64,000 nt of DNA, taken from the NCBI GenBank assembly GCA_950097015.1, contig CATNEN010000039.1, positions 17,422,001-17,486,000 on the forward strand, written 5' to 3'. Shown here in pieces: positions 1 to 64,000 of this stretch. Every line of letters starts with the position of its first letter. Within the stretch, counting starts at the first letter, position 1. A program made the translations under genes and the position numbers. The notes under the pieces were generated by a model. It did no database searches. It saw only the letters and a program-made list of their open reading frames with translations, and had not been told where the DNA came from. Origin of the DNA: Macrostomum hystrix (taxonomy: Eukaryota; Animalia; Platyhelminthes).

Positions 1-69
1 AATGCAACGATTCCTTCCCTGATCGGAGTATATTCCGGATCGGGATATGCGTAGAAAGGATGCCTCGAG

Positions 70-312
70 AGGGTCGGTGGCAGAGCGGTTAACGTGTTTG
101 CCTCTCGCACCAAGGTCCCTTGGTGGGTCCCGCCCACCAAGGAGCAGTGAAAGTGTACACTGCCTGACGATGAGAAAGTCAGGGCAGATGTACACACCTG
201 TGTCAGCGTACGCTTGCATACAATGTGCGTGTGTGCTCAGGCGTCAGCGAAATGGGCAGAATTGCCTCCTCGCTGGCTGTGGGTCAAGTGTCACCAAATG
301 ATGTGCCATTGA
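70..312 (+). mobile_element. tRNA-derived SINE family A, internally deleted copy
   Basis: Starts GGGTCGGTGGCAGAGCGGTTAAC (A box), matching the copy at 5126. Shares the central TGTACACTGCCTGACGATGAGAAAGTCAGGGCAGATGTACA segment and the GTGTGCTCAGG..CAGCGAAATGGGCAGA block, but lacks the B-box segment. Confidence 0.8.
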
Positions 313-1061
313 GGTGGAGTCGACTGCATCTGACAGACAATGAGGGAGTAGAACAGTTTCGAGTACTTTCGCATTTCGTAGTCAGGATTGCTTTAGTTTT
401 GCAAGTTAGAATTCGGAGTCGGACGCTTAGATGTGTGAGCTAAATATGAGCAAAATATTTCCTCTTCTCGAGAAAGACAGGCAGCCCGCGAAGCCACTTT
501 GCCCGAGCTAACAGAAATTTCAACGCTGGCGCGCACAAGCCGCTTTACGAGCGCATACTTATTTGGCAGAGAAGTTACACAAATATGAGGATACTGCCAC
601 CACTTATGGGTGGAGAGGGCATTGAAGTTGGGCTCGAAAGTGAGAGTAAACTTTGCTTTAACTTTTTGAGCAGTGAATCGATGTATGGTGCTCAATTTGA
701 AAGTCCTGAAGCACTGCTGCTCGACTCGGAGCGGTAGAAATGCTGAAATGGTGCGAAACAGCGCTTCAAGCTTATTAAGAATTAGAAGCATGAAATAATC
801 TATGAAATCGCTTGCCCTAGATATCAGGTAAATCTAAACACATCTCTAGTCTCTGACATCTACTTAGGTTTTAACTTCTCTGAACTGGTCCATTCTGGTA
901 AAGCGTAGGCAAATAAATAAACAAGTCAAAGTGAACATCCGTAATTTGAGCAATGTTTCTCTCGCAATAAATCATTCAATTCAGTTCTAGCCTTCAAGGC
1001 GATGCTGGCAAAACAGTTAACCGCATGGAAAGGCTCAGGGAGGAAGTCATTGCAAGGCGTG

Positions 1062-4000
1062 TCAACTCTGAGCGACTGTCGGCCTCTCAGGAAGCACGTG
1101 CAGCTTGAGCTGCTTCTTGTTAACTTTTCCCATCGCGTTTCTGGGCAATCTGGCAACAATCTGGAATAAAGAGGCGAGACTTGACCATGAGCATTCATTG
1201 TACCCCAAGTTTAAATTGATTATATACACCGAAGGTACATCGAATGTACGACGAATGTACTCTAAATATACTGAGAATGAACACCAAGTGTACATCGAAT
1301 GTACTTCCAATGTACATTGAATGTACTCAAAATTTAATTGAATTTACTCAGTAAATGTCTAATGTACACTCACTGTACATAAGATGTGCACTCACCCGCA
1401 ACTCTCGAGGCCACTTGTACTTCGCCAGCCGCTCCGCCGCCCAGGCCTGCATCTGAGGAAGGTCAACAACCGGTCGATTAGGCGCCGGCACAACTACCAG
1501 CACTAGGCGCTCGCCCCAAGTGTCGTCGGGCACAGCCAAAACGCTGCACTCGGCGACGGCCGGGTGGCCAACGAACGCCGCCTCGACTTCCAGCGCGCTG
1601 ATCTTGTAGCCGCCGGACTTGACGATGTCAACGGAGGTCCGGCCTAGAATGCGGAAGCTGCCGCTGTCCGGCTCGAAGGCGGCCGTGTCCCCGGTGAGGA
1701 ACCAGCCGTCCTCAGTGAACTCCTTGGCCGTGTCAGCCGGCCGTCCGAAGTATTCTTTGAAGACAAGCGGCCCGCTGACCTCCAGGTTGCCGGACAACTC
1801 CGAACTGCCATCTGCAGGTTTTAAACAGATGTACACCAGAGCGTGCTCTGATTGGCTAGCTACGAATCGACCTACCAACGGATGCCCGAATGTCCGGCCG
1901 GTCGTCGCAGCCGGCCTCGATCAGCAGCCGGTCGGTGTCCGGATCCCGCAGCCGCACCCGGACGCCGGGAAACGGTTGGCCAACCCGGCCGGGCAGGCGG
2001 GGTCCGTTCAGCGGGTTGCCCAGCGCCATGCCGAGCTCCGTCATGCCGTATCGCTCCAGCAGCCAGTGCCCGGTGGCCGCGTGCCACCGCTGCATCACCG
2101 ACTGCGGCAGGGAGGCCGAGCCGCTCACCATCAGCCTTGGAGTGGGGGGCGGAGACGGCTGCGTTTCTTCGAGCTCCAGATTTTTCCATCCCGAAGTTTT
2201 ACAATTAGCAAAATGTATCCCACTGACGTAAGACAACAGGGGCATTTCTAACACCCACTGCCTATTTCACGAAGGCTCCCAAACCGAAGGATAGATTTTC
2301 GTGAAGGTTTGCCACTTGGATCACAATTTTTCACCCCTTATGAGGAACTAAATTTCAAAGCCGTCCTACGTCAGCATCGTCGAGATATTCAGCGATTGGT
2401 GTCAAAGACCCTGGTGACAAGTTCATAAAGCGTTGCTCTGAATAGACCTCCTTGGAGAATCCATATTGGTTCATAAGTGCGTAAACTAACAATAATATAA
2501 TAATAATAATAATAAATGCAGGAGGGCTGCGAGGGCTATGGCACATTTCGCTGACTCCTGAGCACACACGCACATAAATACTGTACGCAGGCATACTCTC
2601 ACACAGGTGTGTACATCTGCCCTGACTTTCTCATCGTCAGGCAGTGTACACTTCACTGTGTCTTGGAGGTTGGCCCTCAAGGGCGTAAATTGCACGACAA
2701 GCCCCCAAGCCTTCTCTCCGCGGCTGCGCCCCAAATAAATGTGGCCTCGCCGTGGAATCGAACTTAGGGACCGTGGTGCGAGAGGCAAACGCGATAACCG
2801 CTCTGCCACTCACCCCCCTTGAGTTCACTTACTTAACTGTGAATTGTACGAGAATATCAGCACAGGGTCTGGACTAAAGCACTTTTTAGACTTTTAAACT
2901 ACCGTCCGAAATTCTCAGATCATCAGAAATAACAAACTAATCATTATAATCGACTTCATATTCAGAAGGCTACATTTTAATGAACAGATTGTTATTTAGA
3001 ACAGATTCAATAACTTCAGAAATGACCTATCGACCTTCGTTGTAATTTAAAGAAAATATTGCAATATTGTAACCCTCTTCTGATTCTTTTCAGCCCACTA
3101 GGTAGTACCTTATTTCAAGTGATTATGCGTGGAAAGTCCACGGAAATGCCTTCCTAAAAAAACGGAAGAAACCTAAAAATAAAAATTTTTGTAGCTTAAA
3201 AATGTTGGCTTTTTGAAATCTGCGCCTAAATTAAAAGCTTCAGTACTCAAATGCATACTCACCGAACTCTCTCCTGACATGCTCTCAGGACAGCCTGCGC
3301 CATCTCAGGCTGAGTGGCCAGATGCTCAAGCAGCCTACTGTACACGGTGGGCACCGCCATGAAGACGGTGACGGGAGGCCAGGGACCGCCTGCCGTCAGC
3401 TGCTGCCAGACTTGCTCGGGCCGGAAGCCGCTATTGATGAGTACACTGCCACCTGCCTGCAGCGGAGCTAGCAGACAGTTCTCAAGGCCGTGCACATGAT
3501 GCAGCGGCAGGCAGTTCAGGGTCAGATCCGACGGACCGAGGCGCCAGGCCTGGGCCACAGCGCGACAGCGGGCTCTGGCGTTGCCATGGGTTACCACGAC
3601 TCCTTTTGGCTGGCCAGTGGTGCCGCTGGTGTAGACTATGTAGCTGGGGTATGAGAGGGAAGAATGGACCTGAGCTCGAATCCGCGGCGAGGCTAGGGGA
3701 TTTGTCGAGCAATCTACACCCTTGAGGACCAAGCACTAAAAACTGTGACATGTGACAGTGTACACAGATGAGAGTGTATATGTTCACTCCTACATTTGGA
3801 GCACATTCAATGTACGTTCAATGTACATCCTGCGTACATTCAATGTACATCCTGCGTACATTCAATGTACATCCTGCGTACATTCAATGTACATCCTGCG
3901 TACATTCAATGTACATCCTGCGTACATTCAATGTACATCCTGCGTGACGGGTTTTTCGTTGTGTTCTTGTGTGCTCAGGAGTTATTACATTGTGCGAAAT

Positions 4001-4795
4001 TAGTTATTACATTACATTGTACTTGTCATACCTGAAATATAAATATTTCAAGCACTACTAAAGTCTAAAACTGAAAATAGTTTATTTTGATAGTGATCCT
4101 GCTGCCTCTCTATTGAAGATGATAGAGAAATAGAAAGGAAACAATGCCTAAAAAATAGTTCCTGGATTCTTCAGTGTACACTGAACACTGAGCAATGTAC
4201 ACTTAGCGGTGTACGCGTGCTATTAATAGAAACCGCGCGATGAACAACCAACCAATCAGGTTCATTTCCTAGAACTATATACTAAACTGAGTTCAGTTCC
4301 ACAACTCGCTTACGCCGGCTCCGCCTCCTTTCGCCACTCTGGTAGCGGACGGCCGTCTTGCGAGTCTCGCGCCGACGACGGCATCAGCTGCGGCAGCTGG
4401 TCAACGCGGCACAGAGGCAGGCCAGCAGCCTTCGCAAGCTCCTCGGCCTTCGGCAGCGCTCCGTCGCGGTTGGCTAGGATAGCGCGGGCGCCGGAGTCGC
4501 GCACAGCGTGCAGCAGCTCAGGCAGCGAGTGCGCGGCGCACAGCGGCACTGCTAGGCACGACGGACCGCGCTCGACCGCCCAGCAGGCGACCAACGACCG
4601 GGCGAAGGCTGCCGACGGCTCCATGAGGATCGACAAGGCGATCGGCTGCCCGCTGGACGACTGGAAATCAGCCGACGGCAGCAGTTGCGACACGTCAGGA
4701 ACCGGGCGCTCCCACAGCCGGCAGCCCGCGGACTCGGAGGAGCCCTCCAGGATGCGGCCGCCACCGCCGCTGAAGCGACGACAAATGAGCCGCAG
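1062..4795 (-). CDS. ACSF3: Malonyl-CoA synthetase, acyl-CoA synthetase family member 3 (ACSF3/MatB-like); spliced, 5' end not located
   Basis: Phase-compatible GT-AG exons 4795-4314, 3643-3263, 2135-1876, 1811-1396 and 1160-1062. Motifs: AMP-binding [33 protein letters not shown], the ACSF3/MatB signature [33 protein letters not shown] and [12 protein letters not shown]. The Arg-rich LRLICRRFS segment resembles part of a mitochondrial presequence. No in-frame ATG is visible before it. Confidence 0.88.
2490..2818 (-). mobile_element. tRNA-derived SINE family A, near full-length copy in an ACSF3 intron
   Basis: Reverse complement has A box TGGCAGAGCGG, B box GTTCGATTCC, the same body as 5126-5490, and ends CCCTCCTGCA followed by a (TTA)n tail. 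Confidence 0.88.
3710..3985 (+). repeat. Decayed SINE-A copy containing a 22-bp tandem array (CATTCAATGTACATCCTGCGTA, ~6 copies, ~3803-3945)
   Basis: SINE-like blocks ACACCCTTGAGGACCAA..GTGACAGTGTACAC lie upstream and GTGTGCTCAGGAGT downstream of the 22-mer array. Confidence 0.6.
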
Positions 4796-5125
4796 CTGCA
4801 GGCATGAAATCGCTTTACTGAGTAAGCAATGAGTCGAGAATTCATAGTTATTTTTTTTTACCAAAAGTGGAGAAAATTCCGCTGCCTTTCCGTGGAAAAG
4901 CCGACAAAGTTTATGAGGTAACCAATGTTTGCTTGACAAAATACTTATAGTAGAGTGGTTAGAGTGAGAGAAGAGTGACCTTGCACCTTGAAGGTGTGCA
5001 GAAACGATAAAAATAACTAACTATTAAACTTGATACCGGAAGTTTCGCATGGAAAAGCATAATATTCTGTGTCTCTCCAAAAATTTATATCTTAAAAACT
5101 GTTCTTTTTCATGCCACTTAGTTTA

Positions 5126-5500
5126 GGGGGTCGGTGGCAGAGCGGTTAACGCGTTTGCCTCTCGCACCACGGTCCCTAAGTTCGATTCCACGGCGAGGCC
5201 ACATTCATTTGGGGCGCAGCCGCGGAGAGAAGACTTGGGGGCTTGTCGTGCAATTTACGCCCTTGAGGGCCAACATCCAAGGGACTGTGACAGTGTACAC
5301 TGCCTGACGATGAGAAAGTCAGGGCAGATGTACACACCTGTGTGAGCGTTTGCCTGCGTAAAGTATCTGTGTGCGTGTGTGCTCAGGAGTCAGCGAAATG
5401 GGCAGAGGCAATTCAGGCTCGCTGGCTGCGGGTCCAGTGTCACACTAAATGATGAACCATTGCCAGCAGCCCTCCTGCAATTATTATTATCAATATTATG
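5126..5500 (+). mobile_element. tRNA-derived SINE family A, full-length copy (~370 bp)
   Basis: GGGGGTCGGTGGCAGAGCGG (A box) and AAGTTCGATTCC (B box), then a unique body, then CCCTCCTGCA and an (ATT)n tail. At least five related copies occur in the window. Confidence 0.9.
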
Positions 5501-5534
5501 CAACTTCGCTTATAAATTTTTGTTCGTAACTTAA

Positions 5535-7410
5535 CCACTCTACTCTCATTGTACCCACTCTACTCTCATTCTACCCACTCTACTCTCATTGTACCCACTC
5601 TACTCTCATTCTACCCACTCTACTCTCATTCTACCCACTCTACTCTCATTCTACCCACTCTACTCTCATTCTACCCACTCTATTCTCATTGTACCCACTC
5701 TACTCTCATTCTACCCACTCTACTCTCATTGTACCCACTCCACTCTCATTCTACCCACTTTACTCTCATTCTACCCACTCCACTCTCATTCTACCCACTC
5801 TACTCTCATTCTACCCACTCTACTCTCATTGTACCCACTCTACTCTCATTCTACCCACTCTACTCTCATTCTACCCACTCTACTCTCATTCTACCCACTC
5901 TACTCTCATTCTACCCACTCTATTCTCATTGTAACCACTCTACTCTCATTCTACCCACTCAACTCTCATTGTACCCACTCTATTCTCATTGTACCCACTC
6001 TACTCTCATTCTACCCACTTTACTCTCATTGTACCCACTCTACTCTCATTGTACCCACTCTACTCTCATTGTACCCACTCTACTCTCATTGTACCCACTC
6101 TAATCTCATTCTACCCACTCAACTCTCATTCTACCCACTCTACTCTCATTCTTCCCACTCTACTCTCATTCTACCCACTCAACTCTCATTCAACCCACTC
6201 TACTCTCATTCTACCCACTTTACTCTCATTCTACCCACTCCACTCTCATTCTACCCACTCTACTCTCATTCTACCCACTCTACTCTCATTGTACCCACTC
6301 TACTCTCATTCTACCCACTCTACTCTCATTCTACCCACTCTACTCTCATTCTACCCACTCTACTCTCATTCTACCCACTCTATTCTCATTGTAACCACTC
6401 TACTCTCATTCTACCCACTCAACTCTCATTGTACCCACTCTATTCTCATTGTACCCACTCTACTCTCATTCTACCCACTTTACTCTCATTGTACCCACTC
6501 CACTCTCATTCTACCCACTTTACTCTCATTGTACCCACTCCACTCTCATTCTACCCACTTTACTCTCATTCTACCCACTCTACTCTCATTCTACCCACTC
6601 CACTCTCATTGCACCCACTCCACTCTCATTCTACCCACTCTACTCTCATTGTACCCACTCTACTCTCATTGTACCCACTCTAATCTCATTCTACCCACTC
6701 AACTCTCATTCTACCCACTCTACTCTCATTCTTCCCACTCTACTCTCATTCTACCCACTCTATTCTCATTGTACCCACTCTACTCTCATTCTACCCACTC
6801 TACTCTCATTGTACCCACTCTATTCTCATTGTACCCACTCTACTCTCATTGTACCCACTTTACTCTCATTGTACCCACTCCACTCTCATTCTACCCACTT
6901 TACTCTCATTGTACCCACTCCAATCTCATTCTACCCACTTTACTCTCATTCTACCCACTCCACTCTCATTCTACCCACTCTACTCTCATTCTACCCACTC
7001 CACTCTCATTGTACCCACTCCACTCTCATTCTACCCACTCTACTCTCATTGTACCCACTCTACTCTCATTGTACCCACTCTACTCTCATTGTACCCACTC
7101 TACTCTCATTGTACCCACTCTAATCTCATTCTACCCACTCAACTCTCATTCTACCCACTCTACTCTCATTCTTCCCACTCTACTCTCATTCTACCCACTC
7201 AACTCTCATTCAACCCACTCTACTCTCATTCTACCCACTCTACTCTCATTCTTCCCACTCTACTCTCATTCTACCCACTCAACTCTCATTCAACCCACTC
7301 TACTCTCATTCAACCCACTCTACTCTCATTCTACCCACTCAACTCTCATTCAACCCACTCTACTCTCATTCAACCCACTCTACTCTCATTCTTCCCACTC
7401 TACTCTCATT
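5535..7410. repeat. 20-bp minisatellite (TACTCTCATTCTACCCACTC)n, ~94 copies
   Basis: Exact 20-nt periodicity visible. It explains the spurious YPLYSHSTH ORFs. Confidence 0.98.
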
Positions 7411-7896
7411 ATATTTTGAAAACCAGGAAATAAAAGTATGCATTAAAATGTCTAAATTTGAAATTTAAAGGTAGAGTATAACTATATAAAGATTCTATCA
7501 GACACTATATTTAAATGAATAACAGTGCAATAAAAAGAGCTATAGTTAACAGAATTTAACTTGAACTCAAATTTATCGGCTCAAACAAACTTAGCATTAA
7601 GACACTGATGGTGAAAAGATAGCTAAGTTGAAAACAAATTAGAAATGTCTATAATTTTCTAAGACTCTAAATAGTTTTTACAAGTAAGCAATAGAAAGTC
7701 TGTATTGATAAATAAGAAAATATTTTATGATCTGGTGCACAGCTAAAATAAAAATTAAAAAATGGCTTAAAGGACACCAAAAATCTCTTAGAATCTTGGC
7801 GCACAGCCACGTGTGAAATATTAATAAAAATGGGTGTTATGGACTTTGAAAAATTCTCGGAAAATAGTTATGTCCGCACAATGAGCAACTCATTGC

Positions 7897-14257
<6,361 letters not shown>

Positions 14258-14344
14258 GGCTTTTATTCTACTGCTTAATTTTTAATTAAATAGCTGAAAA
14301 TAGTAATTACAAAATCGCATTATGTTCCTGTTAAAATTTTCTGT

Positions 14345-15470
14345 TTCCACTATTTCAAAATCCCTAATTGAAGTCTGAGAATGGCCAGATAAATGCCTTT
14401 CGCCCTATGAGCTTGACGTCCTTTTGTGTTTAGCTCATGGAGAGACTCAAACTCTGGAGACTCAGAGATTGCGAGATCCGCACAGCCCCGGTTAGCAAGT
14501 TTCAGTTTGCCTTCCAGCCGGTAAAAACCACGGAGAATGCGCTCGGGTATTGGGAAAGCCCTCCTCAGCAAGCATACTGCCTGCGGACTCTTCGTTGACA
14601 GTGACGGCGCTTTTAACGTCATATTGACTTCCTTAAGAAACGCGCTTTCTGGGAAAGGAGTCAGACACAGCGTCGTCCGCTGGGTTTATATCATGATCCG
14701 TAATAGGTCGGTGACTGCTACGCTCATGGAAGCTTCCAAGACCCAGGCTGACTTCAAAGGAGGAGCTCAGGTGTTCTCACCCCCTGCTCTGGAAACTCGT
14801 GTAAACGAACTTCCCACTGCGGACGTCCCTAGCAGTGTCACCAGAGCGGGCTTCGCCGACGATGTAGCTGCCGTCGTCAGCGGGCCCGATACCAAAACTT
14901 TGCATGGACCTGATGCAACAATTCGCTGACAAAGCGCAGGCCTGGGCCACCCGGCATGCCCTCAAAATTAGCGCGTCCCAAACCGCGTCGATCATCTTAA
15001 CGAGGAGACATAACTGGGGCATGCGTAACCTCACCATCTATGACAAGAAAATCCCTTTTGCCAAGGAGACAAAATACCTAGGTCTTCTGTGACGCTCACG
15101 CGTGACCGCGCTGGACCAAGCACCTGGCGAATATCGTCAGCCGGGTCAAGTGTTGCTTCGCTCAGGTTCGGCGGGCGATAGGGCCAACCTGGGGGACTCT
15201 CCCTCAAGGTTGCCCACTGGATCTTTACCGGTATCATCCGGCCCAGCACCACTTATACGAGCTTCATCTGGTCCAGCGTTCTGTAATAGAAGACCGCCAG
15301 AGACCGGCTACACCAGCTCCAGGGCGGCGTGTGCCGCGCTATCATGGGCGTCTACCTGTCTACTCCCTACGAAGGTATCAACACTGCTGAATCTACCCCC
15401 CGCTGCACGTCTCCTTAAGGAAAGGCAATGCGGACGGCCACGCGCCTAATCAGTGAGAATTTCATCAAAA
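14345..15470 (+). mobile_element. Decayed, frameshifted non-LTR retrotransposon RT fragment (R1/LOA-like)
   Basis: Across broken frames: LFVDSDGAFN (RT motif A-like), GFADDVA (catalytic), TKYLGL and [18 protein letters not shown], typical of the R1/LOA-group post-RT region. Stops and frameshifts are present. Confidence 0.75.
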
Positions 15471-18400
15471 AACGATCACTCTGGACATTTACCTTGCCAA
15501 AAACCTTGCCCACATTAACTTTAACAATTAGCCTTTTAGTTTCAAAATCAAGCGAGGTTTCGCCACTCTTATATTTTTCAGACTCATTCTAAAAATATGT
15601 CTTTTAATGTGTCTTTTTTACGAAAAAAAAAGTTTTACGCATTATAATTATTTGCTTCAACTGACAAGCAGAAGAAAGTTAGTAAAAATACAGTGAAATC
15701 AAAGGAGAACCACAATACTTTTGTGTGCAATGTTTAAATACAATACTCAGAAAGTGTTCCTTAGTTCTTTACAATACATACATAAATATATAAGTATTAT
15801 ATATTAAAGTATTGCTGTACACTAGAGATTATAGGTAACACTATTTAGAAAGCCTATGAGTACTAAGAAATACATTAATATGAGTACAATAAGAATCATT
15901 CAAAGTAATACACTACCAGACATATCTAAAATACTCTACAAGATATAACTAGGCCTAAATACAGTCCCAACCCTAGAAAATAGTAATTATTATTTTGCAT
16001 TTTTAGAAATATATAAGAAATTAATTCTAATAATTTAAAGAATTGTGTATAAGATAACTCGTACAACAACTTTGGTGGCATTAAGTGACATTGAAATAAC
16101 AATGTCATAGATAAAGACAGAAGCCATAGTACATATTTAATGTTGGTCTGTATCTATTTCTTATTTTATATATTTAATTTCTAATTTTTTTACTTATAAA
16201 CTTTTTATTAAAGTTAATTACCATGTATATCTTGTGCTAGGTGCTAAACATGAGTAGAGAATTTTAAGCCTAGGCCTAAAGCTGAGAATCGAGAACAGGT
16301 TTAGGATTAGGGCAAGAAGATAATATTTATTGAAATCCAAAATAAAATGGACTTAGCTAGTCAGTTAAAATTCCCAGCAGCTTCACTCACAGCTGGCAAG
16401 GCCTAAAACGTTGCTGCACTGACTTCTGAATCTAAATGCCTATGCCTATGCAGATAACTTTTTGTATCTAAAATAGACTTTTTTAATTTTGATGACATTA
16501 AAAAGCACATTTGCTGAAGTTTCATTTAATATATGATTCAAAATGGCTATATTTATTAAATCAAAAGTTCAGTTAGGTACAGTGGAAAGATAACATATTC
16601 AATTCGCTAACGCACACTTAATATGTTTGTATTGTACTTGCAGCCCAACTAGCACAAGCACAATGAATGGCCTAGCTAGAAATAGGACATTCATTCTGTC
16701 AGATTTCCTTGTAAAGTTCTGGCTTAAAAATCGTTAATATACGATGTACAACATGGTATCGGGGTCTAATTGTCGATTTTTATTATAATAAATAAATAAT
16801 AAAGTATCATTGAAAATATATAATAAATTGTCAATTAAAATAACTTCTCTTAAACATCGTTTAAAGTGCGCTTACTAAAAATGCATAGTTTTAATGCATG
16901 GAAAAAATGAAGTTTATGTTTTAAGATTGTTTAATTAAAAACGAAACTTGTGCTTAGCTAGCAATGCTATTCATTTTGTTAACGTGTGACTCCGTAATTG
17001 ACTTAACAACACTGGGGTACATTATATTCAAAACAGGCATGCTACCCCTTTTCTCTATCAGTTTTGGCACGATTGCACTTTATTTTATACAAGCTGTCTG
17101 AACACCTGATAAGTGTCAGAATTAGGGCTTCAAACTACTTAGGGTTTACTTCCACATTACCTCAAGGACCACTGGAGCTATAGTAGCCTACCGACTATAT
17201 AGGACTAGATGTTACTCCTAGTGGTCCTTGCATCACTGTATCACAGTTGTTGTCCTTGTAGTCCTGTGACAAGTAAACTGTCGGAATAGGATGGAATAAT
17301 ATATATTTAGACAACAACTGTGCCAAAACTGTATGGGGTAATGCAGGTTTATTCCTTGGCTTTTTTGCAGAGATGCACAGTTCATTCAACTCCTTTTAAT
17401 ACACATAAATATAAAGTAATCCAGACACAATTGTACGTATAAGAAAAACCTCAATTCAGGTTGCTTTTTATAAGCAATTGATAATAATGTTAATTTTTTA
17501 GTTTTTCAAAGCTTATTGTAATTCGATTTGGATATACGCTCGTATGATTAGACGACCCAAAAAAGTTTTCCAATGTTTGTGCCAATGTATATACAGCAGC
17601 TCGTGTATTGAAAGGATTTCGATCAGAGCAAAAGTACAGGAAGGTCTCCGAATATTTTTAGAAAGAAATTCATTAGAAATGATTATTTTTAAAATAATTT
17701 TCATAAAAAACTGAATGCGATCAAAGAAGCACTCGTAGCCGTTAAATCGGCATGTAGAGCAGCGACTCTCAGCAAAAGGGAGCTTCCATAAGTCTTCAGC
17801 AGTCTCTAGCCTGGCTTGTAAAAGGTTCAGGTCTGCATGCATATGATGGAACCGTCTGAAATTGCCATAATTTGTCTAAGAGCTTTCAGCTCATCTTGGC
17901 TCTTGACGTCTGTATGCAGTCTTCTGACTTTTGTCTTTTCCTGTGCCTAAAATCATCATTTCCTGTTCCCTGCAGCAGCTGCTCTAAAACGTTCCCGCTC
18001 CTTTGAGCTCATCCTAGTTTTTAGCTCGTAAGTGATCGGCGGATCGTCTACACACACTGACTACATCATGCAGCGGCGTAGATGGAGAGGTTGCAAATTG
18101 CCCTATAAATAGGATCCTCGATTATGCAGTTTCCTACTGCATATGAACCTTAATATGGACTAAAATTGCTTAAGAGACAGGAAGTAATGGAGGAGAGGTC
18201 GAATTTGACTAAGAGGAATTGGACTAATTTTCGGGAATGAAATGCAGATTTTCATGATCAAGTGAATGAAATGCACAGTATAGTATAATAACAACGTTCT
18301 TAACTAAGCTTTCCTTCAACCAAATAATGTATCAAGTCACTATACCTGAAAGGTTGGACAGCTAGATAGTTTTACATTCAATCACATTTTTTCATAGCAA

Positions 18401-20717
18401 AATGCAGTCAACCTGAAAATTTTATACAATTTGAAAACTTGCATTAGTAAAAAAAATAAATAGTGTTGATGAGTTGCAATGTATTTAACAAACGACTTTT
18501 TATAACTCACTAATAAAAACACGAAACAATTAGCAAAGCCGGAACTTTCACTTTTTATCTACGTAACTTTAATTTCTACGAGTCTACTTTAAGGCGTCTA
18601 TTTAGGCTTTACGATTTTTGTCTAAAATTGACACAACCTAGAAATAAACATTACAAAAAATCTGCAGGTGAGCAAGGATGTGCTAGAGAGGTAGAACAAC
18701 TCAATATATATAAAATCTATTTCCGCACAGAAGGGTCACATAGTAAAATAAGATGCAAATGTGCAGAGTCAAAGCTGCACTTCTGAAATCGATTCTGACT
18801 TTTACTCTCTGCCCACCAGCTTGGCACATACGGGAATCGAATTTCTAATTTTCGCCTTCCAGTTGAAAATTGTGCTAAAATTATGGATGATTTATGACAC
18901 CTTAGAGCAGCAAACCAGCTCCCCATTAGTTTTCCTGCAGACTTACACTCTATTTCACTGCATGATATAGACTAAGCTCATAGTAGACTCAAACATGGGA
19001 TTTTGCCTACAAAGTGGAGGCTAACGTAGAATTGATTTCGTGTTTAGTTAATTCGGCTGTAGCCATCTAAACTTAGCTATAAAGTATACAATTTAGATTA
19101 ATATACCACCGTTATGCTTATTTTGCTAGCTATATAATTAATTGGTTCAGAAGATTCAAATGCTATAATAAGAGCATTAATATTGAAATGCGATCCGGTG
19201 CTGATTTTTTGTTTATTTGATGTGGCTAACAACGCTGAACGATTCGATTTAAAAAAAGGCGATTGAAAGACAAGTAGCATTCATAATAGTAGTTTTACCT
19301 TTTAGGTTAATAATATATGTGGGAGGGCCCTTACTTACTTGTTAATATTCTATCAATTGGTCACAGGGCTTTTAAACTTTAGCAATCTTAATTAGTATAA
19401 CACTTCGTAATATTATATTAGAGTAGTTATTTACTCTGTGATAGCATGCAAGTGTCCGAGCGGCAAGACACTATTTTAAACTTATTAACGTGAATAACTC
19501 GTATGTATATTATTTGCACTAATTATATTACTGACACACAGTCTTCTTAAACTCAGTCCCAACAAAGGGCTACCAGTGGATCGGAGGGTGTCCAATCTTA
19601 CACACAATCACTCTCTTATTCGGAATTACTCCTTATTTCATCACTTTTTACTTTGCAAATCTGCAATACTTAAATCCCTTCTGGGCCTTCTGTCTAATTT
19701 GATCCAACCTGGATGTCTTATTTCAATACGAATTCTCACTTATGGCATACACTTTCCAGCTTGTAGCCTTTAGCTAAAATGATTAAGGAAAGAAAACTTT
19801 ATTTGCTTGAACAGCTTGCTTTTCCAGAACTTGCGGAGAAACGCCAGTTGGGTTTTTCGTGTCTAAAATCGCTCGTATATATTAGGTTTCTTTCGGGGTG
19901 GCGGACATGATGAAAACAAAAGCGGCATTTAAACAAAATATTTAATTCTACGTTAACGCTGCGTTTCTAGGAAATACAAAAATTTAAATGTAAAAATACG
20001 GCATTAATCGCAACTACTACATATATTTGAAATTTGTAAACAAAAGGAGATTATTGATAGGCAATTTTCTCTAACTAAAAGAAAGATTGTCTAAATCCAA
20101 AAAGAAAGACTTTTGGAGAAATCTTTCTTAAACGTGTAACAAAAGTGGCTGAGCTTGGCTGATTTTCACACCCTCAGCTGAGTCCCGTGCCTTCGGAACT
20201 CTGACTGTAGCCAATTGATGCTTGAGAGCCAAAAGCCAACTGCTGCTAAATATATTTAATCCCACGATATTTAAAGCCCTTTTTCTCTCAAAAATGGCTG
20301 TCTATTAATATTCGAAAGGTTTTAGTGTCAAGTTTTCTATATGGCTATTGTTCGTGTTTAAATTTGTACATTTGAATGAAATAACGGTCAATTCAAATAT
20401 CAGATATATGCCATATGATATCCGTACTTATTATATATATATATAATTCTACCTATGCATGTTCTGCAGTAGTTCATTACCGCTCCCAGTTCCTTAGCTA
20501 ATTGGCGATGAAGAATTGATTGTCAATTTGTCAGTAGAATCACCCTGAGTGTAGAGCACGACTCGCTTACCAATAGGCTTAGCGGCTTCATCTCAGCTTT
20601 GTCCCATGGGAAATCTGATGGAATAACGCGAGAATAATAATATTTGTTGTCCACTTCCACGTGTAACTAAATTACACACAGTATCTGTATATGATGCAGT
20701 TTCTTGTCTAGCTCTTG

Positions 20718-21243
20718 ACTCTCTGATGTGTCTCATCCATTCTCTACCTGACTCTCAGCTGTGTCTCATCCATTCTCTACCTGACTCTCAGCTGTGTCTC
20801 ATCCATTCTCTACCTGACTCTCAGCTGTGTCTCATCCATTCTCTACCTGACTCTCTGATGTGTCTCATTCATTGTCTACCTGACTCTCATCTGTGTCTCC
20901 TCCATTCTCTACCTGACTCTCTGATGTGTCTCATTCATTGTCTACCTGACTCTCAGCTGTGTCTCATCCATTCTCTACCAGACTCTCAGCTGTGTCTCAT
21001 TCATTCTCTACCTGACTCTCATCTGTGTCTCCTCCATTCTCTACCTGACTCTCTGATGTGTCTCATTCATTGTCTACCTGACTCTCAGCTGTGTCTCATC
21101 CATTCTCTACCAGACTCTCAGCTGTGTCTCATTCATTCTCTACCTGACTCTCTGATGTGTCTCATTCATTGTCTACCTGACTCTCAGCTGTGTCTCATCC
21201 ATTCTCTACCTGACTCTCAGCTGTGTCTCATCCATTCACTACC
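20718..21243. repeat. 33-bp minisatellite (CTGTGTCTCATCCATTCTCTACCTGACTCTCAG)n, ~16 copies
   Basis: 33-nt periodicity. It explains the CLIHSLPDSQL ORF. Confidence 0.95.
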
Positions 21244-21640
21244 AAGGATTTCTGACCAAGAGGTCCGGAGTTCTATCTCAGAGTATCTAAAATAGCAATC
21301 TGGGTCCCCGAGTAAAGATGCTTGATTTCTCCATTGCTTCCGTGGGGAATGGAACCAACTAGAAATTTGATCTCCCATCCCCGTGATGGACTGAATAGCT
21401 GCACGCAGCCTTTTGATGCGGGGCAGCGCTTACTGGCTGTACATCTGGGCCAACAGGTGAGCCATAGCTAGGTGCAAGTTTAATATTCCATTTATTTCGA
21501 TAAACAGCTGTTCGATAGTCGGCAAACGTGCGGCTTATGTCACTGTTGAGTGGGTATAGTATTGCGAATTAGTTTAATTGAAATAACAATCAGTAAATTT
21601 CCACCAATTTGATAGTCTTCAACGTGTGCGCGGTTGTTGC

Positions 21641-22150
21641 TCAGTGTTCCCCAGTCTTGCCAATGTCGACGTCTTCCAAGCCGTCAGCGGGGGCAGCTCC
21701 CAGCAGCTGGGCGGCGGCCTGGTACTGGTGGCAGTGCCGCTTCCTCTTGGCCAGGAATTCGCGACGCCGCTGGCGCTCCTCCTCCGTCAGGCCGGCATCA
21801 TCGGCGTCGGCGTCGTGCTGCGGATCGTCGGCAGGCGACAGCCTCTCGTGTTTCAGCAACAGCAACTGCTGCTGCTGTTGCTGATGCCGCTGCTCCGCTT
21901 GCTGCTTACGCTCAGCGGCATTGTCGTCGTCATCGTTGTGAATGACAACATCGGCTATGGCGGCGATCACAGCGACGTCGCTGAAGCTGGTTCGGCGTCG
22001 CTGGGAGCCACAGGACTGCCACTGCTGCTCCGGAGTGAGCAGCGTCGATGTGGCAGCCGATGCCGACGCTTGATCGTCAGCTAGCGCGTCACGATGCTGC
22101 TTGAGGATGCCCTTCTGCTGCTGGTTCTGGCTGGTCGTTGGCGACGACAT
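21641..22150 (-). CDS. Intronless, divergent protein phosphatase 1 inhibitor-2-like protein (169 aa)
   Basis: ATG at 22150. N-terminal KGILK (SILK motif) and RRRTSFSD (RVxF-like). C-terminal LTEEERQRRREFLAKRKRH matches the I-2 helix pattern (PEE..K..FE.KRK.H). GC-rich coding-like composition. Confidence 0.65.
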   Translation of the reverse strand: MSSPTTSQNQQQKGILKQHRDALADDQASASAATSTLLTPEQQWQSCGSQRRRTSFSDVAVIAAIADVVIHNDDDDNAAERKQQAEQRHQQQQQQLLLLKHERLSPADDPQHDADADDAGLTEEERQRRREFLAKRKRHCHQYQAAAQLLGAAPADGLEDVDIGKTGEH

Positions 22151-23855
22151 GGTTATAGTTTTGTTTTTCAGCGTCGTTGCCTTAGCTGTAATGTGGAAAG
22201 CTGAGCATTGTGGTCTTTGCAATACGCACAGCTTTATAATTACATTTAGCAGCCGGAAAACGTTCAAAAGTAGCGCAAAAATAATCAAATAAACTGCGTC
22301 TTGAGTACTTTTTTCAATTCTGTTGTTAAGCGAATAAACGCAGTTGCGATTTGAAAAAAAAGTCCTGAAAAATATTAGCACTTCTTTTGAGTGCGCACTT
22401 TATAAAAATAATTACTATTATCAAGCAAAATGAACTAGATTATATAATTAATGGCGAAAAATGTATGGGGTTATGACGATGTAGCTATCATACCTCGCAC
22501 ATGGGTATAACATTGCTAACGAAGAATTTAATTCATTTTGCAACTTATTCAGAAGAATTACAGCTTAAAAAATAAAACAGGATTTAAAAAATACTTGAAT
22601 GCAGTACGTGAAGCTTTGACATAAAAATAAACGAAGTAATGTTCTATCTTACACGGAAATGTAATTAGAGCCAAAAATTTTGGAAATAAAAAAACTTAAA
22701 TGAATACATGACAGTACAGTTTAATTACAAACACTTCAAGCTTCAGCTATGTGTCTGGTATCAAATATAAATTAAAAAATATTGAAAATAAATATAGGTC
22801 TTTGAATACTATCTGAGTCTATAGTTTGCAAATGCTTTTACTTTATGTTTAAAAGTCTTCAGTCAACATTTTTCTAGAATCGTGATGCTCCAAGTTCAAC
22901 AAACGGTTAAAAAACTTCGTTTTCATTTATCGCATGTTCATTTAAAAGTAATAAAATCGTACTTATTCTAAATTTAGCAAATAACAAGCATAAAGTTTAA
23001 AAAAATATGGAAAAAAACAAAGCATAATCTAAACTCACTTCATTTTTTGTTTATTTAATTCTACAATAATTGCCGGTAAACTCTTTTTACGGGCTTTTTG
23101 ATTTTTGTAATGCTGAAGAAATGATGAAGTCATCTATCATGCCAAATGTTTTTTATAAAGAAAATCCTGCTCGAAGCTATTGGTATTTACTAATTGAGAC
23201 AATTATGCTGTACATCAAACTTACCTTTTTACAAAAAATGGCACCACATTATGTTCCCAGAGATAAAAGTTGCAAATCTACTCGTTTAGCAAACAAACCA
23301 AACGTTTAATTATGTATGATTATAAAGATTTTCTTTCGCCTATATTTTGTTTGCCAATAATACTGAATCCAGAACGAATAGCTATGGAGACAGGACTGCA
23401 GCAGCAAAAGCGATCAAGCATTTAACTTATAGCGTAGAGCTATAGCTCTTAGTTTCATAATCCTAGTGCAAAGTGTTAACCAGAAATTCCCATGACCAAA
23501 TAAAAACCCATAAAATTTCGACGTATTAAGGATGAAAAAACAAGAAAAATTTAAACATAACTTTTGTCGCCATGTATGAAACTCATAATAGATTATGATC
23601 ACAAGTGCAATTTCTCGCTCATTAAACTTCAACACATGATTGGCCAGCTTTAATTTTTCTAATTGCTAATCCAAATTCCCGCTGATAGGAACAGGACTAC
23701 CATCAGGAATGAAATTTCAAACATAGAAACGGAATCACAAAAGCTATTAAAGAGAGAGACACTTTCGACAAAACACAATCGGCATTGGAAAGGAAGAGCA
23801 GACTATTCGACTCTAGGAAAAATCAACAGAAGCATTTCGAGAGCTACAAAAGTCC

Positions 23856-25548
23856 ATGGGAACTAACCACAATATTCTGCCGCTGATTCTGCTTTTGCTG
23901 CCTTGGCTACCGCAAAAGGCAAGCGCTGAGCAGCTACATAGGCCGCGCTGCGAGCGCTTCGATCTGCTCAACAACACTTGCCTCGCTGCGGAGGGCGCTC
24001 AACCCCTGCGGCCAGTCGTGGTCGACGGAGGCGGAGAAGCGGCTTGCGCCATCGAGTGCTCAAAGCAGCCTCGCTGCCTAGCCTGCAGCGCATCTCTGGC
24101 TGACTGGCGAAACCGGCTGCTGCTGACTGAGAACAGCTCGACTGCTGTGGCTGCGGGACAGTGCAGCACCGCTGTGAAGTCCAGTGCGGTGCGCGAGTTG
24201 CTGGAGGGTGAGCCAACGTTGATGCGCATTGCCGCGGATCTGGGTTGAGGGTTGAAATTATTGAAAGCCAGCTGAATTGCACTTGACTTTTAGCCTCGTG
24301 TCCGCCAAAGCCCTTCCTGGTGGCCGTGAACTCTTCTGGCGTCTCGAGTAGCCTGGCCGAGTTGCTCTGCTCCCGCTGGTGCGGCCAGCTCGCGTCGGAC
24401 GGCTCCCAGTTCGCGACCCTCGGTGCCGTCGCCAGAGCCGCTGGAAGCGGGTCCTCGGTCCTCTGCACACCTCTCTCGGCCTCCGCCTACTTCGCCAGCG
24501 CCATCGCCTCCGGAGGCTCCTCAGCGATTGACTTCTCGCCGATCGCCGTGTCGCTCAACTGGCGTCTCCTGTTCACCAATGAGAGCTGGTGTACTCACAC
24601 TGCAGTGGGCAATGTCCCGCCTCTGCTCCACCTCGCATGGTCGCAGCCTCTCCAGCTGGACGTTTGCGCCCAGGCCTGCGTGTGGCGTCCGACCTGCGAG
24701 TTCTTCGTGTTCAACGCCTCCGGCTGCTTCGAGGGATCGCTCAGCCTCTACCTGAACAGCCGCCTCCAAGGCGTCACTGGCTGCAGCATCTGGCACAAGG
24801 CGCGCACCTGGGCCTCATCAATGCTCGCCTTCTACACGTTCAACTCCAGCATGCTGAACCTGGCCAACCCCGCCATCATGCCAGCCGTCAACAACTCGCC
24901 CATCGACATCGGTCCAGATGGCTTCCAGGTTCCGCTCAGCACCTCGCTTTTCGTGAAGCTCAGGCTGTCTGACATTGGTTTCGACTCGCTCGTCAGGTGA
25001 CGAATTTCATCTTCCTTGTTCAATATCAAGTGTGACCTAATTTGCTGCATATCTAGATCCTGTTACACTTTTTGTACAGGGCCAACACATCGTTCACATT
25101 TTTTGTGTCTTTCAATCGAACCAACCGAAAGAGCCGATCGGAACTCGCCATGTTCGCCAGCTGTTCCGACGGCGCATCTTACAACGGCGCGATCAATGAG
25201 CAGTCTATGTTTAACGAGGGCTGGTTTCTCAACTCCCTGACTGGAAACTGGCTCGTTGTGACGTCATCATCTAAGAGCTCAACGATAAACTATGCAGACA
25301 ACTCACTGACTCATATTGCCTTCGCCATCGGCCACCAGTCCGGACACATAATTGTCAATGGTGTGAAGATAAACAGCACATTCTACATCATGCCTAGCAC
25401 CTATGGAACAGATCCAATAGCAATTGGCTGCCTGTACATGGGCTACAACTACATGAATGCGCCGGAACGCTTTCTGCACGGTCGGATCAAGACTTTTGGC
25501 ATCTTTAGTAAGCTTTTAACACCGCCTGAAGTGCTGGAGTTGATGTGA
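23856..25548 (+). CDS. Secreted protein with PAN/Apple-like Cys modules and a C-terminal LamG/concanavalin-like domain (3 exons, ~507 aa)
   Basis: Exons 23856-24207, 24294-24996 and 25080-25548 join in phase. Signal peptide ILPLILLLLPWLPQKASA. PAN-like CAIECSKQPRC and CAQACVWRPTCEFFVFNASGC. LamG-like AFYTFN..SFTFFVSF..THIAF..IVNG..IAIG..FLHGRIKTFGIFSKLLTPPEV. Confidence 0.7.
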
Positions 25549-26589
25549 CGCGGCCGTGTTGCATAAGTGACCACGCTATTCGATTTTACTCTTTACAAGA
25601 GCCTATGATACTTGCATAGTGAGCAAATTTATTTGGCGGCACAATAACACGCCGTGAAAAAAGGAGTTTAATATTTCAGCCACTTTTAAAAACAAAAATA
25701 TACTCGAAAAGCAACTTGTTTGATTGGTTTGACCGTGTTAGGATTTTGTCAGAATTCTTGTGGTACTTTGAGCTAAAATCTGTTCAACATTGTTGCGCGG
25801 TAGAATCTCAGCTAGAAAATGCACTGTTCGTCAGTTGCTGAAGGAAGTTCGATGGCAGATTCCTTCGGTGAAGATCCAAAATAAATTTAATGTCGTGCTT
25901 TGCCAGATCCTGGGCCCATGAAATTGCACGTTCAGGTCATTTATGATCATTTTAAAATGCTCAACACAGCCAAAGATTTGACTGCAGCTAACTTCGGCGA
26001 GAGCAGGAATCAGGAAAACTTTGACATCAGCGGCAGTAGACATGGTAAAGTTGTTAGCTGACGTCGATAACGCAACCGCGGCAACAGCTAAAAGAATGCT
26101 GAAAACAACAACTAAGTTGAAAGCATGCAGATCAGGATTCGCATGACATTGCTGCATAGAATAACTTTTCTGATTAAAATTGATAAAGTCCTGACTTCAA
26201 GGCGGCACATTTTTTTAGTTTTTTAACATCGCTTTAGCATATTAATTATTTAAAAACCTTTTAGTTAAAAAATGACAATAAAACAGTTCACTAATTTAAT
26301 TAAAAGTGATGAAAAACGAGCATGAAAATCGGACTATACAAATCAAAGCAAAAAACAATCAACAGCCACTTCCATTATGAGGGCTAGAAAGCGGGAAATA
26401 GTCAGGATTCGATCGATTCCGTTCCGACTCACGACACCAACTATTGGAATTTTCGCTTCAAAAACAGCAGAAATTTCCCAAAACAGCGAAAGGCAATTAA
26501 ACAAAGGAAAGCTAGCTAGGTTACAATAATTCTAACCGAATTCACGCATGTGGCAACGAAAAGCAGTTTACCTCATCTGCATCTCCTGC

Positions 26590-27020
26590 AGGTTGCTGAC
26601 ATGGCTGTGCTGCATTCGACTGGCAGCAAGCAGCCAGTCGAATGCCAACTACAACGGAGCCATCAACGAACAGTCTGTGCGCAATCAGGGCTGGTTTGTC
26701 AACACCCGCACCGGCCGCTGGTGGGTGTTAAAATCCGCCAACGAGGGATCAACCTTCAGCTATCCAAATGGCACTGCAATCCACGTGGCCATGGCCCTGG
26801 GCCCAACAGCTGGGTACTTTGTAGCGAACGGAGTGAAGCTGAACGGCACCTTCTACACGCGGCCTCCAGCACCTACGGGTCGGACCCAGTACAGCTCAGC
26901 TGCCTCTCCCTGGGCTACTTCTGCTATGAGGCCTCAATTAGGAATCTACATGGCAGAATATCAACATTTGGATTTTTAATAAAATTGCTGACAGTCGACG
27001 AAGTCATTGAGCTGATGTGA
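26590..27020 (+). pseudogene. Frameshifted partial paralog of the terminal LamG-like exon of the upstream gene
   Basis: YNGAINEQS..GWF.N..TG.W.V..NGVK.N.TFY lies in one frame and STYGSDP..LHGRISTFGFLIKLLTVDEVIELM* in another. The frame switch is near 26860. Confidence 0.7.
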
Positions 27021-27211
27021 TATAGGATGTGAAGTCTGGAAAGCAAGAAACCTTTTAAACAAGAAACATATTCTTGTGCGAGAGATTGTAATAGGGCAAT
27101 TTTTAATTATCAGAGTGCGTCACACTGCGTAACGCTGCGCCTTAATTGTAAGAGCGTTTCAATAAAATCATTTTCCCTGCTTCTTCTATCATAACGAAAG
27201 TAATAAAACTC

Positions 27212-27610
27212 TTTTTCCGTTCAATTTCAACAAAACTCGCATTCAATTTCGGCAAGCCGACAATCAAATTCGTCAGTTTATGCAGTTCCTCAGCTTGACA
27301 AATCAACATTCCATTCCAATTCAGCAAACGAACATTCAAATTCAACAAGCAACATTAGAATTTCAGCAACTGGCATTCGATTTCATACCGTCGCAAAAGC
27401 TATTGTACTGTCTATGGTGAAAGGGGGTTGTAACGTGTAGAACTCTCATTCGATTTCGGCATCGTTGCTGAAATTGTAATGTTGCTTGTTGAATCTGAAT
27501 GTGCGTTTGCTGAATTAGAATGTTGATTTGTCAAGCTAAATATAAACTGACGAATTTGATTGTCGGCTTGCCGAAATTGAATGCGAGTTTCTTTGAAATT
27601 TAACGGAAAA
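27212..27610. mobile_element. Foldback/MITE-like element with ~160-bp imperfect inverted arms
   Basis: TTTTCCGTT..AACTCGCATTCAATTTCGGCAAGCCGACAATCAAATTCGTCAGTTTAT..CAACAAGCAACATT (left arm) is mirrored as its reverse complement at ~27466-27610. Confidence 0.8.
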
Positions 27611-27775
27611 GGTGTATGATTCGAGTTACAGCCGAATGTGATCTAACTGAACCAAATTAGCATTGTTTTTCGTAAAGATATGAAATCACAAAAATAGAAA
27701 AAAAAATTTGTAAGTGTACCACTTTTGCACATTTATCGATCACAGACAGTCCGCTAAAAACAGCTCGTTCATATT

Positions 27776-30049
27776 TTAAGAGGCTTTCTCAAATCTGCTC
27801 GCCATGGATCTGACAAGGCCCCGTCTCGAGGGCTGCTTAGAAGAGTTCAATCCGCTGTCTCCCGACATCGGAGCCGCTGCTGTCAGGTGGTCCACAGCCG
27901 CTGCAGATGCCGAGGTACTTGAAGCCCTCCTCGGATCCGCACGAGAAGCCGAAACTGCGTGCTGAAATGTGTGCGTTTTAACCGTAGAGAGACCTCGGGG
28001 GTATTTCAAATACCCACAATTTTATTTTTCCTGTATCTACTGAAATATTCTGGTAGCAAAACAAAAAATTCATCACGTAGCCATACCGGCTTACCATTTT
28101 CACTATTTTGGATTGATTAAATCGCTTAAAAAAATCGGTCATACTGTTTGAGAGCTATCGTGAGTTAGGCAGTGAATTTTGAAATCTTTCACCAGAGAAA
28201 GACCTTTCACTGTTTAATGAACGAGCATTCTGGCCTCAAAGCAATAAACTTGTTGACCTAACAGTGTTGCATATTTTCGTTGCGACGCAAAATGTCGCAT
28301 TATGAAGTCTGGTCCCAACTGGTTAATCTTTGACGCGCTTCAAACCTGAAGTTGGACCACGTAGCAGATAAAAAGAATATTAAAAAACCGAGACGTCATT
28401 GATCGAAACTATCAAAATAACATTTGCTATTAATTTAGTTTGCTGTTGTAATGCGCCATTATCTGCCTGTGATTTTTTAGACAATTCTGCGCATATTTCA
28501 TGTAATACTTATTCTTACAAAGTCGGAAATCTAGCAATTCAAAGTCAATACGAGCAATTTCGGATAATTTCGAGCCTATTTAGACAAAAAGAAATGCGCT
28601 AATTGGAATAGATTTAGATAAGACAATTGGTAATGGAAACTTGATACCGTTGCTGCGTTGGCTGACTGGGCAGGCATCGGCGGTATCGGCGGGGGCGGCC
28701 GCATCTTGACAGGCGGGGAAGTCGCTGGCGTCAATGATTTCGATGGCAACGGCGGCACCGGTGGCGGCTTTGCTGGAGGTGGCAGCGACGGCCTCGTTGG
28801 CGGCGGTGTGGCCTGAGTGGCCGGAAGAGAATGTCCAGTCAGGAGGCCCTGGTCTAGGACCCGATCGGCGACAGGACGGAGGCCAACAGCCGCCACCGTC
28901 AGATGCTGGCAGCCCCACCGCACCGTCCACCAGCCGGACTGGGACCGCCGCACAACAACCACGAGGTCGCCGATCGCCGGCGCCACTCTGACCGCCGAGT
29001 CTGACACCGTGCATCTGTGAACACAGACAAATGCATCCGTTGAAGAGGTCGACACCGAGTCTTTTTCGGCATCTTCCGACGTGGCCGCCGCCAGGAACTG
29101 CGCCGGAAACCAACCGACCCGGCCGCTGATCTCGATCAGCCAGTAGCCAGTGTCGGCTTTACGCAGCACCGACGCCGATTCGCCGACTTCGGCGGCAAAT
29201 TCTACTCCGTGAGCGTCGCTGCAGACGTGGCTGTGGGTCACGGTGTAACGAGACGCAACAGCCGGTGTCGAGATATCATCTGGCGATGCTTGCGGCCGGC
29301 TGCGAAAATCATCGTCAACAAGATAAATTATTAAATCATTCAGCGAGTTAACGATCGGCATTTGTAAGAGCGCTTACTCTATCTGAGCTGACTTCTTTGC
29401 ATCGTCCTCGGTGCACGCAAAAAACTGAGCGACGTGCTTGTGGCGTTGAATGTAATTTGGCAGCGCAAAAATTTTCTAGAGCAATATCAATGGTAAGAAT
29501 GAATATACGAGTAGTTTTGCTACTTAGCCATAGCTAATTGGCTTACATACTGGGGGACGATCTATTTTATCTGAGTTTTTTAAAGCTATCCTGCTAGCTT
29601 TTGAAAGCTTGGTGGTTGGAAGAGAACTGTCCAAAATAAAAGCTTTAGATACTGAAAATATAGTATAGATTAAATTGCTTGCAATAATTACTTGCAGCGA
29701 GTCTACTTACATTACAATAGGTCTCAAGCAAGGAGCATCTTTTTGCAGCGAGCTCTCTCTCCTTCTGAGTGCGAATAAGAACCTTTCCTGGCAACACTGG
29801 TATCGTTCGTTCTTCAGGATTTTTTGTACCAGCCTCCTTTGGAAAGAGCTCCAATAACTGGTGCTAAAATTTTCAGGCAATATTTTTTGCTTTTTTGAGA
29901 AGGAAATTCCTAAATTTAAATAATGAGTTTTGTTGCTTTGTTGGGGAGTCAAAGCTTTGCCGTCTTACCTGGAAATTAAAAAAATGGTTGTATCGTCTAT
30001 GAATTATTCTACAGCATCCATCCGGATTTCGAATGTTGATTGCATATTC
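27776..30049 (-). CDS. PX-SH3-SH3-proline-rich protein, NADPH oxidase organizer family (p47phox/NOXO1/SH3PXD2-like); first exon not located
   Basis: Exons 30049-29969, 29863-29711, 29475-29378, 29299-28648 and 27961-27776 join in phase. PX: IHRRYNHFFNFQ..LLELFPKEAG..ERTIPVLPGK..LETYC..VAQFF. SH3s: VLRKADTGYWLI..GRVGWFPAQFL and GDLVVVVRRSQSGWWTVR. PxxP-rich tail. Confidence 0.8.
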
Positions 30050-32938
30050 CTGCCAAAATGATCAGATCTGGGTGTATGGTGACAGCAATATATATATATA
30101 GTTCTATTTTTATTTATGTCAATTCTATTTAAGAGTTGGATACCTTATGATATAGATATAGATATACCTGGTGATACGACCTTTAGGTAAGATTTTCCAA
30201 GAAATTGTTTATAGTTATATCATAGCTTATTAGTGAAATCATGACTGTAGAGCTTTTCGGTTACATTTAAAGATGGGCTACATGGTTATTCGAATTGGGA
30301 CATAAAATAAGATAATGTTACTCGACTTCTACCGCGCACTTTCCTTAAAATATTTAAAGTGTACCACAGTTATAAACAATTATAAACAAGAGCTCCAAGA
30401 ACTAGAAATTAAACTTGGATGTTCTTGGATGAGAATTGTCCTCATGACAACGTTTCACTTACATAATACTTCTCGTGAGTTTTTCGAACTTTCTGATACG
30501 ATGGAATTGAGCAAATCATTACAACATAGTAGTTTAGTAAAAGCAATATAATATTCTCATTAGGTTTTATAAATCCATAAAAAACATGCGAGTTCTAAGA
30601 AAATCGCAAATTTAAATATATGTTCTTTGTCATTTAGTACGCTCAATTATGCCTACATTGGTGTAATGAGGAGATATAAATGTAATTATAGTTTTTTTAA
30701 GTTGAATAACTAGAACAATATCGTTTCTTACCAATCAAGGTCGTTGAAGCTTTGTTTTACAGGTTACAAGATTACAGTGGGCGAAAATTTAAAATTAATC
30801 CCTTAAGCCTGACACCGCGCTGAAAGTGAAAGTGAGCTACTAATCGTTGGGATTTTTATAATCAGTTTCCTCGAATGAGCCACGTTGTATCTGCGTTCTG
30901 AGTTCTTGTGTGTTTTTTTGTGTGATTCTTGTGTCTCCCTATGCGCTACAACAAACTTATATGAAATTTCTAGTCCATTTTAACTCACTTTTCTATTCTA
31001 GTTAATTATTTCTATATTTTTTGCAGGCACCATTGCCAATTTTTTTAGACCTATGTAGTATATTAAGTAAAATTTTTACTTCGTTATTTCCTGTTTTTGT
31101 CATAATGTAAAATACTGCTTTTTTATTTGTTTTTTTTGTCATTTTGTCATGAAAGAAAACTAGTCACTGTTGTGACACTGAGGTTGAGATTGAATCAGCT
31201 GGGCTTGCTAGCTAGTAAACTATCTGAATATGAACCTTTATAACATAGGCACTTTTTAAGTGTCTAACATTTATAGAAGCTAAAATTCCCAAATGTGTTG
31301 CAATTTGGCTGGCTCATAAGTAAAGTAGGTCTTGATTAAAAGTTTATTTTTTTTAATCTCCTAACTCATTTTTGCTAGATTCTATGTTTTTAACTTAAAC
31401 TTTTTAATTGCTTATAAACTATAATTGTTCAGAAGTGATTTCCTACTGTTTTATGCAACATTGCTATAGGTGCAGTGTGTATGCTTTTGATGCAGACACC
31501 AATCCAATTTTTGGCTAATATTAACAGACAGATAAATTGTTTGGTGGGCAGGCAGTGAGGTAGGTACCTCGTGCCAAATGTTAATGATAGCATGAATCTT
31601 GATGTTGTCAATTATAGCTACAATAAAGTGCTGATCAAAAATGAATGCTACACTATAGGGTAATGTATCATCAACTGAACAGTGTATCTTCAAAACCAAA
31701 CAAGAAATTTGACTCCTTCCTTGGTCTTGTGCAAGACAGAAACAAGCTATTGTATTTCACAGAATAACTATTTTGAATGTCAATGAAATTATTTACAAGC
31801 TAAGGCATGACATGCAATGAAGCAATAAAAGGAAAGAAAGATATGGATGTTTCAGTAGAAATTTTTATCACAAAAGCATACTTTTTGACAGCATTTCTTC
31901 AGCATGTACTTTAGACTAAGATTGTATGTGGTTGCTTTCCAATTAAATTACCATAAATACAGTTATTTATAGAGCAGGAAAAATGCTTTCAAATGACATA
32001 ATTCATGATAGATCACTCCTTAAAATAAGATTAAACCACTCACTCAAATTTTTAAATTAAACATCAAATTCTGTTTGGTTTGAAGATACATGAAAATCAT
32101 TGTTTGGTTTTAGAGGAAAAACATTAATAACTTTTTTCTATTTAACAAAATTGCAAAAGCAGATACTATTTAGAAAGACAAAACAGTTTTCTATAACTTG
32201 GCTTTTGACTTATCATGATATCTTAAATAGAAAATCTGTTGACTTAGGTTTGAAGTTAAAAAAATGCATATACTTGTTAGGTTGATGATACATTACCCTA
32301 TTATAAGCCTAGCCAAAATGGAAGAATTATCACAAATATAGATAATTATGCTTTTATAAAGTGTCAACAAAAGTTAGTAATGTAAATCTATCTAACTATA
32401 AAGTAGGGTAAAAAATTCCTACTGCTTATGGATGCCCCTTGTATCTCATTGGATCTTGACATATAGCCAGTACCACTTTAGCTTTTTTACTTTATATAAA
32501 GGTAAAATTGTAGTTGTTTATTCAATATTCTATATGTACCAATTTTTTAAGAATGCTGCATTTACTAAATTTTATAAAAGTGCAATAATAATTGCTAGGT
32601 GCTCATTAAAAAGCTAGCTAATTAAAAGATAATAGTGAAAATTTTTATGTTCTTGCATTGTCATATCATATTTTGTAACCTAAAATCCCGAACTTTATAC
32701 TATTAGTTTAAAACCTTTTATAACCAAGTGCTACAAAAGAAAAATGTAAGTTTAAAGCAAAATAAAGTCTGTATCTGTATTTTTGTAGAGTAATACAGAA
32801 GGAAAAAGTTTTTTTATGTAGCCAAATTTCTTGATCATAGTGCATAGCCTGCCACACTAATACTTATGCTGACTGTCACAGCTATACTTTCAATCATTTT
32901 CTAATTCCAGGGGCAGAAAATTTACATCTGTATTTGGC

Positions 32939-35900
32939 ATGTCTAGCGAGGATGACTTTCCGGAAGATCTGCTGGTCTTTAAAAAGGTGAAATAAGATTT
33001 AATAGTATATATTTTGAAGTCAGGGATAGATGATTTTGGGGGAGATAGGACTCAGGAGAGATGATACACGGGAGAGATAGGACTCAGGAGAGATGATACA
33101 TGGGGGAGATAGGACTCAGGAGAGATGATACACGGGGGAGATAGGACTCAAGAGAGATGATACACGGGGGAGATAGGACTCAGGAGGGATGATACATGGG
33201 AGAGATAGGACTCAGGAGAGATGATACACGGGGGAGATAGGACTCAGGAGAGATTATACACGGGGGAGATAGGACTCAGGAGAGATGATACATGGGAGAG
33301 ATAGGACTCAGGAGAGATGATACACGGGGGAGATAGGACTCGGGAGAGATGATACATGGGAGAGATAGGACTCCCGAGAAACAACTGACGGGAGATAGAC
33401 TTAAATCTGCAACTCTGTGCTGCCCTCCCTCACTGCCTATCAGCTGACCCGTCTAAGGCGACAGACCAGTGGCAGCGAATCAGACGCGGATGCTCTCTCC
33501 CTTCACTCCATGGCCTCCAAGCGCAGCGTTGCCACCAATGCGACGACGGCCACATCTGTTGCGGCCAGCATCGGCCTGCGTCGGAATCGAACCACCGGCA
33601 GTGGCGGATCATCGCTGCGAATTTCATCGCGTCTATCCTCGCTGGCTAACTTGCTGCCTGGCCGGCGCAGCGCCCCTGTTGTCTGCGACAGTCCGCCGCC
33701 TGAGGCGGAAGAATTCGGCGCTGTTGTACCCGAAGCCGCTGCCGCAGTTGCCACTGTTGCGCCAGTGGCCGAGTCTAGAATGTTCAGCCGACGTCAATTA
33801 GATATTCGCGCCTGCCTACAGGAGCTGTCAGATTTGGAATCCAGATTTCACAATAGAATGGAATGCGCAATGCGAGTCTATTGCGAGCCCCTACTGCAGA
33901 GCTCCATGCCTGAAACTGATGTGCGCGAGATGTTTCACAACATGTCGGAATTAAATGGTCGCCAGCGTCGGGGTCGACGCAGCCTAGAGGAGAGGCTGAA
34001 GCAATGCCTGGACCAGATGCGCGAGGGATCCGATGACGATTGGGATGCCGGGTGAGACTAGCCGATTATTTTATTTTCTGTTTTAAAAAATCGTTAAAAT
34101 TAATTGCTGACTTCTTTTATTTTAAATCGTTACAAAAATACTTGCTTCTTTTATTGAAAAAACTGCACAATAAATAGCTGGTCCCTATTCTAAAAAACGC
34201 AATAGAAAATCGCTAGTTTCTTTTATTATTTTTTACCGGAAATCGCCAATATCACCAAGTTTTTTGGTAATATTATTACAGGAAATAATTTTTGTCAGGT
34301 TTTTAATTTAAAATCGTTTGCATGAATTCCTTTTCTTGAAAAAATAGTTTTATATATCGACAGCAAAAAAATCACGTTGAACAAAGCTCTACTTTTTATG
34401 ATCAAATTCTTCACTTCAAATTTGAATTTTACGTTAAAAGACTCCCTTAAAGTCGTTGTGCACTACTGCTTACATTTGAATCAGTAGTTCGTCAATTTTA
34501 TAATATTTTTGATGGACTAATTATATAATTTAATTCGCTTTTGCCACAGCAACTGCGGCTCCGCCCTACTCACCTGGGCCACAGAGGAGGCAGCTGAAGG
34601 CGGCTCGCTTGGCCGAGTAGTTGTCTACTGCTCACATCTGAATGTGTCCCGTCAGGCCTACGATAGGCTAAATCAGCGGCCTAGATTTCGAGAATTTTTG
34701 CAGCGATCGCTTAGTATGCGCCGCTCATTGAAGGGCCTCGACTTGTGGAGTCACCTGCATGAGCCAAAGTCTCACATTGCCAGGTAAGATTCTTATATCC
34801 AGTGATATTTTTCTACTCAGCAGCATTTAAATCTTGAAATCGTTGCGTGATTCAAGGCCAATAATGGCCTTTATAACTAAATATAAGCAACACGAATGAT
34901 GGAGGCGCGTGATTCATGGTCATATTCGAGATTAAACTCAAAGTACAATCAAGCAGTATAATACAACATTGAAATCATGAGGCAGAGGTGTGGTTAAGGT
35001 CATATTTAGGATTAAACTCAAAGTACAATCAAGCAGTATAATACAACATTGAAATCATGAGGCAGAGGCGTGATTCAAGGTCATATTCAAGATTAAACTC
35101 AAAGTACAAACAAGCAGTATAAAACAACATTGAAATCATGAGGCAGAGGCGTGATTCAAGGTCATATTCAAGATTAAACTCAAAGTATGCTCGTATAATC
35201 AAGCAGTATAATGCAACATTGAAATCATGAGGCAGAGGTGTGGTTAAGGTCATATTTAGGATTAAACTCAAAGTAAAATCAAGCAGTAAAATACAACATT
35301 GAAATCATGAGGCAGAGGCGTGATTCAAGGTCATATTCAAGATTAAACTCAAAGTATGCTCGTATAATCAAGCAGTATAATACAACATTGAAATCATGAG
35401 GCAGAGGCGTGATTCAAGGCCACATTCCTGATTTGTGATTAGTCTCAATCACAATGAACCATGAAATAGTTCAAGACATGCTTAAATCTTTGAGGACTTT
35501 ATTATTATACTTTGCTAATATATAGTTAATTTGTGAGTTGGTTTGGGTCTAGTTAAAACAGAAAATAATTACGGATTTTTTAAGAAAACGAGATAGTTTT
35601 TTAAACGCTTAGTTAAAATATTTACACAGTCAAGTAAAATTTGTCAATAACAAGATCAACTTGGTGCAGTGGCAGTTCGCGGGGTTAAAAAACCTATTCC
35701 ATATCGCTAATCTGGGCTCTGTTTATGCCGCCTTATCTGCTGTTATTTAGCTGGCGCGGAAAAGTACATTTTGTAAGTTTACTTAAAAGACCTGTCTGCG
35801 CCCTACCCTAGCCCTAATGCCCTTCTGTCGTGCCCGCGTGTCGTCTCTGTTTCTTTCGCATTAAGAAAAATAAGTCTGCCACAGTCCACACTCAATGCTC

Positions 35901-38900
35901 CCTCGTGTCAAACAGGAAATTAGACAAATCATGTCTGTTTTTATTCTATCCAATTGCTGCCTGTCTTTAGGTCAGTTAATTTTCAAAAAAATATTTCCTA
36001 AAAACTGTTGACTTTTTTAGTTGAAACTTGTTGAATTTAGTTTATTAATAAGAAACAGTATTTTGCGTGTCCAGTGTTTTTGTTAGGAACCGATTTATAA
36101 ATTTATATGCTAATCTATGCTGTTGTGTCTGCGCCACTCGAAATGTACTTTTATCTGCCTGCTAGATCCAGGGGCAAGTAGTCGGTTACCCCACCCCATG
36201 CCAGCTATGTTAACTTGAATGGAGAAGGAAATTAGTTTAATGGATGCACTTTTAACAAGCTTTAAGTCTTATTTGAGAAGTAACCTATAATCCTCTGACG
36301 TCATTGTTAGCACACGCCTGGTAACACAATGTGCGCCTAGCCATAAATTAAAGGATATCTCCTCGGCAACGAATCCCTTCCCAATACTAGTAATAACAAT
36401 AATTATTGATTACATCTGCCTTAATTGGACTAGGTGCGCAGCTATTGCGCGGCGCTTCTGAAGGCTGCGTACGGCTGTTCAGTCCGTGGACTGAGGCAAT
36501 GCATAGTTTAATTCATGTGTCTTTGCTAAGGAACACATATTGTTCCAGTGGAATCGAACCCGCGACCTTTAAGTCGTGAGCGGGACGCTCTAACCACTGC
36601 GCTACAACCCCACCCCTAGGCATTGCAATCCCGGTGTTTTTGTTAAGTCAGTTGTATTACGAAAGCTGTAGTTGATTGGAACTTTACCGGTTGGGTGCCG
36701 AGCAAGTTAATGGCGGTCGCGCCTCGATCGTAATCGCCATTAACTGCGAGGCAGCCAACCGGTAAAAGCATTATAAGGCTTCAGGCCATAGACAAATCAA
36801 CTCCCCCTATAACGCTATCTGGCGGCTGTCGGTCGACAAGCAACGGCGTTATAGGGGGAGTTGATTTGTCTATGGCCTGAAGCCTTATAATGCTTTTACC
36901 GGTTGGTAAAATACTTTAATTGATAATTGAAAAGAAACAAATATAAGCGTCCAAATTTTGTAAGCTTCTGGCTCATGGCGGATTGGCGCAGTTTGTGCCA
37001 TAGACATGCCATTATCGCTGAGTGATCGTTTATACCATAATACGTTGCTGAAGCCTTATAATGTTATTAGCAATCGTGAGTGCATTAGTCTCTTGAATAC
37101 AATTTAGAGGTTTTGAACTTAGACATTACTGTAATGGGCTTAAGAAAGCATTATAGAATATTCTAGAAGGGTGTTGCTATCTTTAGAAGCGTGCGGGAAG
37201 GAAAAGCTAGGCTAACAATATAAGGGCGGTTTTATGGAGGTTCAGTCTGAACCCGACACCCGGATTCCCGGGATTATGGATTTCCAGGATATGATAAAAT
37301 TTCCCGGGATTTTAAAAGGGACTATTTCCCGGGATGCTGTTCTACCCGGGATTCAGGATCCCGGGATTTTTTGTCCCATAATCCCGGGAATAGTCCCGAC
37401 TTTCTCTATGAAAATTGGACATAAATCACATTAAGAAATTCGTGAGCAAGCTGTGCATACTTCGGTTTCATTATAAAAACAATGTCTAAATATTTTGTAT
37501 GATAACCTTCAAAGAGATATGTGTTAAATGTTCTAGGGCAATTTTAATCTCACACAGATTCCACTAGCACAAAAGTTGTACTAGGGGTTACTTCAATCCT
37601 GTAGCTGACGCCAAAGTTGTTACAGGCCTCTCTTCTACCTTCTATACGGTAGCGTTTCTACACGGAAGCGGTAGCGCGTGAATCAAACTTCCAGTACTAG
37701 GCGTTCCGATGGATCGGATGGTCCTAATTCCCCGCCTAACTACCTCTCATTCTGTGTAATTAATCTAGGTATTTCGTCTGAGTAATCAGTCTCCATAATT
37801 AGTCTTAGTAATTCGACTCTGTAGTTGATCTCTGTAAATTGTGTGAGTAATGAATCTCTGTAGTTGATCTCTGTCATTATTCTGACTTCTGAGTAGGGGT
37901 GTTCGGGGTTCTGGATCGGGGAAAACCACTTTCGGGACTATCTTTCCATCTTTCCATAAGACCATCATTCGGGGATCCCGAACCCCATCCCACGCATTTT
38001 TTCGCGATCTTATAGTATTTCTCGGGATTGACATTCCCAGGAAAAAGTATAGGCCGGGATCCCGGGATTGGGATTTCCCGGGATTGATAGGGGGTCGGGA
38101 AATTGTCCCTACCAATCCCCACCCACCCCCCATAAGTTCGCCTGATTATTCTCATTCAGCGTCGTCTTACCCTCGCTGAATTGGCCGAAAATAGTCTGAA
38201 TTGGCAGAGACAAAAAATTATTCACAGACAAATTCTGCCCGGCACAGAATGCTAATAGTGCCTGACTTAAGAGGAAGCAATTCAAGTTTTAATCAAATTT
38301 AGACGAAAAAAAATTAACTTTATGCTTTCTCGAGCGCATGCTGATGCAGCTGGGCCGTCTAATTTGATGTATACATATATACACGTGTGAATCTATACTA
38401 ATAACTAGTGACAGAAAGTCACGTGTGTATCTATACTAATAATTAGTGACAGAAAGTGCCCATAGTGACACATGCTAATTGCAGTTTCAGTTGCCTGTTC
38501 ATTAGTATTTATCTTATTTTGTCGTCTTTTACTAAAGCTCTGAGCTAGGCGTATTCTCAGACTTTGACCTTTTTGTATCTTCAAAGTATTTCATGAAATT
38601 AGAAAGACTATAGCATTAACTGCCCCGCCGCTGAACCCTGATCCGATTACAGAAGAAATAAAAAATGTTATTTCATTAGAATATTCTAGATTTTTTCTCC
38701 GAAGCTTTTGTTAATTAAAATTCCACTAAAAGCCTCACTATGCATATTTAATTACTTTTTTAGGAATTAACTACTGAGAATTTTATTGATAATTGGGGAA
38801 GTAGAAAGTGTTTCAATTAATTTAATTACAAGTCTATCACATTGTTAGGAGTCGAGCAGCCTATCACTAATTGCTTTAATTATTAAGCAACTCATATCTC

Positions 38901-41554
38901 GTCAAAAAGAGTTTCGTTATTTTGCTTACAACTGAAGAATGTAAAATACCTACTAAAACACACCTGAGGAATGTAAAATGCTTCTAAAACACACCCGAGG
39001 AATGTTAAATTCCATCTAAGGCACTCCTGGGGAATGTAGAATTCCATCTGAAACACACCCGAGGAATGTTAAATTCCATCTAAAGCACACCTGGGGAATG
39101 TAGAATTCCATCTGAAACACACCCGAGGAATGTAAATTTTAATCTAAAACACACACGAGGAATGTTAAATTTCATCTATAACACACCCGAGGAATGTAAA
39201 ATTTCATCTAAAACACACCCGAGGAATGCTAAATTTCATCTATAACACACCCGAGGAATGTTAAATTCCATCTAAGGCACACCTGGGGAATGTAGAATTC
39301 CATCTGAAACACACCCGAGGAATGTAAATTTTAATCTAAAACACACACGAGGAATGTTAAATTTCATCTATAACACACCCGAGGAATGTAAAATTTCATC
39401 TAAAACACACCCGAGGAATGCTAAATTTCATCTATAACACACCCGAGGAATGTTAATTTCATCTAAAACACACCCGACTATAACACACACGAGGAATGTT
39501 AAATTTCATCTAAAACACACCCGAGGAATGTTAAATTCCATCTAAAGCACACCCGATGAATGTAAAATTTCATCTAAAACACACCCGAGGAAAGTTAAAT
39601 TTCATCTAAAACACACCCGAGGAATGTTAAATTCCATCTAAAGCACACCCGATGAATGTAAAATTTCATCTAAAACACACCCGAGGAATGTTAAATTTCA
39701 TCTAAAACACACCCGAGGAATGTTAAATTCCATCTAAAGCACACCCGATGAATGTAAAATTTCATCTAAAACACACCCGAGGAAAGTTAAATTTCATCTA
39801 AAACACACCCGAGGAATGTTAAATTTCATCTAAAACACACCCGAGGAATGTTAAATTCCATCTAAAGCACACCAGAGGAATGTTAAATTCCATCTAAAGC
39901 ACACCAGAAGAATGTTAAATTCCATCTAAGGCACACCTGGGGAATGTAGAATTCCATCTGAAACACACCCGAGGAATGTTAAATTCCATCTAAAACACAC
40001 CCGAGGAATGTTAAATTCCATCTAAAACACACCCGATGAATGTAAAATTTCATCTAAAACACACCCGAGGAATGTTAAATTCCATCTAAAACACACCCGA
40101 TGAATGTAAAATTTCATCTAAAACACACCCGAGGAATGTTAAATTTCATCTAAAACACACCCGAGGAATGTTAAATTTCATCTAAAACACACCCGAGGAA
40201 TGTTAAATTTCATCTATAACACACCCGAGGAATGTAAAATTCCATCTAAAACACACCCGAGAAATTTTAAATTTCATCTTAAGCACACCAGAGGAATGTT
40301 AAATTCCATCTAAAGCCCACCTGAGGCTTTAGAATGTAAAATGCCATCTAAAACACACCTGGGGAATTTAATTGACCCACTAAAACACACTGGCCACCCA
40401 GGTATCCGCTAATCCTCAACCGCCTAGCTGTGTATCTGGCCGATATTGGCAACAAGGCTGAGGCTGCCCGAGTTCGGCAAGCCTACGACATTGTCTGCAG
40501 CTGCCTGGCCGCCATAGACTCCGGCATGCTGAAGGAGGACATGCGCCGATTAGCCAAGAAGCTGCTGCTTGACGATGGCTGCCTTCCGCCTGGCCTATCG
40601 GAGCCCTGGCGCTGGCTACTGCAACGGCAGACTTTGGTGCTGGAAAAGACTGCTCCAGGCCTGGTCCGACTCATGCCAAAGCGTCGGCCAGTTGTGCTAG
40701 TGCTCACGGATGACTTACTGATTGTGCTGAAAGCTAACGGTGGCAGTGTGTGCGATGACACAGCTAGCCAGAATCAGCAGCAGCAGCAGCAGCAGCCCCG
40801 CTGCCGCCAGTTGCTGCTGCTGTGCGGTCTGTCTGCCTCAGTTAGCAGCGGCGTGGCTCTGTTGAACCTTCGCGGCCTTCAACTGGCACCATCAGCGACT
40901 AATTCTGTGCGGTCTGGCATCGGTATTGGCAGGTGAGTGTATTTGTTAATGAGTAAAGATTGATTAACTTATAGTGAAATTTTCGATAATAAGGGCGCGT
41001 GCCATTTACACCCTTGAGGGCCAACCTCCAAGACACAGAGAGTGTACGATGTCTGTGTGAATGCAGTGTGCTCAGGAGTCAGGAATTTGCTGAATTGCCA
41101 CATCGCTGGCCGCGGTTCTACTGGCACCAAATGATGTGCCAGTATCCACAGCCCTCCTGCAATTAGAAGTATATAATATTGTCATTTTATAACGCCGGCT
41201 TACGATGAATATTAAGGGCAATAGCTGCTGCTGTGCCATTGGTTGTACAAATTGCCTAATTGGGGCTTAGACGTCGATAGCGTCTATTCTATCTAATACG
41301 GCCTAATCTCCACAAGCACCAAACACCGCTATCCGCACCCCAAGACGGCCCCAGATCAGCCAGAGATGTCGTCAGCAGCCGCAGCAGCCACCGACGTCGC
41401 CGGCCAGTCTCAGTCTGTCTTTTGGCCAAAACTTAGCGGAGCGCTCTCATTGGCTGGCGCTCATCCAATCAACGCACATCTGTACACCGGCCTGTCGCGG
41501 CAGCGGCGCCACAGTTGTGACAGAGGCGCCACTTCGGCAGGGCTCACAAAATAG
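32939..41554 (+). CDS. Dbl-family RhoGEF (DH-PH), NET1/ARHGEF3-like
   Basis: Exons 32939-32986, 33444-34051, 34550-34783, 40402-40932 and 41317-41554 join in phase. DH motifs: LQELSDLE, VYCEPL, EMFHNMSEL, YCSHL, FREFLQR, LDLWSHLHEPKSHIARYPLIL (NET1-type LDLWSFLD.P.SR..KYPLLL). PH-like VLVLTDDLLIV. Confidence 0.8.
33038..33372. repeat. 32-bp minisatellite (GGGGGAGATAGGACTCAGGAGAGATGATACAC)n in RhoGEF intron 1
   Basis: About 10 copies with a 32-nt period. Confidence 0.93.
34905..35425. repeat. ~80-91-bp tandem repeat, ~6 copies
   Basis: Recurring GATTAAACTCAAAGTA..CAAGCAGTATAATACAACATTGAAATCATGAGGCAGAGG. Confidence 0.9.
36385..36615 (-). mobile_element. tRNA-derived SINE family B
   Basis: Reverse complement shows TAGCGCAGTGGTTAG (A box) and GGTTCGATTCC (B box), then GTGTTCCTTAGCAAAGACAC and an AT-rich (TTA-like) tail. 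A related copy lies at ~51838-51955. Confidence 0.7.
36755..36906. repeat. Perfect 61-bp inverted repeat with a 30-nt loop
   Basis: 36755-36815 is the exact reverse complement of 36846-36906. Confidence 0.95.
37225..38135. repeat. Two clusters of CCCGGGAT motifs (37260-37400 and 37894-38110), possibly non-autonomous DNA-transposon remnants
   Basis: Many ATCCCGGGAT/TTCCCGGGA motifs. The second cluster is bounded by TAGGG...CCCTA, as in hAT-type MITEs. Confidence 0.4.
38936..40390. repeat. 32-bp minisatellite (ACACACCCGAGGAATGTTAAATTTCATCTAAA)n, ~45 copies, ending just before a RhoGEF splice acceptor
   Basis: 32-nt period. The acceptor AG is at 40400-40401. Confidence 0.96.
40993..41170 (+). 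mobile_element. Truncated SINE-A copy in the last RhoGEF intron
   Basis: Contains ATTTACACCCTTGAGGGCCAACCTCCAAGACACAG, GTGTGCTCAGGAGTCAG, AAATGATGTGCC and CAGCCCTCCTGCAATT. Confidence 0.75.
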
Positions 41555-44073
41555 CACAGAGTCAGGCTATTGCACTGATCACTGACTAAAACTAAAACAG
41601 ATGCGATTTTTAATCATTGATTTTCTGTCAATTTACTGACATTTACTGACATTTATATCTATAAGTAATGCCGAAATCTATTTATAGAATCATTCTTGCC
41701 CGACCGAGTTTATTTTTCCTGTCGCAAATAATAATATTTTCCGCCGTGTCTTCTAAGTCTTCTTTCTGCGAGGTCGGTTGATTTTTTAATTTTTGCTAAA
41801 GTACTCGTAAAATCAAATTTAATCAGATTTTTTCCACTTTATTAAAATGATATATACATTTTTTAATTTAAATCCTTCCACTAACTCCCCTGGACCAGGT
41901 GAGTGTCTTGAGCTTTCAAGCTTTTTTGTAGGGCGTTGTTCCGTGGACCTTCAGTTTGCCTGTTTTGATTTTTGCTAATTTTTTGCTTTGAGAACACAGT
42001 TTTTAACATAAAAAATTAGAAATTGTGGATTTTTAAGCTTTAAAAGTTACAAAGGAATCGTCAAGGAAAAAACTTTTTTTTCTGACGTTGCCAGCCCCTG
42101 AAATTTAATTCATGTAATCACCCAAAATCTTTCTGGAATATTTCTCAGGGATTGGCCTCTTCCTTGAATCTCTACAATGGATTTGCTATTTCCTGGAATA
42201 TATCCTATAGGTGAATCATTTCCTGGAATATTTCCTATGAATGAGTAATTTCCTGGAATATATCCTTTAGATCGATACTTTTCTTGAATAGATCCTTTCG
42301 GTGAATCATTTCCTGGAATCTTTCCTCGAAATTAATCGAATCTCCATGTGAGAAAAGTGATTTCCTGGAATCTTTCCTTGTAATTTATTATTTCCTAGAG
42401 TTTTAGGGATTTATTTTGGCCTGGGATCTGTCATAGAAATGTATTATTTCCATTGAATATTTTTTAGAATTTATCAATTCCCTGAATATCTTCAGGTAAA
42501 AATGCTGGATCTTCCTTATAAGGTTTTTGGATCTCCGATGGAATATTTATTTCTAGGCTAGGATCTCTAATTATAACATTAGTGACAATATCGACAGATT
42601 ATTTAGGTGAACAATACACCTGCTGGAAGTCGCTGGTCAAGCAATTACTCAATTTTTGTTCATTTACTCTTTATCATATTTTGTAAAATGCAACCTTCAC
42701 GGCATGTTTTGAGACAATCGCATAGCAGATTGCATTATTATAAAGCTTTTCATATTTTTGATACAATTTCGTTTTGAAATCAATCTCATATTAGTTATGT
42801 TGCAGATTTACAATTGTTTTGCTTTTAAGCATTTCTTCATACTTTTCAAATTAATTCATCCTTATATTGCATTGAAAAGCTGTCCACTGCCTCAACAGTT
42901 TTGATTTAGGTTTTAATAGAAATTACTTCAAACTATTTTCCTATATTTTGCTCTATAAACTTTTTGCTCAAACTAACAGAGGCTAATATGGAAGCGGTGC
43001 ATTCGAACCACTTCGACCCAAACACTTGCTTTTCTGTCGCCAAAGATATACATATATTATCTTTAATAAAAAATAAAAAAACACGTTTGAATTTCAATTT
43101 TGGACGCTTTTGTGGCATCCGTGCGTGACAGTGGGACGCGCAGTTGGTCTCTGAGTAAATTTTATTTTTTAGAGGACAAAATAATAATAACTAGTGCCTT
43201 GTTACGAGTATAAGTTTCTGTTCAATCTTGCGTTCTTTGTGTTTTTTTGTACGAGTCAAGGCATTCTAAGAATTTGACTATGGCCAAACCAAAAAAGTCG
43301 TGGAGAAGGGCGCTAAACATCAAATACAGAGGAATGTCAGTTGTCACTGGGGTCATCAACAAGAATCTCTAAGATGCTTTGACGGTTTTGAAAATTAGGC
43401 CATCGTGGTGGACTTTCACGAAAATCTGTCCTTCGGTTGGGAGCGCTCGTAAAGTAAGTAGTAGGTCTCTCCCCAGGGGAAAATAGTGTTGTCTTTCTAC
43501 CGTTAATTATCTTGAATGGTTCTCTTGGACCTTTTTTAAGCAATATACAAGTACATTAGGCGCCTTTGACTCTGCTTTTTTGCACTACTGCAAGGAGATA
43601 TTTAAAAAATCTCATAAGAATAGAGCTTCGCAAACAAAGATTAGAATTACTATTAGTACACAGTTTTTAGTACCAGATCTTATTCTTATCACTGACGAGC
43701 GACACCAGAGAAATTAGGTAAACACACAGCAGGCAGCATGCAATCAGTTTTGCTAGTCCACCACGCCTTGGCTTAAGAAGGTGTTGAATGACAGCGGTGC
43801 CCCTGGGAATGGCCGTAGCACTGGGGAAATCGCGGCGAGATGTTGCCGCCTCATCAAAATCATTTTATTTAATTAGTAAAGTCATAAATTAACTAGAAGT
43901 CATGCTGCTAAGAATAGAAAATTGAAAAAAACGGTAACATCAAGACTGGAATTGAATTATTAGCTTCATTATTAACTGCTTTTCAATTAGATGACGAACA
44001 GACAACGTTGGCAATTCCAATAATAACTCCTTTCTAAAGTAGCTTTCCTTGAACACACAGCTGCTCACTGTCC

Positions 44074-46414
44074 CTACTTGAAGATGCGCAGCAGGTCTTG
44101 CCACACCTGGTCCTGGGAGCGGGACGCGTCCAGCTTGTGCATGAGGTGTCGCCGGCCGTAATAGTCCGTCAGCGGCCGAGTCTTCTCGTGGTACTGCGCT
44201 AGCCGGGTGCGCAGGGTCTCGACATTGTCGTCCGACCGGCGAGTCAGCGGCTCACCCGTGACGTCATCCTTGCCTGCGGCGGCCAGACGGGTTGGGAAAG
44301 CGAATCTACTGCCGCTCTCTGCCTTCTCTATCTGGCTCAATCTAATACCGCTCTCTAGCTTATCTACTGACGCTCTCTACCTTATCTACTACCGCTCTCT
44401 ACATTATCTACTGACGCTCTCTACCTTATCTACCACCGCTCTCTACATTATCTACTGACGCTCTCTACCTTATCTACCGCCGCTCTCTACATTATCTACT
44501 GACGCTCTCTACCTTATCTACTACCGCTCTCTACATTATCTACTGACGCTCTCTACCTTATCTACCGCTGCTCTCTACATTATCTACTGACGCTCTCTAC
44601 CTTATCTACTACCGCTCTCTACATTATCTACTGACGCTCTCTACCTTATCTACTACCGCTCTCTACATTATCTACTGACGCTCTCTACATTATCTACTGA
44701 CGCTCTCTACCTTATCTACCGCCGCTCTCTACATTGTCTACTGACGCTCTCTACCTTATCTACTACCGCTCTCTACATTATCTACTGACGCTCTCTACCT
44801 TATCTACTACCGCTCTCTACCTCATTTACCGCCGCTCTCTACATTATCAAATAACGCTCTCTAGCTCATCTACTGACGCTCTCCTTGACTTTATTTTATG
44901 ATGTACCTTTACGTACTTTGGCTCTCTTTGCATACATGTACTGCTTTCCCTATTGCTTTTCGCCCTACCATTCTATAGACTCATGCTTCCTCGCCAGTTC
45001 TGCTTCCGGCCCAATCCCTACTTTTCAGCTCTAGTAAGAAGCTTCCGCTTCAACTTCTCTCCGCTTTCACCGAATCCGTTTTGTTTAGTTTCAATTTCTT
45101 ACTTTTCTTTCGTTATTTTTTCCGAGCCATATTTCACGAGCACGTGCTCAATTCACCCCCATCTGTTTCCGCTGTCATCCAAATCCAACTCGCTTAAGCC
45201 CATCGATTGCCACCTCTTATCTACTCAGAGAGGAGAGCCCGGACTAAGGAAATAAATCACGTCGAATGGTCTCTCGGCAAGCAAATTTTACTTCTAAAAG
45301 TACTTTTTAACTGAGGCGCAATCGTGTTTAACCGGAATTCTCATGGCTAATTATCTTGTCCAGATTTTTTTAGAAACTATTTTCTCAGGGCAACGGATTT
45401 TCTGGAGAGCAGAGATTTGAGTGATTCATCATTTTGCGAAAGTGAAGCCACTGAAGAATAGAGAAGTTTAGGAAACCTGGCAACTATTAGAAACGCCATT
45501 TATCTTTGCGCCATTCTTGGGAAATACGCTACGGGAAAGTGGCGTTTTATATAAATATACATTGTGTTGTAAATAGCGTTTTAGAAAAGTGACATTGTGG
45601 AGGGTAATGGCGTTCTGGAGAAGTGGCATTTTGAGAAAATGGCGTTTTGAGGAAATGGCGTTTCGGGGAAGTGGCAATTTGAGGAAATGGCGTTTCGGGG
45701 AAGTGGCAATTTGAGGAAATGACGTTTTGAGGAAATGGCGTTTCGGGGAAGTGGCAATTTGAGGAAATGACGTTTTGAGGAAGTGGCATTTCGGCGGAAA
45801 ATGGCGTTTCGATGAAGTGGCACTTAAAGATCAAGGTATTTTTAGGTAATAAGTACTTCTTATAATTGCTACTAACCAGTCGTATATTATAAATAAAAAC
45901 ACGTCACACCTCTGAGCCCCATAGCTCACCCACCTGGAACCTTAGGTGGCCGAAACTTGTCGTGGTAGACCCGTCCAGACGGGATGTGCATCAGCCGGCC
46001 GGTGATTCGCTCCTCCAGCAGTAGGTCGTCGATGGCGAATTCGACAACACCGTTGAGCTGCTGACGCCGACGGCCCAGCATGTCGTCAAGGCGCTCGGCC
46101 TGCGCCTGGGTGCGAGGAAAGCCATCTAATAGGAAGCCCTTCTTGCACTCCGGCTTGTCCAGATTCTGCTCGATGATCTCACAGATTGTCTGGTCGTCAA
46201 CGAGGCGACCTTCGTTCATCAGGCCGCGAACCCGCTTGCCGAGCGCTGATTCGGCTTTGGCCACGGCGCGCAGCATTGTGCCGGCGTCCAGGTGGCAGAC
46301 ACCGTAGTGACGAACGAATCGCTCAGACTGGGTGCCCTTGCCGGAGCCAGGCGGACCAAGGAACATGGCGTTCACGTTGCCAGCCGACTGCTGCTTGCCC
46401 CACGACTGGCCCAT
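44074..46414 (-). CDS. Adenylate kinase, AK2-like paralog A (2 exons)
   Basis: Exons 46414-45934 and 44273-44074 (phase 1). P-loop [20 protein letters not shown] and long [41 protein letters not shown]. Confidence 0.9.
44348..44883. repeat. 22/23-bp minisatellite (CGCTCTCTACCTTATCTACTGA variants, ~45-bp dimer) in the AK paralog A intron
   Basis: Alternating monomers are directly visible. Confidence 0.92.
45585..45822. repeat. Degenerate ~18-bp tandem repeat (GAGGAAATGGCGTTTT/GAAGTGGCAATTT)
   Basis: Repeated GAAGTGGC and GAAATGGCGTTT units. Confidence 0.75.
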
Positions 46415-46454
46415 TTAGTTGCTGGGAGAGCTGCGGATGAGGGACATTGGACAT

Positions 46455-46544
46455 TGGATTGCTAGACTGTGCTGGTACTGGATTGCTAGACTGTGCTGGT
46501 ACTGGATTGCTAGACTGTGCTGGTACTGGATTGCTAGACTGTGC
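46455..46544. repeat. 24-bp tandem repeat (TGGATTGCTAGACTGTGCTGGTAC), ~4 copies, just upstream of the AK paralog A start codon
   Basis: Direct observation. Confidence 0.9.
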
Positions 46545-47677
46545 AATTAAAAGGAGTTAAGGATACAAAAAGAGAATTGCTTGTTGAGCTGAACGCAAAG
46601 AAGCTCGTCAGAATACTAAATTTTCTTTGTGAAATCTACATGAAAGGATCTGATTACATCTTTCTTTTCCCATATCATTGCAAAGTCATTTGGAAACGGA
46701 GTTTAAGATAAAATAGCTCAAACGCTGCTGTTTAAACCTAGCTAGTGAAAAATAATCCTGTATTTTTTATCCTCGTGATGTGATAAAACCTGATTCTAGT
46801 AACGATAATCGAATGCCTGTTTAATATTACAATATACTGATAATTTTCTAATCACGCAAAAAGCCTTCGCAAAAACTATTCAAATTTTTCGGCAGCGACC
46901 TCAATTTTCAGACCATAACAATCTGCAGCTGCAGCTGCCTCTTTTCTGAAAAAACAATCTATAAAGAATCTCGTCGGATCAAAGCAAAAGCTTACAACGA
47001 GCCAGAGACCTCAAAGGTAAGAAATCGATTATCACTGGAAGCAGCAATTTTAGTAGGCGGGAGGACATCTGCGGTCCTGAATTTGCCGCTGACGGCAGAC
47101 TAGCTATGTCTGCAGACGGACCTCTAAGAATAGAATCGAATTGAATTCGGTAAGGAAAACAGGAAGGATATAATAAGTGAGATTTGGCAGATACGGTCGG
47201 ATATGTCAAGAAGAGCAGTGACAGCTTGTTCTACAGCTGGGCTGCTGGGCCAATCCAAAGAATTTTTGTGTAGTTGTTCAGCCAAACCAGAGTCGACAAA
47301 TGCTTAAGTTGTCACGATCCAATCCCTATAACTGAGTTGATGTAGAAGCCAAGCTAAAGTCGACCTTCTTTAACCCACCTTCCAACTTTCGAAAAGAAAA
47401 AAATCTGACCCTAAAAGTACACGTGGACTAGTACATACACACCGAAGTGAAGATAGATGAGAAATTAGCGACAGAATTAACTAGTTAACACAGGCCAAGG
47501 TGTGGCTGATCGGTCAAAATATGAATTGGATTCTTGAAAGAAAATAATTCCTACTATGTGGTTCTGTTCTGATATCTGCACTTGCAACTCTTCTTTGGCG
47601 AGGCAAAAATCTACATGGGATGGAAAATACTAAGGGAGGTCACCGTTTACTAAGTGTGGATACTAGATTCTAAACAG

Positions 47678-47915
47678 GGGTCACGAAAGACTAGATAGCG
47701 TGTTTAAAATGTCCTAAGGGATGTCACGAAAGAATAGACAGGGGTCAGAAATGTTCTATGGGAGTCACGAAAGAATAGACAGGGGTCAGAAATGTTCTAT
47801 GGGAGTCACGAAATAATAGACACGGGTCAGAAATGTTCTATGGGAGTGACGAAAGAATAGACAGGGGTCAGAAATGTTCTATGGGAGTCACGAAAGAATA
47901 GACAGGGGTCAGAAA
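47678..47915. repeat. 41-bp tandem repeat (GTCACGAAAGAATAGACAGGGGTCAGAAATGTTCTATGGGA), ~5 copies
   Basis: 41-nt period. Confidence 0.9.
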
Positions 47916-49029
47916 CAGCTGAATATTTAAAGTTTATAATTCTTAGGAGAATCAAAACTCATTCTAGGGTGTTTGGTATTTACTATTTTACATAAGTACC
48001 ACTCGAACTAGTTTACTTTTGAATAATAGATTTTACTCATCTACCAATTTATCTACCTGCACCAACTAACTCTAGTTTTAGCATCAGTTGGACTTTGATA
48101 GATCCAGTTACAAGTAGACGTGGAATTCGGTTGAAAACAAAATAAGCAAAAAAAACAGATTTTTCTAGCTTTTTAAAAATAAGCTACAAAGAGTATTTTT
48201 TGTTATAATCTAAAGCCAAATTCTGAATTGAATTGAATGACAGTTTATAATACAGGTAAAAACGTCTTATCTATTGTTTAGCAAAAAAAAGATAAAACAA
48301 TAGCTATATGTTACCTGCATATGTAAGGCTTTGTGTGCTTTCGAGTCGATTATTGTGAGTCTAGTTGAATCTTGAGCTGCTTTATTTCTTTGTTAGAAAA
48401 TCTTTCATTATAAATCTATCGCTTAAGGCAGATTAAACAAGACAAAACCCGCGCCTAATGGCGATTTGCCCCTGGCTTCGGAAGGGATTAAGAGATAAGC
48501 CGCGAAAACACCTGGTAGGCGGGGTGATGGGCCACGCCCCACGCTTGATATGACTAATCCGTAGAAGAAAGCAGACTCAAGACTTAACTAGATTGAGTAG
48601 ACCAACTTCATCAAGGTTCAAATGGGTGCGGCTAAAAACCAGCTGAAGCCAATCGAATCTGTGACCGTTTCTTGGAAATCGCTAAATTAAACAAATTAAT
48701 TAGGCAACAGCGACGATTAAGTAAAATAAAAACATCTATTTAAAAAAACTAAATATCGAGTTTCAAAGTAGGTTCATAATTTTAACGGGTCTAAACCTGT
48801 CAAAAAGTCTAATTATATCGCAAAAAAGTTACACAACGCGATCTACTTTGAAGTCATTTTTTAAAGCTAATTAACAAAAGCTAAAGTACGTAAGGGCTAT
48901 TGTCAGAATATCAAACAGTTCAACCTAACAAATCAACAAGCGCCTAGAATTTTGGTTAACTAAACTATGAACTGATTTAATTATTATAAAAGCCTTTAGA
49001 TTAATTCGGCTGATGCAAAACTACGATTG

Positions 49030-49770
49030 TAAGAACATATCGATTAGCTGTTAGAAATCTAAGACCATATCGATTAGCTGTTAGACATCAATGACCAAAT
49101 CGATCAGCTGTTAGAAATCTATGACCATATCGATTGGCTGTTAGAAATCTATGACCATATCGATTGGCTGCTAGAAATGTATGACCATATCGATTGGCTG
49201 TTAGAAATGTATGACCATATCGATTGGCTGTTAGAAATGTATGACCATATCGATTGGCTGTTAGAAATCTATGACCATATCGATTGGCTGCTAGAAATGT
49301 ATGACCATATCGATTGGCTGTTAGAAATGTATGACCATATCGATTGGCTGTTAGAAATGTATGACCATATCGATTGGCTGTTAGAAATCTATGACCATAT
49401 CGATTGGCTGTTAGAAATGTATGACCATATCGATTGGCTGTTAGAAATCTATGACCATATCGATTGGCTGTTAGAAATCTATGACCATATCGATTGGCTG
49501 CTAGAAATGTATGACCATATCGATTGGCTGTTAGAAATGTATGACCATATCGATTGGCTGTTAGAAATCTATGACCATATCGATTGGCTGTTAGAAATCT
49601 ATGACCATATCGATTGGCTGTTAGAAATGTATGACCATATCGATTGGCTGTTAGAAATGTATGACCATATCGATTGGCTGTTAGAAATGTATGACCATAT
49701 CGATTGGCTGTTAGAAATCTATGACCATATCGATTGGCTGTTAGAAATGTATGACCATATCGATCAGCTG
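49030..49770. repeat. 30-bp minisatellite (TTAGAAATGTATGACCATATCGATTGGCTG)n, ~24 copies
   Basis: 30-nt period. It explains the MYDHIDWLLE ORF. Confidence 0.97.
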
Positions 49771-49926
49771 AGTCGGCGACTCAATCGGTGACTCAATCGA
49801 TCAAGTAAGAAGAATCTTTGACGAATTCATTAATTTGTTGACAAAACGCTGAAAAAGTACCAAAACGCTATCAAATCAATCAATCAATCAATCAATCAAC
49901 AGTCGGTCCCAGCTGCCGGCGTATCA

Positions 49927-51232
49927 TTAGAACAGATTCTGCAGATTGCGCCAGACCGTATCGGCTGTATTGCTGGCGTCCACCCGTTTCAGAAGGCCGG
50001 CTTCCGCGTAGCCGCGCAGAACAGGCCCGATGAGCTCGTGGTAGGCGGCGAGCCGTCTGGGCATCACATCCGGGAAGTCGTCCGGCAGTTTGATTAACGC
50101 CTCGCCGGTGACATCGTCTCGGCCGGGCACTTTCGGCGGCTGGTAGCTGTAGTGATAGACACGGCCGGAGCCAGGGTGGTGCAGTCGGCCGGTGATGCGG
50201 TCGGTGGCCACCTCGTCGGGCACGCTAAATTCGACGACCGAGGACAGGGCGCGGCGTCGTTCAGCCAGAAGCTGGTCGAGTCGGGCCGCTTGTCCGGCGG
50301 TGCGCGGGAAGCCGTCAAGAACAACGCCGGGTTCGCATTCACGCCGATCCAACTGTTGGGCGACCAGGTCGCAGACCGGCTCGTCGGCTATGAGACGGCC
50401 CTGGTTGATACTGGCTTTCATCTGCGGGTGGCATAAGAAGGGAACATTGGGTAACACAGGCAGGGATATGTGAGAGTAGAGATCCCAGGCTGAGGATATG
50501 GGAGAGTAGAGATTCCAGGCTAAGGATATGGGAGAGTAGAGATCCCAGCCTAAGGATATGGGAGAGTAGAGATCCCAGCTTGAGGATCTGGGAGAGTAGT
50601 GATCCCAGGCTGAGGATATGGGAGAGTAGAGATCCCAACCTGAGGATCTGGGAGAGTAGAGATCCCAGGCTGAGGAAATGGGAGAGTAGAGATCCCAACC
50701 TGAGGATCTGGGAGAGTAGAGATCCCAGGCTGAGGAAATGGGAGAGTAGAGATCCCAGCCTGAGGATCTGGGAGAGTAGAGATCCCAGCTTGAGGATCTG
50801 GGAGAGTAGTGATCCCAGGCTGAGGATATGGGAGAGTAGAGATCCCAGCCTGAGGATCTGGGAGAGTAGAGATCCCAGCTTGAGGATCTGGGAGAGTAGA
50901 GATCCCAGCTTGAGGATCTGGGAGAGTAGTGATCCCAGCTTGAGGATCTGGGAGAGTAGTGATCCCAGGCTGAGGATATGGGAGAGTAGAGATACCACTT
51001 GCCGACGTTCTCACCTGCTCATTGTTAGCAGCCGCGGTGCGCAACAATGAGCCCATATCAACATGACAGACGCCAAATTTGTCGGCAAATCGGCGCGCCT
51101 GCGTCCCCTTACCGGACCCAGGCGGACCAAGGAAGGCGACGTCAAGTTTCTGACGCTGCGAATGCGCCGCGTTGGTTTTGTCTTCTGAGGCAGGCTGCAA
51201 GCGGAGACAGTATATAGCACATTCTGTTTTCA
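49927..51232 (-). CDS. Adenylate kinase, AK2-like paralog B (divergent; start codon uncertain)
   Basis: An exon ending at 51015 carries [23 protein letters not shown]. Exon 50421-49927 carries VLDGFPRT, RITGRLHHPGSGRVYH and PPKVPGRDDVTGEAL. They are joined by a phase-0 intron at 51014-50422. The 5' boundary is either an ATG near 51232 or a splice acceptor near 51194. Confidence 0.85.
50462..50996. repeat. 30-bp minisatellite (TGAGGATCTGGGAGAGTAGAGATCCCAGCC)n, ~18 copies, forming almost the whole intron of AK paralog B
   Basis: 30-nt period within intron 50422-51014. Confidence 0.96.
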
Positions 51233-51837
51233 TTAACTCGATGAGTTCCATCATGCCCTTACAATGCCCTGCCTCCATCATCCCGAGTAAATAGAGAAAG
51301 TTACAATGAATAACGGCTCCAGTACTCACACAGCGATCTAAATTCATCAAAGCCTGCGCAATTGTCTTATCATTGCTTATAATTGCTGTTGGTCTATCTA
51401 CACTGATTAGCTAAGCCCTATAAACTGCCTATAGTGAGTTTCTGGAGCTTGCGATGGCAACGCAATTGAAGGACGCGCCGAGCGGAAGTAGAATGGAGTC
51501 TAGTCTAGTAGCTATCTAAATATAGGCTGCGAGTACTTTTCGCCTTGTTGTACTTTTCACATCGAAGCAGGCGGAGAGAAATCATAAGTGCAAGATAGAG
51601 TCTGCCAAGGAAACAGCGGCGAGCTTCTATGCTTTTAAACGAAGCCTAAGCCTGAGAAGTCTGAGAAGAAAATGTTTAGGACAAAGGAGGCCGACGAAAT
51701 TTTTTATACCGACTTTGCTAGTGAGGGCTAGTGACAGTAAGTTCTCATTTTCCAATATCTTAAGTAGTCGAGTAGATTCTGCTCGATTCAAAGTGTTTTT
51801 TTCTAAGAAGCAGCACTCATCTACTGATTAATTAGAA

Positions 51838-51955
51838 AATCAATGCAATGCAGACTTAACTGTCTTGCTAAAGGACACAAACTGTTTCCAATAGGCTGAG
51901 ATCGAACTCCCGACCTCCCTGTCGGAAGTGTAAAGGTCTAACCAATTAGCTTCAC
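51838..51955 (-). mobile_element. Diverged SINE family B head
   Basis: Reverse complement has GCTAATTGGTTAGA (A-box-like), AGTTCGATCT (B-box-like) and GTGTCCTTTAGCAAGACAG. Confidence 0.5.
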
Positions 51956-53087
51956 TGCTGATTAGCAAGTACGGCTCACTGCTGCGTTATATGAATTGAC
52001 AATATATTTGGTCGCCCGTACACCTATTCGCTTCTGCTTGTCTGTCACAAATTTTATTATCAAACCATGCAAGGCAGCAAGAATTGTTAGGCATATGCTG
52101 CTGGATGTGGCAGTTAAAAACAAAACCGCAGCAAGGGTCTAAAGCGATGCAAATGGTGTGTGTGGCTGCGTGTGCTACTGTTTGCTGCATAAGTAGGTAT
52201 GATTTTGCAGTAAATGCTGAGAGGCCATAACAGGCAGACAATAGCGACTAGCTGAGAATGCCTTTTTATAGTAGCTTTCCAGCTTTTAGAGTTTAGCTGA
52301 GACCCTAAGAGACTAACAAAACTCAGCTTTATACTTAAATGGATATAAGCCGAGTCACGTGAAATTATTCCTAGTAAAGAATATTTTATTACAGAAGAAA
52401 CGATTGTATCGCTATAATGGGCAATGGGGAATTAGGGTACAAAAAATCATTAAACAACTGCTCGCTAATAAGCAGTCAGCGACAAACAGAAATGCAAATC
52501 CCCTATTAATTCCATTTGCTGCAAAAGCTGGCCATTGTTAAGGGGCATATAAGGCAATAAGGCAATCAACATGATATTTTATAATGTTAAAGCTATAGCA
52601 TATAGGGTACACAGGGACATCAATATAGTCTATATTAGTAGGAATAAACCCAGTACAGGACAGATAGATGAGGGGAAGGAGTGAGGGGTGGGTAAAGGAT
52701 TATTCCCTACATGCATGAACGCACGAACTACCCGCAACTTCAATCCTTCACAAGCCAAGCCGCAATGACATGAATAGACAAAAGTACAAACTGCCTTTAA
52801 TATTGGCCAATATAGCTCGTAACACGAACAGCAGAGAAAAAATGTAGTTGTTTTCAATCAAGCTTACGAGAAGAATAGTAAATATTGTCGGGTCACAGCT
52901 GTTATTCAGAATAGCATGCACCGGGCTTCTTTTTAAAGATGTACTGAACTAATTTATGACTGCTTTGTGTCAGCACTTGTTGATTAAGTCTACTGAGGCT
53001 TACATAGCACTTTGTGCTAGTAAAATTGGCGAAAAAATGAGCAAATTAATTGCAAGATCAGTGTCTATAGATTTAGTTGCTAGAATA

Positions 53088-53186
53088 GCAAGTAGCTAAA
53101 ATCATAAGTACCTAGAATCTCAGCAAGATCAAGTAGTTAGAATCTCAGCAAGACCAAGTAGTTAGAATCTCAGCAAGACCAAGTAG
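53088..53186. repeat. Left remnant of the 25-bp satellite (AAGTAGTTAGAATCTCAGCAAGACC) interrupted by the LINE
   Basis: About 3-4 monomers identical to the array at 60254-63505, ending ...GACCAAGTAG. Confidence 0.9.
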
Positions 53187-53834
53187 CCATCTGAGCCATC
53201 TGATCTGAGCCATCTGAGCCATCTGAGCCATCTGAGCCATCATCGACAACTCCGCGAATACGCATCCGTTTGCAAAGCGACACATCACTATCGATAGAGC
53301 TTCCAACCGAGGTTAATCAGCTAAAATTTTAAGTAAAAACATTGTCAATTTGCTTTGTTTTCCTTTAAAAAGCGTCTGATTGCCTGCATTGAAATATTAC
53401 TGTGTTTTAGGCTCTCTACGAAAAAATATTTGTCTGTTAAAAAGTCACTGAATTTCGAATTACACAGCCAGTTATTGAAATACCAAACATTTTTTTTGTT
53501 TCAATTGTAAGAATTATCCAACACTCCATTTTGTGTAGTAATTAATTTTTCCTTTCTGTGCATTTTTCTTGAAGCATTGGTAAGAACTTCTTTAGAAACA
53601 CCTTGATAAAAAATTTTTTTATAAGCATCTGTTTTTCAAGCGCGCGTAGAGAGCCTTCATTGTACACCTTGTTTTGTACACTGATATCATTTCTCTCTCC
53701 CGTTCCTATCCTTTGGTGTACAATCAATTGGGGCTTCTAGGAAACCAGTTTTTCTATCGCTAGCCAGTAACTATAGCTCTAATAAAATATCTTAACAATG
53801 TTCTTGTACGTCTATTTGTAAAATCTCTGACCCA

Positions 53835-56357
53835 ATGAGCTTGACAGTTACTGACGACTCCACCCCCACCGCGCTGAGCGAGAGCATGGCGACAAGGCAA
53901 CACAGTGGAGAGCCTCATTTAGTCGAGAGAAAGCACAAATGGATAGCAGTCCAAGTTACAGAGGACGAGTGCGCTAAAGTGGATGGCCAGCCGTTTATCT
54001 ACTGCCGTGATTACCTCGATTCAAATCACACTGTACTATTTGACAAACTATTGCAAACCACTCCTTGGGAGTCGCGACGATGCGTTATAAGAGGAATAGA
54101 GCACAATGAACCTCGCAGGACATTTGCTTATGGAAAGCCATACTCCTACTGTGGAGTAGAATGGAAAGAGAACAACAACTGGCCTGAGGAGCTGCTCCAG
54201 ATTAAACAGTGCTTGTCAAAAGAATTTAATGTTGACTTCAACAGTGTCCTCCTAAATCTATATCGAGATGGACAAGACTCAATCCAGCTGCATCAGGATA
54301 ATGAGAAGTGTCTCGGCATCAACCCAGTCATTGCCAGCCTGTCTCTTGGAGCTGAGAGATGCCTGACTGTTGAGAACACGGACGAAAAACGGCATTACTC
54401 ATTAATAATGTCACCAGGCAGCATGCTGGTGATGCAAGGGGACTGTCAGACCAAGTTCAAACATGGAGTCCTAAAGACGAGGGAAAGCGCACCACGCATC
54501 AACGTGACATTTCGCCACATTGTGCCTGAATTAAACGATGTACCAAGCCGCAACGAGCCGACGCCCTCAGAAACGAGTATGGACATTGCAGTAAAGACGC
54601 CTGAGCAGATAATCGATGAAAGGAAAAAATCTGAATCGACTGATGCAGCTGATGCCCACTTTGACATCTCATTCCTCAGTCAGCCTCTTCAAGAAGCCAA
54701 GACGCGACTCGGGAAGCGGAAGCAAAAGCTGGCTGACAAAGAATCAGCTGCGTCCGCCGAAGAGACGACCGTGTTAGAAGATGCGAGCTTTAAGGTCCCG
54801 AAGACCAAAAAGTTCCGAAAAAGGAGATCACCCATGAAGGGAGCTGACAAAAGCGATAAAGCCGTACAGACAGAGTTGATTCCAGTAGATGCAGCAACTA
54901 ACACAGAGAACAACCTACTGATGGATACAGACTGGAAACGTTTGAAATCTCTCGAGGAAGGAGTCGCAGCGGTTCTCAGTGAAGTAAAACAACTGAAAAG
55001 TAGCTTGTCAATTGATGAGTACATTCAAAAGACTCGCAATGCGCTTCAATCCTTGACCACCGGTCTAATGCATCAGTTAGAGGCAAAAGCCAAAGAAAGT
55101 CAAACGGAACTACTGAAAGCGCTAAACATCACAAAATCCGACGTTGTGAACCATCTAAAGCAAACAAGTAGCTCAACTAAGGATGCTATCATTAGCGAAG
55201 AAAGAGCAGTGAAGGCAGAAGTAATAAAAAGCCAACAAATCAGCCACAGCCTCGAGCAGAAGGTCGGTGAACTGGTCAGTCTGCAAGCGCTGGCGTTCAC
55301 TAAGACGCAGAATGAAAGAGCAGGACGGGAAACATATGCTGAGAAGGCCTCGCGCTCAGTGAACCCAACAGCATCTTCAAAAAATGTAACGATGGCAGTC
55401 AGTGCCAGTAAAAATGCAGAGAACGCATCAGGAGCTGTAGCAAGGGACTCGGAACCAGCTGAGGCAGAAAGCAACAGTTGTACCAAACAGAAAGTTAAAG
55501 AAGGCCTGAAAAAGCATGATATAGTCGTTGTCAGCTCAAAGCTAGGGAAAGCCCTTGACTATCGCAGACTCTTCCCGAATAGTACAATTCGAGTTGTCTA
55601 CTACAACACTCAAGAAAGGCTCATTGAATTACTGCAAGAGCCAAACTTCAGTGCGCAAGAATGTCTGGTAATTGACTTAAACCATGAGCCATCAATGGAG
55701 GTGGCATATAAAGCTGTCACTGCAATTGACGCTGGGCAAAGGCAACACGGTGCGAATTGCCTGCACCTACTCATCATCCCAGACAGTTCGACACGAACAG
55801 AACAACTCTTCGAGAAAGAACTGTGTGAGTATGGTGTTAAACATCAGCTTTTAACATTTAACTTTCATGAAATCCACTTCTACGACGGTGAACTCAACAG
55901 CAGCGGAGCGGACTTTTTGTTTGCGTTAATGTCCAAATGCATTCGAAATCTAAACCTGAAAGTACGGCCGCATCCGGCTAACACAGAGAACCAGCGCCAG
56001 CAAACAGTGCATCACCGGCATCAACACAGCTACAGAGAGTCACGAGGCGGCGGTGCAACTGGCTACAGGAACTATCGAGCGCATAGCAGCTACCCAGTTC
56101 GAGATGCCAATTACATCCGTAGCGAAATAGACCACCGCATCAGCACCAACGGCTATTTTGACAGAAGTCGTGCTAGCCGCTATCGAATCAGCAACGAGTA
56201 CGACTACAACAAAAGAGACCGCAAAAACTTTATAAGTGGCTATCGCGCCAATATCGAGCCCAGCAACTACCGCAGAAGTAGCTTTGGGTACCGCAACAGA
56301 TACCAACAAGTTGGTGTCAGGCGCCTCGACGACCGCCAGTTTCGTTGCGTCGACTAG
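53835..56357 (+). CDS. Retrotransposon ORF1p (840 aa): AlkB/ALKBH2-3-like 2OG-Fe(II) dioxygenase + coiled coil + degenerate SGNH-esterase-like domain + R/Y/S-rich tail
   Basis: Residues ~55-230: EPRRTFAYG, YSYCG, FNSVLLNLYRDGQDSIQLHQDNE (H153-x-D155), IASLSLGAER, GSMLVMQG..KHGV (H210), RINVTFR (R221/R227). Residues ~365-490 are heptad-rich. Residues ~561-710: IVVVSSKLGKALDYRRLFP..HFYDGELNSSG. Confidence 0.9.
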   Translation: MSLTVTDDSTPTALSESMATRQHSGEPHLVERKHKWIAVQVTEDECAKVDGQPFIYCRDYLDSNHTVLFDKLLQTTPWESRRCVIRGIEHNEPRRTFAYGKPYSYCGVEWKENNNWPEELLQIKQCLSKEFNVDFNSVLLNLYRDGQDSIQLHQDNEKCLGINPVIASLSLGAERCLTVENTDEKRHYSLIMSPGSMLVMQGDCQTKFKHGVLKTRESAPRINVTFRHIVPELNDVPSRNEPTPSETSMDIAVKTPEQIIDERKKSESTDAADAHFDISFLSQPLQEAKTRLGKRKQKLADKESAASAEETTVLEDASFKVPKTKKFRKRRSPMKGADKSDKAVQTELIPVDAATNTENNLLMDTDWKRLKSLEEGVAAVLSEVKQLKSSLSIDEYIQKTRNALQSLTTGLMHQLEAKAKESQTELLKALNITKSDVVNHLKQTSSSTKDAIISEERAVKAEVIKSQQISHSLEQKVGELVSLQALAFTKTQNERAGRETYAEKASRSVNPTASSKNVTMAVSASKNAENASGAVARDSEPAEAESNSCTKQKVKEGLKKHDIVVVSSKLGKALDYRRLFPNSTIRVVYYNTQERLIELLQEPNFSAQECLVIDLNHEPSMEVAYKAVTAIDAGQRQHGANCLHLLIIPDSSTRTEQLFEKELCEYGVKHQLLTFNFHEIHFYDGELNSSGADFLFALMSKCIRNLNLKVRPHPANTENQRQQTVHHRHQHSYRESRGGGATGYRNYRAHSSYPVRDANYIRSEIDHRISTNGYFDRSRASRYRISNEYDYNKRDRKNFISGYRANIEPSNYRRSSFGYRNRYQQVGVRRLDDRQFRCVD

Positions 56358-56565
56358 GACCGCCTGTCCAAGCCTGTCCGGCAACAACTTCAATCGCCGG
56401 GGGGGTGGAGGAGTCATTTAGCTGCTCAACTCGGGTCCTCTAACTCCTTTGCCTAATAACTTTCTATTTTTGATACCGTCAATTCCCATACCGCGCAACA
56501 GGTTTTGAAGGTTTTGAACCCGTCGTGACTGACTCTAAGGACTACTACTCCCTCTTTCTACGAGT

Positions 56566-59500
56566 ATGTTAACTTCTACGCTAAATTTTAACTCCCGAAT
56601 AGTCACTGAAACACAGGGCAGCTGCGAAAAGAAGGTTACTTATAATAAATCAGAGTTGATTATCACCAGTTGGAACATAGATGGACTGATGCTCAGTGGA
56701 GAATGCAAAATGGAATCACCATGTTTCCACGAACATATTAGGAATAGAGACATAGTTTTCCTCTGTGAGACCCACGCCAAACAGGAGCAGCTAGACTCAA
56801 ACACGCTGATAGATTTCACCTGCTTTGGAGCAGATGGAATCAAGGCAAGGGGAATCAACAAAGGTAGATTATCAAATGGCATGGTTTTCCTCGTTAAAAA
56901 TAATATTGCAAAGAGAACCACATTAGTGCACAAATCTGACTTCGCTCTGGTACTAAAAATAAAGCAAAAGCAGTCTGAAGAACCCCTGTATATCTTAGGG
57001 TGCTATATCCCACCGGAAAATTCTAAATACTACAAAGAAGATATATGGGAGGAGATTAAATATCTCATCCAGCTCTTCTCAAGAGAGGGCTCCGTATTAA
57101 CAGTAGGTGACTTCAATGCACGAACTGGCACATTACAGTCCAGCACTAGGGATAAGTTTCCCAGACAGAATCAGGACTCTGAGAAAAACAAGCATGGATT
57201 AAGACTGATGGAAATGTGCTCCGAGACCAAGAGCACGATTCTGAACGGAATGACTCAGGGTGACATTATGGGAAATTACACGTTTAGTAGCACACTAGGC
57301 CGAAGTACCATAGACTACGCTATTGCATCCATGGATAAAGTGGATATTATAAAAGACTTCTTTATTCATCCTCAAAGCTTTCTGTCCAGACATTGCCCGC
57401 TAACAGTCACTCTGATTTTTCCTGATCATGTCCAACCAGAACACGCAAACCAGGAAAAACATGAATCCTTCCCAATGCCTCCAAGATGGGACACTGAAAC
57501 GCAGGGAAGTTACATTGAGGCATTGAATAACAAACAAAGCGAAGAAATAATTAGAAAGTTGCAATCTATCGACGCACACGATGGAAAATCCCTGGAAAAT
57601 TTGTTCTCGAGCTTGACCAACCTGCTTAGAGACTCAGTGGCAGAAAGCTGCGCAAAGACAATCATTCCGAACAAGTTCTGGACAAATCGAGACGAGACAC
57701 TAAGAAACTTGAGCAAATCATTAAAGTACGTGGCCAGGAAAAAAAGACGTAGACCAACTGACAGCGCGCTGGCATCAGAATATAATGGGCTAGCGAAAAA
57801 ATACAAACAACAGCTCAAGAAACTTAAGCAGATGGACATAAATGACTGCATTCAGAAAATGGCGGCTAACGGAACCTCAAAGGGATTCTGGTCCGGTCTT
57901 AGAAGAGCAGAAGAGTTGCTGTTCCCCAGCAGGAGACTTAACAGATCTCAAGCCCCAATCGCTGACATCGCGGACAACCTAACCAAAGTGTTTAACGCAC
58001 ATCCTTCTTCGGGAACCCAGCCGCATCGCACAGATGAAGCAGTTAGTCCCGAAGATTTAATTAGCTGCGTAGATCTCGATAGAGCAGTTAAAAAGCTAAA
58101 GAGAAGAAAGGCTGCAGGAATAGATGGTATAACAAATGAGCACATTATCTACGGACAAGAGAAGCTAAAACCCGTACTTCTGAAGCTTTTTAACGCAAGC
58201 GTAAGACTCGGCCAGACTCCTGCACAGTGGTCAAATGCCCTAATCACACCGATTTATAAAAAGGGTTCCCGTAGTGACCCCAAAAACTACAGACCCATAA
58301 GCGTGCTGCCTGCCCTGGCTCGCCTGTTTGCCTCACTTATCTATGAAAAGCTAGAAACTCATATTCGCACCCTCGACTTGCTTTCAGCCAGTCAAATAGG
58401 AAATAGAAAGGGCTACCGAACTTCAGACCACATTGCCACTCTCTTGACGTTGATCCACAACAAAAAGCGTCGCAAAAGGCCATTTCACTTAGTGTTCTTT
58501 GACTTAAAAAGCGCATTTGACATGGTCCACCATCCAACACTTTTCCAACGACTTAGGGAGTTAAAGGTCAGCCCAGAAATAATCGAAGCAATACAAAGCA
58601 TGTACTCAGGAGCTAAATTCCAACTGAAGATCTCAGATGGCCAAGCAACTAAGGCAAGGAGCATAACAAATGGAGTAAGACAAGGCTGTCCCCTATCCCC
58701 TCTACTCTTCTCACTCTATATAGATCCTTTGAGCACATTGCTAAGGGATTCATTTCGCAGCGACACCTTCATTAAAGATGAACAAATCAACAACTTGCTG
58801 TACTGCGATGATTTAGTGATCTTTGGAGAGAATCCTCGAGAGTTGCAGAAGGGCCTCGATAAAGTGTCAGAATTTTGTCAGAGCCACAAGCTAGAAATCA
58901 ATATGCAAAAAACTAAGGTTATTAGCTGTTGCCCTGACCCATCAAAGACGGCTAACAAACTATTTCTGCAGGGACAACTGTTAGATAGCGTCAAAGAATG
59001 GAAATATCTTGGCTTTCACATCAATGCTAAAGGAACCGTGGATTCCCATGCCACAGAGATTAACAAAAAATGTGGATATCCTATTCTTCTCTTAAGGAAA
59101 TTAGCCAGCCATGGGGCGGTCAGATACAATCAGCTCATGCTGTACTGCACAGCAATGATAGAAAGCATAGCTCTGTACGCCTCTGAGGCCTGGGGGGCTT
59201 TTGTCTCGTGGAACCTGGGTCCTTGGGACCGCTGTCTTTTTGAAAGAGTAAACATCAAGTGCTGTAAAGCCATACTACAAGTCAGCCAAAATACGGATGG
59301 CAACGGGGCCCGCTCGGAGTTAGGCAGATTGCCTTTATTATACAACATCCAGAAAAGAAGCATTTCGTACTGGGCCTCCATAACAAGCCGGCCGGACTCC
59401 ATAATTTCCAAGTTATTGGCGGACCAAACATACAGTGATGTTGGAATCAAAGCAAAGACCAACAATGAGGTTATGCTGAACTGCAGAGGCATTAGTCCTG

Positions 59501-60000
59501 CAAAAGCAATTGGAAACCACAGGAAAAATTTCGTTTCTCAGTTCGATACCCATTGGAGACAAAGGACACAGAACTCAAGCAAGCTAAGTCACTTCTATTA
59601 CTCCTTCAAGCAATATTATTCAGCCGAAAAATATTTACAACAAATATACAACCCGGAGTGGAGACGTACCATAGCCTCGTTTAGACTAGGAAACCATAAG
59701 CTAGCTTGCGAAACATTGCGAACTGCGAGACCGAAAATTCCGTATGCAAATAGATTATGTAGTAAGTGCAAAACAGAAGTTGAAAACGAGGACCACTTCC
59801 TTTTTAAGTGCACTTGGAATAAGTATAGCGCAGTACGTTCGAAATTTGAGACGGAAGTTTCTGGGAAAACCCCCAATTTCATATCCTTAACAGCAGAAGA
59901 AAAATCTAACTACATAATGGCTCAAGACGATAGGGAAACCGCTGAAGCTTTAGCAAAATACATCATAGAAATATCTAAAATAAGGGAACAGCTGCCCTGA
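56566..60000 (+). CDS. Retrotransposon ORF2p (1144 aa): APE endonuclease, reverse transcriptase, C-terminal CCHC
   Basis: APE: SWNIDGL, FLCETH, CYIPP, GDFNAR, IDY, SRHCPL. RT: KAAGIDG, PIYKKG, NYRPISVL, FFDLKSAFD, GVRQGCPLSP, YCDD, KYLG. C-terminal C-x2-C-x8-H-x4-C. No stops or frameshifts. Confidence 0.97.
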   Translation: MLTSTLNFNSRIVTETQGSCEKKVTYNKSELIITSWNIDGLMLSGECKMESPCFHEHIRNRDIVFLCETHAKQEQLDSNTLIDFTCFGADGIKARGINKGRLSNGMVFLVKNNIAKRTTLVHKSDFALVLKIKQKQSEEPLYILGCYIPPENSKYYKEDIWEEIKYLIQLFSREGSVLTVGDFNARTGTLQSSTRDKFPRQNQDSEKNKHGLRLMEMCSETKSTILNGMTQGDIMGNYTFSSTLGRSTIDYAIASMDKVDIIKDFFIHPQSFLSRHCPLTVTLIFPDHVQPEHANQEKHESFPMPPRWDTETQGSYIEALNNKQSEEIIRKLQSIDAHDGKSLENLFSSLTNLLRDSVAESCAKTIIPNKFWTNRDETLRNLSKSLKYVARKKRRRPTDSALASEYNGLAKKYKQQLKKLKQMDINDCIQKMAANGTSKGFWSGLRRAEELLFPSRRLNRSQAPIADIADNLTKVFNAHPSSGTQPHRTDEAVSPEDLISCVDLDRAVKKLKRRKAAGIDGITNEHIIYGQEKLKPVLLKLFNASVRLGQTPAQWSNALITPIYKKGSRSDPKNYRPISVLPALARLFASLIYEKLETHIRTLDLLSASQIGNRKGYRTSDHIATLLTLIHNKKRRKRPFHLVFFDLKSAFDMVHHPTLFQRLRELKVSPEIIEAIQSMYSGAKFQLKISDGQATKARSITNGVRQGCPLSPLLFSLYIDPLSTLLRDSFRSDTFIKDEQINNLLYCDDLVIFGENPRELQKGLDKVSEFCQSHKLEINMQKTKVISCCPDPSKTANKLFLQGQLLDSVKEWKYLGFHINAKGTVDSHATEINKKCGYPILLLRKLASHGAVRYNQLMLYCTAMIESIALYASEAWGAFVSWNLGPWDRCLFERVNIKCCKAILQVSQNTDGNGARSELGRLPLLYNIQKRSISYWASITSRPDSIISKLLADQTYSDVGIKAKTNNEVMLNCRGISPAKAIGNHRKNFVSQFDTHWRQRTQNSSKLSHFYYSFKQYYSAEKYLQQIYNPEWRRTIASFRLGNHKLACETLRTARPKIPYANRLCSKCKTEVENEDHFLFKCTWNKYSAVRSKFETEVSGKTPNFISLTAEEKSNYIMAQDDRETAEALAKYIIEISKIREQLP

Positions 60001-60208
60001 GACTACGAGATTTTACTAGCATTCAACAATAGATATTACATAATTTGTTTTATCCCTGGCGTCCCTTGTGTTTTTACTGCTCTTATTTTTAATACCTTTG
60101 CTTTCCCTTCCCAGCTCGATATTTGATTCCTACTTAACTTCGCTTTTTATGTTGCTTTTCGTTGTTCATTTAAATGTGTTGTTAAAAAATATATATATAA
60201 AAAAATCA

Positions 60209-60253
60209 GCACCCATAGATGGCGTGCGCGTTTTAATAATAATAATAATAAAA
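60209..60253 (+). other. LINE 3'-terminal stem-loop and (TAA)n tail
   Basis: GCAC-CCAT-AG-ATGG-C-GTGC hairpin (60209-60227) followed by TTTTAATAATAATAATAATAAAA. Confidence 0.7.
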
Positions 60254-63200
60254 AAGTAGTTAGAATCTCAGCAAGACCAAGTAGTTAGAATCTCAGCAAG
60301 ACCAAGTAGTTAGAATCTCAGCAAGACCAAGTAGATAGAATCTCAGCAAGACCAAGTAGTTAGAATCTCAGCAAGAACAAGTAGTTAGAATCTCAGCAAG
60401 AACAAGTAGTTAGAATCTCAGCAAGACCAAGTAGTTAGAATCTCAGCAAGACCAAGTAGTTAGAATCTCAGCAAGACCAAGTAGTTAGAATCTCAGCAAG
60501 AACAAGTAGTTAGAATCTCAGCAAGAACAAGTAGTTAGAATCTCAGCAAGACCAAGTAGTTAGAATCTCAGCAAGACCAAGTAGTTAGAATCTCAGCAAG
60601 AACAAGTAGTTAGAATCTCAGCAAGACCAAGTAGTTAGAATCTCAGCAAGAACAAGTAGTTAGAATCTCAGCAAGAACAAGTAGTTAGAATCTCAGCAAG
60701 ACCAAGTAGTTAGAATCTCAGCAAGACCAAGTAGTTAGAATCTCAGCAAGAACAAGTAGTTAGAATCGCAGCAAGACCAAGTAGCTAGAATCTCAGCAAG
60801 ACCAAGTAGTTAGAATCGCAGCAAGACCAAGTAGTTAGAATCTCAGCAAGACCAAGTAGTTAGAATCTCAGCAAGACCAAGTAGTTAGAATCTCAGCAAG
60901 ACCAAGTAGTTAGAATCTCAGCAAGACCAACTAGTTAGAATCTCAGCAAGACCAAGTAGTTAGAATCTCAGCAAGACCAAGTAGTTAGAATCTCAGCAAG
61001 ACCAAGTAGATAGAATCTCAGCAAGACCAAGTAGTTAGAATCTCAGCAAGAACAAGTAGTTAGAATCTCAGCAAGGCCAAGTATTATAGTTAGAATCTCA
61101 GCAAGACCAAGTAGTTAGAATCTCAGCAAGGCCAAGTATTATAGTTAGAATCTCAGCAAGACCAAGTAGTTAGAATCGCAAGTAGCTAGAATCTCAGCAA
61201 GACCAAGTAGCTAGAATCTCAGCAAGATCAAGTAGCTAGAATCTCATCAAGATCAAGTAGTTAGAATCGCAGCAAGACCAAGTAGTTAGAATCTCAGCAA
61301 GACCAAGCAGTTAGAATCTCAGCAAGACCAAGTAGTTAGAATCTCAGCAAGACCAAGTAGTTAGAATCGCAAGTACCTAGAATCTCAGCAAGACCAAGCA
61401 GTTAGAATCTCAGCAAGATCAAGTAGTTAGAATCTCAGCAAGACCAAGCAGTTAGAATCTCAGCAAGACCAAGTAGTTAGAATCGCAGCAAGACCAAGTA
61501 ATCGCAAGCAGTTAGAATCTCAGCAAGACCAAGTAGTTAGAATCTCAGCAAGACCAAGTAGTTAGAATCGCAAGTACCTAGAATCTCAGCAAGATCAAGC
61601 AGTTAGAATCGCAAGTAGCTAGAATCTCAGCAAGACCAAGTAGTTAGAATCTCAGCAAGACCAAGTAGCTAGAATCTCAGCAAGATCAAGTAGTTAGAAT
61701 CTCAGCAAGACCAAGTAGCTAGAATCGCAGCAAGAACAAGTAGTTAGAATCTCAGCAAGACCAAGTAGTTAGAATCTCAGCAAGACCAAGTAGTTAGAAT
61801 CGCAAGTAGCTAGAATCTCAGCAAGACCAAGTAGCTAGAATCTCAGCAAGACCAAGTAGTTAGAATCTCAGCAAGACCAAGTAGTTAGAATCTCAGCAAG
61901 ACCAAGTAGTTAGAATCTCAGCAAGAACAAGTAGTTAGAATCTCAGCAAGACCAAGTAGTTAGAATCTCAGCAAGACCAAGTAGTTAGAATCTCAGCAAG
62001 ACCAAGTAGTTAGAATCTCAGCAAGACCAAGTAGTTAGAATCTCAGCAAGACCAAGTAGTTAGAATCTCAGCAAGATCAAGTAGCTAGAATCTCAGCAAG
62101 ACCAAGTAGTTAGAATCGCAGCAAGATCAAGTAGTTAGAATCTCAGCAAGACCAAGTAGTTAGAATCTCAGCAAGACCAAGTAGCTAGAATCTCAGCAAG
62201 ACCAAGTACCTAGAATCTCAGCAAGACCAAGTAGTTAGAATCTCAGCAAGACCAAGTAGTTAGAATCGCAAGTACCTAGAATCTCAGCAAGACCAAGTAC
62301 CTAGAATCTCAGCAAGACCAAGTAGTTAGAATCTCAGCAAGACCAAGTAGTTAAAATCGCAAGTACCTAGAATCTCAGCAAGACCAAGTAGTTAGAATCT
62401 CAGCAAGATCAAGTAGCTAGAATCTCAGCAAGACCAAGTAGTTAGAATCCCAGCAAGACCAAGTAGCTAGAATCTCAGCAAGAACAAGTAGCTAGAATCT
62501 CAGCAAGACCAAGTAGTTAGAATCTCAGCAAGACCAAGTAGTTAGAATCTCAGCAAGACCAAGTAGTTAGAATTGCAAGTACCTAGAATCTCAGCAAGAC
62601 CAAGTAGTTAGAATCTCAGCAAGACCAAGTAGTTAGAATCTCAGCAAGATCAAGTAGCTAGAATCTCAGCAAGACCAAGTAGTTAGAATCCCAGCAAGAC
62701 CAAGTAGCTAGAATCTCAGCAAGAACAAGTAGCTAGAATCTCAGCAAGACCAAGTAGTTAGAATCTCAGCAAGACCAAGTAGCTAGAATCTCAGCAAGAC
62801 CAAGTAGTTAGAATCTCAGCAAGACCAAGTAGTTAGAATCTCAGCAAGACCAAGTAGTTAGAATTGCAAGTACCTAGAATCTCAGCAAGACCAAGTAGTT
62901 AGAATCTCAGCAAGACCAAGTAGTTAGAATCTCAGCAAGACCAAGTAGTTAGAATCTCAGCAAGATCAAGTAGCTAGAATCTCAGCAAGAACAAGTAGTT
63001 AGAATCCCAGCAAGACCAAGTAGCTAGAATCTCAGCAAGACCAAGTAGTTAGAATCTCAGCAAGAACAAGTAGCTAGAATCTCAGCAAGAACAAGTAGCT
63101 AGAATCTCAGCAAGACCAAGTAGTTAGAATCTCAGCAAGACCAAGTAGTTAGAATCTCAGCAAGACCAAGTAGTTAGAATTGCAAGTACCTAGAATCTCA

Positions 63201-63505
63201 GCAAGACCAAGTAGTTAGAATCTCAGCAAGACCAAGTAGTTAGAATCTCAGCAAGACCAAGTAGTTAGAATCTCAGCAAGATCAAGTAGCTAGAATCTCA
63301 GCAAGACCAAGTAGTTAGAATCCCAGCAAGACCAAGTAGCTAGAATCTCAGCAAGAACAAGTAGCTAGAATCTCAGCAAGACCAAGTAGTTAGAATCTCA
63401 GCAAGACCAAGTAGTTAGAATCTCAGCAAGATCAAGTAGCTAGAATCTCAGCAAGAACAAGTAGCTAGAATCTCAGCAAGACCAAGTAGTTAGAATTACA
63501 GCAAG
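60254..63505. repeat. 25-bp satellite (AAGTAGTTAGAATCTCAGCAAGACC)n, ~130 copies, with interspersed 16-bp deletion variants
   Basis: 25-nt periodicity over ~3.25 kb. Confidence 0.98.
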
Positions 63506-64000
63506 ATATCTAGTATCTAGAATTGCAGCAGGATCTAGTTACCAGGAGAATCGCTGCAGGATCAGTCCCTAGAATCGCGATTTGATCATCTGCTTCCATA
63601 TTTAATAAATGAGATTTGCCCAATTCACACGCAACACAGGCATGCTTCTCAATTCCTCCTATTCACGGCTCGCAGGGCCCTCCTGGGGAAATTGATGCCA
63701 GGTTAAAAAAAACCGGATTAAACTAGTTTAGGAGCGAAAATGAAATAAAAAGCAACAATTAAGATAAATAGAAGCTCTCCCATTGTTTGATAGTAAATTA
63801 AAAAAGCGAGGTGGGGATAGATTCTGTTTCCCTAAAACAATTGGGAGCATGACAAATCCAGGCTGAATTTTTTCTATCTAATCTCGAGCTTCGCGCAGCT
63901 CGTCTTGCATGGGGAGAACAAAACAATGTAACAAATGCAAAAGCAACACAATGAACACAAGCAGAAATGTCTTACTAGCTAAACAGTGATTTATTAATGC

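Follow-up and report, generated by a model that had tools for sequence, protein, structure and literature searches.

The window, that is, the whole 64,000-nucleotide stretch of Macrostomum hystrix DNA analysed here, contains an intact, recently active non-LTR retrotransposon of ~7 kb at 53187-60253. This full-length copy and all features described below are on the + strand. Its boundaries come from blastn against copies on other contigs, with the junctions read directly. The core common to the copies spans 53212-60251, with 99.8-99.9% identity to other contigs over 7040 bp. The insertion site is a 25-bp satellite, which spans 53106-53186 and 60254-63506, and a target-site duplication of 6 bp, AAGTAG, can be read at both junctions (5' copy at 53181-53186, 3' copy at 60254-60259).

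The ends of the element are LINE-type, with a 5' repeat and a (TAA)n tail. The 5' UTR (53187-53834) starts with ATCTGAGCC repeats (53187-53238), whose number varies between copies, and the 3' UTR (60001-60253) has the (TAA)n tail at its end. No ribozyme or other RNA family was matched by Rfam within the element.

Two open reading frames lie between these ends, ORF1 with 840 aa (53835-56357) and ORF2 with 1144 aa (56566-60000). In terms of Pfam, ORF2 matches Exo_endo_phos, Exo_endo_phos_2 and RVT_1, with the AP-endonuclease (APE) at aa 35-278 and the reverse transcriptase (RT) at aa 565-819, and there is no Pfam match to RNase H. The best PDB match of ORF2 is L1 ORF2p (E=2e-34). A CX2CX8HX4C motif is found at the C-terminus (aa 1065-1082, nt 59758-59811). 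The Atlas search with ORF2 returned only unnamed APE-RT clusters. Among the copies, the ORF2 matches begin at aa 7, 17, 107, 123, 139, 209, 280 and further points up to 843, and all finish at aa 1144. The element is a LINE, as it has APE and RT in ORF2, no LTRs, variable 5' truncation, a common 3' end and a target-site duplication. An intact APE-RT non-LTR element had been proposed in the original prediction, and this holds, with both ORFs open.

The AlkB domain and the remainder of ORF1

Judged by ligand residues and fold, the N-terminus of ORF1 carries a complete ALKBH3-like AlkB Fe(II)/2-oxoglutarate (2OG) dioxygenase domain, at aa ~45-232 (53967-54530). Residues 68-227 match the Pfam family PF13532 (2OG-FeII_Oxy_2) with E=3.4e-25 and 89.8 bits (cut-off 31.2), and the match covers profile positions 17-194 of 194. 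In a PDB sequence search, human ALKBH3 comes first (E~3e-26) and ALKBH2 second (E~2e-14) among the solved relatives. The AlphaFold2 model of aa 31-245 has a mean pLDDT of 89.1 and a pTM of 0.85. Its predicted fold, a double-stranded beta-helix core with a nucleotide-recognition lid, is nearest to ALKBH3. The top Foldseek matches are human ALKBH3 (TM 0.77-0.80, E 2.5e-19; entries 8jnk, 8jnr, 2iuw and 9ncz), then ALKBH2. The original prediction had placed an AlkB domain at the start of ORF1 and named a profile search and AlphaFold as checks; both bear it out.

The catalytic residues can be assigned by alignment to ALKBH3. N141-L-Y143 (2OG contact) and H153-Q-D155 (iron ligands), at 54255-54299, align with N179/Y181 and H191/D193. 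The distal iron ligand H210 and the 2OG salt bridge R221-x5-R227, at 54462-54515, align with H257 and R269/R275, and the residue numbers of the original prediction (H153/D155, H210 and R221/R227) were correct. R94 aligns with ALKBH3 R131. The ALKBH3 hairpin residues R122/E123 and D189 are not kept in the PDB alignment, with I85/R86 and Q151 found instead. In alignments of 18 and 56 sequences the catalytic residues are invariant or nearly so, with N141/Y143 and H153/D155 invariant in both. All iron/2OG ligands are kept across transposon copies of only 32-57% identity. A predicted fold like that of ALKBH3 speaks for the repair of m1A/m3C in single strands rather than for the removal of m6A marks.

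Comparison of copies and reading of the junctions confirmed that the domain is intron-free, in frame, uninterrupted and within the element boundaries, as had been proposed.

As for the remainder of ORF1, a linker joins the AlkB domain to a long helical segment, after which come an alpha/beta domain and a tail rich in Arg/Tyr. The helical segment is a proline-free stretch of 160 aa (aa 351-510; 54885-55364) in which hydrophobic residues recur every 3.2-3.6 positions, so that a long helix or coiled coil is probable. For the coiled coil of the original prediction, this stretch and its periodicity are the only support. The C-terminal domain, at aa ~560-715 (55512-55979), has a beta-alpha-beta pattern in a single-sequence AlphaFold2 model with a pLDDT of only 42. 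Neither Pfam (at E<=10) nor a PDB sequence search gave a match for it, and the Atlas language-model lead to SGNH/GDSL families is weak (0.86). The label "esterase" that this part had been given is therefore not supported. The Arg/Tyr/Ser-rich tail (55992-56354), with 17 Arg in the last 80 residues, is presumed from its composition to be disordered and nucleic-acid-binding. Pfam recognises no RRM or zinc knuckle in ORF1.

Copies, relatives and a second lineage

ORF1 residues 1-252 are identical in five full-length copies found on five contigs. At least 8 copies in the same genome run from ORF1 into ORF2, and dozens of 5'-truncated copies have 97-100% identity. Two 5'-truncated copies (L006 and L007) end inside AlkB. 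AlkB, the ORF1 body and ORF2 are also found together on single contigs in four public runs. One of these contigs carries genomic flank of the copy C38, so the public-run contigs may be DNA.

Older relatives have the same arrangement. AlkB is kept in a decayed relative with 82% DNA identity (L053), and deep relatives keep it (48-59% identical) on the same ORF1 body (41-49% identical), with all catalytic residues present where the frame survives. Other copies lacking AlkB, which would have pointed to a one-off chimera, had been named as a way to refute the original prediction. This test fails, because no full-length copy lacks AlkB and the older, diverged relatives have it too. AlkB is stably inherited as part of the window's LINE lineage.

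A possible sister subfamily without AlkB was considered, with two sequences (L054 and L055) of 87-88% DNA identity that start just after AlkB. It was rejected, as the two have nothing in common upstream of that point, which indicates independent 5' truncations.

Unique substitutions within the family amount to 8 synonymous and 3 non-synonymous in ORF1, and to 1 and 0, respectively, in AlkB. For AlkB of the window's family the evidence of selection is indirect only, since dS is saturated against the nearest relatives that carry AlkB.

A second LINE lineage of the same genome (L035/L036, L037/L038 and L042) carries AlkB inside ORF1, at aa ~170-370, with an APE-RT ORF2 downstream. This ORF2 shares only ~24% identity with that of the window element, the ORF1 has a CCHC knuckle, and the copies adjoin snRNA genes. 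The two lineages therefore differ in ORF2, ORF1 body, AlkB position and insertion behaviour. In the second lineage, dN/dS is 0.07 for AlkB and 0.089 for ORF2, with 0.16-0.35 for the rest of ORF1. AlkB is thus under strong purifying selection there, and as constrained as ORF2.

In terms of origin, a single origin (monophyly) of the transposon AlkB domains is not rejected (AU p=0.249). In a tree of 47 AlkB sequences the window clade has 100/100 support but is unplaced, and the backbone is without resolution. The window AlkB lacks the loop insertion of metazoan ALKBH3. Its inter-strand loop after HxD is short, like that of bacterial AlkBs of ~200 aa and unlike that of metazoan ALKBH3.

Beyond this genome, a word-indexed protein search with the AlkB part as query gave no match, and the same kind of search found no detectable homologue of the ORF1 body among 5.8 billion proteins. 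A full HMMER search gave AlkB-domain matches only, with ORF1-like similarity in none of the longer matches. These longer matches were AlkB+OTU+CCCH, AlkB+3'-5' exonuclease, spider and M. lignano proteins, and the window AlkB shares only ~40% identity with those of M. lignano. A profile search aimed at long fusions gave bacterial AlkBs of ~200 aa only, since its length filter went with the profile. Hence, the word-indexed, HMMER and profile searches of proteins found no AlkB-ORF1 fusion outside this genome.

Possible role of the AlkB domain

LINE ORF1p coats the RNA that encoded it and is regarded as an RNA-binding chaperone, so a fused enzyme would be concentrated on the element's own RNP. ALKBH3 acts on m1A/m3C in single strands. 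N1-methyladenine and N3-methylcytosine lesions disrupt base pairing and stall reverse transcriptases. The AlkB domain, enriched on the RNP, would oxidatively strip lesions of this type from the single-stranded template RNA, and nascent cDNA or the nicked target strand are perhaps also substrates. As the lesions stall reverse transcriptases, more full-length copies would be made once they are gone. We assign a probability of roughly 0.6 to this reading, in which an intact LINE uses an ORF1p-fused AlkB for clearing m1A/m3C from its own RNP, aiding reverse transcription. The self-protection role put forward in the original prediction, where the enzyme would clear the RNA, cDNA or target of the element of RT-blocking or silencing methyl groups, is still an inference. 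The presence of AlkB in a LINE suggests that methylated bases limit the copying of the element. The reading follows the analogy of AlkB in plant RNA viruses, for which the same task has been proposed, and two observations from elsewhere are relevant. AlkB domains from viruses act as RNA demethylases in vitro, and maintenance of genome integrity has been proposed as their role (PMC9289625, citing van den Born 2008). Pre-treatment with AlkB lets reverse transcriptases, including a non-LTR one, read methylated RNA (PMC12140624).

An improbable alternative is epitranscriptomic counter-defence, where AlkB would erase host-deposited m6A, or m1A acting as a mark, that destabilise or sequester the element RNA. 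For orchid Ty3/Gypsy elements this role has been suggested, and their ALKBH5-like protein has m6A demethylase activity in vitro (PMC9289625). MT-A70 (METTL3/14-type) domains are encoded at 2-3 loci of the M. hystrix genome. However, the window AlkB is ALKBH3/ALKBH2-like in sequence and fold, not ALKBH5/FTO-like. Moreover, human L1 is promoted by m6A and suppressed by ALKBH5 in cells (as summarised in PMC7873242), so that a LINE would not clearly gain from the loss of m6A. Removal of 3-methylcytosine or 1-methyladenine from DNA, rather than RNA, has a similarly small chance in our estimate. The lesions would then be by-products of host DNA methyltransferases that target transposons, or would lie on the exposed single-stranded target or cDNA in target-primed reverse transcription (TPRT). 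DNMT1/3 make 3mC off-target and co-evolve with ALKB2, and all three of DNMT1, DNMT3 and ALKB2 are said to be retained in Macrostomum (PMC9246332). C5-DNA-methyltransferase domains occur at three loci of the genome, and single-stranded DNA is an ALKBH3 substrate (structures 8jnk and 8jnr). Against this, ORF1p primarily coats RNA, no ALKBH2-type feature for handling duplex DNA was identified in the domain, and ALKBH2 ranks below ALKBH3.

It is very unlikely that the AlkB fold is no more than an added module for binding single-stranded nucleic acids or for chaperoning, with no catalysis. An ORF1 protein has to bind RNA, and no RRM or zinc knuckle is seen here by Pfam, but the retention of every iron/2OG ligand at 32-57% identity and the dN/dS of 0.07 in the second lineage are more than binding alone needs. 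The copies refute an artefact: the five full-length ones have different flanks, the truncated L006 and L007 end inside AlkB, single contigs span the junction in four public runs, and older relatives have the same architecture. The probability is therefore negligible for an assembly error, for a host gene adjoining a LINE, and for a host ALKBH3 exon picked up once by one copy.

Comparison with known systems

The described types of LINE ORF1 accessory domain are RRM, CCHC, PHD and esterase; to our knowledge AlkB is absent from these modules, and literature searches found no description of AlkB in LINEs. An enzyme that edits nucleic-acid chemistry is outside this described repertoire. The window element has the same modular plan as LINEs whose ORF1 proteins carry accessory domains: in ORF1 the accessory domain is N-terminal, a helical segment comes next and another domain lies at the C-terminal side, and ORF2 has APE and RT. 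It is set apart by its AlkB module and by an ORF1 body for which no homologue was detected among 5.8 billion proteins.

Human ALKBH3 and ALKBH2 have the fold and the catalytic residues in common with the window AlkB, which is ~30% identical to human ALKBH3. However, they are free cellular repair enzymes, whereas the window AlkB is fused to a LINE ORF1 body. Plant RNA viruses (Alpha-/Betaflexiviridae and Closteroviridae) likewise have their own AlkB on a selfish, RNA-templated replicon, and it is proposed to remove methyl damage from their own RNA (in the passages of PMC9289625 on viral AlkB). In the viruses it sits in an RNA replicase polyprotein, whereas in the window it is part of the RNA-coating ORF1p of a reverse-transcribed animal retrotransposon.

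The nearest transposon precedent, and the only one we found, is the Gypsy element of orchids with an ALKBH5-like gene. The Ty3/Gypsy element of Phalaenopsis is likewise a retrotransposon with a fixed gene for a demethylase of the AlkB superfamily. As PMC9289625 presents it in the parts concerned, this is a plant LTR element with a separate extra ORF of the ALKBH5 (m6A eraser) subtype, in a single lineage. The present case, in contrast, is an animal non-LTR element with an ORF1 fusion of the ALKBH3 subtype, in two LINE lineages.

The retention of AlkB in two LINE lineages, together with the dN/dS of 0.07, argues for a large benefit in this host. Tentatively, the presence of an ALKBH3-like ORF1 module in two unrelated LINE lineages, by independent capture or by transfer between lineages, could mean that base methylation is a strong barrier to TPRT in the host. 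The methylation might be of the m1A/m3C type on RNA or single-stranded DNA, or DNMT-derived 3mC, and the barrier either chemical or host-imposed; ORF1p-tethered AlkB would then be an undescribed class of repair or counter-defence enzyme encoded by retrotransposons. With an RNP-tethered AlkB it can be tested directly whether retrotransposition is limited by methylated bases, be they in the template or in DNA intermediates that are single-stranded. A parallel in the laboratory is the treatment of RNA with AlkB ahead of reverse transcription.

Lastly, the dozens of transposon-borne AlkB copies could pass for host ALKBH2/3 genes in surveys of animals that relate ALKB2 to DNA methyltransferases (PMC9246332).

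AlkB domain and structure of the element

The element is a LINE with two open frames on the forward strand. ORF1, its RNA-coating protein, has 840 aa (window 53835-56357, +), and ORF2, the APE-RT protein, has 1144 aa (window 56566-60000, +) and starts 208 nt after ORF1 in a different frame. At the N-terminus of ORF1, PF13532 (2OG-FeII_Oxy_2, AlkB family) covers aa 68-227, scoring 89.8 bits (E=3.4e-25; Pfam cut-off 31.2 bits). Ranked by sequence match, the closest solved structures are human ALKBH3 (E~3e-26) and ALKBH2 (E~2e-14), then ALKBH7 and NMAD-1. Residue-by-residue alignment with ALKBH3 pairs N141/Y143 with N179/Y181, H153/D155 with H191/D193, H210 with H257, R221/R227 with R269/R275 and R94 with R131, in agreement with the numbering of the original prediction (N-x-Y, H153/D155, H210, R221/R227). 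These columns are invariant or nearly so in alignments of 56 and 18 AlkB sequences. An AlphaFold2 model of aa 31-245, built on the 56-sequence alignment, has a mean pLDDT of 89.1 and a pTM of 0.85. Its top Foldseek matches are human ALKBH3 structures (8jnk, 8jnr, 2iuw, 9ncz; TM 0.77-0.80; E down to 2.5e-19), followed by ALKBH2. Since all these results concur, the AlkB domain proposed for ORF1 is confirmed, far beyond chance. In sequence and fold it is ALKBH3-like, as opposed to ALKBH5/FTO-like.

Downstream of AlkB, ORF1 is composed of an acidic/basic linker, a probably helical stretch (aa 351-510, +; 160 residues that lack proline and show helical periodicity), a domain at aa ~560-715 and, by composition, an Arg/Tyr/Ser-rich tail at the C-terminal end (+). 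Part of ORF1 had been labelled an esterase, a label that was not confirmed: the aa ~560-715 domain has no Pfam match and no PDB sequence match, its language-model lead to SGNH/GDSL families is weak (score 0.86), and its single-sequence model (pLDDT 42) is too poor for use. ORF2 contains Exo_endo_phos, Exo_endo_phos_2 and RVT_1 (Pfam), with a CX2CX8HX4C motif read at its C-terminus (aa 1065-1082, +). No Rfam family, ribozymes included, matched anywhere in the element.

The sequence reads as a variable-length run of ATCTGAGCC repeats at the 5' end (from window 53187, +), a (TAA)n tail at the 3' end (+), and AAGTAG flanks at window 53181-53186 and 60254-60259, which form a target-site duplication. 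The unit common to copies on other contigs is 7040 bp (window 53212-60251, +; blastn, 99.8-99.9% identity). The insertion lies by the edge of a 25-bp satellite, AAGTAGTTAGAATCTCAGCAAGACC, which it splits (>130 units, window 53106-53186 and 60254-63506). Satellite targeting by this family is not evident, because its other copies have unrelated flanks. Upstream, a 30-bp minisatellite of 17.8 copies (window 50464-50997) gives rise to long spurious ORFs on both strands. One 266-aa ORF spanning it (window 50550-51350, -) includes some sequence similar to a P-loop exon of adenylate kinase.

Copies and older relatives

In a whole-genome search, five contigs each have a copy whose ORF1 lies in an open frame of 853 codons, and the first 252 residues of ORF1 are 100% identical among these five; some 5'-truncated copies end inside AlkB. 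Among ORF2 matches (97-100% identity), at least 8 copies extend into ORF1, dozens are 5'-truncated at differing points, and nearly all reach the last residue, aa 1144. This is the pattern of a classic LINE. Unique substitutions between copies are 8 synonymous and 3 non-synonymous in ORF1 (1 and 0 in its AlkB part), and 11 and 10 in ORF2. Four public runs, all belonging to one study, also contain single contigs of 6.4-6.5 kb that carry AlkB, ORF1 body and ORF2 together; as the assembly may itself derive from these runs, whose type is not stated, the contigs show contiguity, not expression.

A decayed copy (L053, 82% DNA identity) keeps AlkB pieces at 80-83% protein identity. Deep relatives on contigs C2, C41 and C7 have AlkB domains 48-59% identical and adjoining ORF1 bodies 41-49% identical, the architecture being preserved. 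Comparison of the window element with the C2 relative gives a dN of 0.38 at saturated synonymous divergence, with NLYRDG, HxD, the distal His and RINVTFR all retained. AlkB is really part of the element: other copies might have lacked it, but the five full-length copies and the older relatives carry it, and AlkB-less starts are truncations.

A candidate AlkB-less sister subfamily, two copies at 87-88% DNA identity starting just past AlkB, was rejected; what lies upstream of one copy is unrelated to what lies upstream of the other, which marks the two as truncations of independent origin. Four copies truncated independently at the 5' end (L044, L055, L054 and L052; element coordinates 1254, 1345, 1368 and 1417) start no more than ~160 bp from the point where AlkB meets the ORF1 body, which may be chance or a favoured stop of reverse transcription.

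A second AlkB-bearing lineage

There are 76 AlkB matches genome-wide, and transposon-borne copies far exceed any host ALKBH2/3 gene in number. Macrostomum is cited as retaining ALKB2 (PMC9246332), and in comparative DNA-methylation studies such copies could make ALKB2 seem more widely present than it is, or confound its scoring.

Most remaining matches (36-41% identity) are in open frames of 780-925 codons. All four loci fully read have AlkB mid-ORF1 (aa ~170-370), then an APE-RT ORF2 of 950-1000 aa. These families (L035/L036, L037/L038 and L042) are mutually related, with ORF2 identity of 42-87% and alignable ORF1 bodies, two of which have a CCHC knuckle. Compared with the window's lineage, ORF2 identity is 23-25%, ORF1 likeness is limited to AlkB (35-38%), and the C-terminal CCHC motif of ORF2 is absent; by these comparisons, the two lineages are unrelated. 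The window's lineage is dispersed, with the window copy within satellite; the second adjoins U5 (L035:2144-2262) and U1 (L042:9230-9392) snRNA genes, and one family is found in tandem arrays that repeat every ~6.3-6.5 kb (G000:C12:3679080-3692590; C29:3903040-3934631). This adjacency and periodicity suggest that the elements insert site-specifically into snRNA genes repeated in tandem.

In pairs of moderately diverged second-lineage copies, dN/dS of AlkB is 0.07 (two pairs) and 0.10 (a deeper pair), against 0.089 for ORF2, so the constraint on AlkB equals that on the reverse transcriptase protein. The rest of ORF1 has values of 0.16-0.35.

Another LINE-type RT family has intact ORF2 frames of 1260-1305 codons (G000:C39:8666170, C1:17657824, C7:2800465 and others). 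No AlkB match lies near any of its copies, which suggests that AlkB-less LINEs coexist in the genome.

Origin and possible role of the AlkB domain

A full HMMER search against 1.84 billion representatives gave top matches of only ~43% identity, mostly ~200-aa bacterial-type AlkBs, along with ALKBH3-like proteins of metazoans (Tubulanus, Holothuria, Argiope, Macrostomum lignano). In a maximum-likelihood tree of 47 sequences, whose backbone is without resolution, the window's clade is solid (100/100) and the second-lineage AlkBs are weakly monophyletic (92/71). A single clade of all transposon AlkBs stays compatible with the AU test (p=0.249). Both groups have two short loops: one is likewise short in M. 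lignano proteins, and the other matches bacterial AlkBs in being short, metazoan ALKBH3 having a long one. One acquisition with module transfer, or two acquisitions, are possible.

A full-text literature search found no description of AlkB in any non-LTR retrotransposon. The precedents known are RNA viruses of plants and, among LTR elements, a single orchid lineage (PMC9289625).

At the sequence level, the analysis establishes a complete, catalytically equipped and apparently selectively maintained ALKBH3-like domain fused to the RNA-coating protein of seemingly active LINEs. Reverse transcriptases are stalled by m1A/m3C-type lesions. We infer that the fused AlkB would act on the element's own RNP and strip such lesions from template RNA, possibly also clearing cDNA or target ssDNA. 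This reading draws on the ALKBH3-like nature of the domain, on plant-virus AlkBs, described as demethylating RNA in vitro and thought to maintain genome integrity (PMC9289625), and on laboratory AlkB, reported to let reverse transcriptases, including a non-LTR one, read through methylated RNA (PMC12140624).

Two other roles stay viable, because MT-A70 domains and C5-DNA-methyltransferase domains are each present in the genome. Erasure of regulatory m6A, to which the MT-A70 domains would be relevant, has a reported precedent in an orchid Gypsy element (PMC9289625), but m6A is reported to favour L1 in human cells (PMC7873242), and we consider this role improbable. Repair of DNMT-derived 3mC on DNA (PMC9246332), in line with the C5-DNA-methyltransferase domains, seems equally unlikely beside lesion removal within the RNP.

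Finally, locus L043 (G000:C10:300000-309999; duplicates on C41:369410-372262) has two tandem intron-free ORFs of 360 and 421 aa (L043:4567-5646, - and 6700-7962, -), 96% identical. Each combines an AlkB domain with a zinc-finger-like region at the N-terminus (CEP104_ZnF, a weak match). This AlkB shares only ~25-31% identity with those of the LINEs and clusters with an ENA protein (P0004), and the ORFs are a candidate host gene or another mobile element.
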